64,000 bases of DNA from Candidatus Multivorans sp. (lineage in GTDB: Bacteria; Acidobacteriota; Thermoanaerobaculia; Multivoradales; Multivoraceae): the NCBI GenBank assembly GCA_965224025.1, contig OZ245033.1, forward strand, positions 192,001 through 256,000, given 5' to 3'. The number at the start of each line of letters is the position of its first letter. Position 1 is the stretch's first letter. The notes beneath the pieces were generated by a model, which was not told the DNA's origin, did no database searches, and saw only the letters and a list, made by a program, of their open reading frames with translations. Below, in pieces: positions 1 through 64,000 of the stretch. The position numbers were made by a program, and so were the translations under genes.

Positions 1-1
1 C

Positions 2-1651
2 CTGGCCCTGCCGGTCTATTCGTTGTGGAGGTTCTGGGGCCTCGATCTCGGCAACTACATCCAGTTCGACCTCTTCGGGCAGACCCTCACACTGATGCGG
101 ATCGACCGCCTGAGCCGGATCTTCGCCGTCATCTTCCACCTCGCGGCGCTGATCGGCAGCATCTACTCCTTCTACGTCAGGGACAACTTCCAGCCGCTCG
201 TGGGCGTGTTCTACGCCGGTTCCGCCCTTGGCGTCGTCCTGGCCGGCGATCTATGGACGCTGTTCCTGTTCTGGGAGGTCGCGGCGGTGTCGTCGGCGCT
301 CCTGGTCTGGGTTCGCCGGGACGGCCGGGCTCTCGCCGCCGGTCTGCGCTATCTCGGCATGCAGATGGTGTCGGGGGTGCTGCTGCTGGCGGGCATCGTC
401 CTGCTGCGCCACGAGCTCGGCGCCGCGCCAGGCTGGGCCGAGTTCCGCAATCTCACCGGCCTACTCGAGGACGGCGGACTCGGCTTCTCGAACCTGGCGC
501 CGACACTGATCCTACTCGCCTTCGGCCTCAAGGCGGCCTTCCCGTTTCTCCACAGTTGGCTGATCGACGCCTACCCCGAGTCGACGCCGGCGGGGGCCGT
601 GTTTCTGTCGGCCTTCACGACCAAGTTCGCGATCTACGCCCTGGCGCGCGCCTTTCCCGGCCAGTCCGAGCTGATCTGGATCGGCGGGCTGATGACCGCC
701 TTCCCGATCTTCTTCGCGGTGATCGAGAACGACCTGCGCCGCGTGCTCGCCTACAGCATGACGAACCAGCTCGGCTTCATGGTCGTCGGCATCGGTATCG
801 GCACCGAGCTGGCAGTCAACGGCGCCGTCGCCCACGCGTTCGCCGACATCCTGTTCAAGGGCCTCCTGTTCATGGCGATGGGCGCCGTGCTCTACCGGGT
901 CGGCCACGTCAACGGATCGGACCTGGGCGGCCTCTACAAGTCGATGCCGATCACGACCGGGCTCTGCATCATCGGCGCCGCCTCGATCTCGGCCTTCCCG
1001 CTGTTCTCGGCCTTCGCCACAAAGTCGTTGATCATGAGCGCGGCCGCCCACGAGCACTACTTCTGGCTGTGGCTCGTCCTGCTGTTCGCCTCCGCCGGCG
1101 TCTTCCACCACGCGGGGATCAAGATCCCGTTCTTCGCCTTCTTCCACCACGATTCCGGCATCCGCTGCAAAGAGGCGCCGCGGTCGATGCTCGTCGCGAT
1201 GGTGCTGGCCGCCGCAGCGAGCATGACGATCGGGCTGTTCCCGAATCTGCTCTACGGGCTTCTGCCCTACGCAGTCGACTACGTGCCGTACACGAGCACC
1301 CACGTCATCACCCAGAGCCAGCTCCTGTTCTTCTCGGCCCTCGCCTTCGCCACCCTGATGCGCACCGGCCTCTACCCACCCGAACTGCGCTCGGTGAACC
1401 TGGACGCCGACTGGTTCTACCGGCGTGTCGGGTATCGCCTCTGGGAGAACGCGGCCACGGCGTTCGCCGCGCTGCACCGGACCGGCTACGCCGCAACCGG
1501 GCGCCTCGCCGCGACCGCGCTGGCCCTCGCCCAGCGTCATCTGGGCCCGCAGGGCCTGCTCGGCCGCTCGTGGCTGACCGCGTCGATGGCCCTCTGGGTC
1601 GCCGTGCTGCTCGCCGCGTATCTCGTCGTCTTCTACTGGCGTCTGGGGTAG
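2..1651 (+). CDS. mrpD: Na+/H+ antiporter subunit D (MrpD/NuoL-N-like membrane protein), 5'-partial
   Basis: Very hydrophobic; motifs LFLFWE, GLKAAFPFLHSWLIDAYP, RRVLAYS..NQLGFM, AHAFADILFKGLLF; frame is open back to the window start. Confidence 0.8.
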   Translation: MALPVYSLWRFWGLDLGNYIQFDLFGQTLTLMRIDRLSRIFAVIFHLAALIGSIYSFYVRDNFQPLVGVFYAGSALGVVLAGDLWTLFLFWEVAAVSSALLVWVRRDGRALAAGLRYLGMQMVSGVLLLAGIVLLRHELGAAPGWAEFRNLTGLLEDGGLGFSNLAPTLILLAFGLKAAFPFLHSWLIDAYPESTPAGAVFLSAFTTKFAIYALARAFPGQSELIWIGGLMTAFPIFFAVIENDLRRVLAYSMTNQLGFMVVGIGIGTELAVNGAVAHAFADILFKGLLFMAMGAVLYRVGHVNGSDLGGLYKSMPITTGLCIIGAASISAFPLFSAFATKSLIMSAAAHEHYFWLWLVLLFASAGVFHHAGIKIPFFAFFHHDSGIRCKEAPRSMLVAMVLAAAASMTIGLFPNLLYGLLPYAVDYVPYTSTHVITQSQLLFFSALAFATLMRTGLYPPELRSVNLDADWFYRRVGYRLWENAATAFAALHRTGYAATGRLAATALALAQRHLGPQGLLGRSWLTASMALWVAVLLAAYLVVFYWRLG

Positions 1652-1784
1652 CGGCGCTACACCTCTCGCTCGCGGCTGGCTGAGCCCATTTGGCGGTGCC
1701 TCACGCGCCGACCACCAACGGCTGTTCCGGCCCGCGAGGAGCCCCGATGAAGAAGGGCGGAACGATGCTAGCCTCGCGCGCAGC

Positions 1785-2801
1785 ATGAGAACGGCGTTTG
1801 ATGTCTTCAGCGGCTGCGGCGGCCTGACACTCGGCCTAAGGCAGGCTGGTTTCCGTGTCTTAGGTGCCGTCGATCTGGATCGTCTGGCCGTCGCCGCGTA
1901 CAGGTCCAACCACCAAGGGGTCGTGACTTGGCGGCGAGACGTCAGGGACCTCGATGGGCGGACCATCCGGGAGCGTCTAGCCTTCACGAAGGGGCAACTC
2001 GATCTTCTGGCGGGCTGCCCCCCGTGTCAGGGCTTTTCGACTCTGAGAACTTTGAACGGCGCGCGGGAAGTGGGCGACAAGCGGAACGACCTCGTCTTCG
2101 AGTTGCTCCGCCTAGTGAGGGACCTAGAGCCCAAAGCCATCATGCTCGAGAACGTGCCCGGGCTTGGTACTGACGGCAGGATGGCCCGGCTCAGCGACCA
2201 ACTTACCGGCTTGGGCTACATGCACGCCTGGCGCGTCCTCAACGCTGCCGACTACGGCGTGCCGCAGAATCGCCGCCGCCTCATCCTCCTCGGCTCAAGG
2301 CTGGGTCCCATCGACTTCGCGGAGCCGCTAGCCGGGCGCGCCACGGTCCGATCAGCAATCGGGAAGCTAACGCCACCCGGCCAAAGCGGCGATGCTCTCC
2401 ATGACCTCCCCGAGCAACGCTCGCCCAGAGTACGCGCGCTGATCCGGAAGATCCCGAAGGACGGGGGCGGGAGGCTGGATCTTGAGGCATCTGATCAACT
2501 TCCCTGCCACCAAGGCTTCACCGGATTCAAGGACGTCTACGGGCGAATGGCCTGGGACCTACCCGCTCCCACCATCACGAGCGGCTGCCACAACCCGTCC
2601 AAAGGGCGCTTCCTCCATCCAGCCGAGAACAGGGCCATCACGCTGCGAGAAGCTGCCCTCCTTCAGGGGTTTCCAGCCTCCTACTGTTTCCCCCCTGGCG
2701 GAGGGAAACTGGCTCTTGCCGCCCTGATCGGAAACGCTTTGCCACCGGCCTTCGTGTGCAGCCACGCTCTCAAGGTGGCGAAGCGCCTCACGCAACAGTA
2801 G
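1785..2801 (+). CDS. dcm: DNA (cytosine-5)-methyltransferase
   Basis: Motif I FSGCGG, motif IV PPCQGFS, motif VI ENV, motif VIII Q.RRR, motifs IX/X REAALLQGFP and GNA. Confidence 0.95.
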   Translation: MRTAFDVFSGCGGLTLGLRQAGFRVLGAVDLDRLAVAAYRSNHQGVVTWRRDVRDLDGRTIRERLAFTKGQLDLLAGCPPCQGFSTLRTLNGAREVGDKRNDLVFELLRLVRDLEPKAIMLENVPGLGTDGRMARLSDQLTGLGYMHAWRVLNAADYGVPQNRRRLILLGSRLGPIDFAEPLAGRATVRSAIGKLTPPGQSGDALHDLPEQRSPRVRALIRKIPKDGGGRLDLEASDQLPCHQGFTGFKDVYGRMAWDLPAPTITSGCHNPSKGRFLHPAENRAITLREAALLQGFPASYCFPPGGGKLALAALIGNALPPAFVCSHALKVAKRLTQQ

Positions 2802-2821
2802 AGGGGAGAAACTCGCTGGCA

Positions 2822-4849
2822 GTGTCGACGCCTACCAGTAAGAAGGCCCGCCAATTCTCTCTGAGGGTCCTCGGACGAACTCTTGAGCACCTCGGCGTTC
2901 AGACCTACAAACGCAGGGATACGGCCATAGCGGAGTTGGTCGCGAACTGTTGGGATGCGGGTGCCGAGAACGTCAGCATCACGGTCCCCGACGAGAGCTC
3001 TTACGACCCCGGGACGAGCCGAATCACCATCCGGGACGACGGCTGTGGAATGGCCGAAGACGAGGTCCAGGACGCCTACTTGGTCATCGGCAGAGACCGT
3101 CGCAAGTCGGGCTCTACCGCCATCGAGTCCCGCAAGGTCATGGGGCGCAAGGGCATAGGCAAACTGGCTGGTTTCGGCATCGCGTCACGCATGGTGGTAC
3201 GAACTTGGCGCAACGGAGCGCTCACCGAGTTCACTCTCAACGTGGACGACCTGAAGAAGCCTGACAACGAAGTCGGCAACGTGGCAATCGACGCCAGTGT
3301 AGGCAGCCCCCCTGCTGACTTTGGTGAGCATGGCACGGAGCTTGAGCTGAAGACCCTCAAGCACCTCACCCCACTCGACATCGACGGCCTCCGGGAGGCG
3401 TTGGCAAGACGCTTCAGTCGAACCGCGCGAGGCGAGATGACAATCCTCGTCAATGACCTTCGGATTCAGGAGCCGGCGCTGGAGATGACCGACCGGTTCC
3501 CCGGCGAAGCAGACTCCTACCTCGAAGACGAGATAGAGCTGGCAGATGGACGAAACGGGCACGTTCGGTACTACTACGGCTTTGCGAAGAAGCCGATTCG
3601 TTCCCGGGAGCTACGCGGATTCACGATCTATGTGCATGAGAAGACCGCACAGGCTCCGCCGTTCTTCTTCGACGTCGAAGCCACGGCCACGGGCCAGCAT
3701 GGCACCAAGTACGTCACCGGTGCTATTGAAGTCGACTTTCTTGACGACGGTCCGGCGGATCTGATTTCGACCGACCGGCAAGAGATCGACTGGGAGGCCG
3801 ACGAAGTACAGCCGTTCAAGAGGTGGGGAGACGACTTGAGTCGGCGAGTACTCCGAGAGTGGAGGGACCGCAAGGAGGAACGCGCCGAAGCTTGGATTCT
3901 CGAAGAAACCGACATCCGTAGCCGCATCGAGGCTCTGGACCCCCCTTCTCAGAAGCAGGTCAAGCGGTTCCTGCGAACACTCGGCCGTGTAGAAGGGGAC
4001 AGCGAGGAGAACGTGCGGTCGCTCGCCGATTCGCTAGTGCAAGCGTACGAGTTCCGCCACTTCTATGACGTGGTTCAGGAGATCGAGGCAACTGAGGACG
4101 ATCCGGACTCACTCCGAGTGCTCTTGGAACACTTGAGAGACTGGCAAGTTCTCGAGAGCCGCGCGATCCTCGAGGTCGTTCACGGACGTCTGCAGATCGT
4201 AGACAAGTTCCACAACATGATCGCGAACAATGTTCCAGAGACCGCGCCCCGGGTGGGCACCGACAACCTCCATGATCTCTTGGCTGGCTATCCGTGGTTG
4301 CTCAGTCCAGAGTGGCAGGTCCTGGCTGAGGAGAGGACGATCTCAAGACAGCTCATGGAGTGGATGTACGAAGACGTAGCGGAACAGGATCGCCGGCGTC
4401 GTTACGACTTCATGGCGCTTGGCGATGAGCGGCGACTGGTCGTCGTTGAGATTAAGAGGTCCGGCCACCCGGTCGAACACGAGGAGTTGCAGCGGCTAGA
4501 AGACTACAAGGAGCGACTGAGCCGGGCCCAAACACGGGACTTGGCCATGGTCATGGTCTGTAGCGGCAACCTGAATCTCTCTGAAAGCGGCAAGGAGAAC
4601 TGGAAGACCAGAAGAGACGGCGAGATCCTGCAGTGGAGCCGCGTCTACGACCGCGCCAAGGCGCACTACGAACACTACCGCGCGATCCTGGAGAAGCACA
4701 TTAGCGACCCTTCCTTTGCCCGCAAGACCGAAGAGGTTCGGCAGACTCGACGCGTCCTGGAGAGCGGGACGTCGTATCGAGGAACTGAAGCTCGAGCTCG
4801 CGGCCTTGGCCCGCAGGACGTTACGCTGGAAGACGACACGAAGGACTGA
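2822..4849 (+). CDS. GHKL (MORC/Hsp90-like) ATPase fused to a C-terminal PD-(D/E)XK nuclease; putative restriction component
   Basis: ELVANCWDA, DDGCGM, GRKGIGK GHKL motifs; C-terminal YDFMALGDERRLVVVEIKR; start inferred at GTG 2822 after GAGGGGAG. Confidence 0.8.
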   Translation: MSTPTSKKARQFSLRVLGRTLEHLGVQTYKRRDTAIAELVANCWDAGAENVSITVPDESSYDPGTSRITIRDDGCGMAEDEVQDAYLVIGRDRRKSGSTAIESRKVMGRKGIGKLAGFGIASRMVVRTWRNGALTEFTLNVDDLKKPDNEVGNVAIDASVGSPPADFGEHGTELELKTLKHLTPLDIDGLREALARRFSRTARGEMTILVNDLRIQEPALEMTDRFPGEADSYLEDEIELADGRNGHVRYYYGFAKKPIRSRELRGFTIYVHEKTAQAPPFFFDVEATATGQHGTKYVTGAIEVDFLDDGPADLISTDRQEIDWEADEVQPFKRWGDDLSRRVLREWRDRKEERAEAWILEETDIRSRIEALDPPSQKQVKRFLRTLGRVEGDSEENVRSLADSLVQAYEFRHFYDVVQEIEATEDDPDSLRVLLEHLRDWQVLESRAILEVVHGRLQIVDKFHNMIANNVPETAPRVGTDNLHDLLAGYPWLLSPEWQVLAEERTISRQLMEWMYEDVAEQDRRRRYDFMALGDERRLVVVEIKRSGHPVEHEELQRLEDYKERLSRAQTRDLAMVMVCSGNLNLSESGKENWKTRRDGEILQWSRVYDRAKAHYEHYRAILEKHISDPSFARKTEEVRQTRRVLESGTSYRGTEARARGLGPQDVTLEDDTKD

Positions 4850-4908
4850 CAGACGGCCATCTTGGCAAAGACGGCCAAGCGGGTCTACGCGGAGGCACGG
4901 GCACACCT

Positions 4909-5322
4909 GTGGATCACTTGACAGCAGTAGAGCGATCAGCCTTGATGGGCCGCGTCCGTGGAAAGAACACGTCTCCGGAGAGGGTCGTTCGTCGCCTCGC
5001 CCATGCCATGGGAGGTAGGTTCCGCCTGCACAGGCGCGATCTTCCTGGGTGTCCTGATCTTGTCTTCCCCTCCAGGCGCAAGGTCGTACTCGTCCACGGC
5101 TGCTACTGGCACCGGCACACCTGTCGTCGCGGCCGCAGCACTCCTCGAACGAACTCGGCTTTCTGGCTGGCGAAGTTCGCGGCCAACGTCAAGAGGGACC
5201 GCCTGAACAAGAGGGCACTGCGTCGACTCGGCTGGGAGATTCTGGTCGTTTGGGAGTGTGAGACGCGCCCTGTGGCCCGGGATGGTCTCGCTACGAAGCT
5301 ACGTAGTTTCCTGGAGGCGTAG
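4909..5322 (+). CDS. vsr: Very short patch repair endonuclease
   Basis: MDHLT..RS.LM.RVRGKNTSPE, LPGCPDLVF, VHGCYWHRH, LVVWECE; next to a C5 MTase. Confidence 0.95.
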   Translation: MDHLTAVERSALMGRVRGKNTSPERVVRRLAHAMGGRFRLHRRDLPGCPDLVFPSRRKVVLVHGCYWHRHTCRRGRSTPRTNSAFWLAKFAANVKRDRLNKRALRRLGWEILVVWECETRPVARDGLATKLRSFLEA

Positions 5323-5501
5323 ACGGTTGGACGCCAGTCGTCCAATCTCGTGAGGGAGTGCTTTCGCACTGGGGCTTGTTGCCCCGGCTACCCACGCGGA
5401 AACGGCGGGAGCGTAGCTACGGAGGTGGCCGTGCGAACCCTCAAATCCGGTGTGCGGGTCGAACGCCGCACAGGACCGCCTCCAGATCAACCGGCGTTCT
5501 T

Positions 5502-5791
5502 CTACGTGTCCTGTGAGGGCTGCGACATCTTGATTCCGTGACGCTTTTCCCAGAGTTCCCGATAACGTCTGCACCCTGCGTCTGTCAGATGGAGGTCGTG
5601 GTACCTGTAGTACTGGCAGTCTTGAGTGGGTCCCTGAACGATACCCGGTCTGATCAAGCCCGTTCGTCCATCTTTCCAATCTTGGCGTGGAGCACGGCAT
5701 CGTCGGCGTCGTTCAGCGTGGAGGGCCGGTCTCCTTCCGTGCCGCCTCCCTCTGCCCATGCCAGGATTTCGTACTCAAGGTCTAGCTTCAT
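5502..5791 (-). pseudogene. Small DUF2513/YjcQ-like winged-helix protein, frameshifted
   Basis: MKLDLEYEILAWAE...HAKIGKMDER continues as GLIRPG...LHLTDAG in another frame; one G missing from a G run near 5660. Confidence 0.5.
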
Positions 5792-6031
5792 AGCGAACTC
5801 CGCGGTAATCCTGCCTGAAGTTGCTTCGGATCGCCCGTTTCCCCATTCGAGCTGCCCTCGGCATGAGCCGACGATGGCCGGCATAGTAGTCGACCACCGT
5901 GCGAGGCACGAGGCGAGGGCGGGTCTCGGCATCTCACCTGCTTCGAGAACCGGATGCCCCAGGGGATGCGAGATGCCGCCGCCAACTACGTCCGTCGATG
6001 CCCTTGTCGCCCCTCACACTCCGCTCGATGT

Positions 6032-6295
6032 CTACGTCACCGGATTGTCGAGGAAACTGCCTTGTCCTTCGTTTGAGCGCCTTGGGCGTACGGTGACGGA
6101 CCCGTCGAACGCACCATTGGCGCGGAGATCGTCGGCGCTCAGAAGGGGGCCGTCGCAGATTCGGCGGAGGAGATCGGCCTGGCGAGGTTCGAGCGCGACC
6201 AGACGACCGAGCACATGCAGCACGTGCATCAGCTCCGTGGTGTACTCGGCGAGCCAGCCGCCGGGCTGGATCGACGCGAGCGGGGACGGCGGGCG
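6032..6295 (-). pseudogene. Out-of-frame C-terminus of the type IIG/ISP-like RM enzyme
   Basis: RRPPSPLASIQPGGWLAEYTTELMHVLHVLGRLVALEPRQADLL follows the main ORF in a shifted frame. Confidence 0.7.
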
Positions 6296-9200
6296 TCGAT
6301 GGGCCGGGAGCGGTCACGACGGCGATAGCTGAACCACTGGACGAGCACCTGCTTGCCCGAGACTTCGTACTCCCACACCGCTGGAGGCACGTTGTCGATG
6401 AAGCCGTCGCCGACCTTCAAACGGCGGAGCGCGTCAAAGTAGTCGATACTGCCAGGGAAGTGGTCCGGGCGGGTCGAGATAGAGCCCGCCGTCGGGATGA
6501 TGGGCCGCTCGCCCTGCGGCATGCGCGGCGGGCCGCCGGGGTGTCCCGCCCCGGGATCCGCGAAGCGCTCCCCGAAGCAGTGGAGCCAGATGACCTCTCG
6601 CCCGATCTCGAACGCCTCGGCGAACAACGAGGCGTCGGCGGTCATTGGGAAGCGAAGTCCCGGCTGCAGTAGATCGGGCCGGAAACGCTCGGTGTAGGCG
6701 GGGTGCGCCGCGACCGCCGCGAAGTAGGCCATGAGGTCAGTGGCGCCGACGGCAATCCCCAGGACTTCGGTCAACTCGCGGAGTAGCTCAGCCTTGAGGT
6801 TCGGCGTCCGGTGCTCGCGGTCGGCCCAGAGTGGGAACACGCGACCGCCTCGGCCGTTGTAATGGTGCAGATCCGGTATCGTCGCAGAGAAGGTGACGGC
6901 CGGACCTGCCGAAGGCGGGTGTGCTTGCACCGCCGTCATGTACACCTGCCGGCTCGAATGGGTCTCCCAAAGGGTCGGATTCGGCTGATTGATGAGCCGC
7001 CCATCGGGGATGATCCACTGTCGATCGAAGGAGCGGTAGCCGTAGCGGACAGGCCGGATGACGGCTCCGGCGTCGGACACGACGGGTCCGGGGCGAAACT
7101 CATGGCCATGTAGCCCGTCTCGTAGCGATTTGTGGACGTGCTTGTCGCCCGGCTTGCCATTCCGAATATGCGGATGGAACAGAGTCTCCTTCTTCCCGGC
7201 ATCGGATTCTGATTGCAGCACCTGCCAGCGTCGTTCCAGCGAGACGGGGTCCGGCGCGATTACCCAAGTCCGTCCCGGCATCACGCCGGAGCCGTCGTAG
7301 TCGAACAGGTCTTCCAGGGCCGCGAACTCACGCCACGCCCCGGCCGATCGGGGGAGGAACGAGGCGCGAGGATCCGACGGCGATTCGGTCCACCCGTCGT
7401 CGTCCAGCGCAATCCGACCAAGCGCCGCGAACTTTTCGGTTCGGTGTCCAGGCGGCAGAGCGCGATAGCGGACTCGCGCTGGCCCGGGCGCGCCCGCTTC
7501 GGTGCTGCGAAGCGCCATGACGATGCACACGGGCTGCTGCACGTCCTGGAAGATGCGCGTCCGCACTTCCGGTTGATGCCCCTCCGGCGAGCAGTCGATG
7601 ACCCAAATCTCGTCCGCGTCCCGGCGGAGCTCCGCCCGCATCTTCTGAAAGCCGGGTCCGTTCAGAAAGCCTGCCACCGTGATGAAGCACACGATGCCAC
7701 GGCGGTCGGCCAGCCGGGTGCCTTCGGTCCGTGACCGGTCGTCGTCTCGGCTGCGGTTCTGCCCATGGCCCTCGCTGCCCGGCCTGCCACCATCCCCAAA
7801 GACTTTCCACGCCGCCCAGCGCCAGAAGTAGACGTAGAGATTGCGCAGATGCTTCGTATGGGCGCCGACATCCCAGTCCGCCGGCGGCATCCACTGGCGG
7901 AGCGGAGCGCCGACTTCATTGCCTGGCGATCCGCTCTCGACCCAGCCGCCGAGGCCCTTCGCCTTCTCCCCGTAGGGCGGGTTGCCGATGACGACGGTGA
8001 TCTTCTCCTCCCGTTTGATGGCGTTGGCGCGCCGGCGGGACTCGCCGAGAGGCATGAGGATGTTCGGAAGGTACTCCTCCTCGGCGTAAGGGTTGCCGAG
8101 CGTGTCGGTCACGAACAACCGCGTCGCGGGCACCGCGTCCGGGTCGCCGAGGAGCAATCGCAACTCCGCGAGGAGACGTAGCTGCGCCACCGCGAAGGGG
8201 CCGAACTGCATCTCGAATCCGATGAGGCGGGACACGGCCTGCTCGACTACCGCAGGCGGCCCCCCGGGCCCCTGATCGGCCGCGGTCGTCTGCGCGATGC
8301 GTCGGAGAACCCCCAGCAGAAAGGTGCCGGTCCCGGTCGCCGGATCGGCGATGGTCACTTCCTGCGAGGCGAGACCACCCGGCAGCGCGAATCGTTGCCC
8401 GGAACTTAGCGCCTCGTCGACCAGCCGCACCATGGCGTAGACCACTTCCGGCGGCGTGTAGTACGAGCCCGTCTTCTTGCGAAGCTCGTTGTCGTACACG
8501 CTCAGGAAGTCCTCGTAGAAGTACAACCAGGCTTCCGGTTTGCCCTTGCTGACGGCGAGCCAGTGAACCGCGTTGAGCACTCGCGTCAGGGTGGCGAGCG
8601 AGGTCTTGAGCGCCATCTCATTGTCGGCGTCGTCAGTGAGGATGCGGAGCGCGGTACCGATGAGTGTGTTGGTGTCGCGCAGCTCGCCGGCCGCTCGATC
8701 TAGACCGTCGGCGAGCCGGATGTCGCGCGCCCGAGCCATCAAGAGCCCGAAGGTGACCGCTTGGGCGTATCCGTCCGCGAAGGCTTCGTCCGTTGCCCTC
8801 GGAAACAGGAGTTTGCGCCAGTCCGCCGCGAGGTTCGTGAGCGAGGGCGAGCCCCGGCCCAACTGCTCGGTCACCTCTTCACGCAGCAGCCGGCAGAGGC
8901 GAGCCGTCGTGTCGGCGAGCTCCTTGGCCGAACGGGGCGGCAGCGGCTCCCACTGGAAGAAGTCGGCGAAGACGGACAAGAGGTCATCGGAGGCGGACAG
9001 CCTTGCACCGGAGGTCTCTACATCACCCTCCAACTGAACGACCTGTTCCACCAACTCGCCATTTCGCCAGAGGCTGAATCCGTTGCCATCCGTATAGATG
9101 AGATTCGGGAGGGTCTGGAGCTTTGCCCACTGCTCCTGGTCGTGCGGATCGCGAAAGCGACGGGGGTCGGCGCCTTTCCCGGGCGCCTTGACCTCGATGA

Positions 9201-9441
9201 AGCCGATCAGGGCGTCCCTGCGGGTGACGGCGTAGTCGGGCCGCGTCTTGATGTCGGCAAGCGACGTCTCGCCAACCATGACCACCGTGCCGGGACGCAG
9301 CCCCAGCAACTCGGCCAAGTTCCCGACGAGGGTCTCCAGCGGGGCGCGCAACTGATCCTCCGGCGCACCGCTCGCGACGGGGTTCGAGAGCTTGGCTTTG
9401 GCTTCACGTCCGAATGCGGACATGGCTCGCTGAAGTGACAT
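6229..9441 (-). CDS. Type IIG / ISP-like restriction-modification enzyme (nuclease + N6-adenine MTase + LlaBIII-like specificity domain, no helicase); frameshifted near the C-terminus
   Basis: RPDYAV...IEVK nuclease, GSYYTP, DPATGTGTFL, GNPPY, YGYRSFDRQW, VWEYEVSGKQVL. Confidence 0.85.
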   Translation of the reverse strand: MSLQRAMSAFGREAKAKLSNPVASGAPEDQLRAPLETLVGNLAELLGLRPGTVVMVGETSLADIKTRPDYAVTRRDALIGFIEVKAPGKGADPRRFRDPHDQEQWAKLQTLPNLIYTDGNGFSLWRNGELVEQVVQLEGDVETSGARLSASDDLLSVFADFFQWEPLPPRSAKELADTTARLCRLLREEVTEQLGRGSPSLTNLAADWRKLLFPRATDEAFADGYAQAVTFGLLMARARDIRLADGLDRAAGELRDTNTLIGTALRILTDDADNEMALKTSLATLTRVLNAVHWLAVSKGKPEAWLYFYEDFLSVYDNELRKKTGSYYTPPEVVYAMVRLVDEALSSGQRFALPGGLASQEVTIADPATGTGTFLLGVLRRIAQTTAADQGPGGPPAVVEQAVSRLIGFEMQFGPFAVAQLRLLAELRLLLGDPDAVPATRLFVTDTLGNPYAEEEYLPNILMPLGESRRRANAIKREEKITVVIGNPPYGEKAKGLGGWVESGSPGNEVGAPLRQWMPPADWDVGAHTKHLRNLYVYFWRWAAWKVFGDGGRPGSEGHGQNRSRDDDRSRTEGTRLADRRGIVCFITVAGFLNGPGFQKMRAELRRDADEIWVIDCSPEGHQPEVRTRIFQDVQQPVCIVMALRSTEAGAPGPARVRYRALPPGHRTEKFAALGRIALDDDGWTESPSDPRASFLPRSAGAWREFAALEDLFDYDGSGVMPGRTWVIAPDPVSLERRWQVLQSESDAGKKETLFHPHIRNGKPGDKHVHKSLRDGLHGHEFRPGPVVSDAGAVIRPVRYGYRSFDRQWIIPDGRLINQPNPTLWETHSSRQVYMTAVQAHPPSAGPAVTFSATIPDLHHYNGRGGRVFPLWADREHRTPNLKAELLRELTEVLGIAVGATDLMAYFAAVAAHPAYTERFRPDLLQPGLRFPMTADASLFAEAFEIGREVIWLHCFGERFADPGAGHPGGPPRMPQGERPIIPTAGSISTRPDHFPGSIDYFDALRRLKVGDGFIDNVPPAVWEYEVSGKQVLVQWFSYRRRDRSRPIDARRPRSRRSSPAAGSPSTPRS

Positions 9442-9614
9442 GCGCAGCGTACTTCCGGTGAAAGCACTATCGTCGCACAGTCAAGCACGAGCCTCCCGGC
9501 CCAAACTCACACTACACCGCAGCCGCATGGAGAACCTGCACGGAGACCCGAGGGCGCACGGAGTCGCATCGGTTCTCTGCCCTAGTGGAAGCCGTGGTCT
9601 GGACGCCCCGTCAA

Positions 9615-9669
9615 CATCAGCTTCTCTAATGCTCCACGGTTGCTCCATGAGACGGGCCTAATGTAAGAT
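9615..9669 (+). promoter_or_regulatory. Putative LysR boxes and sigma70 promoter of the lysR-gltBD operon
   Basis: CAT-N11-ATG (9615-9631) and CAT-N12-ATG (9646-9663); TTGCTC-N18-TAAGAT. Confidence 0.45.
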
Positions 9670-9681
9670 TCCGCCCTTACG

Positions 9682-10598
9682 ATGCAAGGGCTCAGGATCT
9701 TCTGCGATGTCGCCGATCTGCGCAGCTTCAGCCGTGCGGCCGAGCTTCACGGCATCACCCAGTCGGCGGTCAGTCAGCGCATCCATCACCTCGAAGAACG
9801 GCTCGGCACGAAGCTGCTCGACCGCTCGAAGCGCCCGTTCGTGCTCACGCCGGCCGGCGACCTCGTGGCCCGCGAAGGGCACGAGCTGGTGGCCCGCTAC
9901 GACGCGCTGGCGCGCAGCGTCGCGCGACTCGACCCCGAGCGGGGCGGATCCGTCCGCGTCCACGCGATCTACTCCGCGGGAATCGCGCTGCTGAACCAGT
10001 TGCGGAGGGAGTTCCAGCGCCGGCGGCCCGAGCTGGACATCCAGATCGAGTACGAACCGCCCTCCGCGGTCGCCGAATCCGCGCGGACCGGCCGCTGCGA
10101 CTTCGGCATCGTCTCCTACCCGGAACAGTGGCCCGGTCTGCAATCGCGGCCGTTGCGCGAGGAGCCGATGTGCCTCGCCTGCGGAGTGCACCACGAACTG
10201 GCGAGCGAAGAGCGGGTCCTGGCAGCCGACCTCGACGGCCGGGAGTTGATCCACTTCACGCACGAACTCCCAGCGGCGCGTCACATCCGGAGTTACCTGG
10301 TCGAGCACGGGGCCGACGCAGTGTTCGCCCAGCGCCTCGACAACATCGACACCTTCAAGAGCATGCTCCAGGCGACCGACTACGCGGCGATCCTGCCGCT
10401 GCGGACCTTCCTCGCCGAAGTCCGCGCCGGGCTGCTCGCCGCCGTGCCTCTCGAACCGTCGCTCGAGCGGCCGATGGGCATCGTCTACGCGCGCCGCAGA
10501 CTGCGGCCGGCGGCACAGGACTTCGCCGCGTTCCTGGTCGAGAACGCCGGGCCGCTGACCGCCGACGGCGAGCTGAGGGCGCAGCGCGGAGAAGCCGC

Positions 10599-10602
<4 letters not shown>
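9682..10602 (+). CDS. LysR-family transcriptional regulator
   Basis: HTH SFSRAAELHGITQSAVSQRIHHLEERLG, LTPAG; stop overlaps the gltB start (ATGA). Confidence 0.95.
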
Positions 10603-15230
<4,628 letters not shown>

Positions 15231-15282
15231 GGCCGCGGCCTGAGGCCGCCGGCGGCATACCATTCGCAGCATCGCAAGCCAG

Positions 15283-15354
15283 GCGCGGCAGAACCATGCA
15301 GACTCCGATCCTGGGAACGCGGGCATCCTGCCCGCATCCGGCGCGCGGCGCCGG
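15283..15354 (+). repeat. REP-like palindromic element, copy 1
   Basis: CCTGGGAACGCGGGCATCCTGCCCGCAT (15310-15337) is the exact reverse complement of 29042-29069; related copies at 35017-35072 and 46049-46090. Confidence 0.75.
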
Positions 15355-15388
15355 CCTGTCCGGCGCCTAGGAGGGCACGCGGCAACCC

Positions 15389-16888
15389 ATGGGCAAGGAC
15401 ACCGGCTTCAAGGAGTACGCGCGCGCGTCGATCCCCTACCAGGATCCGCTCATCCGCCTCACCCACTACGGCGAGTTCCTGCAACCTGTACGCGAGGAAC
15501 ATCTCGCCAGCCAGGGCGCCCGCTGCATGGATTGCGGCGTGCCGTTCTGCCAGTCCGACGACGGCTGCCCGATCGACAACCTGATCCCGGAGTGGAACGA
15601 CCTCGTTTACCAGGGGCGCTGGCGCGAGGCGCTGCGGAGGCTGGAGCGGACGAACAACTTCCCCGAGTTCACGGGACGCGTGTGTCCGGCGCCCTGCGAG
15701 GGCGCCTGCGTGCTGGGGATCACCGACCCGGCGGTCACGATCAAGAACATCGAGAACGCGATCGTCGACCGCGGGTTCGAGGAGGGCTGGATCGTCCCCC
15801 GGTTGCCCGCGACACGGACAGGCAAGAAAGTCGCGGTCATCGGCTCGGGCCCGGCCGGCCTCGCCGCGGCCGCCCAGTTGAACAGTGTCGGCCATTCCGT
15901 CACCGTGTTCGAGCGCGAGGACCGTATCGGCGGTCTGCTCATGTACGGCATCCCGAACATGAAGCTGGACAAGCGCCAGGTCGTCGATCGCCGGATCGAC
16001 CTGATGCGTGCGGAGGGGATCGAGTTCGTCACCGGGGCCCACGTCGGCCACAACGTCGACATCGCCGACCTGCGGCGGGACCACGACGCCATCCTGCTCG
16101 CCTGCGGCGCCACCCGGCCGCGCGATCTTCCGATCCCGGGGCGCCAACTCTCAGGGATCCACTTCGCGATGGACTTCCTGACGGAACACACGCGGGCGCT
16201 GCTTGACGCCGAACTGCCAAGCGACGGCGTGGGCGTCGTCATGCCCCCGATCACGGCCGAGGGCAAGAACGTGATCGTGATCGGCGGCGGCGACACCGGC
16301 GCCGACTGCATCGCGACCGCAACCCGGCACGGCTGCGCCTCGATGGTCAACTTCGAACTGCTCGACCGGCCGCCCGACGGGCGCGCGCCGGACAACCCCT
16401 GGCCGGAATGGCCGCGCATCTTCCGCGTCGAGTACGCCCACGCCGAGGCCGCGGCCCGGTTCGGCGCCGACCCGCGCGTGTTCTCCGTCCTCTCGAAGCG
16501 CTTCGTGGATGACGGCGCCGGCAACGTCGCGGGCATCGAGACCGTGCGCATCACCTGGCGCAGGAACTCCGACGGCCGCTTCACGATGGAGAAGCTGCCG
16601 GGCACCGAGGAGACCTTCGAGGCCGACCTGATGCTGCTGGCGACGGGTTTCCTCGGGCCCGAGGCCGCGCTCGGCGAGCAGTTGGGGCTCGATACCGACC
16701 CCCGCAGCAACTTCGCCGCAGCGCCCGGAGAGTACGCCACGTCGGCCGAAGGCGTGTTCGCGGCCGGCGACTGCCGCCGCGGCCAGAGCCTGATCGTGTG
16801 GGCGATCAACGAGGGCCGCGGCGCCGCGGCCCGGATCGACGAGTACCTCACCGGCGCGACGGATCTGCCGCTGCCGTCGGCCTACTGA
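15389..16888 (+). CDS. gltD: Glutamate synthase small subunit
   Basis: [58 protein letters not shown]. Confidence 0.97.
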
Positions 16889-16988
16889 GGCAGCCTTCAC
16901 GAACGCTTCGAGCCGCTCGCAGACACTGCCCGCGCCATGCTGCGAATGGCCTCGCCAATTCAACTTTTTGGACCAGACCGGCCATTCA

Positions 16989-17017
16989 TTGACGGGCGGC
17001 GAAGCGGCCTCTATAGT
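16989..17017 (+). promoter_or_regulatory. Sigma70-type promoter of the TonB-dependent receptor
   Basis: TTGACG-N17-TATAGT, near consensus. Confidence 0.75.
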
Positions 17018-17159
17018 GCTCCCAATTCGTGGCCTTGCGCCGACGCGCCCCACCACTCGCCACAACCAACGGACAAGCCTTCGACGCGTGAACCGCACGC
17101 TGGCGGATTCTCAATTGAGTTCGGCGGCATTCAACCAGCAACAGAGGAGAACACCTACC

Positions 17160-20084
17160 ATGCAGTGGACCCGCCCCTGGGCACGTCTTCTTGCGATCCT
17201 CCTGGCAACGACCTGCGCCTTCCTCATGGCCGGCGCCGGTGTGGCCCAAACCATCAACGGCACCGTCCAGGGCTACATCTCCGATGTCGCCGGTGACCCG
17301 ATTCCCGGCGCGACGGTTACGGCGACCAACCAGGACACCGGCATCGACCGGGCCGTCATCTCCGATGCGAACGGCTTCTACAGCGCCAAGGCGCTGCAGG
17401 TCGGCGCCTACACCGTGTCCGCCGAACTCGCCGGCATGCAGACGACCCAGCAGACCGACATCTCGGTGCTTGTCGGCCAGATCAAGGACGTCAACCTGAC
17501 CCTTGAGGTCGAGTCGTCCTCCGAGGTGATCACGGTCACTTCCGAGGCGCCGATCATCGAAGTCAGCCGCTCCGGCGCCGCCAACTACATCGACGAGGTG
17601 GCGATCGAAAGCCTGCCGATCGTGGGCCGCGACTTCACCGACTTCGCGATTCTGACTCCCGGCGTCCAGGCCGACCGGCAACGCGGCTTCCTGACCGTCG
17701 CCGGCCAGCGCGGCATGTACACCGGCCTCTCGGTCGACGGCGCGGACAACAAGAGCACCTTCTTCGGCTACGGCCGCGGCGGCGAGGCGACCGAGAACGA
17801 CGGGCTGATCGTCGCTCAGGACACGGTGCGCCAGTTCCAGGTGGTCACCAACGGCTTCTCGGCCGAGTACGGCCGCCACGGCGGCGCCTTCATCAACGTG
17901 GTCACGAAGTCCGGCACCAACGAGATGAAGGGTTCAGCCTTCGCCTTCTTCCGCGACGACAGCATGGCCGAGGATCTGCCCTCGTCGCCGCTCGACGACC
18001 ACTTCGGCAACGACGGCTCCCGATCCGTGGACGAGTTCGACACCCAGAACTACGGTTTCTCGATGGGCGGTCCGTTCAAGCGCGACCGTACCCACTACTA
18101 CTTCGGCATCGACCAAGTTGACCGGGAGATCCCGTTCACCCGTTCGCTGCGTTCGACGGGCGCCAACAGCACCTACGACCTGGTCATGCAGCGGGCCCAG
18201 AACGAGCCTGCCTTCGCTGCCTTGGTCGACGGGTTCACCCGTAACTCGGACGGATCGGCCACCGGCCTGTTCCTGCGCTCGGTGAGCAACCAGATCCTGT
18301 TCGGCAAGCTGGACCACCAGATGAACGCCTCGAACCTGATCACGCTGCGAGTGAATCTCACCGACTTTGAGCGGGAAAGCAGCTATCTCGACGAAGAGTC
18401 GCTGAAGACGGAGGACACCCTCTCCTTCATCGCGTCGATGACATCGGTGATCGGCAGCCGCGGCGTGAACGAGTTCCGCATCCAGTCGGCCGACGACAAC
18501 CTGGACCGTCTATCCCTGCGCGTCGGAACCCCGATCGAGGCTCAGGTCCGGTTCCGGTTCGGCTCCTTCGACAGCGTCGGCAAGTTCGACTTCCTGCCGA
18601 TCTTCGTCGAGGAATCGCAGCTCCAGATCAAGGACGACTTCTCCTACCTGTTCGGCGCCCACGACATGAAGTTCGGCGTCGACTACTCGAAGGACGATCT
18701 GGCGCAGCTCTTCGCGGGTAGCCGCGACGGCCGCTACGACTTCAACTCGCCGGAAGACTTCCTGGCCAACGAAGCGAACCGGGCGCGGATCTGGTTCGGC
18801 GATTCGACCTACCCGAACTACGACGAGACCCAGGCCGCGCTCGCGTTCTACGGCCAGGACAGCCTGAAGCGGGACAACCTGACCCTCAACTACGGTCTCC
18901 GCTACACCTCGACCGACAACCCCGACGGCCTGGACCACAGTGAGGAGGACGGTCGGCAGATCCCGGATACGCAGAACCTGGCGCCCCGCTTCGGCTTCGC
19001 GCTGTCCTCGGACGAGGGCCGGCAGGTTCTCCGTGGCGGCATCGGCCTCTTCTTCGGACGCACGCCGACGCTGCTGTTCGCCAACCAGGTTCAGGCAAAC
19101 GGCGTACCGCCGAACTACGGCCGCATCACGGTGAGGCCGGGCCAGAACGGCTACGTGTCGCTCGGCACGCCGATCGACAACGAGAACCCTCCGCCGGGCA
19201 TCATTCCGGCAATCTCCTACGTGGATCCGGCGTTCGACGATGCCCAGACGCTGCGCATGAGCGCCGGCTGGGAGCGGGAACTCGGCTCCGGCTGGAGCAC
19301 CGGCGTAGACGTCGTGTACGCCGAGGCGACTGGCCTGCAGCGCAACACGGACTGGAACCGCCAGTTCGCCGGCTACGACGAGTACGGCCGTCCAATGTGG
19401 AGTGGCCGCCCCCGAGACGACGTCGCCGAGATCCTGGTCCGCCAGTCTCGTGGCGAGTCCGAGTACCAGGCGGTCACGTTGAAAGTGAACCGCCGCTTCA
19501 CTGGCCGCTACCAGTTCAACGCCCACTACACCTGGGGCAAGGATCGCGACACCGACTCGAACGAACGTTCGGCGACCGGCGTCACGATCTCCGACCTGGG
19601 GAACCTGGACTACGACTGGGGTCTCTCGAACCGTGACGTGAAGCACCGCCTGGTAGCCACCGGAATGATCCAACTGCCCGCCGACTTCCAGATTTCGGGC
19701 ATCCTGAACTACCAGTCGGGCAACCCGTACACGCTGGTCGACGTAGGCAGAGGGTCCTTTGACGACAGAGCCTGCGGCTTCCCCATCTTCAACTGCCCCG
19801 ATCCCTATGCGGTGGTGGACGGCCAGCTTGTGGGCCGGAACACGGAGCGCAACGAGTCGATTCAGACGATCGATGTCCGGATCGGCAAGTTTTTCCGCTT
19901 CGGCAACGGCTTGCGTCTCGACGTGTTCGCCGAGGCCTTCAACCTGTTCGACCAGAACAGCTTCGGCGTGGGTACGAGTCAGCGCAACATCCGCAACGGA
20001 GTTGTCCCCGACACTCTCGGAATCCCGTCGTTCCTGGTCACGCGCCCGCGACAGTTGCAGATTGGAGGCCGGTTCAGCTTCTAG
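17160..20084 (+). CDS. TonB-dependent receptor (Oar-like, N-terminal carboxypeptidase-regulatory domain)
   Basis: Signal peptide, PIPGATVTATN, FSAEYGR.GG.INVVTKSGTNE, C-terminal RQLQIGGRFSF; RBS AGAGGAG before ATG 17160. Confidence 0.92.
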   Translation: MQWTRPWARLLAILLATTCAFLMAGAGVAQTINGTVQGYISDVAGDPIPGATVTATNQDTGIDRAVISDANGFYSAKALQVGAYTVSAELAGMQTTQQTDISVLVGQIKDVNLTLEVESSSEVITVTSEAPIIEVSRSGAANYIDEVAIESLPIVGRDFTDFAILTPGVQADRQRGFLTVAGQRGMYTGLSVDGADNKSTFFGYGRGGEATENDGLIVAQDTVRQFQVVTNGFSAEYGRHGGAFINVVTKSGTNEMKGSAFAFFRDDSMAEDLPSSPLDDHFGNDGSRSVDEFDTQNYGFSMGGPFKRDRTHYYFGIDQVDREIPFTRSLRSTGANSTYDLVMQRAQNEPAFAALVDGFTRNSDGSATGLFLRSVSNQILFGKLDHQMNASNLITLRVNLTDFERESSYLDEESLKTEDTLSFIASMTSVIGSRGVNEFRIQSADDNLDRLSLRVGTPIEAQVRFRFGSFDSVGKFDFLPIFVEESQLQIKDDFSYLFGAHDMKFGVDYSKDDLAQLFAGSRDGRYDFNSPEDFLANEANRARIWFGDSTYPNYDETQAALAFYGQDSLKRDNLTLNYGLRYTSTDNPDGLDHSEEDGRQIPDTQNLAPRFGFALSSDEGRQVLRGGIGLFFGRTPTLLFANQVQANGVPPNYGRITVRPGQNGYVSLGTPIDNENPPPGIIPAISYVDPAFDDAQTLRMSAGWERELGSGWSTGVDVVYAEATGLQRNTDWNRQFAGYDEYGRPMWSGRPRDDVAEILVRQSRGESEYQAVTLKVNRRFTGRYQFNAHYTWGKDRDTDSNERSATGVTISDLGNLDYDWGLSNRDVKHRLVATGMIQLPADFQISGILNYQSGNPYTLVDVGRGSFDDRACGFPIFNCPDPYAVVDGQLVGRNTERNESIQTIDVRIGKFFRFGNGLRLDVFAEAFNLFDQNSFGVGTSQRNIRNGVVPDTLGIPSFLVTRPRQLQIGGRFSF

Positions 20085-20137
20085 GCTGACCCAGCACCGC
20101 AGGCTGCGGCGTCTGACGCAGCGGCACCGACTACTTG

Positions 20138-20168
20138 AGGGCCTCCCTGGCAACGGGGAGGCCCTTCT
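20138..20168 (+). terminator. Probable intrinsic terminator
   Basis: 10-bp stem AGGGCCTCCC/GGGAGGCCCT with a short pyrimidine tail, after the receptor gene. Confidence 0.55.
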
Positions 20169-20532
20169 CCGATTCCCGCAATCGGCTGTCTGGCCGACCG
20201 GGCCGCGGACGCCGAGTCCGCAGCTACTGCCCGGGACACCCAGCCTCGGACACCAGAGCTCGCGCCCAAAGCAGCATCTCGCCGTGGCCGCCGCCTTCGC
20301 GGGCCGCCGCGCGACGCGCGTTGCCGTCGCCGCGGACGACACTTCCAACAAACGGCCCTCCCACCGCGAAGAGGCTGGAACGTGCCCGAATCTGGCCGGT
20401 CTTGCCCGGATCTGACCCAAGTTCGCTATCAGGCGTCCGCTTTCTCTCCCCGAGGGCTTGTACCGTAGTTTGAGGTGGTCCCGGTCCTTTGGACAGTTTC
20501 GAGGCCGGGCTAAGGTGTACTCCATGTGTTGA

Positions 20533-21423
20533 TTACGCCGCAGCCGCCGTCGCCGGGGCTGTGGAAAACTCTCGATTCTGCGGAATGCCCATTAGTCCGC
20601 GGTGGGCTTCGGCAGGTGTCCTGCCGCCGAGCGCCGTGTGTGGCCGCTCCTCATTGTAGAAGGCGAGCCACCCATCGATCACCCGCCGCGCCTCGATGCC
20701 GTCGACGAGTTCGTTCAGGTAGACCGCCTCGTACTTCAGCGAGCGCCACAGGCGCTCGATGAAGATGTTGTCGAGGAAGCGACCCCGGCCGTCCATCGAG
20801 ATCTTCACCGTCGCGTTCTCGAGAAGACCGGTGAAGTCGCCGCTCGTGAACTGGCTCCCCTGATCCGTGTTGAAGATGTCCGGCTTGCCGTACCGGTCGA
20901 GGGCTTCGGCGAAGGCCTCGACGCAGAACGATGCGTCCAGGCTGTTCGACAGCCGCCAGGACAACACCCGACGGCTCGCCCAGTCCATGACCGCCACCAG
21001 GTACAGGAACCCGCCGCGCACCGGAATGTACGTTATGTCCGAGCACCAGACTTGATCCGGACGCTCGATGGAAAGCCCCCTGAGCAGATAGGGATAGACC
21101 TTGTGCTCCGGGTGAGGCTTGCTGGTCCGCGGCGCCCGGTAGATCGCCGCGATACCCATCAACCGCATCAGACGCCGCACCCGGTGACGACCGACCCGAA
21201 CGCCCTCTCGGCGAAGGTGGCGGACCATCTGACGCGAACCGTAGAACGGGTACAGCAGGAACAGCTCGTCGATCCTGCGCATCAGGGCCAGCGTCTCGGC
21301 GCTCTCGCCCTTGGGCCGGTAGTACAGCGAGGAACGGCTGATCTCGAGCAGACGGCACTGCCGACTCAAGCTCACGTCACCCGTCTCCCGCTCGATCATC
21401 CGCAGGCGCTCGGTCCGGCTCAG
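20533..21423 (-). CDS. IS3 transposase OrfB (DDE)
   Basis: VWCSDITYI, NTDQGSQFTS, DNIFIERLWRSLKYE; start overlaps the orfA stop. Confidence 0.92.
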   Translation of the reverse strand: MSRTERLRMIERETGDVSLSRQCRLLEISRSSLYYRPKGESAETLALMRRIDELFLLYPFYGSRQMVRHLRREGVRVGRHRVRRLMRLMGIAAIYRAPRTSKPHPEHKVYPYLLRGLSIERPDQVWCSDITYIPVRGGFLYLVAVMDWASRRVLSWRLSNSLDASFCVEAFAEALDRYGKPDIFNTDQGSQFTSGDFTGLLENATVKISMDGRGRFLDNIFIERLWRSLKYEAVYLNELVDGIEARRVIDGWLAFYNEERPHTALGGRTPAEAHRGLMGIPQNREFSTAPATAAAA

Positions 21424-21701
21424 TGCCCGAGCCCCCTGGACAAGAAATCCCGCTCGATCGTCAGCTCCCCGATCTTCGCGTGCAGGTCCCTGATCTCCTC
21501 CTCGTGGTCCCGGCGCCGCTCCGGCCCGGCCGAGAAGGTCTCACTCATCCCCTCGATCGCCTTCCGCTTCCAACTGCTCACCTGATTCGGGTGAATCCGG
21601 TGCCGCGATGCGATCGCCGCGAGCGGCTTCTCCTCACGCAGCGCCTCAAGCGCCACCTTCGACTTGAAAGCCGCAGTGAACTTCCGACGCTTCCTCTTCA
21701 T
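21420..21701 (-). CDS. IS3 transposase OrfA (HTH)
   Basis: RRKFTAAFKSKVALEA...IHPNQVSSWK...KIGELTIERDFL. Confidence 0.92.
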   Translation of the reverse strand: MKRKRRKFTAAFKSKVALEALREEKPLAAIASRHRIHPNQVSSWKRKAIEGMSETFSAGPERRRDHEEEIRDLHAKIGELTIERDFLSRGLGH

Positions 21702-21767
21702 CCTGGCTCCTCCTCTAGGTCGAGGAGTACACCTTAGCCACCTGTCCAGTTTTCCGGGACCACCTCA

Positions 21768-22547
21768 TCGGACGAGCGTCGAGAGCGCCAGTCGTTGGGG
21801 GTGGGGAGGATCGGGATGGAGGCCGTGTTCCCCCTCTGGGGGCGCGACTCTCGTGAGCACGCGAGGGACTTGACCGCTGCTGGCATGTCCTCTTGGGTGT
21901 GCTCGGTCGATACGGGAACCGTTCCGGCGGAGCTCTCTGGCAAGCGCTACGACGAGATCTTCGTGGGTGACCTGCCGGATGGCGTCGACCCTGTGGGCGA
22001 GAACGGCGAGTTCCACACGTTCGTGGAGCGGGCACCGGGTTGGCACCGCCGGGTTCCGGTGGCCGCCACACGGCGGATCGAGGTCTACGACTTCGTTTTC
22101 ACCGAGATGGAACTCGCCCACTCAGACGAGAAAAGCCCAATCGGTGATGATGCTGATCCTACAAACAGCACCGTTCCGGACGGCACCGACCCATTTAGCT
22201 ACTTTGAACGGCTGGCCCGTGTACGACGCTACGTAGATGAGCACCTTGTTGAGCACTTGGACAGCGAGTCTGTAGCCAACGTTGCCGCGATGTCACCAAC
22301 GGGCTTCTCGAGATACTTCCGCCAACATGTCGGAACAACCTTCGTCGTATGGTTGGCCCACCGTCGGGTGGAATGGGCCTGCCGCCTCCTGCGGGAACAC
22401 AACGACGCCGTCGGTCAAGTTGCATTTGCCGTGGGGTTCCACAGCGAACGGACCTTCCGCCGGGTCTTCCACGAACAGGTCGGCTGCAGCCCGTCGGAGT
22501 ACCGGAAGCGGTTGATCGAGAAGAAGATGCCGACGGAGCCAGCGTAA
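21768..22547 (+). pseudogene. 5'-truncated fusion of a Dph6/MJ0570-type PP-loop ATPase C-half with an AraC HTH
   Basis: VFPLWGRD, GVDPVGENGEFHTFV, then VANVAAMSPTGFSRYFRQ...VGFHSERTFRRVF..SPSEYR; N-terminus removed at the IS3 end. Confidence 0.7.
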
Positions 22548-22602
22548 TGGGGTCAGATGCCCGTCTCGACTGCATCGTGGGACAACGCGTAGGCGGTCTC
22601 GC

Positions 22603-23150
22603 TAGCCAACTGCACACTCGTTCCGGTGCGGTAGCAGCTGGGGCAGGCGTCCGGAGAAGCACCACGGGGCTCCGGTGTCGGCCGCAGGGAGCGAAGCGAC
22701 CGGAGGCCGACACCGGACGCGCCGAGCGGAGGGGGCTGGTTGTCATGGTCCGTCTTCCCGGCGGTGATCGTCGGTCGCGGTCCGGAGCAGGTCCTGGTGC
22801 GCCCTCATCCGGTAGCTGTTGCCCCGGATGTTGACGATGTGGCAGTCGTGCAGCAGGCGGTCGATGAGCGCCGCGGCCATGATCTCGTCGCCGAGCACGC
22901 CGCCCCATTCCTCGAAGCCCTTCTTGGAGGTAAGCACCGTGGACGCCCGCTCGTGGCGGGCGTTGATCAACTGGAAGAAGAGCACGGCGCCGTCCTGGCT
23001 GATCGGCAGGTAGTCGATCTCGTCCACGACCAGCAAGGCGGGATGGGAAAGTACCCGCAGCCGCCGCGAGAGGTTGCCGGCGGCCTGGGCTGCGGTCAGC
23101 GACTCGATCAGCGCCGCCAGCGTGCCGTGGTAGACGCGGCGTCCGTACCC
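22603..23150 (-). mobile_element. istB: IS21-family remnant: istB 3' fragment (22743 to about 23150) plus right-end sequence
   Basis: LLVVDEIDYLP, FFQLINARHERAS, AAALIDRLLH, IRGNSYRMR; no Walker A and no istA. Confidence 0.85.
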
Positions 23151-23195
23151 GGCGGTCGCTTCTCGTCCGCCGCACGCAGCAAGTGAACGTACTCC

Positions 23196-24197
23196 TCAAA
23201 CCGTTTCATGCGGTCTCGCATCCAGCAGCGCGAGGAACTCGGTCTGGCTCGAGCAGGTCTGCGCGGCCTGGATCAGTTCATCGGCCGACAGCCGGTCGAG
23301 CCTCGCCAATCGGTCCGTCAGGTCCGTACTCACGCCGATCCCACGCGCCTGCAGGATCCCCATGACGGCCCGCAGCATCCCGGCACGGTCCTCCGCGCGG
23401 CCCTCGGCGCGACCCTCGGCGCGCTCGCTCCGCAGCCACGGGTCGTCGTCCGGCCCGGTGCCTTCGGCGGTGCCCAGAGCGCGTCCGACGCGCCGCAGCG
23501 CGGCCAGTGTCTCCTCGGAGGTCGCCGATTCGTTGAGCGCGCGGTGGATCTCCTCAGCCGTCCAGCCTGGAAACGCCCGGCTGCTCGACGCCGTCCGGAA
23601 CTTGCCGCCTTCCAGAACGTGGATCGTCAAGCCGGAGAGGCGAGACTTCGGACGGCTCGACGACGGCGCGTCTGGCACGTCCACCCAGACCTCCGGAAAA
23701 CCCCACGCCTCGTAGATTCGGAGCTTCCGCCGCCTGACGTCGGTCGAGTAGTCCACTTCGAGCACGACATCCGGGCGCTCTCGGCTGTCGATATCGACAT
23801 CCCGTTCCCAGACGGTGAACTCAAGTGGATGCAGATAGAGAATCTGGTCCGCCTGCATCAGCACCTTGCGCTCGCCCTGTGCGTCGTAGCGCACCAGGTC
23901 CGTGGCCCCGAACGTCTCGATCGGCGAACCCCTCGACGCGGCAATCCGCTCCGCAAGCCGCGCCAGCCGCTGCGAGGGTTGCTCGTGAAACCGCGTCGTC
24001 GGTTCGCACACGACGACCGCCGTCTCGGTGCGGGCCTCCCAGTACTCGACCCGGCCGTCGTAGTCCCCGATCTCCTCCCGAGAGATGCGCTCCGCCCGGC
24101 AACCGGGGAAGTCGGCCAGATCGAGCGGCGCTTCCTCGGGATCGCCCAGACTCTCGGATCTCGCCCTGGATACGGCTGTCTGGACCGGCTCAGCCAT
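23196..24197 (-). CDS. Uma2 (DUF820)-family PD-(D/E)XK endonuclease with EGRAEG repeats and a helical C-terminal tail, copy 1
   Basis: QADQILY, PDVVLEVDYSTD, KLRIYEAWGFPEVWV, SRAFPG; ATG 24197. Confidence 0.8.
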   Translation of the reverse strand: MAEPVQTAVSRARSESLGDPEEAPLDLADFPGCRAERISREEIGDYDGRVEYWEARTETAVVVCEPTTRFHEQPSQRLARLAERIAASRGSPIETFGATDLVRYDAQGERKVLMQADQILYLHPLEFTVWERDVDIDSRERPDVVLEVDYSTDVRRRKLRIYEAWGFPEVWVDVPDAPSSSRPKSRLSGLTIHVLEGGKFRTASSSRAFPGWTAEEIHRALNESATSEETLAALRRVGRALGTAEGTGPDDDPWLRSERAEGRAEGRAEDRAGMLRAVMGILQARGIGVSTDLTDRLARLDRLSADELIQAAQTCSSQTEFLALLDARPHETV

Positions 24198-24274
24198 CGT
24201 CCCGAAGCTATCACCGCGCTCGGCGCCGAAAGCCCATGGCCGGTCGTCGATGATCCGCACCGGAGGGCTCCTTC

Positions 24275-24415
24275 AGCGCTCAGAAGTCGAACAAGCTCCG
24301 CTTCGTCCAGGCATCGCTGCGCCGAGAGCACGGCCAACCCGGCGAAGCACCGCCAACGTGTCCGCCGGCGGCAGGCGGCGACTCCACGCGACGTGAATCC
24401 CCTCGGCGGTTCAGC
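24275..24415 (-). pseudogene. Internally deleted Uma2 C-terminal remnant
   Basis: IHVAWSRRLPPADTLAVLRRVGRALGAA joined out of frame to QRCLDEAELVRLL, both matching the other copies. Confidence 0.6.
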
Positions 24416-25589
24416 CCGAGGCGCTCGAAAGGCGGCCCGCCATGCTCGGAACATCTCCCACCGGCAGAACGGAAATCCGCTCGTCCAGTTCATAGGGCCT
24501 TTCTCCGGGATAGATCACCCAGAGGTGATCGAGCCGAAGGTCGGCGAGCGCCAACCTCATCGACTTCGTCGTTCCCGGCGCGTCGCTGTACTTGAACTCG
24601 AACCCGTGTCGGCGGCCGCCGGACACGATCATCAAGTCCAACTCGGCCCCGCCGTGGGTAGCCCAGAAGTGTGCGTTCAGGGGCTGCAGGCAGGACAGGA
24701 CCTGCTCGACGGCAAAGCCTTCAAACGATGCTCCGACTTTCGGATGTCCCGCCAGGCGGTCCGCCGACGGAAGATCGAGGAGTGTGTGTAGGAGGCCACT
24801 GTCGCGAATGTAGACCTTTGGCGCGCGGACCTGCCGCTTCTTGAGGTTCTCGTGCCATGGCGGAAGGACCCGCACGACCTGCGCAGCGACGAGTATGTCG
24901 AGATAGCGGCGGGCGGCAGCCTGACCCGAGCCGATCGCTCGAGCGAACTCCGCCGCGTTCCACACCTGGCCGTGATAGTGCGCGACCATCATCCAGAAGC
25001 GACGCAGCGCCTCCGCCGGCAGCGAGAAGCCGAACTGCGGAATGTCGCGATCGAGAAAGGTCTCCACGAAACTCTCGCGCCACAAGGCGGACAGGTCATC
25101 GTCGTCGGCCAGAAAGCTGCGCGGGAAGCCGCCCCGCAACCAGAGCCTCCGCCAACCGCCTGGCGTCGCGCCGCCCACCTCGGTCAGATCGAAACCCGAG
25201 AGCCGAATCTGCCCGGCGCGGCCCGCCAGAGTCTCCGAGGCGCCGCGAGCGAGAGCCGGGGATGCGCTGCCGAGGACGAGGAAGCGAGCCGGCTCCTCCC
25301 GCCGATCGCACAGGACCCGCAGAATTTCGAACACCTCGGGCTGTCGCTGAATCTCGTCGATCACGACGAAGCCACGCAGAGGCTCCAGAGTCTGCATCGG
25401 CAGCGCGAGGCGCCTCCGATCGACCGGATCCTCCAGATCGAAGTAGCGGCCTCTCTCCGGCGCCTCGTCGAAGAGGGCTCGGGCAAGGGTCGTCTTCCCG
25501 CATTGTCGCGGCCCGACGACCGCGACCGCTGGATGCACCAGAAACGAGCGTTTGATCCGTTGGGCAGCGAACTCGCGGTCAACATTCAC
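24411..25589 (-). CDS. AAA_14 ATPase with DUF4143 domain
   Basis: GPRQCGKT, IDEIQ, LGSAS, ETLAGR, RGGFP, PKVYIRDSGLL, GASFEGF, ELDL..FEFK. Confidence 0.9.
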   Translation of the reverse strand: MNVDREFAAQRIKRSFLVHPAVAVVGPRQCGKTTLARALFDEAPERGRYFDLEDPVDRRRLALPMQTLEPLRGFVVIDEIQRQPEVFEILRVLCDRREEPARFLVLGSASPALARGASETLAGRAGQIRLSGFDLTEVGGATPGGWRRLWLRGGFPRSFLADDDDLSALWRESFVETFLDRDIPQFGFSLPAEALRRFWMMVAHYHGQVWNAAEFARAIGSGQAAARRYLDILVAAQVVRVLPPWHENLKKRQVRAPKVYIRDSGLLHTLLDLPSADRLAGHPKVGASFEGFAVEQVLSCLQPLNAHFWATHGGAELDLMIVSGGRRHGFEFKYSDAPGTTKSMRLALADLRLDHLWVIYPGERPYELDERISVLPVGDVPSMAGRLSSASG

Positions 25590-25727
25590 CGCCCAAGCCT
25601 ACTTTCTTGAAAATCACTCGGTCAAGAGACGATTTTCATGGAAAGATGGAGAAGTCGAGACGTCTGTCGGCCCGCCACCAGCAGAGCGGCAACGGTTCGT
25701 CTTGACCGCCCCCTCCGACGAAGGACG

Positions 25728-26250
25728 TCAGGCGACTACGTAGGGAATCGTCTGCGGCCCCTCGGGCAGCACGCAGACGCGTGCGTCGGGCCGGCCGGCG
25801 AGGCATTCGGCGATTGCCTCATCGAGGTCGGACGCCGGCTCGAAGTGGGCGGCTGCAAGCTGCTCCGCGGTCAGACCGCCGGCCTTGACCAGAACCCGAG
25901 CGCGGCGCTGGATCAGCGCCTGCACCTGCACCTGCCACTGGTCCGGCTCGGTCACGGGCCGAGCCTCGATCTGCTGAAGCAGCTCCTCGGGCGAGCCGCC
26001 GCGGCCAAGCAGTTCCGCGTAACGGCCATGGTCCGGGATGCCGTCGCTGCACTCCGCCGCGCAGAGGATCGTGCCGCCGTCCGCGACCACTTGCGCCGCC
26101 GCGGACATCCCCTTGACCGCCTGGTACAGGTTCTGGTCGAGGGGATAGCCGGAGTTCGTCGTCACCACGACCTCGAACCGACGTCCGGTCTCCCGCATGG
26201 CGATCAGCCGCGCCGCTTCACACGGCTGGGCGTGCCGCTCGGACAGCTCG
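25728..26250 (-). pseudogene. larA: Duplicated 3' third of larA
   Basis: TTNSGYPLDQNLYQAVKGMSAA...EGPQTIPYV, nearly identical to 29888-30410. Confidence 0.9.
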
Positions 26251-26322
26251 CAAGCGAGACAATCCTTGCTTCCCAGTTCTCAGGGCGGCCTTCTGGAGCG
26301 GGGCCGACTCGAAGCCGGAGGA

Positions 26323-26877
26323 TCAGCGCCTGAGGCGCCGCAGAAGCTCGGCTTCGTCGGCGCATGTCTGCGCCGCCTGGACCATCTCGACCTCGGACCA
26401 GCCGCGGAGGCCGGCCAGGCGTTCGGTCAGGCCCGGGCTCGCGGGAACGCCGCGCGCCTGGAGTACCGCGACCACCATGCGGACACGCCCTCGGGCAAGA
26501 CCCTCCGCGCGGCCCTCGGCATGGGCCTCCCCGCGCACCTCGGCACGCTCCACCCGCAGCCACGGCTCGTCGTCCGGGCCGGTCCCCTCCGCAGCGCCCA
26601 GAGTCCGGCCGATGCGACGCAGAACGGCCAGGGTCTCCGGCGACGGCAGACGCCGGCTCAGTGCGACATGGATCTCCTCGGCCGTCCAGCCCGGGAACGA
26701 GCGGCTGGAGGACGCTTCCTGGAAACGCTCGCCGTCATGGACGTGAATCGTCAGCCCGCAAAGCCGCGACTTCGGACGCGAACGTTCGTCCGGCACGTCG
26801 ACCCAGACCTCCGGGAAACCCCACCCCTCGTAGAGCGGCAGCTTCCACACCCGCACATCGCTCGAGTAGTCGACCTC
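26323..26877 (-). pseudogene. Uma2 copy 2, 5' half removed at an IS21 end
   Basis: Begins at EVDYSSDVRVWKL directly beside TGTCAATGGC; C-terminus intact. Confidence 0.8.
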
Positions 26878-27010
26878 TGTCAATGGCAACCGAAACTGCA
26901 CACTTTCTCCGAGGGAGCGGTGGCGGGGCCGGTAGCGGTCGGTGGGCGGGTTCGGTCCGTCCGGAGTCGGCCGTAGGGAGCGGTGCGACCGGAGGCCGAG
27001 CCTGGACGCG
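26878..27010. mobile_element. Isolated IS21-type terminal sequence
   Basis: TGTCAATGGCAACCGAAACTGCACACT; shares AACTGCACACT and GTCGGCCG.AGGGAGCG..GCGACCGGAGGCCGA with 22607-22710. Confidence 0.65.
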
Positions 27011-27035
27011 CGGCGCCACCGTAGGTCACCGGAAC

Positions 27036-27265
27036 GCTCCACGCGCTGCTCCTCCTCCTCGCCCATCAGGACCAGCTCGCCCGGCACCCGAAGGTCGGCG
27101 CCTCGTTCGAGGGCTTTGCGATCGAGCAGATCATCTCTTGCCTCGCGCTGACCAACGTCCACTTCTGGGGTACCCAGGGCGGTGCCGAACTGGACCCGTT
27201 GGTTGTGGTGGGAGGGCGCCGCTACGGCTTTGAAGCGAAGTACAGCGACGCGCCCGGCTACTCCT
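27036..27265 (+). pseudogene. DUF4143 fragment, paralogue of 24411-25589
   Basis: HPKVGASFEGFAIEQI...FWGTQGGAELD...YGFEAKYSDAPG. Confidence 0.8.
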
Positions 27266-27301
27266 CAGCGCCGCCAAAGCGACGATCTTTTGGGTCCTCC
27301 T

Positions 27302-28291
27302 TCATGCGAGGAGCCGAAGCAGATCGGCTTCGTCGGCGCAGGTCTGCGCCGCCTGGACCATCTCGACCTCGGACCGGTCGCCGATGCCGGCGAGACGTTC
27401 GGTCAAGCCCGGGCTCGTGGGGACGCTGCGCGCCTGGAGTACTGCGACGACCATCCGGGCGCGCCCCTCAACACGCCCCTCAGCACGGCCCTCTTCGCGG
27501 CCCTCTTCGCGGCTCTCGGCGCGCTCCGCCCGCAACCACGGATCGTCGTCGGGAACGGTCCCGGCCGCAGCGCCCAGGGCGCGGCCGACGCGACGCAGGA
27601 CCGCCAAGGTCTCGGGCGACGGCACGGGCCGGCTCAACGCGACGTGAATCTCCCTCGCGGTCCAGCCCGGGAAGGCGCGGCTGGAAGGCACCTCCTGGTA
27701 GCGCTCGCCGTCGTGGACGTGAATCGTCAGGCCCGAGGACCGCGACCGCGGATGCGAGCGCTCATCCGGCACGTCGATCCAGACCTCAGGGAAGCCCCAC
27801 GTTTCGTACAGCCGCAGCTTCCACACGCGAATGTCGGTCGAATAGTCGACCTCCAGGACCACGTCCGGCAACACGTGGCCGTCCACGTCCACCACCGGCG
27901 AGTCGGCAGGCGCCACGCTCGTGTCGAGGTAGAGAATCTGATCCGCCTGCATGAGGACCCTGCGCTCGCCGGCAGCGCCCGACCGCACGAGGTCCGCAGA
28001 GCCGAACGCCTCGATGGGCGCGCCTCGCGACGCTCCGATCAGCCGCACCAGGCCCGCCAAGCGGTGCGAAGGCCGCTCGTGATACACAGTGGTCGGCTCG
28101 CAGACGACCATCGCCGTTTCGGTCAGGGCTTCCCAGTACTCGACCCGGCCGTCGTAGTCCTCGATCTCCTCCCGCGGGACGCGGACCGTCTCGCAGCCCG
28201 ACTCGCCGGCGAGGGCAAGCGGGGACTTCTCAGGGTCGATCAGTTCCGCTTTCGGCGCCTGGGAACTCGCGGCTTCGACCGTCTCAGCCAT
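27302..28291 (-). CDS. Uma2-family endonuclease, copy 3
   Basis: Same motifs as copy 1; ATG 28291. Confidence 0.8.
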   Translation of the reverse strand: MAETVEAASSQAPKAELIDPEKSPLALAGESGCETVRVPREEIEDYDGRVEYWEALTETAMVVCEPTTVYHERPSHRLAGLVRLIGASRGAPIEAFGSADLVRSGAAGERRVLMQADQILYLDTSVAPADSPVVDVDGHVLPDVVLEVDYSTDIRVWKLRLYETWGFPEVWIDVPDERSHPRSRSSGLTIHVHDGERYQEVPSSRAFPGWTAREIHVALSRPVPSPETLAVLRRVGRALGAAAGTVPDDDPWLRAERAESREEGREEGRAEGRVEGRARMVVAVLQARSVPTSPGLTERLAGIGDRSEVEMVQAAQTCADEADLLRLLA

Positions 28292-28346
28292 GACGGCGAG
28301 CGTACCACTGACAAGGCCGTACAGACCGCGGGCCAAGCACCGGCGG

Positions 28347-28682
28347 TCATTCGAACAGGTCCGCGTGCGAGCCGGCCCGGGCAAAGTAGATCGACCCGCT
28401 CGGTCGGTCCGTGTCGTCGATGCGATAGATCAGAAGGAAGTCACCGCCGATGTGGCATTCCCGGTAGCGCGCCCACGAGCCCTTGAGCGCGTGGTCCCTC
28501 CGTTCGGGGTCGAGCGAGACATCGCTGGCAATGAGGAGGAGCATGACCGCCTTCAGCCGGTTCATGTCGTATCGGCCGGAGCGCGACAGCCGCTTCCAGT
28601 CCCTGAGGAACTGCCGGGCGTAGTCGACTCGCCGCGGCAGCTTGGCCCGTTTACTGGCCGCCGGCTTCTTCAAGCTCCGCAA
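28347..28682 (-). CDS. yafQ: YafQ/RelE-family toxin
   Basis: QFLRDWKRL, DHALKGSW..YRECHIGGDFLLIY, RAGSHADLF. Confidence 0.9.
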   Translation of the reverse strand: MRSLKKPAASKRAKLPRRVDYARQFLRDWKRLSRSGRYDMNRLKAVMLLLIASDVSLDPERRDHALKGSWARYRECHIGGDFLLIYRIDDTDRPSGSIYFARAGSHADLFE

Positions 28683-28932
28683 ACACCTCCTCCGCGCTGG
28701 CGAACCGCGCGCTGCGCTTCTTCACCATCCCGTCCACTTCGGCCATGGCGTGGCGGGTCTGCGCGTTCGGCACTTTGAGCTCGATCGGGAAGGCCTGATC
28801 GACGGCAATGCGGTGAAACAGTAGCCGCACGGCCTCCGAAGCCGTCAGTCCCATCGCCGCGAGCGCTGCGGTCGCCTTCTGCTTCATCTCGGTCTCCATG
28901 CGGACGTGCAGCATCGAACTCTCCGTCGTCAT
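28651..28932 (-). CDS. dinJ: DinJ/RelB-family antitoxin
   Basis: LHVRMETEMKQKA..LAAMGLTASEAVRL..FPIELKVPNAQT; RBS AGGAGG. Confidence 0.9.
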   Translation of the reverse strand: MTTESSMLHVRMETEMKQKATAALAAMGLTASEAVRLLFHRIAVDQAFPIELKVPNAQTRHAMAEVDGMVKKRSARFASAEEVFAELEEAGGQ

Positions 28933-28942
28933 CCGAGCCTCC

Positions 28943-28964
28943 TGTATCTCATTTGCGAGATACA
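28943..28964. promoter_or_regulatory. Palindromic operator upstream of dinJ-yafQ
   Basis: TGTATCTC-N6-GAGATACA perfect inverted repeat. Confidence 0.7.
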
Positions 28965-29018
28965 CTGCCATGCAGGCGTGACCAGGTCAACCCGAGCCGA
29001 TCGGACAACAGGACCACC

Positions 29019-29069
29019 CCGCATCCGACGCTTCGCGTCGAATGCGGGCAGGATGCCCGCGTTCCCAGG
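29019..29069 (-). repeat. REP-like element, copy 2
   Basis: 28 bp identical (reverse complement) to 15310-15337, plus a second hairpin. Confidence 0.75.
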
Positions 29070-29094
29070 CTCGGAGAGCCGGTCCGGCACCGCT

Positions 29095-29826
29095 TCAAGG
29101 CCGCGAAGGCCGGAGCAGGCGAACCAGTACCTCGAGGGTTTCCCGGGACACGAGCGACTCGTTCAGCGCCCGGTGGATCTCCTCCGCCGTTCAGCCCGGA
29201 AAGGTCCGGCTGGCGGACACTGTCCGATACCGGTCGTCCTCCAGGACGTGGATAGTCAGTCCCGGATGCCGCGACCGCGGACGCGACCGCTCGTCCGGCA
29301 CGTCCACCCAGACCTCCGGGAAACCCCACGCCTCGGAGAGCCTCAACTTGCGCACGCGAACGTCGGTCGAATAGTCGACCTCCACGGTCACGTCGGGCAA
29401 CTTGTCGCCATCGACGTCGACCCCCGGTCCCAAGCCCAACACCTCAAGCGGGTCCAGGTACAGAATCTGGTCCGCCTGCATCAACACCTTGCGCTTGCCG
29501 CCACTCTCGAAACGCACCAGATCCGAGGCGCCGAATATCTCGATCGGCGAACCTCTCGATGCCGCGATGAGCCGCGCCAAACCAGCCAGCCGTTGCGATG
29601 GCCATTCGTGGTAGATGGTCGTCGGCTCGCACACGACGATCGCGGTCTCGGTACGGGCTTCCCGGTACTCGAGACGGCCGTCGTAGTCCTCGATGTCGTC
29701 GCACGGTATGCGGACCGCCTTGCAGCCTGGGAAGTCGGCCGGATCCAGCGGCGCCTCCTCGGTGTCGCTCAGCCTCGTTTCCTGCGCCTGGGGAGGACTG
29801 ACAACGGTCTGGACAGGCTCAGCCAT
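29095..29826 (-). pseudogene. Uma2 copy 4, nonsense mutation and lost C-terminus
   Basis: TGA at 29191-29193 where paralogues have TGG (FPGW); homology continues TAEEIHRALNES and then ends. Confidence 0.8.
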
Positions 29827-29887
29827 GACCGCGAGCGTAACGCGGGCAACCGGTTCCGGCCAGCGAACGTGCGGACCCCAACCGCTC

Positions 29888-31168
29888 TCAGGCAGCGGCC
29901 GCCACATAGGGGATCGTCCGCGGACCTTCCGGCAGCACGCAGATGCGGGCCTCGGGCCGGGCGGCAAGGCATCCGGCAAGGGTCGCATCGAGGTCCGGGG
30001 CCGGCTCGAAGTGAGCGGCGGCGAGTTGCTCCTCGGTCAGTCCGTCCGCCTTGACCAGCACCCGGGCGCGGCGCTGAATCAACGCCTGGGCCTGGACCTG
30101 CCACTGGTCCGGTTCGGTCACAGGCTGGGCCTCGATCTGGGCCAGAAGTTCGCCGGGCGAGTTGCCCCGGGCGAGCAGTTCGGCGTAGCGGCCGTGGTCG
30201 GGGATGCCGTCGCTGCACTCGGCGGCGCAGAGGATCGTGCCGCCATCGGCCACGACCTGCGCCGCCGCCGACATGCCCTTGACCGCCTGGTAGAGGTTCT
30301 GGTCGAGCGGGTAGCCCGAGTTCGTCGTCACCACGACCTCGAACCGGCGGCCGGTCTCCTGCATGGCGATCGGCCGCGCCGCTTCGCAAGCTCGGGCGTG
30401 CATCGCGAACAGTTCGCCTCCGAAGACGTGCGTGATCCTCTGCGTGCGGTCGAGCAGCACATCGACACTGAAGTGAGGCCGCGCCTCGGGCCGCGCCGCG
30501 ATCGCGCGGATGTCGCTGTGGAGCGGGTTGTCGTCGATGATTCCCCAGGTCGAGCGCGGATCCCCGACGCGGGCGGCGTCGTGCAGAGTCAGCACGGCAT
30601 CGAGGCCGGCAAGGCCGGGAGCGACCATCTTCGGCCCGCCGGAGAAGCCGGCGAAGAAGTGCGGTTCCACGAAGCCGGTCGTGATCCGGAGATCCGCCTC
30701 CAACCAATAGCGGCAGAGCCGGGTCGGGACGCCTTGGCCGCTCTCCCCCAGGTCGACCAGGGACGAGTCGTCGCGGGCGTCGTGGTTGATCACGCGGCAC
30801 GAGCAGAGGATCTCCTCGCCGAGCATCGACCGGAGTTCGGCCGGCGTGTTCGCGCGGTGGGTGCCGGTGGCGATCAGGATCGTCACGTCTTCCGGCCGGA
30901 CGAGGCCGTCGAGTTCACGAAGAACCGCGCCGACCATCTCCCGGCGCGGCTGCGCCCGGGTGATGTCGCACACCGAGATCGCCATCGTCTGGCCGGGCTT
31001 CGCCAACTCCCGGAGCGGCGGTCCGGCGACCGGCTGGCGCAGCGCCGCGGTGAGAGCCGCGTCCGGGTCTCGGAGCGCCGGCGCCTGATACGGCTCGATC
31101 ACGGTCGTCCGCTCCCGCGGTACGTCGATCTCCAGGCCGCTCCGACCGTAGGCAAGGCGAACGCGCAT
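29888..31168 (-). CDS. larA: Nickel-pincer-dependent lactate racemase family protein
   Basis: LAYG, DITR, ATGTHR, NHD, EPHFFAGFSGGPK, GYPLDQNLYQAVKG. Confidence 0.92.
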   Translation of the reverse strand: MRVRLAYGRSGLEIDVPRERTTVIEPYQAPALRDPDAALTAALRQPVAGPPLRELAKPGQTMAISVCDITRAQPRREMVGAVLRELDGLVRPEDVTILIATGTHRANTPAELRSMLGEEILCSCRVINHDARDDSSLVDLGESGQGVPTRLCRYWLEADLRITTGFVEPHFFAGFSGGPKMVAPGLAGLDAVLTLHDAARVGDPRSTWGIIDDNPLHSDIRAIAARPEARPHFSVDVLLDRTQRITHVFGGELFAMHARACEAARPIAMQETGRRFEVVVTTNSGYPLDQNLYQAVKGMSAAAQVVADGGTILCAAECSDGIPDHGRYAELLARGNSPGELLAQIEAQPVTEPDQWQVQAQALIQRRARVLVKADGLTEEQLAAAHFEPAPDLDATLAGCLAARPEARICVLPEGPRTIPYVAAAA

Positions 31169-31186
31169 GAACCACTTCGAGCGGCG

Positions 31187-32575
31187 CTACTCCGCCTCGT
31201 CCAAGCGGCGCACCTTGATGCTCCGGAACGCGACCTCGTCGCCGTGGTCCTGGAGCAGGATGCGGCCTTCGGGCCACTGCCCGAACCCTTCGAGGCCGGC
31301 GAACTTGCTTGCCGCGATCGCCTCCGCGAGTTGCTGCGAGTTGCGGTCGAACTCCAGCACCAGCACGTGGTTCAGCCAGTGCTCGACGCGGCCGTCGGCG
31401 CGGACGACGATCCGGGCGTGATTGAAGCGTCCCGGAGCCTTGACGAATCGACGAATCTTGGTCGCCGGCAGCACGTCGTAAAGGGATGCCAGGGTGCGAT
31501 TGCCAGTGAGGCCGGCCTGAGCGTCCGGGTGGCGCAGGTCGTCCAGGAGCTGATACTCGAACGCGACCGCCGAGCCGGGGGCCGCTCCGTAGCCTTCGGT
31601 GACCAGGTACTTGATGCCGCTGTTCGCGCCCTCCGTGAGCCGAGATTCCAGTTGGAGTTCGAAGGCCGAGAACGACTCCCGCGTCACGATGCCGCCGCCG
31701 CGCTCTCCGCCTGGCTCCGAGGCGAGCACCGTCAACTCGCCGTCCCGCACCTCCCAGCCCGTCGCCGGGAAGTCCTCGCGGTGAGCGCCTCGCCAGGCCT
31801 CCGTGCTCTCGCCGTCGAAGAGCAGCTCCCAGCCCAGCGCCGCCTCCGCCTCCGAGAGCTGGTTCGGGCGCGTATCGACGATGTAGGGGAACGGCCTGCC
31901 GCTCGGCGCCAGGTTCTCCGTGCGCAGCAAGACGCGGCGGTAGCGCACCTGCCGGCCGCCGCCGTCCGCCCCGACCGAGTGGACCTGGAGCGCGATGAAC
32001 CCGCTCGCCGTCAACTCGTCGATCAGGAAGGTGGCCGGCACATTGTTCAGCCAGGTCCGGATGGTGGGGCCGATCGCCTCGATGTAAAGGTGGTTCCAGC
32101 CACCGGGCCGGAGAGCCCGGCTCGCCTCCGTGTTCGCCGCCAGCGGGAACAACCAGCCGCGCCGGGCCTCGTCGTAGATGCCGGCTGTCCAGGCGCGTTC
32201 GCTCGGATCGATCTCTACCTGGTAGCCATGCACCGTGCCGTTGCGGTAGTCGCGATCGCTGTGGCTCCGGATCTGGACGCCCGCGTTGAGACCGTCGTCG
32301 ATCTTGAACTCCAACTGGAGCGCGAAGTCGCCGTACTCCTCCTCGGTGGCCAGGAAGGAGTTCGGCGTCTCGATGACCGCCGTACCCACGACCACACCGT
32401 CCTCCAGCGTGTACACCGCGGCGCCTCCGAGTTGCCGCCATCCCTCCTCGAGGCCGCCGGCGGTCAGATCGATCCAGCCGGAGTCGGGATCGGGTTGGGC
32501 GAACCCAGGCAGCGCTACACCAATAAAGAGCAGCACCAAGGACGGCACAGCGGAAGACGCTGAGTAGGGGCGCAT
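31187..32575 (-). CDS. Secreted tandem DUF1080 (3-keto-glycoside hydrolase-like) protein
   Basis: Signal peptide; NAGVQIRS/GYQVEID/GFIALQVH and LLFDG/NSGIKY/EYQLLD/LLQDHG. Confidence 0.88.
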   Translation of the reverse strand: MRPYSASSAVPSLVLLFIGVALPGFAQPDPDSGWIDLTAGGLEEGWRQLGGAAVYTLEDGVVVGTAVIETPNSFLATEEEYGDFALQLEFKIDDGLNAGVQIRSHSDRDYRNGTVHGYQVEIDPSERAWTAGIYDEARRGWLFPLAANTEASRALRPGGWNHLYIEAIGPTIRTWLNNVPATFLIDELTASGFIALQVHSVGADGGGRQVRYRRVLLRTENLAPSGRPFPYIVDTRPNQLSEAEAALGWELLFDGESTEAWRGAHREDFPATGWEVRDGELTVLASEPGGERGGGIVTRESFSAFELQLESRLTEGANSGIKYLVTEGYGAAPGSAVAFEYQLLDDLRHPDAQAGLTGNRTLASLYDVLPATKIRRFVKAPGRFNHARIVVRADGRVEHWLNHVLVLEFDRNSQQLAEAIAASKFAGLEGFGQWPEGRILLQDHGDEVAFRSIKVRRLDEAE

Positions 32576-32645
32576 CGGTGCGTCAGCTTACCGCCCCCCT
32601 GCTCAACCACGTTGCCGACGGCTCGGCATCTACGATGTTCTGTTG

Positions 32646-32674
32646 TTGACATCGTGATGCCTGACTCCTAGCAT
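32646..32674 (+). promoter_or_regulatory. Sigma70 promoter of vapBC, leaderless, overlapped by CATC/GATG palindromes
   Basis: TTGACA-N17-TAGCAT-N7-ATG. Confidence 0.75.
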
Positions 32675-32681
32675 CCCACAC

Positions 32682-32927
32682 ATGAGAACGACACTCACTC
32701 TGGACGACGACGTCGCCGCCAAGGTGCGCGACGAGATGGTGCGCACAGGCGCCACGATGAAGCAGATCGTGAACGGAACGCTCCGGCAGGGCTTTGAGGC
32801 GCCGACCGAAGAGGAAATGGCGAGTCCCTTCAAGTTGGAAGCACGCAGGATTGGCCTCCGTCCGGAGTTCGACCTCAACGACATCAGCGGTCTGCTCGAT
32901 CACCTGGACGGCCCTTCGCGGCGATGA
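32682..32927 (+). CDS. vapB: VapB-type (RHH) antitoxin
   Basis: MRTTLTLDDDV; ATGA overlap with the PIN gene. Confidence 0.85.
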   Translation: MRTTLTLDDDVAAKVRDEMVRTGATMKQIVNGTLRQGFEAPTEEEMASPFKLEARRIGLRPEFDLNDISGLLDHLDGPSRR

Positions 32928-33358
32928 CCCTGATCGACGCCAACATCCTTCTCTACGCCCACGACACCGCAAGCCCCCACCACCTTGCAGCGGGCCGCTG
33001 GTTCGAGTCGGAGCTCGCCTCCGGGCGTGCCGTGAGCTTTGCGCTCGTCACTCTGCTGGCCTTCGTCCGCATCGCATCCGACCGTCGCATCTGTACTCAT
33101 CCGATCAAACCGGCCGTCGCCTGCTCGATGATCGAGAAGTGGCTGGCCCTGCCGAACTCTCGCCTGCTTCAGCCAGGACCGCGAACCTGGCAGATCCTGA
33201 GCAGGCTCTGTGAACGCGGTCAGGCCAGAGGCGCGATGGTGATGGACGCACACCTCGCCGCGCTGGCTCTGGAACACGGAGCGATGATCGCGACTAGCGA
33301 CCGGGACTTCACCCGGTTCCCGGGGATCGACCTTGTGAACCCGGTTGGCGCGCGCTAG
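32924..33358 (+). CDS. vapC: VapC PIN-domain toxin
   Basis: LIDANILLYA, DAHLAALALEHG, SDRDFTRF. Confidence 0.92.
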   Translation: MTLIDANILLYAHDTASPHHLAAGRWFESELASGRAVSFALVTLLAFVRIASDRRICTHPIKPAVACSMIEKWLALPNSRLLQPGPRTWQILSRLCERGQARGAMVMDAHLAALALEHGAMIATSDRDFTRFPGIDLVNPVGAR

Positions 33359-33450
33359 GAGTGTCCGCAGCGTTGTCGCTGCGCTGTCGCGCAGGGAACA
33401 GGCAGCGAGTAGCCAACGTTACAGCGGCGTCGTGGGTTCATAGAGTTGGC

Positions 33451-33606
33451 CGCGCTGGGCAGCGAGGCCGCGCAGGCACTGGTGTGTTGGCGCCCGACTA
33501 GGAGTTTGGCCCGGACCGTGATCGGCGCTCTGACGCTGGCGGCGCGGCTTGTGTCGCGACCCCGTATGCAAGATTGAGCTTTTCGCCGCGGTCTCTGCCC
33601 AGCGCG
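33451..33606 (+). ncRNA. Candidate IS110 bridge-type RNA
   Basis: CGCGCTGGGCAG pairs with CTGCCCAGCGCG, enclosing two stem-loops; ATGCAAGA is shared with the right end. Confidence 0.45.
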
Positions 33607-33639
33607 ACGATTGGATTCCACATCTACGGGAGGCAGGGG

Positions 33640-34959
33640 ATGGCAAAGCGGAAGGCGGAGCGTCTGGAAGTCGTTCACCCGGATTGCGCCGGTGTGGACG
33701 TAGGCAAGCGCAAGCACTACGTGGCGGTGGCCCCGTCGCGTTTCGAGCGGCCGGTGCGCAATTTCTCGTCGTTCACGGAGGACCTCGAGGCGATGGCCTC
33801 GTGGCTTCAGGAGTGCGGCGTGCGTGAGGTGGCGCTGGAGTCGACGGGGGTGTACTGGATTCCGGTGTTCGAGGTGCTGGACCGGGCGGGGTTCGAGGTG
33901 CATCTGGTGAATCCTCGGGCGACCAAGCAGGTGAGTGGCCGCAAGAGTGACGTTCTGGACTGCCAGTGGATCCGGCAGTTGATGAGCTACGGGCTCCTGC
34001 GCGGTGCGTTTCGCGCGCCGGACGAGTTGTGTCCGCTGCGTTCGTACACGCGGCAGCGCGCCCAGTTGGTCCGCGACCGCAGCCGCGCGGTGCAGCACAT
34101 CCAGAAGGCTCTGGTGCAGATGAACGTGCAGTTGGACAACGTGCTGAGCGACATCATGGGCAAGACCGGCCAGTTGATCGTGCGCGCGATCGTCGCCGGC
34201 GAGCGCGACGGCGCGGCGCTGGCCCGTCACCGGGACGGTCGCTGCAAGGCTGGTCCGGCTGTGATCGCGGCGAGTTTGCAAGGCAACTGGCGAGACGAGC
34301 ACCTGTTCGCTCTGGGCCAGGCGCTGGCCCGCTACGACATGCTGCAAGGCCAGATCGAGATGTGCGAGAAGCGCATCGACGCCGAGCTCGACGGCCTGGC
34401 CCAAGACGGCGTCGAGGACGCGCCGCCGCCCGGTTCGAAGGCGCGCGAGCGCGCCCTGCGGAAGCGGCTGCATCGCATGCTCGGCGTGGACCTGGTCGCC
34501 ATTCCGACGGTCGGCGTCGAAACCGCGCTGACCTTCGCCGCTGAGATCGGCCCGGACCTGTCCCGGTTTCCCTCGCAGGGCAACTTCTGCTCGTGGCTGT
34601 GTCTGGCTCCACCGACCAACATCAGCGGCGACAAACGGCTGAACGGCCCTCCCGTGAAGCAGACCAACCGGGTCGGCCAGGCGCTGCGCCAAGCCGCCAC
34701 CACAGCCCGCAACAGCAAGACCGCCATCGGAGCCTCTCACCGCCGGCGTCTCCAGCACATGGAGAAGGCGAAGGCCATCAAGGCCACCGCTCATCAACTC
34801 GGCCGACTGATCTACGCCATGCTGACCCACGGCGAAGAGTACGTCGAGCGCGACCTCGTCGAAATGGAGGCCGTCCGACGCGAACGACAAATCAGAAACC
34901 TGCAGCGTCAGGCCCGCCGCCTGAATCTGGCTCTCGTGCCGACCGAACATGCCGCCTGA
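33640..34959 (+). CDS. IS110-family transposase/recombinase
   Basis: AGVDVGK, ALESTGVYW, RKSDVLDCQW (DEDD), IPTVG, PPTNISG. Confidence 0.95.
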   Translation: MAKRKAERLEVVHPDCAGVDVGKRKHYVAVAPSRFERPVRNFSSFTEDLEAMASWLQECGVREVALESTGVYWIPVFEVLDRAGFEVHLVNPRATKQVSGRKSDVLDCQWIRQLMSYGLLRGAFRAPDELCPLRSYTRQRAQLVRDRSRAVQHIQKALVQMNVQLDNVLSDIMGKTGQLIVRAIVAGERDGAALARHRDGRCKAGPAVIAASLQGNWRDEHLFALGQALARYDMLQGQIEMCEKRIDAELDGLAQDGVEDAPPPGSKARERALRKRLHRMLGVDLVAIPTVGVETALTFAAEIGPDLSRFPSQGNFCSWLCLAPPTNISGDKRLNGPPVKQTNRVGQALRQAATTARNSKTAIGASHRRRLQHMEKAKAIKATAHQLGRLIYAMLTHGEEYVERDLVEMEAVRRERQIRNLQRQARRLNLALVPTEHAA

Positions 34960-35016
34960 ATCGCGCAACCTGCGCTGCCAACAAGGAACCCCTACCCGTT
35001 TGTTCCATGCAAGACT

Positions 35017-35072
35017 GCGCGGCAGAAACTGGGTGCGCGGGCCTTCTGGCCGCATCCGGCGCGAAGCGCCGG
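35017..35072 (+). repeat. REP-like element, copy 3
   Basis: GCGCGGCAGAA..CTGGGTGCGCGGGCCTTCTGGCCGCATCCGGCGCGAAGCGCCGG. Confidence 0.6.
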
Positions 35073-35103
35073 TCTCTGGGAGTTCCGCCGCGCTAGCGTC
35101 AAC

Positions 35104-35143
35104 CGTGAACCACTCCGAGCGCCCGTCACCGGGTGCTCGGATG
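35104..35143. repeat. 40-nt hairpin element, copy A (copy B at 37453-37492)
   Basis: TCCGAGCGCCCGTCACCGGGTGCTCGGA versus TCCGTGCGCCCGTCATCGGGCGCACGGA. Confidence 0.65.
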
Positions 35144-35219
35144 CACACCCGGTAGCGGGAGCGCGGGGAGCTAGGATCGCCGCTTCCGGCGCCGCTGGAC
35201 GGTAGAGGAGACCACAACC

Positions 35220-36293
35220 TTGGAATCGATCGACATCCGGCCTCAGGCGCTGCGGGAAGCAGCAGTCATGATCCTTGAAGCCGGCGGCAGCGGGCCCGAT
35301 GAGGCCCGGATCGTCGCCGACCACTTGGTGCTGGCCAACCTCTCGGGGCACGACAGCCACGGCATCGGCATGTTGCCCGCCTACGAGCGGAGCCTCGGCA
35401 ACGGAACCCTGAATCCGAACCGGAGGGTCGAACTGGTTCGCGACGACGGCGCGATCATGATGTTCGATGGCGGCATGGGCTACGGCCAGGTCGTCGGGCG
35501 CGAGGCGACCGCGGCCACGATCGAACGCTGCCGGAGCACGGGCGTGGTCCTGGCGTCGGTCCGCTACTGCCATCACTTGGGGCGCATCGGCACGTACGGC
35601 GAGCAGGTGGCGGACGCTGGCCTCGCCTCGCTCCATTTCGCCAACGTGGTCGGCCACCAGGCTCTGGTCGCGCCCTACCGCGGCACGGACGCCCGCTACT
35701 CCACGAACCCGATGTGCCTATCGCTTCCGGGCAGCGACAGCCAGCCCGCGATTCTCCTCGACATGGCGACCAGCCGGATCGCCCACGGCAAGGCCCGCGT
35801 GGCCCACAACAAGGGCGAAGAGGTTCCCGCGGGCTCCCTGATCGACCATCGCGGACGCCAGACACGCGACCCGAGCGTGCTTTTCAAGCAGCCGGTCGGC
35901 GCCCTCACCTCCTTCGGAGACCACAAGGGCTACGGCTTGGCGATCTTCTGCGAGCTCCTCGGCGGCATGATGAGCGGCGGCCGCACCGCCCAGCCCGAAC
36001 ACGGGATGGAGGGCACGATCATCAACAACATGTTCATGGTCGTGTTCGATCCGGACCGTCTGATCGAACGTTCGGCGATGGACCACGAACTCGCAGCCCT
36101 GGTCGCCCACGTCAAGGCGTCACCCGCAGCCGACCCGGATGAGCCGGTGCTCGTGCCCGGGGACCCGGAGCGGGCAATAAGGATCGAGCGCGCCGATGCG
36201 ATCCCCGTCGACGCCGAATCCTGGCGCCAGATCGTCGCCACCGGAGAGCGGCTGGGGGTGGCGCCGGGCCGGCTGGAAGCGCTGGCCGGTTAG
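35220..36293 (+). CDS. Ldh_2-family malate/lactate/ureidoglycolate dehydrogenase (YbiC/HcxB-like)
   Basis: GHDSHG, HHLGRIG, STNP, LDMATS, HKGYGL, VPGDPE. Confidence 0.9.
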   Translation: MESIDIRPQALREAAVMILEAGGSGPDEARIVADHLVLANLSGHDSHGIGMLPAYERSLGNGTLNPNRRVELVRDDGAIMMFDGGMGYGQVVGREATAATIERCRSTGVVLASVRYCHHLGRIGTYGEQVADAGLASLHFANVVGHQALVAPYRGTDARYSTNPMCLSLPGSDSQPAILLDMATSRIAHGKARVAHNKGEEVPAGSLIDHRGRQTRDPSVLFKQPVGALTSFGDHKGYGLAIFCELLGGMMSGGRTAQPEHGMEGTIINNMFMVVFDPDRLIERSAMDHELAALVAHVKASPAADPDEPVLVPGDPERAIRIERADAIPVDAESWRQIVATGERLGVAPGRLEALAG

Positions 36294-37339
36294 CGCCCCG
36301 CCTCGCTGAAGAACCTCCAAAGCAACTCGCCGCCGAAGTTGGCGGCATCGTCGCGCGGCCAAACGTGGGCGCCGTCCCAGGAACAACTGCGAACCGCTCG
36401 GCCGGCGGCGCAGCCCGGATACTCGACGCAGGTCAACTCGCGTCGTCCGTCCCACGGCGTCTCAACCGGCACCGGGTCCGCGGCACAGGACTGGGCCTCG
36501 GCCCACTTCTCCGCCACTCCCTGCTGCGACGTGTAGATGTAGCCGTCGCTCGCGAATGAGCCGTCGATCGGCACGGTGCGGTCGGTGGCGCCGCCGACGA
36601 GCAGCATCGACGGGCCGGGCGCCTCGGCCGCGCAGTTGAAGCCGGGCGCCAGGTAACCGTGCATCGGCGCGACCGCGGCCAGACGGTCGCCCAGGGCGCA
36701 ACCGAGCCGGTGGACGAACATCCCGCCGTTGCTGTAGCCGGACGCGAAGACGCGGTCCACATCTAGGCAGAGCTCCGCCGACAGGTGGTCGATCAGGGCG
36801 GCGATGTAGCCGACGTCGTCGTGGCAGGAACACCAGTTGCACGGCCCGCACTCGCCGCACTCGGGCGGACAGGGATACGGGTTCGCGTCCTCCCGGCAGG
36901 CGGGTTCCTCAGGCTTCAAAGGCGCACTGCAGGCTAGGTCGTTCCAGGACGTGATGGTGGCGTTCCGGCTCTGGCCCGGCGGGCCCACGGCCGCCTCGAA
37001 CGAAGTGCCCTGCGGAAACACGAGCACGAAGCCTTCCCGGTCGGAGAACTCCGACAGGCCCGTCCAGCCGTCGCTGTGGCGGGCGCTGCCGGTGTAGCCG
37101 TGGACGTGCAGCCACAGCGGTAGCGGTTCGGCGCGGTCGTAGCCGGATGGCAGGTGGAGGCGGTAGCCGCGGGTCAGGCCGTCGTGGGCGAGTTCGAGGT
37201 CGACGCTGGTTCCGGGTTCGGCGGCCACGCTGGATGCGGCACCGGCTGAGCAGCCTGGACTGTCGGTGGCGGCGAGCGGGACGGCGACGGCTAGTAGCGC
37301 GACGATAGTCGCGAGGGTGGGCAGTCGCTGTGCGGGCAT
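36290..37339 (-). CDS. Secreted LpqC/PHB-depolymerase-like alpha/beta esterase
   Basis: Signal peptide, HGYTGS, DDVGYI, GYSNGG, DRTVP, HVWP. Confidence 0.85.
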   Translation of the reverse strand: MPAQRLPTLATIVALLAVAVPLAATDSPGCSAGAASSVAAEPGTSVDLELAHDGLTRGYRLHLPSGYDRAEPLPLWLHVHGYTGSARHSDGWTGLSEFSDREGFVLVFPQGTSFEAAVGPPGQSRNATITSWNDLACSAPLKPEEPACREDANPYPCPPECGECGPCNWCSCHDDVGYIAALIDHLSAELCLDVDRVFASGYSNGGMFVHRLGCALGDRLAAVAPMHGYLAPGFNCAAEAPGPSMLLVGGATDRTVPIDGSFASDGYIYTSQQGVAEKWAEAQSCAADPVPVETPWDGRRELTCVEYPGCAAGRAVRSCSWDGAHVWPRDDAANFGGELLWRFFSEAGR

Positions 37340-37452
37340 TCGCGGGCATCGTAGCGCGTTCGGAGCAGTAAGGTCCGGCCTGCGGCCGGCGCGTTCAAGG
37401 CCGCCTTCGGCGGCAGCCGGCGGGAACCCGGGTGGCGCGATCCCGCGCCACC

Positions 37453-37492
37453 CGCGAACCAGTCCGTGCGCCCGTCATCGGGCGCACGGATG
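37453..37492. repeat. 40-nt hairpin element, copy B
   Basis: Perfect 12-bp stem; direct-orientation match to 35104-35143. Confidence 0.65.
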
Positions 37493-37528
37493 GCACGCCG
37501 GCGCACCCAGTGTGTGATCTCGGCGCGG

Positions 37529-38316
37529 CTAGTAGGCGGGCAGTACCTGGAACCAACCGTCTCGCTCCACCAACCGCACGCCTACCTCGAACAGCTCGGA
37601 CAAGGCCGCGCCGGTGAGCATCTCGTCCTTCGACCCATCCCCGAACACCCGACCCGCCTTGAGCAGCACGACCCGCTCGACTTCCGGCGGGATCTGATCG
37701 ACGTAGTGAGTGACGATGATCAGCGTCGTTCCCGCCGCCGCGAGGGCGCGCAACCGCTCCATCAGGCCGAACGCGGCCCGCAGGTCGAGCCCGGTCGCCG
37801 GCTCGTCGAGCAACAGGGTATGCGGCTCATGGACCAGAGCCCGTGCAAGAAGGAGGCGGCGCTGCTCGCCGGAGGACAACGTATCGAACCGGCGTTCCAA
37901 CAGGTTGCCGGCACCCTGAGTCGCCGCGGCGGCGATGCCCCGACGCCGCTGCGCGTCGGTCAGCCCTGGTGCCGGTAGATGCCGACGCTAGCGACGAACC
38001 CCGAGCACACGACGTCCAGGCCCGACAGCCACCCGTGGTGCGTCGCCTGCAACTCGTGCGACACGACGCCGAGCTGGCGCCGGACGTCGAACACGTTCCA
38101 ACGCTCCCGGCCGAGCAACCGCATGCGAACCCCCGGCCGCCGCACGGGAAAGAACTCGCCGTTCAGCATCCGCAGCAGGGTCGACTTGCCTGCGCCGTTC
38201 GGACCGAGCACGGCCGTGTTCTGCCTCCGGGGGATCGAGAGCGTCACGCGGTCGAGCGCCGGCCGGCCGCCGCGAATAACGGTGACGTTGGCGAGTTCCA
38301 GCAGGGCTTCGTTCAT
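37529..38316 (-). pseudogene. ABC transporter ATP-binding protein (ModF-like), frameshifted
   Basis: GPNGAGKST in one frame, LSSGEQRR and LLLDEP in another; one added G near 37965 restores the frame. Confidence 0.85.
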
Positions 38317-38363
38317 GGCGCTCGGCGCGCAGCCCGTTTCGGGGCCGCACATCGTGGGGAGCT

Positions 38364-39167
38364 CTACCGACCCTGGAACCGCGGTGGCCGCTTCTCGAGG
38401 AAGGCCTTGCGTCCCTCGACGTAGTCGTCGGAGCGGAAGCAGGCCTCCACGAGTTGCTTCACCCGATCCAGATCGCGGCGGTCCGGGTCCTTCGTGGCTT
38501 CCTTGATCGCGCGCTTGGACGCGCGAAGGGTGAGCGGGGCGTTCGCCGCCATCCTGCCGGCCAGATCGCGGACTGTGCCCTCCAGTTCATCAGCCGACGT
38601 CACACGATCGATCAGCCCCATGTGGTGAGCCTCGCCGGCGGTGAACCGCCGCGCGGTGAGCAGGATCTCGCTGGTGCGCTAGGGGCCCACGAGATCAACC
38701 AGCACCTTGATGCCAGAGAAGCCGTAACCCACGCCCAGGCGGCCTGCCGGGATCCCGAAGGTCGAGTCGTCCGAGGCGATCCGCAGGTCCGCGTTGAGCG
38801 CGGTCGCCAGGCCGCCGCCCAGGCAGAAACCCCGGATCATCGCGATCAGCGGCTTCTCGAGAGCGGCGAAGGCGCGGCCGGTCTCGCGGCCCGCCGCGTC
38901 GTAGCGCTCTCGCGCTTCCACCGTGGTGCGCAGCTTCTCGAACTCCGAGATGTCGGCGCCCGAGACGAACGCCCGGTCCCCAGCACCACGCAGCACGACG
39001 ACCCGAACGGCGTCGTCCTCCTGAAACCGGCGAAGAGTCATCGCCGAGGCGACCTGCATCTCGAACGACAAGGCGTTGCGCCGCGCCGGGTTGTTGTACG
39101 TCAGCCAACCGACGCCGTCCTCGATCTGGGCGACGATCTTCGTGGTCGGCAGTTCGATCGCGTTCAC
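38364..39167 (-). pseudogene. Enoyl-CoA hydratase/crotonase with an in-frame TAG
   Basis: AFVSGADI, CLGGG, FGIPA; TAG at 38679-38681, then RTSEILLTARRF...EGRKAFLEKR in the same frame. Confidence 0.85.
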
Positions 39168-40342
39168 GACACCACCCCCGCGCCCCGCAGCGCCTCGATC
39201 TCCGAAGTTCCGAGACCCGCCTCGGCAAGAATCTCGTCCGTATGCTGCCCTGCCCCCGGCGCAGGGCTGCGCAGTTCGAACGGAGTCCGACGAAGCCGGA
39301 CCGGTTGACCGACGAGACGAACGTCGCCAAGCTCCGGGTGCTCCAGCGGCACCGCGATCCCGCAGTGTTCCACTTGCGGATCGGCGAAGGTCTGCCCCAG
39401 GTCGTAGACCGGACCGCAGGGCAGCCCCGTGTCGTTCAGGAGTTCGACAATCTCATCCACCCTGAAGCGGCGCGTCAGTTCGGCGACTTCGCCTTCGAGT
39501 TGCTCCCGGTTGGCGACGCGCCCGGCCGAGTTCCGGTACTCCGGACGCTCGAGAAGTTCCTCGCCGCCGAGCGCCTGGCACATGGCCCGGAAGTGCTTGC
39601 CGCTCGTGGCCGCGATGTTGACCCAACCGTCGGCGGAAGGGAACGTCCCCATCGGCGAGATCGTCGGGTGGTGGTTGCCCCGCTGGCCCGGAACCTCACC
39701 CTCGACCAGGTAGCGCGCGGCCTGGAAGTCGAGCATCCCGATCATCGCCTTGAGCAGGGAGGTGGTCACCCACTGTCCCTCGCCCGAGCGCTCCCGCTCG
39801 TGGAGGGCCGCCAGGATGCCGAAGGCGAGATAGAGGCCGGCCGCCAGGTCCGAGATCGCGGTGCCGACCCGCACCGGCCCCTGGCCGGGCAGGCCGGTCA
39901 CCGACATCAGTCCGCCCAGACCCTGGGCGATCTGGTCCACGCCGCCACGCTCGCGATACGGACCGGTCTGCCCGAAGCCCGACACGCTGCCGAAGACGAT
40001 GCGCGGGTTGATCGCGCGCACCGTCTTGTAGTCGAAGCCGAGCCGGTGCTTCACGTCGGCGCGGTAGTTCTCCACCAGCACGTCCGCGTCCCGGGCCAGA
40101 CGCAGAAGGACCTCGCGGCCGGCTTCGCTCTTCAGGTCGAGCGTCAGGCAGCGCTTGTTGCGGTGCAGGTTCTGGTAGTCGTGGCCGAGCCGGCGCGAGA
40201 TGCCGATCTCGCGGCCGGGCGCCGCCGGGCGCTCGATGCGCACCACGTCCGCGCCCCAATCGGCGAGTTGCCGCACCGCCGTCGGCCCGGCGCGGGCGAT
40301 CGTCAGGTCCAGGACCCGCAGGTCGGCGAGCGGGAGGGACAC
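39164..40342 (-). CDS. CaiB/BaiF family III CoA-transferase
   Basis: RVLDLT..RAGP, LADWGADV, HRNKR, VENYR, SGFGQTGPY, GQHTDEIL; GTG start inferred. Confidence 0.92.
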   Translation of the reverse strand: MSLPLADLRVLDLTIARAGPTAVRQLADWGADVVRIERPAAPGREIGISRRLGHDYQNLHRNKRCLTLDLKSEAGREVLLRLARDADVLVENYRADVKHRLGFDYKTVRAINPRIVFGSVSGFGQTGPYRERGGVDQIAQGLGGLMSVTGLPGQGPVRVGTAISDLAAGLYLAFGILAALHERERSGEGQWVTTSLLKAMIGMLDFQAARYLVEGEVPGQRGNHHPTISPMGTFPSADGWVNIAATSGKHFRAMCQALGGEELLERPEYRNSAGRVANREQLEGEVAELTRRFRVDEIVELLNDTGLPCGPVYDLGQTFADPQVEHCGIAVPLEHPELGDVRLVGQPVRLRRTPFELRSPAPGAGQHTDEILAEAGLGTSEIEALRGAGVVS

Positions 40343-40353
40343 GGGATCGAGAA

Positions 40354-41085
40354 TCAGACCTCGGGCAACGCCCCGGCGGGCGTCGGCTCGGGAGGTGTTT
40401 CGAAGTCCTTGAAGATCCAGGAAATCGCGGCCTCGACCTGCTGCTTTGCGCCTTCTTCGACGACATCGCCGTGGCACGGAATCAGGCGGTCGAACGGGTG
40501 CCGCAACAGGCGCAGACAACTCGCGGCGCAGGCCGCGCGATCCCTAATCGCGAACCGGAACATCCGGCTCATGGCGACGCGGCGGTGGACTCCGGTGAGT
40601 CGGAAGTACATCGACGGAATCAAGCCCTGCCGCTGTTGCAGGTTGAACAGCAGGTCGGCCACCAGCAACGACCCGCTCGGACGGTGGCAGAACGCGACTT
40701 CGTTGAAGGCCGGCATCCCGTCGATCGGAATCGGCTGCAGTTCGCCGGCCCAGGGCGACGCGAAGCCGAGGGAGCCCGCGAAGGTCACGTCCTTGCGCTT
40801 GTCCTCGAGGCCGGGGGCGCCCAAGACATCCGCTTCAGGGAAGCGCGCGGCCGCGGCCGGCAGGTGAAGGTGGTGGAAGCGGTTCGGCGCGATCAGATAC
40901 TGCACCGGCCCGAGACTCTCGAGTTGCTCCGCCGTCCTGTCGTCAATCGGTCCCGGCGAGTACAACCACAGGCCGCCGTCGGCCAGGCGCACGACGATCA
41001 TGCGAGCCGGCGACGTGAAGCCGATGGCGATCTTCTGCACATGGTCAACGACCCAGACGTCGCGGCATACCTCCCTCAACGGCAT
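40354..41085 (-). CDS. DUF4336-family protein (MBL-like fold)
   Basis: RMIVVRLADGGLWLYSP, APNRFHHL, EVAFCH..SGSLLVADL, IPCHG. Confidence 0.8.
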   Translation of the reverse strand: MPLREVCRDVWVVDHVQKIAIGFTSPARMIVVRLADGGLWLYSPGPIDDRTAEQLESLGPVQYLIAPNRFHHLHLPAAAARFPEADVLGAPGLEDKRKDVTFAGSLGFASPWAGELQPIPIDGMPAFNEVAFCHRPSGSLLVADLLFNLQQRQGLIPSMYFRLTGVHRRVAMSRMFRFAIRDRAACAASCLRLLRHPFDRLIPCHGDVVEEGAKQQVEAAISWIFKDFETPPEPTPAGALPEV

Positions 41086-41174
41086 GGCGGCAAGTATAGG
41101 TCCGTCAGCGAATTGCGCGATCGGATCCCCAGCCCCCATCCCGATGTCCGTACACGGCGTAGAATCCCCCAGCC

Positions 41175-42155
41175 ATGCACCCAACGCCCATCCGTCCCCG
41201 CCGCAATCGGCGCTCGGCCGCTATCCGCGACCTGGTCCGTGAGACCGATCTCGGACCGGACCGGCTGATCTACCCGCTCTTCGTCATGGAGGGTTCGGAC
41301 ACGGCCCAACCGATCCCCTCGATGCCGGGCCAGGCCAGGCTCACCATCGACCGCCTGGTCGAGGAGTGTCGCGCCGCACATGCTCTCGGCGTGCCCGCCG
41401 TGGCGCTGTTCCCGGCTGTTGAGGACAAACTCAAGGACCGCACCGCGAGCGGCGCCCTGGACCCCGACGGGCTGGTCCAGCGCACGGTCCGTGAGCTGAA
41501 GTCCGCTCTCCCCGACATGCTGGTCATCACCGACGTGGCGATGGACCCGTACTCGAGCGACGGCCACGACGGGCTGGTCGAGGACGGCGAGATCCTGAAC
41601 GACCCGACACTTGAGATCCTGGCCGCGACCGCCGTCTCCCAGGCCGATGCCGGCGCCGACGTCATCGCCCCGTCCGACATGATGGACGGCCGCGTCGGGG
41701 CGATCCGCACCGCCCTCGATGCCGCCGGCCACGACCAGGTCGGCATTCTGAGCTACACCTCGAAGTACGCCTCGAACTTCTACGGCCCGTTCCGCGACGC
41801 ACTCGACTCCGCGCCCCGCGCCGGCGACAAGAAGACGTACCAGATGGACCCGGCGAACGTCCGCGAGGCGGTGCGGGAGGCGCGGCTGGACGTCGGAGAG
41901 GGCGCCGACATCGTCATGGTCAAGCCCGCCCTTCCCTACCTGGACGTTGTCCGCGCTCTTCGGGAGGCGGTCGATCTGCCGGTCGCGGCCTACCAGGTCA
42001 GCGGCGAGTACGCGATGATCCAGGCGGTCAGCGCGAACTGCTGGATGGACGGCGACGCGCTGATGATGGAGACCCTGACGTCCATCCGCCGAGCCGGCGC
42101 CGACATGATCCTGACCTACTTCGCCCGCCGCTGCGCCGAGGTTCTGAACCAGTGA
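41175..42155 (+). CDS. hemB: Porphobilinogen synthase (Cys-free, Mg-type)
   Basis: RPRRNR, DPYSSDGHDG, APSDMMDGRV, FYGPFRDA, MVKPA, AYQVSGEY. Confidence 0.97.
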   Translation: MHPTPIRPRRNRRSAAIRDLVRETDLGPDRLIYPLFVMEGSDTAQPIPSMPGQARLTIDRLVEECRAAHALGVPAVALFPAVEDKLKDRTASGALDPDGLVQRTVRELKSALPDMLVITDVAMDPYSSDGHDGLVEDGEILNDPTLEILAATAVSQADAGADVIAPSDMMDGRVGAIRTALDAAGHDQVGILSYTSKYASNFYGPFRDALDSAPRAGDKKTYQMDPANVREAVREARLDVGEGADIVMVKPALPYLDVVRALREAVDLPVAAYQVSGEYAMIQAVSANCWMDGDALMMETLTSIRRAGADMILTYFARRCAEVLNQ

Positions 42156-42294
42156 AGCGCCGCCTGCTCGCCGCGTGTCTCGTCGCACTGAGCGTTCCGG
42201 CCGCTCTCGCCGCCGCGGAAAGGCCGCCGAGTTGCGGGCCCAGCTTCAGGCCTGGCGCGAGTCCGTGTCGGCTGCGATGACGACGGCCCGCTGA
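42152..42294 (+). pseudogene. Deletion scar of a probable secreted sulfatase (signal peptide joined to the C-terminal helix)
   Basis: MKRRLLAACLVALSVPAALAAAERPP overlaps out of frame with KAAELRAQLQAWRESVSAAM. Confidence 0.5.
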
Positions 42295-42310
42295 GGCGGC
42301 GACCGCAAGC

Positions 42311-43006
42311 TCAGGGACCCGCGGCGCGGAACAGGAACAGGTGCTGGGTCGGCAGCGAGTCGACCCGTTCGACGAGTTCGTAGCCCGCGGGCAGCCACTC
42401 CTTCATCACCTGCTCGATCGACATGCGGTGCTCGAGCTTGATGTGCCGCGCCGAGCGGCCCTCGAGCCGGAACTCCGCGAGGGCGATCACCCCGTCCGGC
42501 GCGAGCGCCTCCCGCATGGACCGGAGCATCGCCTCCGGCTCGGAGAACTCGTGGTACACGTCGACGAGCAGCATCAGATCGACCTCCCCTTCAGGCAGCC
42601 GGGCATCGCTTTCCGTGCCGAGCACCGTGCTCATGTTCACAACACCGGCGTCAGCGGCGAGTTCCGTGGCGATGCGGAGCATCTGGGGCTGAATATCGTT
42701 GCACAGCACGCTGCCCTCCGGCCCCACGGCGGCCGCCAGGCGCCGCGAGTAGTAGCCCGAGCCGCAGCCGATGTCGACGACCAGCATGCCTGTCTCGATC
42801 GGCAGCGCCGCCATCAGTTCGTCCGGATGCTCCTCTTCGATTCGCGTCGCCCGCTCCAGCCAGGGAGCGCCGCGGTAGGACATCACCTCGGCGATCTTCC
42901 GGCCCTTGAAGACGCCGGGTTCCTCCGGCGCCTGCGCCGCGGCCGCCGCCAATGGCGCCAAGGCAGCCAGCGCCACCACCGCTGGAGTGATTCCCCGCCA
43001 CCTCAA
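42311..43006 (-). CDS. Class I SAM-dependent methyltransferase with signal peptide
   Basis: VDIGCGSGYY, DIQPQML, VDVYHEF; TTG start overlapping the S9 stop inferred. Confidence 0.85.
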   Translation of the reverse strand: MRWRGITPAVVALAALAPLAAAAAQAPEEPGVFKGRKIAEVMSYRGAPWLERATRIEEEHPDELMAALPIETGMLVVDIGCGSGYYSRRLAAAVGPEGSVLCNDIQPQMLRIATELAADAGVVNMSTVLGTESDARLPEGEVDLMLLVDVYHEFSEPEAMLRSMREALAPDGVIALAEFRLEGRSARHIKLEHRMSIEQVMKEWLPAGYELVERVDSLPTQHLFLFRAAGP

Positions 43007-45078
43007 GGCCGCGGCTCGAGCCAGCGCGCGAGCCATCCCAGCACCTCCTCGTGCCACTGAATGCTGTTCGCCGGGCTGAGCACCCAGTGGTTCTCATCCG
43101 GGAAGTAGAGCAACCGGGCCGGCACCCCTCGTCGCTTGAGCGCCGTGAAGGCCGCAAGCCCCTGGGTTTCGGGGACGCGGAAGTCGAGCGCGCCGTGAAT
43201 CACCAGCATCGGGGTCTGCCAGCGATCGATCAGGAGCGCCGGATTGTGACTCTCGAAGCCGTCCGGGTTCTCGAAGTAGCTGCCCCGGTGATCCCACTCG
43301 ACGAACCACAACTCCTCGGTCGTGTAGTACATCGAGCGCAGATCGAAGACTCCGTCGTGGTTGACCAGGCAGCGGAACCGATCCGGCCAGGCGCCCGCCA
43401 TCCAGTTCACCATGTAGCCACCGTAGGAGGCGCCCAGCGCGCACACCCGATCGCCGTCGAGGAACGAGTAGCGATCGAGCGCGGCGGCCAGTCCCTTCTG
43501 CAGGTCCTCCAGCGGCTTGCCGCCCCAATCGCCCCCGATCGAGTCGGTGAAGTCCTGGCCGTAACCCACCGAACCATGGAAGTCGATCATCACCGCGGCG
43601 TAGCCGGCGCCGGCGTAGGCTTGAGGGTTCCACCGGTAGTGGAACGAGTTGCCGAACGAGCCCTGCGGTCCGCCGTGGATCAGGAAGGCGACCGGGTAGC
43701 GGCGGTCCGGGTCGAAGTCGACCGGTCGCACGACGTAGCCGTGCACCGTCTCGTCGTTCCAGCCGGCGAACGTGAACTGCTCGTAGTCCCCCACCCGCGC
43801 CGCCGCCCGCTGGTCGGCGTTGAAGGCCGTCAGGGCCCGCCGGTCGCCGCCGGAGAGATCGCTGACGAACAGCTCCGACGGACCGGCGAGATCGTTGTGG
43901 AGAGTGACAAGACGGTCCTTCGACACCGCCAGACCCGCTACCGATCCCTCGCCGTGCAGGCGCGTCACCGAGCCGTCCGCCACATCCACCGCGAACAAGC
44001 TCCGCTGCCCGAGGTCCGCCGCGGTGGCGAACAGCGTTTCCCCGTCGGCCGAAAAGGCAAGGCCCGAGACGGAGCGGTCCCAGTCCCCGGTGAGGTCCCG
44101 CTCGTCCTCCAGCCGGGAACCGTCGAGGCGCGCGAGCCGGATCCGGAAACGGTCGGATTCGTAGCCGGGGCGCTCCATGGCCAGCCAGGCCAGCGCGCCG
44201 CCGTCCGGCGACAGCACCGGGTGACTGTCCCAGGCCGGGTTTGCGGCGGTCAGGTTGACGGGCGGCGAACCGCCGTCCGCCGGCGCCAGGTACAGATCGA
44301 AGTTCGTCGACCACGCCTCCGGCGTACCGCCGGTGCGCGAGGCGAAGATCACCGCGTCGCCCCCATGCCCAAAGGCGATCTCCTCCGCGCCGCCGAAGGG
44401 CTTGGGAGGCGCGTCCTGGTCGAGTCCGCGCATCAGATCGACCGGCTCCCCTGACGGCGAGCGGACGTCGTCGAGTTCCAGGACGAAGACGTGCGACCGG
44501 CGGCCGTCCTTCCAGACGTCCCAGTGGCGAACGAAGAGATCGTCGTACGCGACCCCCGACGTCGGCCTCGACGACCGGTCCTCGAGGCGTTCCGCAGTGC
44601 AGTCGAGCGTCTCGCACGAAGCGAAGACGTCCATCGTCAGCGCGATCCGGCGACCGTCGGGCGACACGACCAGGTTGCCGACATCGAGCGGCAGGTCGGT
44701 CACCTGGCGCGGTTCGCCCCCGGCAAGGGGCAGGCGCCAGACCTGGGAACTCCCCGAACGCGTGGACAGGAAGAAGAGGTCTCGGCCGTCCGGCGCCCAG
44801 CGCGGATGAAAGTCCGCCGCCTCGTGCGTGGTCAACCGGCGTGGCGCGCCGCCGTCCACCGGCGCCGACCAGAGATCCGTTCGACCCCGGTTGGCGGCCA
44901 GGTCCGTCGTGCGCACGGCAAGGGCAACGACCGACCCGTCCGGCGCTATCTGAGGGTCCGAAAGCCGCTCCATCGCCAGCATGTCGTGGACCGAGAACGG
45001 GTGCGTCTCCTGCGCTTGCGGAATCGCCCACGGCGGAACGATCAGAGCGGCAAGAGCGACGATCCCGAAACGGCCCAT
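43003..45078 (-). CDS. S9-family peptidase (dipeptidyl-peptidase 5-like)
   Basis: Beta-propeller repeats, IHGGPQ, GASYGG, DFRVP, DENHW. Confidence 0.93.
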   Translation of the reverse strand: MGRFGIVALAALIVPPWAIPQAQETHPFSVHDMLAMERLSDPQIAPDGSVVALAVRTTDLAANRGRTDLWSAPVDGGAPRRLTTHEAADFHPRWAPDGRDLFFLSTRSGSSQVWRLPLAGGEPRQVTDLPLDVGNLVVSPDGRRIALTMDVFASCETLDCTAERLEDRSSRPTSGVAYDDLFVRHWDVWKDGRRSHVFVLELDDVRSPSGEPVDLMRGLDQDAPPKPFGGAEEIAFGHGGDAVIFASRTGGTPEAWSTNFDLYLAPADGGSPPVNLTAANPAWDSHPVLSPDGGALAWLAMERPGYESDRFRIRLARLDGSRLEDERDLTGDWDRSVSGLAFSADGETLFATAADLGQRSLFAVDVADGSVTRLHGEGSVAGLAVSKDRLVTLHNDLAGPSELFVSDLSGGDRRALTAFNADQRAAARVGDYEQFTFAGWNDETVHGYVVRPVDFDPDRRYPVAFLIHGGPQGSFGNSFHYRWNPQAYAGAGYAAVMIDFHGSVGYGQDFTDSIGGDWGGKPLEDLQKGLAAALDRYSFLDGDRVCALGASYGGYMVNWMAGAWPDRFRCLVNHDGVFDLRSMYYTTEELWFVEWDHRGSYFENPDGFESHNPALLIDRWQTPMLVIHGALDFRVPETQGLAAFTALKRRGVPARLLYFPDENHWVLSPANSIQWHEEVLGWLARWLEPRP

Positions 45079-45146
45079 GGCTGCGGCACAGAGTATCGCA
45101 AGGGCCGGGTGGTAGGATGCGGCCTCCAGAAACTCCAGGATCCACG

Positions 45147-46048
<902 letters not shown>

Positions 46049-46049
<1 letters not shown>

Positions 46050-46090
46050 CGCGGCAGAACTCCCCGAGGCCGGCGTTTCGCGCCGGATGC
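46049..46090. repeat. Partial REP-like element, copy 4
   Basis: GCGCGGCAGAA and CCGGCGTTTCGCGCCGGATGC (near reverse complement of 35052-35072). Confidence 0.5.
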
Positions 46091-46115
46091 CGGCGGGAAC
46101 CCGTGTGGCGCGAAA

Positions 46116-46368
46116 GTCCCCACACGTGCCGTAAACACCCATGAACCTTACACTTACGAGACCCACCGGTCTGCGTGTCCCACGTTCCGGCCCACCTGAT
46201 TCTACCGTCGCGGGGCGGCTTCCGGGCGCTGGACTTGGCGTTCAGTCGCTCCGACAGGCGTTCGGGAACGCGCTCAGGTCGACGACCGGCGGCGAGCTCG
46301 CCTGGGATTATCGCATCCTAGACTCCAGGCTAGCACCCGCTCGGGCACCCACAAGCGCCGCAGGGCAC
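46116..46368 (-). ncRNA. ssrS: Probable 6S RNA
   Basis: 5' CCCTGCGGCGCTTGT pairs with 3' GGTTCATGGGTGTTTACGGCACGTGTGGGG; rod with central bubble; G-U pairs favour the minus strand. Confidence 0.6.
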
Positions 46369-46646
46369 GTTATCCATCCGCATCGCCCGCACCGCGCAGG
46401 TCGCCGACTCGAGCAGCAGTGGCGGCCGAACGAAGGCTACGCCTTCGGCACCGGCGTGATCCGCGGCTCGCTGGTCGGCGAGGCGGGAGGTCGGCGTCAT
46501 GGCGAGCTTCCCCCGGCGGCCGGAAGACGCTCTACGGCCTTGGTGGAGGAATGTGCCCGTCGGTCGGCGGGAAGTAGCGGTCCAAAGCGTCTAGAATCTC
46601 TTCGTGGCGACTCCTTCGCCGACTCGAAATCGAAGAGGAATGTCCA

Positions 46647-47432
46647 GTGAGCGAGAGACGAGCGAGGCGTGTCAGTTTGGTGGCGGTGATGGTAGTGCAG
46701 GCGGCAGCGGCGGTAGGCCAAACGGAAGAGCCGGTAGACGTGGAGGACTGGGTCTGCTGTCCGTGCGAGCGCCTGGCTTCCTACACTGGCGATCTCGCCG
46801 AAGCTGCGCTATGGGCGGCCAGTCTAGAGGGGAGTTTGGAGGAGTCGGGGCCTGAGGCTTTCGACGAAGGGACGGCGGCTATCAAGGCGATCTCCTACAC
46901 CCTAAACAAGGGCATGGGGTTTACCGCTGCCCGGCTGGCGGTCTGCTTGGAGGAGGAGAATCAGCCGTACTACGACGCTGGCGCAGCAGAAGCGGATATG
47001 AAGCACCTCGGATCGGTTCTCGATTTCTCCGCAGACCCGAGCTTTGGGAAGATCCGGCTTCGCGCAGGCTTTGCGCCCGACCCGCACACATCCGAACTTG
47101 TGGCCGGTGGCGTAGTGGATGCCTCCTCTCTCGGCGGGAACTGCATCGGCTACGTTTCGACTGCCCCCGATATCCGGTTGGAGTGGGAGGGGCGCAGCGA
47201 CGGACTGGCGATCGCCTTTCTCGCGGAAGAGGACGGGGACGCCACGTTGATCGTCAACACTCCGGAAGACTCATGGGTCTGCAACGACGACGCGGATACA
47301 ACCACTAACGATCCGCTCGTTACCTTGCCGGAGCCGAGTGAAGGCCAGTACTACATCTGGGTCGGTACCTATGAGGGCAAGAGGCGGATTCCCGGCGAAC
47401 TGGTGATCGGCGAACGGTTCGCTGGTCTCTAG
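46647..47432 (+). CDS. Secreted hypothetical protein with a C-terminal pre-peptidase (PPC)-like domain
   Basis: LRAGFAPDP, CIGYVSTAPD, LIVNTP..WVCNDD, GQYYIWVGTY. Confidence 0.65.
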   Translation: MSERRARRVSLVAVMVVQAAAAVGQTEEPVDVEDWVCCPCERLASYTGDLAEAALWAASLEGSLEESGPEAFDEGTAAIKAISYTLNKGMGFTAARLAVCLEEENQPYYDAGAAEADMKHLGSVLDFSADPSFGKIRLRAGFAPDPHTSELVAGGVVDASSLGGNCIGYVSTAPDIRLEWEGRSDGLAIAFLAEEDGDATLIVNTPEDSWVCNDDADTTTNDPLVTLPEPSEGQYYIWVGTYEGKRRIPGELVIGERFAGL

Positions 47433-47637
47433 CCCCAGGTCCGTCGGGAGCTTCCGACAAGACCAAGGAGGAAGGCGCAGCCCAAGCACAGAAACGGCTG
47501 TAGGACACCTTCAATAGCCACCTCCACTGTGACGCAGCGCGCCCTCGAAATGACCTGAGCGAACCGCCTGCCAAACGCCGCGTACTCTCGGCGGAGCAAG
47601 CTCTTGGGCACCATCCCCCGCACGAGATCGAATCACG

Positions 47638-48615
47638 ATGTCCCCGTTGCTCGACAATGCGATCCAGTCAATACGCATCGGCGTGGAGGACTACGAGGCC
47701 CACGACCCGGCCCGGGCACTCTCGGCGATACGCAACCTGCACGCCGGTCTGTTGCTCTTGGCGAAGGAAGTCCTCGTACAGGCGGTTCCGAATGCCGATG
47801 AGGACGACCTGATTGGGGCCGAGTACAAGCCGATGCCGGATGACAACGGCGGTGTGACATATGAGAAGCGTTCCGCACGGACTATCGGCCTCGCCGGGAT
47901 TGGAGAGCGTTTCAAGGACTTCAGGATTCCCGTAGATCGGGCAGCTCTTGAGAAGCTCAGCCAGCTCCGGAACGACGTCGAACACCGATACACCGAGAAG
48001 GCACCTGGCGTTCTGCGACAGACTGTCGCGGGCACGTTTCCGCTAGCGGCGCGGATGTTCCGACGTGTCGGCGTCGACCCCGTTGAGAGGCTGGGAGATG
48101 CTTGGAAGACGATGCTTGACGTACATGAAGTCTACGAGCAGGAGCTACGAACGTGCCGCGAGACGTTCGACCGCGTGGAGTGGCGGCATGAGGTCGTGGG
48201 CAGGCACCCGAGAGAATGTCCCAAGTGCCGCTCGGAGCTACTGGAACAGATTGGACCAGAGAACCGGGAACAGGAGTGTGCAGACTCGGCCTGCCGTTTG
48301 TGCGGGGCAAGGGTGAGCGCGGAAACTCTGGTCGAGAGCGCCATCGCAGCCCACTACTCGGCTGCCGAGTTCCTGGACTACAAGCACGGCGGCGACGGCG
48401 TCGTGTTCGACTGTCCCGAGTGCGGGCTTCACACGTATGTCGTGGACTCAGAACCTGAGGACGGAGGTTCAGAATTCGTCGGATGCATGGCGTGCGACCA
48501 CCGAGTACAGGGCCGATGTGCGCGATGTCAAGAGGACTTGACGCCGGGCAACCTCGGAGCGAACCGCTCTGGCTGTTGCGACTACTGCGAGCACATGCTA
48601 TTCAAGGACGACTGA
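47638..48615 (+). CDS. Putative HEPN-like RNase with multiple Zn ribbons
   Basis: Helical N-terminus with RNDVEH (Rx4H); six CxxC pairs in the C-half. Confidence 0.6.
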   Translation: MSPLLDNAIQSIRIGVEDYEAHDPARALSAIRNLHAGLLLLAKEVLVQAVPNADEDDLIGAEYKPMPDDNGGVTYEKRSARTIGLAGIGERFKDFRIPVDRAALEKLSQLRNDVEHRYTEKAPGVLRQTVAGTFPLAARMFRRVGVDPVERLGDAWKTMLDVHEVYEQELRTCRETFDRVEWRHEVVGRHPRECPKCRSELLEQIGPENREQECADSACRLCGARVSAETLVESAIAAHYSAAEFLDYKHGGDGVVFDCPECGLHTYVVDSEPEDGGSEFVGCMACDHRVQGRCARCQEDLTPGNLGANRSGCCDYCEHMLFKDD

Positions 48616-48890
48616 CCGCGAGCTAGCCGGCTGGCCGGAAGCGGCGTCCGCGTCTCGCTCATGGACTTGCAATCGGCAAGCCCATGAGCGACCGAGGCCC
48701 TCTCAGCGGTAGCGTTGCCTCGCTGCGGCGGCCGTCTCATCCTGGATCCTGGGGAGCGCCGGGACCTCGACTCTTTTCCGCTCCCTGTAGTCCCTGACGG
48801 CCTGACGGGGCCGCACCAGGATCCGCTCCAGTACCGAAAAGGGTCGGCACCCCCCTCGTATAGGGGATTATGTCGAATAGTGCCCAAGCG

Positions 48891-49328
48891 TCACGGGATA
48901 CCGGCGGCGTGGAAGAAGAACCGTTCGAGGTTCTCGCGCACGAAGACATCGAGAGCGATTCGTGTGCCTGCCGATCCGGGCTTGTGGAGGTGACAACGCA
49001 TCTCTACCGCGCTCCATCGAGGCGTGACGATCACATCTGACTGCTCCGCCATCAAGAACCGCAGTTGTAGGCCGGTCGACTGGAACGATACGGCAGCAAC
49101 CGACTCTCCGTCTCGTTTTTGCGCGACTCGCAACGTGAGTTCTTCTTTGACGACCTCGTACCGATACTTCTCGCCCCGGCACTCCAAGAGCTTGTTCATG
49201 TCCGCGGTATCGCGCTCGACAAGCTGCCGAACCTCGTTCTCCAAGAGAGAATCCGAGTTGCAAGCCGCACGTCGAAAGACCCATCGCGGAGCTTCTGTGG
49301 CGTTATCTCGTTGGGGTTCTTCGCTCAT
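48891..49328 (-). CDS. Hypothetical passenger protein
   Basis: ATGA-coupled to the upstream ORF; stop lies 1 bp from the left TIR. Confidence 0.6.
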   Translation of the reverse strand: MSEEPQRDNATEAPRWVFRRAACNSDSLLENEVRQLVERDTADMNKLLECRGEKYRYEVVKEELTLRVAQKRDGESVAAVSFQSTGLQLRFLMAEQSDVIVTPRWSAVEMRCHLHKPGSAGTRIALDVFVRENLERFFFHAAGIP

Positions 49329-49639
49329 TGGCACTGCGGCGGCAGTAGTTCTTCGATCTTCCGTTCGATGTCGGCGGCGGCATGGAGGTTCTTCGTGTAC
49401 TGCTCTATGGCGCGGAGTGCTTCGGCGTAGTCCACGTAGCGCGCATCTCGCATCTCGACCGGATAGCCGCCAGTCATTCGGACGTTCTGATCCGCGTCTC
49501 CGATGGCGCTCAGCATTGACGCGGCGGCTTGTGTCAGAGACCGAGCGATCCCCTTCGCCTTGGTGCGGTAGCAGGCTGCTGAATTCTCGGCTTGCCGCCG
49601 CTTCAGCATGAGGTCGCCGAGGCGTTCACTGTCCGACAT
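49325..49639 (-). CDS. Hypothetical helical passenger protein
   Basis: TGGTAAGAT-N7-ATG; divergent from the transposase. Confidence 0.6.
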   Translation of the reverse strand: MSDSERLGDLMLKRRQAENSAACYRTKAKGIARSLTQAAASMLSAIGDADQNVRMTGGYPVEMRDARYVDYAEALRAIEQYTKNLHAAADIERKIEELLPPQCQ

Positions 49640-49656
49640 GGAGGCCATCTTACCAC

Positions 49657-49685
49657 TTGACAGGACGGGCACTATCCTGTAATCT
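49657..49685 (+). promoter_or_regulatory. Transposase promoter (leaderless) containing a TIR sub-motif
   Basis: TTGACA-N17-TAATCT-N7-ATG; spacer holds GGGCACTAT, also present in the TIR. Confidence 0.75.
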
Positions 49686-49692
49686 TCTGGGC

Positions 49693-50682
49693 ATGACGAC
49701 GACACTGCAAGACGCACCCGGTAAGCACTACCGGAAGGGCATGAGCCTGATCGACGCGATCCGCCTGTTCCCCGACGATGCGGCGGCGGAAGCGTGGTTC
49801 ACGTGCATCCGCTGGCCCGAAGGTCCATCGTGCCCGCACTGCGGCTCCGAGAACGTCCAAAGTGGCGCGAAGCACAAGACGATGCCGTACCGCTGCCGGA
49901 CGTGCCGCAAGCGCTTCAGCCTCAAGACTGGCACCGTCATGGAGGCGAGCAACCTCGGCTACCAAGTGTGGGCGATGGCGCTGTACCTGCTCCTGACGGG
50001 TCTCAAGGGCGTATCGAGCATGAAGCTGCACCGTGACTTGGACGTGACGCAGAAGACCGCGTGGCACCTCGCTCACCGTCTCCGCAAGGCGTTTGAGGCC
50101 GAAGGGCCGCGAGTCGTCTTCGAGGGGCCGGTAGAGGTCGATGAGACGTACATCGGCGGTCTGCGGAAGAACATGCACGCGAAGAAGCGGAAGACCCTTG
50201 AAGGCCGCGGCACCGTGGGCAAGACCGCCGTGGTCGGCATCAAGGATCGGGAGACCAAGAAGGTCGCGGCGCGGGTCGTCCGCTCGACTGACGGCGGGAC
50301 GCTTCAAGGTTTCGTGCGCGAGCACGTCGAACCCGGCGCGACGGTGTACAGCGACGATACCGGGGCGTACAGCGGTCTGACCGAGTACGAGCGCGGCACC
50401 GTCCGGCACTCGGTCGGCGAGTACGTGGACGGCAAGATCCACACGAACAGCATCGAGTCGCTTTGGTCGATGCTCAAGCGCGCCCACAAGGGCGTCTACC
50501 ACAAGCTCTCGCCGAAGCACCTACAGCGCTATGTCGATGAATTCGCGGGGCGGCAGAACATTCGGGAGTTCGACACCATCGACCAAATGACGGTCGTATC
50601 AGCGTGGCTGGTCGGCAAGCGACTCCGCTACCGCGAGTTGATCGCCGACAACGGTCTGCCGTCCGGCGCACGTTCGGCATGA
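49693..50682 (+). CDS. IS1595-family transposase
   Basis: CPHC..CRTC zinc ribbon, QKTAW HTH, VEVDETYIGG, YSDD, HTNSIESLWS, YVDEF. Confidence 0.95.
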   Translation: MTTTLQDAPGKHYRKGMSLIDAIRLFPDDAAAEAWFTCIRWPEGPSCPHCGSENVQSGAKHKTMPYRCRTCRKRFSLKTGTVMEASNLGYQVWAMALYLLLTGLKGVSSMKLHRDLDVTQKTAWHLAHRLRKAFEAEGPRVVFEGPVEVDETYIGGLRKNMHAKKRKTLEGRGTVGKTAVVGIKDRETKKVAARVVRSTDGGTLQGFVREHVEPGATVYSDDTGAYSGLTEYERGTVRHSVGEYVDGKIHTNSIESLWSMLKRAHKGVYHKLSPKHLQRYVDEFAGRQNIREFDTIDQMTVVSAWLVGKRLRYRELIADNGLPSGARSA

Positions 50683-50691
50683 CGGCGGACG

Positions 50692-50747
50692 GCCAGCGCG
50701 CCAGCGCGCCAGCGCGCCAGCGCGCCAGCGCGCCAGCGCGCCAGCGC
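50692..50747 (+). repeat. Simple sequence repeat (GCCAGCGC)7
   Basis: Seven perfect 8-bp units counted directly. Confidence 0.95.
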
Positions 50748-50752
50748 CGGAA

Positions 50753-52105
50753 TTGTCCACTGCAACTTCCGAGCCCAACTGGAAGAACCGGACTTTGTTC
50801 CACCGGGACAACCTAGAGGTCTTGCGCGGCATGAACAGTGAGACGGTGGACCTGATCGCCACAGACCCGCCGTTCAACAAAGGGCGGGACTTCCACGCGA
50901 CGCCCGACAGCCTCGCGGCAGGCGCGTCCTTCAAGGACCGCTGGACGTGGGAGAACGACGTCCAACAAGAGTGGGTGGACAAGATCGCCGATGACTGGCC
51001 TGCGATCAAGGAACTGGTCGAGTCAGCCGGGGCGTGCTACGGCGAGGACATGGCGGCATTCCTGGTCTGGATGGGGATTCGGTTACTCGAAATGCGGCGG
51101 GTACTCAAGCCGACCGGGGCGATCTACTTGCACTGCGACCACACGGCGGGCGCGTATCTCAAGATGCTCATGGACGCGATCTTCGGGCGCAGGCAACTCA
51201 AGAACGAGATCGTGTGGCACTTCCGCACATCGTCAGGAGCACCCAAGAAGCACTTCATCAAGAACACGAACACGATCTTCTTCTACGTGAAGTCTAGGAA
51301 CTCCGTGTTCAATCTCCAGAGAGAACCGTGGCCGGAGTCCACACTGAAGAAGTGGCAGCGCGACTCCAAGGGGAGGGTCTACCGAACCAACAACGGCAAG
51401 CGGTACTACATCGACCCTAAGGGCAAGCGGATGGACAACGTGTGGGAGATCACGCTGTCTTCACGATCTCGGGAGCGTGTCGGGTACCCGACGCAGAAAC
51501 CGATAGCGCTCTACGAGCGCATCGTCCAGGCATCGTCCAACGAAGGCGACATCGTTCTTGACCCATTCTGCGGTTGCGCGACTACATGCGTGGTGGCGGA
51601 GAAACTCGGCCGACAGTGGGTTGGGATCGACATTTGGGACAAGGCGCACGAGACGGTTCTGGACCGCCTACGGAAAGAAGAACTGTCGGTAGGGGGTGAC
51701 CAGGGCGACCGGCTCTTCACCGTTGGTGACGTGGCCTACCGGAGAGACGTTCCGGTGCGAACTGACGATGCCCAGGTCGCCGCTCCCAAGATGCGTCGCC
51801 GTAAGTACTTCTTCGAGGACCCGCCAGACGGTTACACGAACCGCGAGCGGAAGCAGTTGCTCGTCGAGACCAACGCCCGCGACGGACTCGTGTACTGTGA
51901 TGGCTGTGACCGCGGATTCGACTCGCCCGAGTACCTGCAACTCGACCACAACACGCCGCGATCAAGTGGCGGCAGCAACAACATCTCGAACCGTCGCCTG
52001 CTCTGCGGCCCGTGCAATCGCCGCAAGTCGAACACACTGACGCTCATCGGACTGCGGAGGAAGAACAAGAAGGACGGATTCATGGCGAATCAGACCGTAA
52101 CCTGA
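50753..52105 (+). CDS. Beta-class N4/N6 DNA methyltransferase fused to a C-terminal HNH endonuclease
   Basis: DPPFN, YPTQKP, DPFCGCATT; CDGC...DHNTPRSSGGSN..N..LLCGPCNRRKS; true start probably ATG 50679 across the repeat. Confidence 0.9.
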   Translation: MSTATSEPNWKNRTLFHRDNLEVLRGMNSETVDLIATDPPFNKGRDFHATPDSLAAGASFKDRWTWENDVQQEWVDKIADDWPAIKELVESAGACYGEDMAAFLVWMGIRLLEMRRVLKPTGAIYLHCDHTAGAYLKMLMDAIFGRRQLKNEIVWHFRTSSGAPKKHFIKNTNTIFFYVKSRNSVFNLQREPWPESTLKKWQRDSKGRVYRTNNGKRYYIDPKGKRMDNVWEITLSSRSRERVGYPTQKPIALYERIVQASSNEGDIVLDPFCGCATTCVVAEKLGRQWVGIDIWDKAHETVLDRLRKEELSVGGDQGDRLFTVGDVAYRRDVPVRTDDAQVAAPKMRRRKYFFEDPPDGYTNRERKQLLVETNARDGLVYCDGCDRGFDSPEYLQLDHNTPRSSGGSNNISNRRLLCGPCNRRKSNTLTLIGLRRKNKKDGFMANQTVT

Positions 52106-52119
52106 TAAGGATGGAGTCC

Positions 52120-53436
52120 TCAATCGCAATGCTCGGCGACCAGATCGTCCCACGCGGCGCACTTGCTCCGGTCATCGTCCGAGCAGTGCCCAAGGCCCTT
52201 CGGGCAGAGGTTCGCTTGGGCGCGGTACAGATCGCACTGAGCCTCCGTAGGCTTGTTGGCCTCGTGAATCGTCTGAAGGCCCTCGACGGAGACAGCGATG
52301 CTCGCCGCCGCGCTCTTGCAACTGGCGTCTTGAAGGTCTTGCAGGTCGCTCGTTGCGCCCCTTACGGCGGCGCAATCAGTACCGGCCAAGAACGACCCGA
52401 CATCGACCCGATCAGCTTCCAACGTGCCTTTGAGGTTCGGGACGAGTGGCCGCCCGTTCTCGCGCTTCTGATGGATCTCCGCTGCGGTCGCGTCCAGTAC
52501 GTGCAGCCTCGAAGACCCGTCGGGGTGCGTGAGACTCGCGGCCCACGCGGCACCGGGATTCCTAGCGATCATCTTCTCCCAGAACGCCGAGACGCACCCC
52601 ACGTCGTAGCCCGCCCGCGCGGCCAAGTAGACCCCCGCATAGTCGGCCTCGACCTCGAACTTCGGCGCGTGGTAGAGCGCCCCGAGGGCGCTGTAGTCCT
52701 GGTAGACGCCAGTCGCGACCGTCACGACGGCTCCCAGCAGAGCGCCGAGGATCTGGTTCTGCTTCACGGCCGCGAGATGCCCGTAGGCATTGTGCGCGAG
52801 TTCGTGGCCGAGCAGGTACGCGAGTTCGTCGTCGGTCTTGATGAAGTCCATCGCGGCGGTCGTGACCGCCACCGACTTCCCGTCCGCGAATGCGTTCACG
52901 GTCGCGTGTTCGAGCAGGCCAGCCGGGTAGTTGCAGTGCCGAGTGCTCGCCATGTAGAGCGTGGCTTCGCCTCCGTCTCGAAGAACGGTCAGCCTGTAGT
53001 GAAGCGACTGCGGGCTACGCTTCATCCGTCGCTCGGCTCGTCGTCCAGTGCCGAGATCCTTCCCGTCGCGGGCCACGATCCGGTCGCCCGCTCGCAGGCC
53101 CGCCTTTTCGGCCGGGGATCCTGCAGCTACGTGGGTCACGGTCACGTACTCGCTCGGGCCGTACTTCGCCGTCCATGCACTGCGATAGGGCTGCGCGGCT
53201 GTCGCGAGGTCGGCGAACCAGAAACCCGACATCAACCGCGTCTTCGTGCATCGGCCCGAGTTGGCGCTTGTGAGTCGGAACCAGACGCTCTGGAGCCTCT
53301 CGAACTGCTCCATGTGCTTCTTCGCCGCTTCCGCGACCGTGGCGTTGTAGGCGGTCGGGTTGACGGTTGGTGCCGACGTGGTGGTCGATACGCAGCCGAG
53401 CGCGGTCAACGCCAGTGCGGCGGCGAGTCTCTTCAT
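52120..53436 (-). CDS. Lipoprotein: PDZ + M48 zinc metalloprotease
   Basis: Lipobox ALGC, GSPAEKAGLRAGDRI, VNAFA, HELAH, EVEADY, THP; RBS GGAGG. Confidence 0.88.
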   Translation of the reverse strand: MKRLAAALALTALGCVSTTTSAPTVNPTAYNATVAEAAKKHMEQFERLQSVWFRLTSANSGRCTKTRLMSGFWFADLATAAQPYRSAWTAKYGPSEYVTVTHVAAGSPAEKAGLRAGDRIVARDGKDLGTGRRAERRMKRSPQSLHYRLTVLRDGGEATLYMASTRHCNYPAGLLEHATVNAFADGKSVAVTTAAMDFIKTDDELAYLLGHELAHNAYGHLAAVKQNQILGALLGAVVTVATGVYQDYSALGALYHAPKFEVEADYAGVYLAARAGYDVGCVSAFWEKMIARNPGAAWAASLTHPDGSSRLHVLDATAAEIHQKRENGRPLVPNLKGTLEADRVDVGSFLAGTDCAAVRGATSDLQDLQDASCKSAAASIAVSVEGLQTIHEANKPTEAQCDLYRAQANLCPKGLGHCSDDDRSKCAAWDDLVAEHCD

Positions 53437-53662
53437 GGGGGCCTCCTCCAGTTGAGGCACCAGCCCCTGGATTGGCGCCGGGCCGTTGCAACCGCCATGC
53501 AGCGAGCACGGACAAGGCTCCCGCCTATTCGCCCGGCTTCGGGAGCTACCCGCAGCCTCAGAACAGGCTGTTGTATTCAGCGGATAACCCGACTCAGGTC
53601 CCGCTGCTGACGATTGCAAGCCGCTACTGTAGCAGCACCAGTTCTAGGAGAACGGAGGCAAC

Positions 53663-53851
53663 GTGAGCAAGAAGAAGCGGAAGATCGAACTGGTCAAGGC
53701 GGACTACCAGCCGTCACGGGCCGAACAGCGCGACGAAGTAGCGCCGCCAGCGGACTTGATGGAGTTGCCGCTGATGGAACGGCTTGCCGAAGGTGCGCGG
53801 CGACTGCTTCAGCCCGTTGAGATCACCTACACCAAGCGCCCGCGCCGGTGA
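53663..53851 (+). CDS. Small basic passenger protein at the right TIR
   Basis: RBS GGAGG, 62 aa, stop 3 bp from the TIR. Confidence 0.6.
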   Translation: MSKKKRKIELVKADYQPSRAEQRDEVAPPADLMELPLMERLAEGARRLLQPVEITYTKRPRR

Positions 53852-53881
53852 GCGGCTTGGGCACTATTCGACATAATCCCC

Positions 53882-54918
53882 TTTCGGATGGTGCGGGCGA
53901 CGGCCTTCATGGGTTCGACCTTGGAGCGGTTCACGTTGGTGCACCACTGATGGAGCATTCGCAGCACGACGTTGATCTGCTTGCGGTTGAGAATTTCGCG
54001 GAGTTGCTCCCGATAGAGCCAGGCGCGTGCGGTGCGTCGGCTGGCGACCCTCTTGACGAAGCGGTCGAGGTCGGCCCGTTGGGCCGGCGTCAGGGAGTCG
54101 CGGTTCTTGAGCAGCGTCCAGCGCAGGCCCTTCAGCGACGGATCGAGGCGCTGTTCGAGGCGCCGGGTCTCGTCCACCGCCTTCGAGGCCAGGGCCATGA
54201 CGTGGAACTTGTCGAGGGTCACCTCGGCGTTGGGGAGATTCTCGGCGACGCCCTTGAGGAAGGCGGCCGACATGTCGATGGACGCCCGGCTGATCGCGGC
54301 GGGATCGCCGCCGCGCCTTTGCAGATCGTCGGCGAACTCCTCGATCGTGCCGGACTTGCGTCCCTCGGCGAGGAACACCACGCGCCGGCGCTCGCTGTCG
54401 GCGACCGCGGTCACGTAGTCGTGCCCCTTGGCGCGGGAAGTCTCGTCAATGGCCACGTGGCGCAGTTCGGAGAGGTCGTCCCGGTCGACCGCCAGCTCGA
54501 CGTAGCGCTTGCAGATCGCGTGCACCCGATGCCACGACACCCCGGTCAACCGGGCCACCGCAGCGAAGGTCATGTCTCGGCACATGGCCAGAATCAAGGC
54601 TTCGAACAGCAGCGTGAAGCCGGACAATCTGCCCGACCAGGGCGGAGTCACCAACGCCACCCGCTGGTCGGGGAGTCGCACACGGGGCACTCGCGCCTCG
54701 AGCAGGCACTCGTGCTGGAAGAAGTTGAGGTGCCGATAGCGCTTGATCTGCGTGTCGTGCACCGGATGAGAACCGCCGTCCCCCTCGTGGGCGAATCGGC
54801 TGCCCTTCCTGAAGTCGATCCGTATCGTCAACCGACGCTCCCTCTCACAGAAGTCCACGCCGTCAACGAACCACGGCGCCGACACGCCCAGCGCTCTCGC
54901 GAACAATTCCCTCTGCAT
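53882..54918 (-). pseudogene. ISL3 transposase, C-terminally truncated
   Basis: YRHLNFFQ, IDETS, IDMS, DKFHV; C-terminal catalytic region missing. Confidence 0.88.
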
Positions 54919-55166
54919 CTCTCGTCCTCCTTCAGTCGGAACAGGAGAGACGAGTCTTGCTCATTCCGATCGCCCGCGACTACAGCCGCCACCCGAAATC
55001 GCCGCGAACGCCCTCCCCACCGGACAGCTTGCGCCCTCGCCGCTACCGGTCTTCCGCAGATTCCACAGCCCGACGGCGGCGGCTACGGCGGCGGAGGCCG
55101 CTATCCCAAGACCCCCTCAGCATCTGCACTCGCCCGCGCCCTACCCACTCGCAACTCGAAAGAGGC
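53882..55166 (-). mobile_element. ISL3-family element truncated by the IS1595 transposon
   Basis: End GCCTCTTTCGAGTTGCGAGTGGGTAGG at 55166; transposase cut at 53882. Confidence 0.8.
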
Positions 55167-56704
55167 ATAACAATTCGTACACACAGCCGGGCACGAGCCA
55201 CCCGATCGACCCCAACGCCAGCCCGGACGATCCACTCGGAAACAACTTCCAATATTTTGACCTTGGCGCGCGCAAATTCTACAACTCCTTCTCATCGTTT
55301 GGAGGAGAGGGATTCTCAGAGCTTCCGCGGAAACAAGGTAACGCCTCGATGAGCCTGTTCCGTGGCAGTAACGAGATCAAGTTCGGCATCGACTACCAGG
55401 ACATCGAGTTGACGAGCTTCAATAGCATCGGCGAGAAATTCACTGGAAGAGGCTTCAACAACGCTCTACCCGGCGGCTTCGCGACGCCGCTCTTCAAGGA
55501 CATCTTCGTCCCGGCGGAGCCGCGCACGACCACCACACAGGTAGTCTCCGCTTACGCCCAGGACCGCCTCGATGTCGGCGACCGTTGGACCGTACATTTC
55601 GGCCTGCGTCTCGACAGCCAGACGGCCGACAACGACGGCGGTGAGGAAGCCGTCTCGTGGACCAGGGTCGCGCCCCGCTTCGGTGCGGTATACGACCTCA
55701 AGGGCGACGGCCGCCTGCTGCTCAAGGCCTCGGCCGGGCGCTACTACCAGACCTTCCCCCAAGTCCTGATCGAGACTGAGTTCGCCCGCGCGCCCACGGG
55801 CACCAATATCTTCGACCGATTCGGGTGGAATCCCGCGACCCAGCGCTACAACATCTTCCAGCGTCGTTCGAATACCGTTGGGGACAATGCGATCCAGGAG
55901 CTCGATCCCTACTTCAAGGACGAGGTCACGGTCGGTACGCAATGGCAGTTCTCGAACAACTGGGTGTTCGAGGCGCAGGCGATCTGGTGGCAGCTCGAGG
56001 ATCTCCTCTGGGCCTCCGACCAGTTCGACGCGGCCGGCGCGGTCTATCGCGACGTGCGCAACTGGGACGGGGGCTTCCGTGACTACGTCGGGCTGCGTCT
56101 CGAGATCAACCGCGCTTTTCGCGACGGCTGGACCCTGCGCACCAACTACACCCTGAGCAAGAACGAGGGCAACAACTTCGGCCGCAATGACAACAGCTTT
56201 ACCCTGGACGACGACCTCTTCGAGGGTCTGGGGGGGATCGAGGTCGGCACCGGCGCTAGCAACGCCACCTCGGTCAACCGCAATGGGCGCGGCTTTCTCG
56301 ATCGCACCCACAACCTGAACGTCGTCGCGCTCAAGCAGTTCACAGTTGGGGAGCAGACCTTCTCGATCGGGGGCCACCTGGCCTTCCGCAGCGGCGAGCC
56401 CTGGGGCCTGCGTCAATCGACCACCGTCGTGCACCCGCAGTCGGGCCAGAGGATCCGCACCACCGCTTATCGTGAGCCACGCGACGCCAACAAGCTGGAG
56501 GACACCATCGAGCTGAGCTTGACCGGCTCCTGGGACTTCCCGATCACAGGGCGCGTCCAGGGCCGCGTGGCGATCGAGGCTGTGAACCTCAACAACGAGC
56601 AGGAGCTGGTCGCCATCAACCGGGCGAACGGCCGGCCGATACCGGGCGTCACGGCCTACCAGATGCCGAGGGAGATCAGGGGGCAGATCGGCATCCAGTT
56701 CTAG
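55167..56704 (+). pseudogene. TonB-dependent receptor, 5' part lost at the ISL3 end
   Basis: Frame is open from the ISL3 boundary; AYAQD, APRFG..YD, C-terminal GIQF; no signal peptide or plug. Confidence 0.8.
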
Positions 56705-56741
56705 AAGGGCTCTGCTTACAGCGCCCCATAAACTTCACTCG

Positions 56742-58361
56742 ATGAAGCAAACGTCCGGCGTCGTAACTCGGCGCGATCTGCTCCGCAATCTCGGCCTGGT
56801 AGCCGGGACGGGCTTGTTGACCCCTGGTTGTAGCCGTCGTGATGCCGGTTCGCCCGGCGAGCGGCCCAACATCGTCATGATCATGTCCGACGACATGGGT
56901 TACTCCGACCTGGGCTGTTACGGAGGCGAAATCCGCACCCCGCACCTGAACCGGTTGGGTTTCGGTGGGATGCGCTTCACACGCTTCTACACAAACAACG
57001 TGTGCTCGCCGTCGCGAGCGTCCCTGATGACGGGGATTCAAAGCGACCTCTCGCTTGAATTGGGAGAAGGGCCGGGGCTGCAACAGGCGCACATCAGCCA
57101 CCATGCACCGACCCTTGCCGAGGCGCTCCGAGGCGCCGGTTACGGAACGTACATGAGCGGCAAATGGCATTTGGCCTCGGCCACGGACGATTTCGCGAAC
57201 CTTCCTTGTCAACGAGGCTTCGATCGATTCTATGGTGGCATTATCGGGGCCTACAGCTACTTTGCGCCGTACTCGTTGATGCGAGACAACCAAACTTGTC
57301 CCGAGGAGTACGAAGACCCCGCCTACTATTTCACTGACGCGATATCCGACAATGCCGTCGATTTCCTGGAAGAGGCAGATGACAAGGACGAACCCTTCTT
57401 TCTCTACGTGGCTTATAACGCCCCCCACTGGCCGCTTCATGCCCGCGAGAGCGACGTCGCGAAGTACAGGGGGAACTACGCGCTCGGCTGGGACGAGCTT
57501 CGCGATCAGCGACACGCCCGAATGAAGAAGTTGGGAGTCATCGATCCGGATTGGCAGCTCTCCCCAAGGAACCCTGACGTGCCGGCGTGGGAAGACGAGC
57601 CGCACAAAGATTGGCAGCAACGGCGCATGGAAGTCTATGCCGCCCAAGTCGAGGTCATGGACGAAGGGATCGGACGCATCCTCGCGGAGCTCGAGCGTCA
57701 GGGCAAGCTCGACAATACCCTGGTCTGCTTCCAGCACGACAATGGCGGCTGCCGCGTCGAATACACGACCGATCACCCACATGAGAAATTCCAGTTCGAG
57801 GGGACACGTGACGGCCGTCCGCTCCACGCCGGAAATGATCCGGGGATTCTGCCCGGGCCCGAAGACACGTTTCAGAGCTACGGCTACGGCTGGGCGAACG
57901 CGTCCAACACACCGTTTCGACTCTACAAATCGCACGACCACGAGGGCGGGATCTGTGTTCCGTTGATTGCTCACTGGCCAGGGGTCATCAAGCCCGGCGC
58001 GATCAACGAGCAAACAGCCCACGTCACGGACCTGATGCCGACGTTTCTTGACGTTGCCCGCGCGGAGCGTCCGCCTGCTGCTGGGGACGAGCCGCCCATG
58101 CCCATGGAGGGCCATACCCTGGGCCCCGTGTTGCGGGGGCGCAGACGCGAGCCGCCCGAGGCACTTTTCTGGCAAGGGAGCGCGAGCCGTAGCCGCGCCG
58201 TCCGCCAGGGCAAGTGGAAGCTCGTGGCGGTCGGTGGTCAGCCGTGGGAGCTCTACGATGTCGAGGCCGATGGGACGGAGCTGAGCGACCTCGCGCCCCA
58301 GATGAGCGGAAAAGTCGCGGAACTGGCAGCCCTGTGGGACGAGTGGGCTTCGCGTAGATGA
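56742..58361 (+). CDS. Arylsulfatase, Tat-exported
   Basis: TRRDLL, DDMGYSD, CSPSRASLMTG, GKWHL, HDNG. Confidence 0.93.
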   Translation: MKQTSGVVTRRDLLRNLGLVAGTGLLTPGCSRRDAGSPGERPNIVMIMSDDMGYSDLGCYGGEIRTPHLNRLGFGGMRFTRFYTNNVCSPSRASLMTGIQSDLSLELGEGPGLQQAHISHHAPTLAEALRGAGYGTYMSGKWHLASATDDFANLPCQRGFDRFYGGIIGAYSYFAPYSLMRDNQTCPEEYEDPAYYFTDAISDNAVDFLEEADDKDEPFFLYVAYNAPHWPLHARESDVAKYRGNYALGWDELRDQRHARMKKLGVIDPDWQLSPRNPDVPAWEDEPHKDWQQRRMEVYAAQVEVMDEGIGRILAELERQGKLDNTLVCFQHDNGGCRVEYTTDHPHEKFQFEGTRDGRPLHAGNDPGILPGPEDTFQSYGYGWANASNTPFRLYKSHDHEGGICVPLIAHWPGVIKPGAINEQTAHVTDLMPTFLDVARAERPPAAGDEPPMPMEGHTLGPVLRGRRREPPEALFWQGSASRSRAVRQGKWKLVAVGGQPWELYDVEADGTELSDLAPQMSGKVAELAALWDEWASRR

Positions 58362-59356
58362 TCGCCCCCCACCCCTTCGACGTACCGATCCATCTCTTCG
58401 GGGCTCTGCGATCACCGAAGCAGATGCTCGCCGACCAGGAGGAGGACGGCCATGCCTCGGTGCACGACGACCAAACGGCGAAGCAACTAGGCTTTCGTGC
58501 CGGCCCGATCGAAGGGCCGACCCACTTCAGCCAGTTCGAGCCGTTGCTTGCCGAGATCTGGGGCAAAGAGTGGTTCGAGAGCGGCTGCCTGAGCGCCCAC
58601 TACCGCAATATGGTGATTGAAGGGGAGGAGGTGCGGGCATTCGTGGAGCGGCCGACCGAAGGTGAGATCCAGGTCCGGATCCGAGCGGAGAAGGCCGATG
58701 GCACGGAGGTTCTGGTCGGTACCGCCTCGATCGGCAGCGATCCGCCACAGTCCGAGCTGGAGACCCGCCTCGCCAATCTTCGCCCACCTGGGCAGCTGGT
58801 GATCCTGCGTGATCTCGAGGTCGGCATGCGGGGGGCCGTGGTCGAAGAGGTGCGGATGGACTTCGACCAAAATATGGGTAAGTTGTACCCCTTCTCGCTC
58901 AACCAGAAGCTGGAGAAGATGACCGAGCGATCGCCCTGGTTCACCGAGGAGGGTGGCGGCGGCTCGCCCTGGGGTCGAGCGATCATTCCGCTCGAGATGG
59001 TCAGTGTGCTGCTCTGCTATAGCGGCGATCTTGCCTGCTTCCCCAGGCGCGGTCCGGCCGTCGGTCTCATTGCAGGCCAGCAGATCCGGATGATCAAAGG
59101 TCCGCTCTTCGTCAGCGAGGACTACTTCGTCGATCGCGAGATCATCGCGCTGAGCGAGAGTCGGCGAACCGAGTCGACCTGGACTCGGGTGTCTGTCCGT
59201 GAGCCGGGGTCGAAGGATCTGGTGGCCGAGATGATCGTCGGCGGAGCCACTCTCAAGGACTCGTACGCCAACTACCAGCAGGAGTTGGCGGCGTTGACTC
59301 GATAGTGGAGCCTGGGGCTGTCGCGCCCTTTGTGGGACGAGTGGGCTTCGCGTAGA
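58333..59356 (+). repeat. 26-bp direct repeats (58333-58358, 59331-59356) flanking one gene
   Basis: TGTGGGACGAGTGGGCTTCGCGTAGA is identical at both positions. Confidence 0.9.
58358..59305 (+). CDS. Hypothetical protein, probable double hot-dog (MaoC-like) fold
   Basis: SVHDD..AKQLGF..GPIEG, SPWGRAIIP, IRMIKGPL. Confidence 0.6.
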   Translation: MIAPHPFDVPIHLFGALRSPKQMLADQEEDGHASVHDDQTAKQLGFRAGPIEGPTHFSQFEPLLAEIWGKEWFESGCLSAHYRNMVIEGEEVRAFVERPTEGEIQVRIRAEKADGTEVLVGTASIGSDPPQSELETRLANLRPPGQLVILRDLEVGMRGAVVEEVRMDFDQNMGKLYPFSLNQKLEKMTERSPWFTEEGGGGSPWGRAIIPLEMVSVLLCYSGDLACFPRRGPAVGLIAGQQIRMIKGPLFVSEDYFVDREIIALSESRRTESTWTRVSVREPGSKDLVAEMIVGGATLKDSYANYQQELAALTR

Positions 59357-59358
59357 AA

Positions 59359-60567
59359 CTAGTAGTGCACGCCCTTGACGGGCCTCGGCACCGGGGTCGT
59401 GCGTGGGGCCTCGATACGACGGTGCATCTCTTCGTAGGACGCGCCGCCGCGTACCTTGTCGACCATCTCGTCGGGGTCGAAGTCGATGCCGGTGGGGTTG
59501 CGGGCGAAGTCGGCGCCTCTGATGTAGGCCAGCCCCTCCGCCTTGGTGGGGTAGTTGTCTACCTGCGTCTCGACCCTGTTGCCGTCGGGATCGGTGTAGT
59601 AGATCGAGGTGGTCATGCCGTGGTTGGTGCACCAGTAAGGTGGTTTGACGCCGCTCTCTTTCAGTCTGGCATAGGTATCGACGGCGAGTTCGTCCATGGT
59701 CTTGTACTCGAAGGCGAAGTGGTCGTAGCCCTGGTCTCCGGCGCCGCGCTCCAGCTTCCTGTCCTCGACGAGCAGGATGCGCAGAAGTCGGTGGTCGAAG
59801 CGCAGCAGGGCCAGACTCTCACTGCGCTCGGCAGCGTCACAGCCCAGCACCTGCACGTACCAGTCGACCATCGGCTCCAACTGCCTGGTGCGGATGACGG
59901 TGTGGACGAGTTCGGAGGGCGCGACGGTTTCCTTCTCCGCGGACGCCGCATCGCCTGGGGCAGGCAGACTGTGCAGATCGAAGTCGACTCCGGCGGCGGA
60001 TTCCTCCGAGCCTGCCGCCTCCCCCAGATAGGGCTCGAGATCTTCGATTCGATCGAAGCGGTCGAGGAGCATCTCGATCCGATTGCCGCTGGGGTCGGCA
60101 TAGAGGAGTGAAACGCTGTCGCCGTAGCGTCTGGCTGCGCGCGGCTCGATTCCCCCGAGTTTCAGAGCGTGATAGTTGGCGCCGAGCTCGGTGAGCGAGT
60201 CGTAGCTGAAGGTGAAGCGATCCCAACCGAGAAGGCCGGCTTCAGGCACAGGTCGACCGCCTCGCGCGAAGATCGAGATGCGGTGATGCTCGGTGTCGTA
60301 GGAGCACCAGGCGCCTCCACGAGCGCCTTGACGAGCGACGTGGTGGGGACGGCAACGAAGGAGGGTCTCGTAGAAGGTCAGTGCCTCGTTCAGGTCGGTG
60401 GTATTCACCGCCAGGTGGGCGAAGGCGGAGGGCGACACGATGTCAGCGCCTTTCGCCCCCCGCGCCGAGCCCACTCCCAGGCAAGCCCCGGCCGCCACCA
60501 TGGCTCCCTCCAGGAAGCGGCGCCGATCCATCGAGGGACCGGAGTGATCCGTTTGGGTGGCTCGCAT
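59359..60567 (-). CDS. Tat-exported tandem VOC (glyoxalase/extradiol dioxygenase-like) protein
   Basis: DRRRFL; HLAV/EHHRI/YADPSGNRIE and HTVIRT/DHFAF/NHGMTTSIYYTDPDGNRVE; start uncertain. Confidence 0.8.
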   Translation of the reverse strand: MRATQTDHSGPSMDRRRFLEGAMVAAGACLGVGSARGAKGADIVSPSAFAHLAVNTTDLNEALTFYETLLRCRPHHVARQGARGGAWCSYDTEHHRISIFARGGRPVPEAGLLGWDRFTFSYDSLTELGANYHALKLGGIEPRAARRYGDSVSLLYADPSGNRIEMLLDRFDRIEDLEPYLGEAAGSEESAAGVDFDLHSLPAPGDAASAEKETVAPSELVHTVIRTRQLEPMVDWYVQVLGCDAAERSESLALLRFDHRLLRILLVEDRKLERGAGDQGYDHFAFEYKTMDELAVDTYARLKESGVKPPYWCTNHGMTTSIYYTDPDGNRVETQVDNYPTKAEGLAYIRGADFARNPTGIDFDPDEMVDKVRGGASYEEMHRRIEAPRTTPVPRPVKGVHY

Positions 60568-60642
60568 TGTGGGCACCTCCTGCCGAGTTTTCACGAAATC
60601 ATTTGCTAGCTTGCCACATCGCTGCCCCAGACTCCAGTCGAC

Positions 60643-62088
60643 CTAAGGAGTGCTGGTCCACTCTGCTTCGGCGTACGGCGTCTTGGTTGGCGGTGTCTCG
60701 TCAGGCAGAGGATGCGTGGGGCTGCCCGGAGCGCCTCTCACCGGCCCAGGGGCTGCGTGTCTGCCGTGCGTTTCCGCTTTCGGAAGCGCCTCGAATGCAC
60801 TGACGAGCCGTTCCAGGATCTCCGGGTGGTCCGCCGCCAGATCGGTCGACTCGGTCGGGTCCTGGACGATGTTGAAGAGCTGCCGCTCGAATTCCTGAGT
60901 TTCCGGGTTCGGCATCTGGACCAGTTTCCACTCGCCATCCAGGTAGCCGAAGTAGTAGTCCTGTTCCGGAGGCCCGCGCCAGATCTGGATGAACGGCTTA
61001 TCGCTGAGTTCGGCTTCGCCGCGGACCGCGGGCCAGAGATTTCGACCATCCAGCGGCTTTGGCGACTCCGCCGAAATTCCTGTGGCGGCCAGCAGCGTCG
61101 GCAACACGTCTTCCACCGACGTGGCCCCGGCAATGGATGATCCGCCCGGCACTTCGGCCGGCCAGTGCATGAGGGCCGGAACGCGGATACCTCCCTCCCA
61201 CCCGGTGAATTTCTCACCCCGCAGCGGGCCGTTGTCCGCCCCGACACTCTCCAAACCTCCGTTGTCGCTCATGAAGAAGATGAGTGTGTTCTCAGAACGC
61301 CCGGCTTCGTCGAGTGCCGCCCGGAGCTCGCCGATCCCGGAGTCGACTTCCGTCACCATCGCCGCAAAGATCCTGCGATGCTCATCCTCGATCGCGGAGT
61401 ACGCATCGATCGCTTCTTGCGGCGCCTGCAGAGGCGAATGAGGCGCGTTGTAAGACAGGTAGAGGAACACCGGTCTCTCTGGATCGCTCTCGCCGATCAG
61501 GCGGACGGCCTCCCGGGTCTGTAGGTGCGTGGCGTAGCCCTCTTCCATCACGGTCGACCCGTTGCGCTGCCAATCGATCGCGCCCCAGACCGTGTGCTGG
61601 TAGTAGTTCATGAAGCCAACCAATCCGCCGTAGAAATGATCGAAGCCGCGGTTCTGCGGATAGTACGGCTTCTTGTTCGGTCCGAGGTGCCACTTGCCGA
61701 CCGCGAAGGTCTGGTAGCCGGCGTCCTGGAAGTACTCCGCCAGGAGCTTCTCGTCGAGCGGCAGTCCGGTATCGAACCAGGGCTCGAGCGCCCTCAGGAC
61801 TCCCGTGTTCAGTGGCGAGCGACCCGTCATCAGCGCGGCGCGCGTCGGAGAACAGATCGGGTGGACGTAGAAGCGATCGAACGTCACTCCCTCCCTTGCG
61901 AGCGCGTCAATCTGCGGCGTTCGGATCTCGCTTCCGTTGTAACCCACGTCCCCGAAACCAAGGTCATCCGTCACGATCACGACAACGTTGGGGGGTGCCA
62001 GCGCTTCTTCCTCGTCGGCAGCGCAGCCCCCCATTCCCACAACGGCTAGTGCGATCGCGAGGCTCAGATACCGTTCTGTTCGATTCAT
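60643..62088 (-). CDS. Arylsulfatase (ARSB-like), probable lipoprotein
   Basis: DDLGFGD, CSPTRAALMTG, GKWHLG, SDNGG. Confidence 0.93.
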   Translation of the reverse strand: MNRTERYLSLAIALAVVGMGGCAADEEEALAPPNVVVIVTDDLGFGDVGYNGSEIRTPQIDALAREGVTFDRFYVHPICSPTRAALMTGRSPLNTGVLRALEPWFDTGLPLDEKLLAEYFQDAGYQTFAVGKWHLGPNKKPYYPQNRGFDHFYGGLVGFMNYYQHTVWGAIDWQRNGSTVMEEGYATHLQTREAVRLIGESDPERPVFLYLSYNAPHSPLQAPQEAIDAYSAIEDEHRRIFAAMVTEVDSGIGELRAALDEAGRSENTLIFFMSDNGGLESVGADNGPLRGEKFTGWEGGIRVPALMHWPAEVPGGSSIAGATSVEDVLPTLLAATGISAESPKPLDGRNLWPAVRGEAELSDKPFIQIWRGPPEQDYYFGYLDGEWKLVQMPNPETQEFERQLFNIVQDPTESTDLAADHPEILERLVSAFEALPKAETHGRHAAPGPVRGAPGSPTHPLPDETPPTKTPYAEAEWTSTP

Positions 62089-63107
62089 GGTTGGTTGGAC
62101 ACGACAGGACTTGATCCTGGGGCATCGACGTCAACGCCGGTCATGAGCTTGAGGTTACGACCATTGCCCTCGTGACACGCGTACTCGTACAGGATGTGAT
62201 CCTCGGGAGCCCGCTTGAACGCGTCGAGCGCGATCGTCCAGGGTCGTGTAAACACTTTCGGATCTTCGATTGTGGCCTCGTAGTGGATCGTGTCGGCGTC
62301 CGTCAGCGTGAAGCGTTCCACTACGTGCAAGGCGTCGCTATGGAAGACGCCGTGACCCGTCGAGAGCGCGCTTGCAGGAGCGCCCTCCAAGGCTACCCCA
62401 CGCGCAACCACCCAGGTCTTCTCGGTGAAGTTCGTGACATCGACGACCAGCGTATCGCCTTCCCAGTGGCCACGCGAATCACCCAACCCCAGGCGTATCT
62501 CCGAGCTGACATGCGGAGGCCCGTCCAGGGGAATGTAACGGTACTCGTGGTTCGCCTCGTAGAGGATCACAACGTACCCAGGCACCTGCAGAATCTGATA
62601 CGTGTTGAACCCATACGGCAAGTTCGCGCGCGGTAGCCCGGCCGACAGACACTTCACTCGCGGATCGAGCTGCGCGAGCTTGTCCTGGTTGGCCATGATC
62701 TCTTCCCGTTTCGCCGCCGCCCACGGTTGCAACGGGATCTTCCCGTCCGGGGGATCCACGACCAGCGGCGTTTGATTGGGAGCGGCCCGCGGTGGAGTGT
62801 TTGGGTCTGGTTCGAGAAGACTCGCAGGGGGTTGCGAATCGATATTGGCACCTTCCTGACGCCACAGTTCGTCCACCGGCGTCTCCACGGGCCGGCGCTC
62901 GCCGGGAAGCCAGTGACCCCGCAGGTCCGGGTCGCCCCACGGTGTGCGTGGAGACGTATACGTCTCGTGTTGGGCACCTTTGCCGGAGGCTTCAGCGGCG
63001 GCAAGCGGCACTAGCGCCGCGAACGCCGCGGCGGTGAGGAGACCGGGCGGAGCGAAGGACCGACGGTTCACCTCGAACTCCTTGCCGGCGAGTTGTGTCC
63101 TCGGCAC
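62085..63107 (-). CDS. Conserved secreted hypothetical protein
   Basis: PRTPWGDPDL.G.W, GDSRGHWEGDTLVVD, LHVVERFT, DPKVFTRPW, EYACHEGN; start may be GTG 63071. Confidence 0.75.
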   Translation of the reverse strand: MPRTQLAGKEFEVNRRSFAPPGLLTAAAFAALVPLAAAEASGKGAQHETYTSPRTPWGDPDLRGHWLPGERRPVETPVDELWRQEGANIDSQPPASLLEPDPNTPPRAAPNQTPLVVDPPDGKIPLQPWAAAKREEIMANQDKLAQLDPRVKCLSAGLPRANLPYGFNTYQILQVPGYVVILYEANHEYRYIPLDGPPHVSSEIRLGLGDSRGHWEGDTLVVDVTNFTEKTWVVARGVALEGAPASALSTGHGVFHSDALHVVERFTLTDADTIHYEATIEDPKVFTRPWTIALDAFKRAPEDHILYEYACHEGNGRNLKLMTGVDVDAPGSSPVVSNQP

Positions 63108-63112
63108 GTCAC

Positions 63113-63857
63113 CTACTGACCCTCCAGCGATTGCAGGATGAAATCGACGCAGTCGTATTCCAGGAGCTGGAGTCCCTGTTCCACGCGCCGATACAGCGGC
63201 ATCCTCATCTTCCAGGGGCGCGTGAACACTTTCGGATCCTCGATGGTGACCTCGTAGTCGATGTGGTACGGGCTGGTGGGCGTGAAGCGTTCAACCACAT
63301 GCAAGGCATCGCTGTGGAAATTCCCGGCCGCGTCGAACCACGTCCGGTCGTTGAAATGGGTGGTGTCGACGACCAGGGTGTCTCCCTCCCAGTGGCCGCG
63401 GGAGTCGCCCATCCAGAAGTCATTCGGCAGCGGATGCGGGCTGCCATCCGTGTAGATGATCCGAACCGCGTGCGCGAACTCGTAGGTCATCACCACGTGG
63501 TCCGGCGTCTGAAGGATCTGAAAAGGGAACGGCATGTACGTGATACGGGACACCGGGCAGATAGCACTTGCGAACCGGGTCGGCCGTGAGCCGATTCTCG
63601 TAGTTCTCCTGTTTTCGCGCCTCCGCCCAGGGCTGATACGGGATGTCGTTGCCCTCCACCACGCTCAGACCGGCGGGAACGCCATCCTGCGCATTGTGGT
63701 GCTGAAGGTCCCACGCGGCCGTCGTGAGGACCTGCCAGATCCCGCTCAGGTCGGGTCTGCCGTCGCTCGTGCGCGGTCCTTCGTAGCCTGACGCCTGGGC
63801 CCACGCCGCATGAAGACCCAGGCACGCGGTGAGACCGTAGGCGAGCACGAAACGCAT
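63113..63857 (-). pseudogene. Paralogue of the adjacent secreted protein, frameshifted
   Basis: PRTSDGRPDLSGIW...CYLPGVP, then RITYMPFPFQI...GDSRGHWEGDTLVVD in a shifted frame near 63548. Confidence 0.8.
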
Positions 63858-63872
63858 CGTTCCCTCCCCACT

Positions 63873-64000
63873 CTAGGGCAGCCTGAGCGCGATCAATGCC
63901 GGCGTCTTTCCGCCGACGGTGAGTGCTAAGTATTGCCGGCCGTCCAGCATGTAGGTCATCGGCGTACCGACTGCGCCCCCCACGTCTCGAACTTCGTCAC
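63873..64000 (-). CDS. C-terminus of a PQQ-dependent dehydrogenase (partial)
   Basis: GTPMTYMLDGRQYLAL...LIALRLP*. Confidence 0.75.
   Translation of the reverse strand, partial: DEVRDVGGAVGTPMTYMLDGRQYLALTVGGKTPALIALRLP

Follow-up and report, generated by a model that had tools for sequence, protein, structure and literature searches.

Most of what is known about phase-variable methylases concerns chromosomal genes of host-adapted pathogens. Type IIG enzymes usually combine a PD-(D/E)XK nuclease at the N-terminus with a gamma-class methylase, and poly-G tracts serve as their switches. One phase-variable single-chain type IIG enzyme, Cj0031 of Campylobacter jejuni, is described in the available text of PMC4889913. 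Repeat tracts are also found in mod genes, 17.4% of which carry them according to the available text of PMC5909438. Transporter insertion sequences (tIS) and mobile insertion cassettes were described by Siguier et al. 2009 (cited in PMC11891212 and PMC3129680). In the accessible parts of the two citing sources, methylases are already listed as IS passengers (IS220, IS1380 family), and the IS1595 family is said to have tIS members (ISNha5).

The locus described here resembles each of these systems in part. As in phase-variable mod genes, a beta-class (PF01555) methylase is preceded by a 5' coding repeat whose unit is not a multiple of three, which would give ON and OFF states by frame. Unlike the mod systems, the gene has no res partner, encodes a fused C-terminal HNH domain and lies inside IS1595 inverted repeats; transposition is not mentioned in the available text of PMC5909438 and PMC7383803 ("transpos" occurs 0 times). 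As in Cj0031, to judge from the text available on it, restriction and modification domains share one polypeptide, with a repeat tract as the switch, here a proposed one. In contrast to type IIG enzymes, the methylase is of the beta class, the HNH domain is C-terminal, the repeats are octamers and the gene is transposon-borne. The element is tIS-like in that passenger genes lie inside the inverted repeats of an IS, and one relative, L035, fits the mobile insertion cassette. It differs from the tIS covered by those sources in its passenger, a fused methylase-HNH gene for which a hypermutable switch and a translational coupling to the transposase stop are proposed. Our literature searches found no description of switch, methylase-HNH protein and transposon in combination, in agreement with a preliminary description of this DNA, which knew of none.

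Anatomy of the element

The window, which is the whole 64-kb stretch of DNA that was analysed, contains a perfect 27-bp inverted-repeat pair that bounds 5019 bp (48863-53881) and encloses the transposase and the methylase-HNH gene (Table 1). Exactly two perfect copies of this repeat are present in the window, with 0 expected (100 shuffles). Its arms stretch to 47 nt at 83% identity, and it begins with GG and is similar to the ends found in relatives, GG(G)(A)ATTATA. The transposase matches Pfam DDE_Tnp_IS1595 (3e-40), with an N-terminal Zn_ribbon_IS1595 (7.5e-08), and the full profile (2-215 of 215) of the IS1595 family in NCBIfam (NF033547, 3.2e-53). A promoter-like site can be discerned by eye 5' of the transposase (TTGACA at 49657-49662, a 17-nt spacer and TAATCT at 49680-49685, 7 nt before the ATG); it is weak, with 3/6 matches in the -10 hexamer, and is not listed by the promoter scan.

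Table 1 Features of the element and of its right flank in the window
Feature	Coordinates	Strand	Evidence
Left terminal inverted repeat, GGGGATTATGTCGAATAGTGCCCAAGC	48863..48889	+	Found exactly twice in the window without mismatch, as an inverted pair
Passenger ORF geneB, 145 aa, function not assigned	48891..49328	-	ORF; its ATG overlaps the geneA stop
Passenger ORF geneA, about 104-107 aa, function not assigned	49325..49648	-	ORF
IS1595-family transposase, 329 aa from ATG 49693, stop TGA 50680-50682	49693..50682	+	Pfam, NCBIfam
Leader start: overlapping ATG and 4 leader codons before the array	50679..50691	+	Sequence, frame script
(GCCAGCGC)x7, proposed slippage switch, OFF at 7 units	50692..50747	+	TRF, frame script
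Fused beta-class N6-adenine-type methylase and C-terminal HNH, 450 aa from TTG 50753	50753..52105	+	Pfam, PADLOC, PDB matches, fold
Passenger ORF, PDZ and M48 metalloprotease, 499 aa, within the inverted repeats	52120..53619	-	Pfam
Right terminal inverted repeat, perfect copy of the left	53855..53881	-	Window repeat search
Flank: ISL3 transposase gene truncated by the right end of the element, outside the element	53882..54918	-	Pfam DDE_Tnp_ISL3 4.7e-48

The element, probably an IS1595-family tIS, has cargo beyond the transposase and the methylase. GeneB has no match in Pfam, PADLOC or NCBIfam and is not found beside the methylase-HNH gene in the 80 homologous loci described below. GeneA gives only a sub-threshold Pfam match (ptaRNA1_toxin, 16.7 bits, cut-off 27) and is missing from the same 80 loci, in which the M48-PDZ gene is likewise not linked to the element. 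On the right, the tip of the repeat adjoins the broken ISL3 gene precisely at the end of its Pfam match (residue 346; profile position 195 of 240), and a search of the window did not find the absent C-terminal part. No 8-bp target duplication is present at the ends of the element, which are flanked by CTCGTATA and TTTCGGAT. Of the hallmarks of an IS1595 tIS, the zinc-ribbon transposase and the terminal inverted repeats are thus observed and the target duplication is not. As this duplication is missing and the cargo is unseen in the 80 loci, the window element may be rearranged or immobile. The window contains no tRNA gene, and therefore there is no sign of integration at a tRNA site.

The octamer array and its reading frames

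The array of GCCAGCGC is perfect (7.0 copies; TRF, 100% matches, score 112) and is the sole strong short repeat across the 64-kb window, where strong means a period of at most 10, at least 4 copies and at least 95% matches. Upstream of it, the ATG at 50679-50681 overlaps the TGA of the transposase ORF (49657..50682) as ATGA. As in contingency loci, a unit that is not a multiple of three, here of 8 nt, stands between a start codon and the methylase frame. Read from this ATG, the 7-unit allele runs for 45 codons and then meets the stop at 50816. In simulation, alleles with 0, 3, 6, 9 and 12 units are stop-free from ATG 50679 to 52105, and those with 1, 2, 4, 5, 7, 8, 10, 11 and 13 units exhibit no open read-through to 52105.

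The methylase-HNH frame itself is open upstream through the array as far as a stop at 50639 (open from 50642), with no ATG, GTG or TTG in that frame between this stop and the TTG at 50753. The 20 nt 5' of this TTG are CCAGCGCGCCAGCGCCGGAA; they offer just GGAA, immediately adjacent to the TTG, and by eye this makes no convincing Shine-Dalgarno sequence. The preliminary description had reported the 7-unit array and the overlap of the ATG with the transposase stop, which the sequence, TRF and the frame script bear out. It had also stated that 7 units are out of frame whereas 6 or 9 read stop-free into the methylase, as the simulated alleles confirm, and that TTG 50753 has no clear Shine-Dalgarno sequence, with which our inspection agrees.

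The methylase-HNH protein

The frame downstream of the array matches Pfam N6_N4_Mtase (1.8e-47) and HNH (2e-09). It is intact, with 450 stop-free codons after the array and a GC3 of 0.80. Methylase and nuclease domains lie in one chain, as in single-chain (type IIC-like) enzymes, and both exhibit intact catalytic motifs; DPPF, DPFxGCATT and CxxC...DH...N...CxxCN are invariant in 19 sequences, and the HNH core resembles Cas9-type HNH.

Several comparisons place the methylase nearest to type II beta-class N6-adenine enzymes and not to type III Mod. In PADLOC, the match to MTase_II (8.8e-57) exceeds the best match to MTase_III (8.9e-36), and among PDB sequences M.MboIIA (1.7e-23) precedes EcoP15I Mod (7.8e-09). 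The closest by sequence are M.MboIIA, M.RsrI and M.BceJIV (1.7e-23 to 4.6e-19), which share the DPPF motif. The predicted fold (pLDDT 75, pTM 0.67) matched methylases only in Foldseek, with E values of 6.5e-19 to 8.7e-18 and target-normalised TM scores of 0.69-0.79 for the same three enzymes. These are, however, stand-alone methylases, either from two-gene restriction-modification (R-M) systems or orphans, and have neither HNH domain nor repeat nor transposon. For the HNH part and the linker (pLDDT <50 at 314-325 and 340-355), the predicted fold was uninformative as to the domain arrangement. In Pfam and PADLOC, nothing res-like turned up within the element or next to it, and the minimal mobile unit, seen in L035, comprises the methylase-HNH gene only, without the adjacent Res helicase-nuclease subunit with which Mod acts in type III systems. 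The preliminary description had cited type III mod genes as the precedent; the best profile and structure matches are of type II, and res is lacking. The conservation of the HNH domain suggests a possible role in restriction, defence or addiction rather than in a phasevarion.

The closest proteins are 92% identical (P0001) and, over part of the length, 98% identical (P0016); in species genomes, identity reaches only 61%, for the best relative. Matching records from annotated plasmids (at least 5000) and phages (852) hold the methylase part only. None of these records covers at least 80% of the query, and they provide no named full-length relative.

Repeat tracts in related loci

The comparison set comprises 80 homologous loci (981,657 bp), kept from 551 relatives. 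A hypermutable tract is present at the same 5' position in 13 of the 80, a share similar to that given above for mod genes. Octamers with five different unit sequences are found in six loci (L022, L023, L053, L061, L076 and L079), a 13-mer repeated 30 times in an archaeon (L010) and poly-C/G in six loci. Perfect strong repeats are rare, with 15 in the whole set, of which 8 lie at the 5' end of the gene against 0.55 expected (P=1.7e-8); these 8 correspond to seven octamer rows in six loci and a C15 in L033. Counted by independent loci, the figure is 6/13 (P=3e-6). Homopolymers of at least 7 are similarly placed, with 12 of 148 inside the 150-nt 5' intervals against 1.8 expected (P=3.5e-7). The presence of tracts goes with that of the transposase (5/7 loci versus 12/73, Fisher P=0.004). 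On a tree of the family, from which 10 of 81 sequences were dropped because their matches were fragmented (L004, L019, L028, L034, L048, L051, L059, L064, L075 and L078), tracts are patchy and occur in at least three places, a distribution compatible with multiple origins as well as with module exchange.

In every octamer or 13-mer locus, the array is preceded by an ATG and a short leader, and in the six octamer copies measured a conserved block, PNWxNRT, follows 15-38 nt 3' of the array. Among the 73 loci without such an array, 58 exhibit an in-frame ATG at most 25 codons from this block and 12 have only GTG or TTG starts. With the window included, an ATG between array and block is missing from all eight octamer or 13-mer copies, five of which have no in-frame start whatever. 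In L061, an in-frame TTG stands upstream of the array. The usual ATG of the family is thus replaced in these copies.

This loss bears on the possibility that the enzyme is translated constitutively from TTG 50753 and that the array is a repeat between genes or in an upstream ORF whose influence is limited to modulating expression, through a shift in the end of the overlapping upstream ORF, with no ON/OFF switch in the window copy. The TTG is in frame and 3' of the array; it precedes the conserved NRT by 12 codons, which agrees with the range of N-termini in the family. The 12 array-less loci with only GTG or TTG candidates and the intact ORF with its GC3 also fit this explanation. We nevertheless consider it unlikely. 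By eye, the TTG lacks a Shine-Dalgarno-like sequence at a usable distance, and a chance ATG, GTG or TTG in the seven codons between array and block is not improbable (an estimated 3 or so in 64 per codon). Moreover, five of the seven related array-bearing loci have an open frame without any in-frame start, so that translation there can only begin at the upstream ATG and pass through the array.

Differences in tract length

Close copies differ in the length of their tracts. L031 carries G8 and is in frame with GTG 5968, whereas L072 carries G9 and is out of frame; the tract is the sole internal indel in 183 columns at about 98% identity. These two loci also recall the DNA-recognition-domain alleles of mod genes, being 97-98% identical yet unalignable over about 250 nt in mid-gene. 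L020 (C7) and L068 (C8), two copies in one genome that are about 93% identical over the stretch compared, likewise differ by the tract as the sole internal indel, in 132 columns. The 13 tract loci comprise three ON (L010, L031 and L065), nine OFF and one without a call, and three of 13 is close to the one-third ON expected of a free-running switch. No difference in octamer count was found anywhere in the relatives; the GACAGTCC copies of L053 and L079, in one genome, both have 5.6 units, and in L022 the assembly breaks inside the array (a run of N). A protein search for ON-phase relatives of other unit numbers, with the repeat-encoded N-terminus as query (window 50642-52102, residues 1-60), gave 201 candidates, none of which scored.

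Mobility of the unit in relatives

Homologues of the IS1595 transposase (34-57% identity) are present in 17 of the 80 loci and adjacent to the gene in 15. Inverted repeats surround transposase and gene in L044 (29/29), L020 (25/26) and L078 (21/23). Units of the L022 or L044 type measure 2.6 kb. An IS consisting of the transposase alone was considered and rejected: no inverted repeat longer than 7-10 nt joins the transposase flanks in the eight loci tested, and inverted repeats around transposase and gene are therefore preferred. L022 exhibits the exact gene order of the window, including a stop/ATG overlap (TAATG), and in L035 inverted repeats and a target duplication surround the methylase-HNH gene alone, without a transposase.

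According to the available text of PMC8101967, 8-bp duplications are usual for IS1595 elements, and the related Merlin elements have GG at their ends. Among 11 elements inspected, the window copy included, six have perfect 8-bp target duplications (L022, L028, L035, L044, L046 and L076), all of them AT-rich (TAAAACAG, AAAACAAT, CTTTGTTG, TAATAGAC, CAAAAATT and CTTACAAA), and L022 and L076 carry octamer arrays as well. Such a duplication is missing in the window, L020, L023, L053 and L078. The target duplications demonstrate that the same unit has transposed in relatives. Of the spread by transposition proposed in the preliminary description, this part stands, with duplication-flanked units in six relatives, while the window copy itself has no target duplication.

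The coincidence of 8-nt units with 8-bp duplications raises the question of whether IS1595 transposition itself gave rise to the octamer period, through 8-bp staggered cuts that leave a duplicated target as an excision footprint with later expansion, rather than selection for a switch. The unit length equals that of the target duplication of the family, the period is 8 in six of the seven non-homopolymer arrays, and arrays go together with the transposase. We judge this origin quite improbable, given that the array units are GC-rich in contrast to the six AT-rich duplications, that the arrays lie inside the elements between leader ATG and gene rather than at the tips, and that the position of the octamers is taken in other loci by poly-C/G or a 13-mer. 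By eye, the leaders 5' of the arrays also look homologous, and common ancestry with turnover of the units can therefore account for the constant period. The period might still be traceable to the 8-bp staggered cut of the transposase. This explanation concerns the origin of the array and is compatible with a switch function.

Proposed mechanism

The preliminary description had envisaged a repeat-switched, transposase-coupled methylase-nuclease that is OFF as assembled, and had named the comparison of homologous elements as a check. In that comparison, tracts recur at the same position, the canonical ATG is lost, and lengths differ by one base between close copies; together with the duplication-bounded units, these observations support the proposal. 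We therefore regard it as probable that the window element is an IS1595 tIS whose cargo includes a single-chain methylase-HNH gene with a slipped-strand switch.

We infer the following sequence of events. The transposase and the methylase-HNH gene would be co-transcribed, and ribosomes finishing the transposase at TGA 50680-82 would restart at the overlapping ATG 50679 and read through (GCCAGCGC)n. With 3n units, a slightly N-extended methylase-HNH enzyme would be made (ON); with 7 units, as assembled, translation would end at the stop at 50816 (OFF). Replication slippage in the host would add or remove 8-nt units and so flip the state reversibly in a minority of cells. In ON cells the target would be methylated, probably at adenine as the DPPF motif suggests, and the HNH domain would probably cut unmodified DNA, with restriction, defence or addiction as the outcome. 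Carriage in the OFF state may spare the cost or self-damage of the enzyme, for example on reaching a naive genome.

It is very improbable that the window copy is instead a decaying, frameshifted relic in a rearranged, immobile element, in which OFF simply means pseudogene. The missing target duplication, the unusual cargo, the adjoining broken ISL3 gene and the OFF allele could be read in this way. Against this, coding-type GC3 and an open frame persist after the array, no catalytic motif is missing, the transposase match spans the whole profile, the inverted repeats are identical at 27/27 bases, and the array is perfect where an inert repeat should gather interruptions. That misassembly produced the count of 7 units and that the real allele is in frame is hardly credible: such arrays are hard for assemblers, as the run of N in L022 illustrates, but this one is just 56 nt, spannable by single reads, and free of N, and the majority of relatives are OFF too.

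Biological significance

In this family, a single unit of about 1.5-5 kb combines the proposed switch and the enzyme with a means of movement, and the methylase-HNH unit is found in many phyla, including an archaeon. A wider reading, which we offer only tentatively, is that of a pan-phylum family of mobile contingency loci, in which IS1595 transposons and transposase-less cassettes carry a self-contained methylase-HNH R-M enzyme with its own ON/OFF switch, in at least three forms (octamer, 13-mer and homopolymer), and have spread through symbiont communities, among bacteria as well as archaea. Should the switch operate as proposed, horizontal transfer would bring stochastic epigenetic or restriction heterogeneity to a genome in a single step. 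Arrival in the OFF state would let a potentially self-toxic R-M enzyme invade an unmethylated genome without self-restriction, and a later switch to ON would make the element defensive or addictive. With its swapped central recognition regions and three kinds of tract, the family offers a natural allele series for the origin and persistence of contingency loci outside pathogens.

Frame of the octamer array

The repeat and frame layout given in the preliminary description is a real feature of the window sequence. The ATG at 50679 does overlap the stop of the upstream ORF, whose TGA lies at 50680-50682. With seven units this ATG is out of frame, as had been stated, and a stop at 50816 is reached after 45 codons; read-through had been claimed for 6 or 9 units, and simulated alleles of 0, 3, 6, 9 and 12 units are open to 52105. 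The proposed transposase upstream and MTase-HNH downstream are borne out by profile matches, the former as an IS1595-family enzyme in Pfam and NCBIfam, the latter in Pfam. Under the criteria applied to the relatives, the array is the sole strong short repeat of the 64-kb window. A 9-nt repeat near the 3' end of an AMIN-domain ORF would not shift the frame, because its unit is a multiple of three.

Features of the window and of homologous loci (L handles)
Feature	Position	Strand	Remarks
AMIN-domain ORF	44841..46049
9-nt repeat	46007-46041		CGACGACGG x3.9, perfect (TRF)
Gene directly left of element	47638-48612	+	candidate anti-phage family PDC-S64, PADLOC 3.2e-36
Window element, 5019 bp			two small minus-strand genes, transposase, leader and array, methylase-HNH, PDZ-M48 protease gene
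Inverted-repeat pair, 27 bp, perfect	48863-48889 and 53881-53855		0 expected
Two small ORFs inside element	48891-49648	-	stop/ATG overlap, translationally coupled, reading towards left inverted repeat
IS1595-family transposase ORF			upstream of array; Pfam DDE_Tnp_IS1595 3e-40 and zinc ribbon; NCBIfam 3.2e-53, whole profile
Octamer array	50692-50747		GCCAGCGC x7.0, perfect (TRF)
Methylase-HNH ORF, 450 aa	TTG 50753..52105		N6_N4_Mtase 1.8e-47 fused to HNH 2e-09 (Pfam)
PDZ and M48 metalloprotease gene	52120-53619	-	inside inverted repeats
ISL3-family transposase gene	53827-54918	-	cut at codon ~346 by element's right end
TonB-dependent-receptor-like ORF, 451 aa	55349-56704	+	covers only parts of barrel profiles
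13-mer array	L010:5617-6012		ACAAGGCACAGCA x30, within methylase-HNH 5' end
Complex tandem repeat	L003:5054-5928		periods 24, 71, 135, 294 nt
Upstream poly-C	L033:5815-5829; L027:5485-5495; L042:5947-5955		C15; C11; C9
Tandem methylase-HNH duplicates	L029:6000-9070; L001:4992-7290; L032:4970-7320
Cassette, 1546 bp	L035:340-1885		duplication CTTTGTTG

Repeat tracts in homologous loci

The relatives are 80 loci from a genome scan, spread over many bacterial phyla and archaea; the best of those listed is 61% identical, and several records bear names of sponge-associated taxa. TRF detected 15 strong short repeats in their 981,657 bp, 8 of which sit at the methylase-HNH 5' end, where 0.55 were expected (P=1.7e-8); per independent locus the count is 6/13 (P=3e-6). 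These eight comprise a C15 in L033 and seven rows of octamers from six loci (L022, with two rows divided by an assembly gap, L023, L053, L061, L076 and L079), with the units GAAGAGCA, GCCCAACC, GACAGTCC, GCAAGCGA and ACCCGTCC. L010, from a Nitrososphaerales archaeon MAG, exhibits a 13-mer array in frame within a 563-aa ORF from ATG 5614, possibly a repeat-based contingency locus in an archaeon. Every octamer or 13-mer locus has an ATG and a short leader upstream of the array, and the distance from array to the conserved PNWxNRT block is 15-38 nt in the six octamer copies measured. By eye, one leader motif before the array is common to L023, L053 and L076, and another to the window and L061. 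The homologous look of these leaders suggests that the arrays descend by position, with their unit sequence turning over. In a tree built from the conserved portions, tract-bearing copies have a patchy distribution (10/81 sequences dropped). In L003, a large complex repeat lies directly 5' of the methylase-HNH, within a frame open for 656 codons.

Inspection of loci without a start brought another kind of tract to light: in L020, L068, L031, L072, L063 and L065 a run of poly-C or poly-G separates an upstream start from the conserved block. Homopolymers of at least 7 in 150-nt 5' windows amounted to 12/148, versus 1.8 expected (P=3.5e-7). Two pairs document tract length change directly: G8 versus G9 is the sole internal indel between L031 and L072 (183 columns, 98% identical), as is C7 versus C8 between L020 and L068, two copies in one genome (132 columns, 93% identical). 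The G8 of L031 is in frame with GTG 5968, whereas the G9 of L072 is out of frame. The comparison of homologous elements envisaged in the preliminary description thus places tracts at the same 5' position in 13/80 loci: three have the upstream start in frame through the tract (ON; L010, L031, L065), nine are out of frame (OFF), and the thirteenth, L022, is not phased. L033, L027 and L042 also have long poly-C stretches, separated from the gene downstream by 80-180 nt that include stops; these stretches could act as switches of promoter spacing or be leaders that have decayed.

Switching model and alternatives

We consider it fairly probable that the window has a single-chain methylase-nuclease, carried by a transposon, whose translation is switched by slipped-strand events. 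Slippage would change the octamer unit number and thereby switch translation of the methylase-HNH frame, which would be coupled to termination of transposase translation; the seven-unit allele, as assembled, would be OFF.

The main rival, initiation at TTG 50753 regardless of the array, appears rather unlikely. No start codon precedes this TTG in the open frame, which extends back through the array to 50642. Among the 73 loci without an octamer or 13-mer array, 58 exhibit an in-frame ATG at most 25 codons from the PNWxNRT block, most commonly at codon -8, 12 have GTG or TTG only, and three have no start. Between array and block, no ATG is found in any of the eight array-bearing copies (window included), so that in these copies leader ATG and array have taken the place of the family's usual start; five of the eight have no in-frame start whatever. 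Two further rivals, each very unlikely, are that the window copy is a decaying relic and that its unit number was miscounted. It also seems improbable that the 8-nt period arose from transposition footprints, as target duplications are AT-rich whereas the units of the arrays are GC-rich and lie inside the elements.

The preliminary description knew of no such arrangement, and likewise no account of an IS1595 element bearing a methylase-HNH gene with a repeat switch was found in the literature searched (subscription journals outside coverage). Transposons are unmentioned in the available portions of two phasevarion surveys.

The methylase-HNH family

This architecture forms a very large family (at least 8000 candidates scored, 8000/8000 passing), with relatives typically of about 430-465 aa. 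The nearest solved relatives in sequence and fold are the type II beta-class N6-adenine methylases M.MboIIA, M.BceJIV and M.RsrI. Type III Mod was rejected as an identity for the window system, which lacks a res gene and sides with type II enzymes, Mod proteins being far more distant in sequence and fold. It resembles the phase-variable single-chain type IIG enzymes described in the available text of PMC4889913.

Across 19 aligned family members, DPPF, DPFxGCATT and the HNH core CxxC...DH...N...CxxCN do not vary, and this core aligns with Cas9-type HNH domains. Among the matches listed from annotated plasmid and phage collections, no record covered the full-length fusion at 80% or more. Several copies or loci per genome are common in the genome scan, many genomes having two loci, and tandem duplicates were observed in L029, L001 and L032. 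Between near-identical alleles (e.g. L031/L072, L007/L016/L017), alignment is lost over about 250 nt mid-gene, which we take, from the domain order of beta-class methylases, to be a putative swapped target-recognition region. The likeness of their 5' and 3' parts beside this unlike centre suggests exchange of recognition domains.

Mobile elements carrying the gene

Transposase homologues (34-57% identity) occur in 17/80 loci and are gene-adjacent in 15, where they lie upstream in the same orientation as the gene or downstream and convergent with it. Tracts are associated with the transposase (5/7 loci versus 12/73, P=0.004). Inverted repeats beginning GG(G)(A)ATTATA enclose transposase and methylase-HNH together (L044, 29/29; L020, 25/26; L078, 21/23), and none was found enclosing the transposase alone. 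Perfect 8-bp target duplications, usual for IS1595 elements according to the available text of PMC8101967, flank 6/11 elements, window counted (L044, L046, L035, L028, L076, L022). L022 matches the window layout exactly: inverted repeat, transposase, stop/ATG overlap, octamer array, gene, inverted repeat. The window element resembles transporter IS, described in the available parts of PMC11891212 and PMC3129680 as IS elements with passenger genes, methylases included.

None of the extra cargo of the window element, including PDZ-M48, lies beside the element elsewhere in the 80 loci. The two small ORFs gave no family match above threshold (ptaRNA1_toxin, weak, 16.7 bits) and are possibly a toxin-antitoxin-like or accessory pair. 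The element's right tip meets the ISL3 gene exactly at the end of its Pfam match. As no target duplication surrounds the element and the remainder of the ISL3 gene is absent from the window, the flanks were presumably rearranged after insertion. The PDC-S64 match beside the element points to a defence-island-like setting. The TonB-dependent-receptor-like ORF is probably a fragment, and its region holds two IS elements.

L035 exhibits near-perfect inverted repeats (43/45 positions shown) with only the methylase-HNH between them; judged from its sequence, it is a mobile cassette of this family that lacks a transposase. Since this unit consists of the methylase-HNH gene alone, the protein would work without a neighbour and could be moved in trans.
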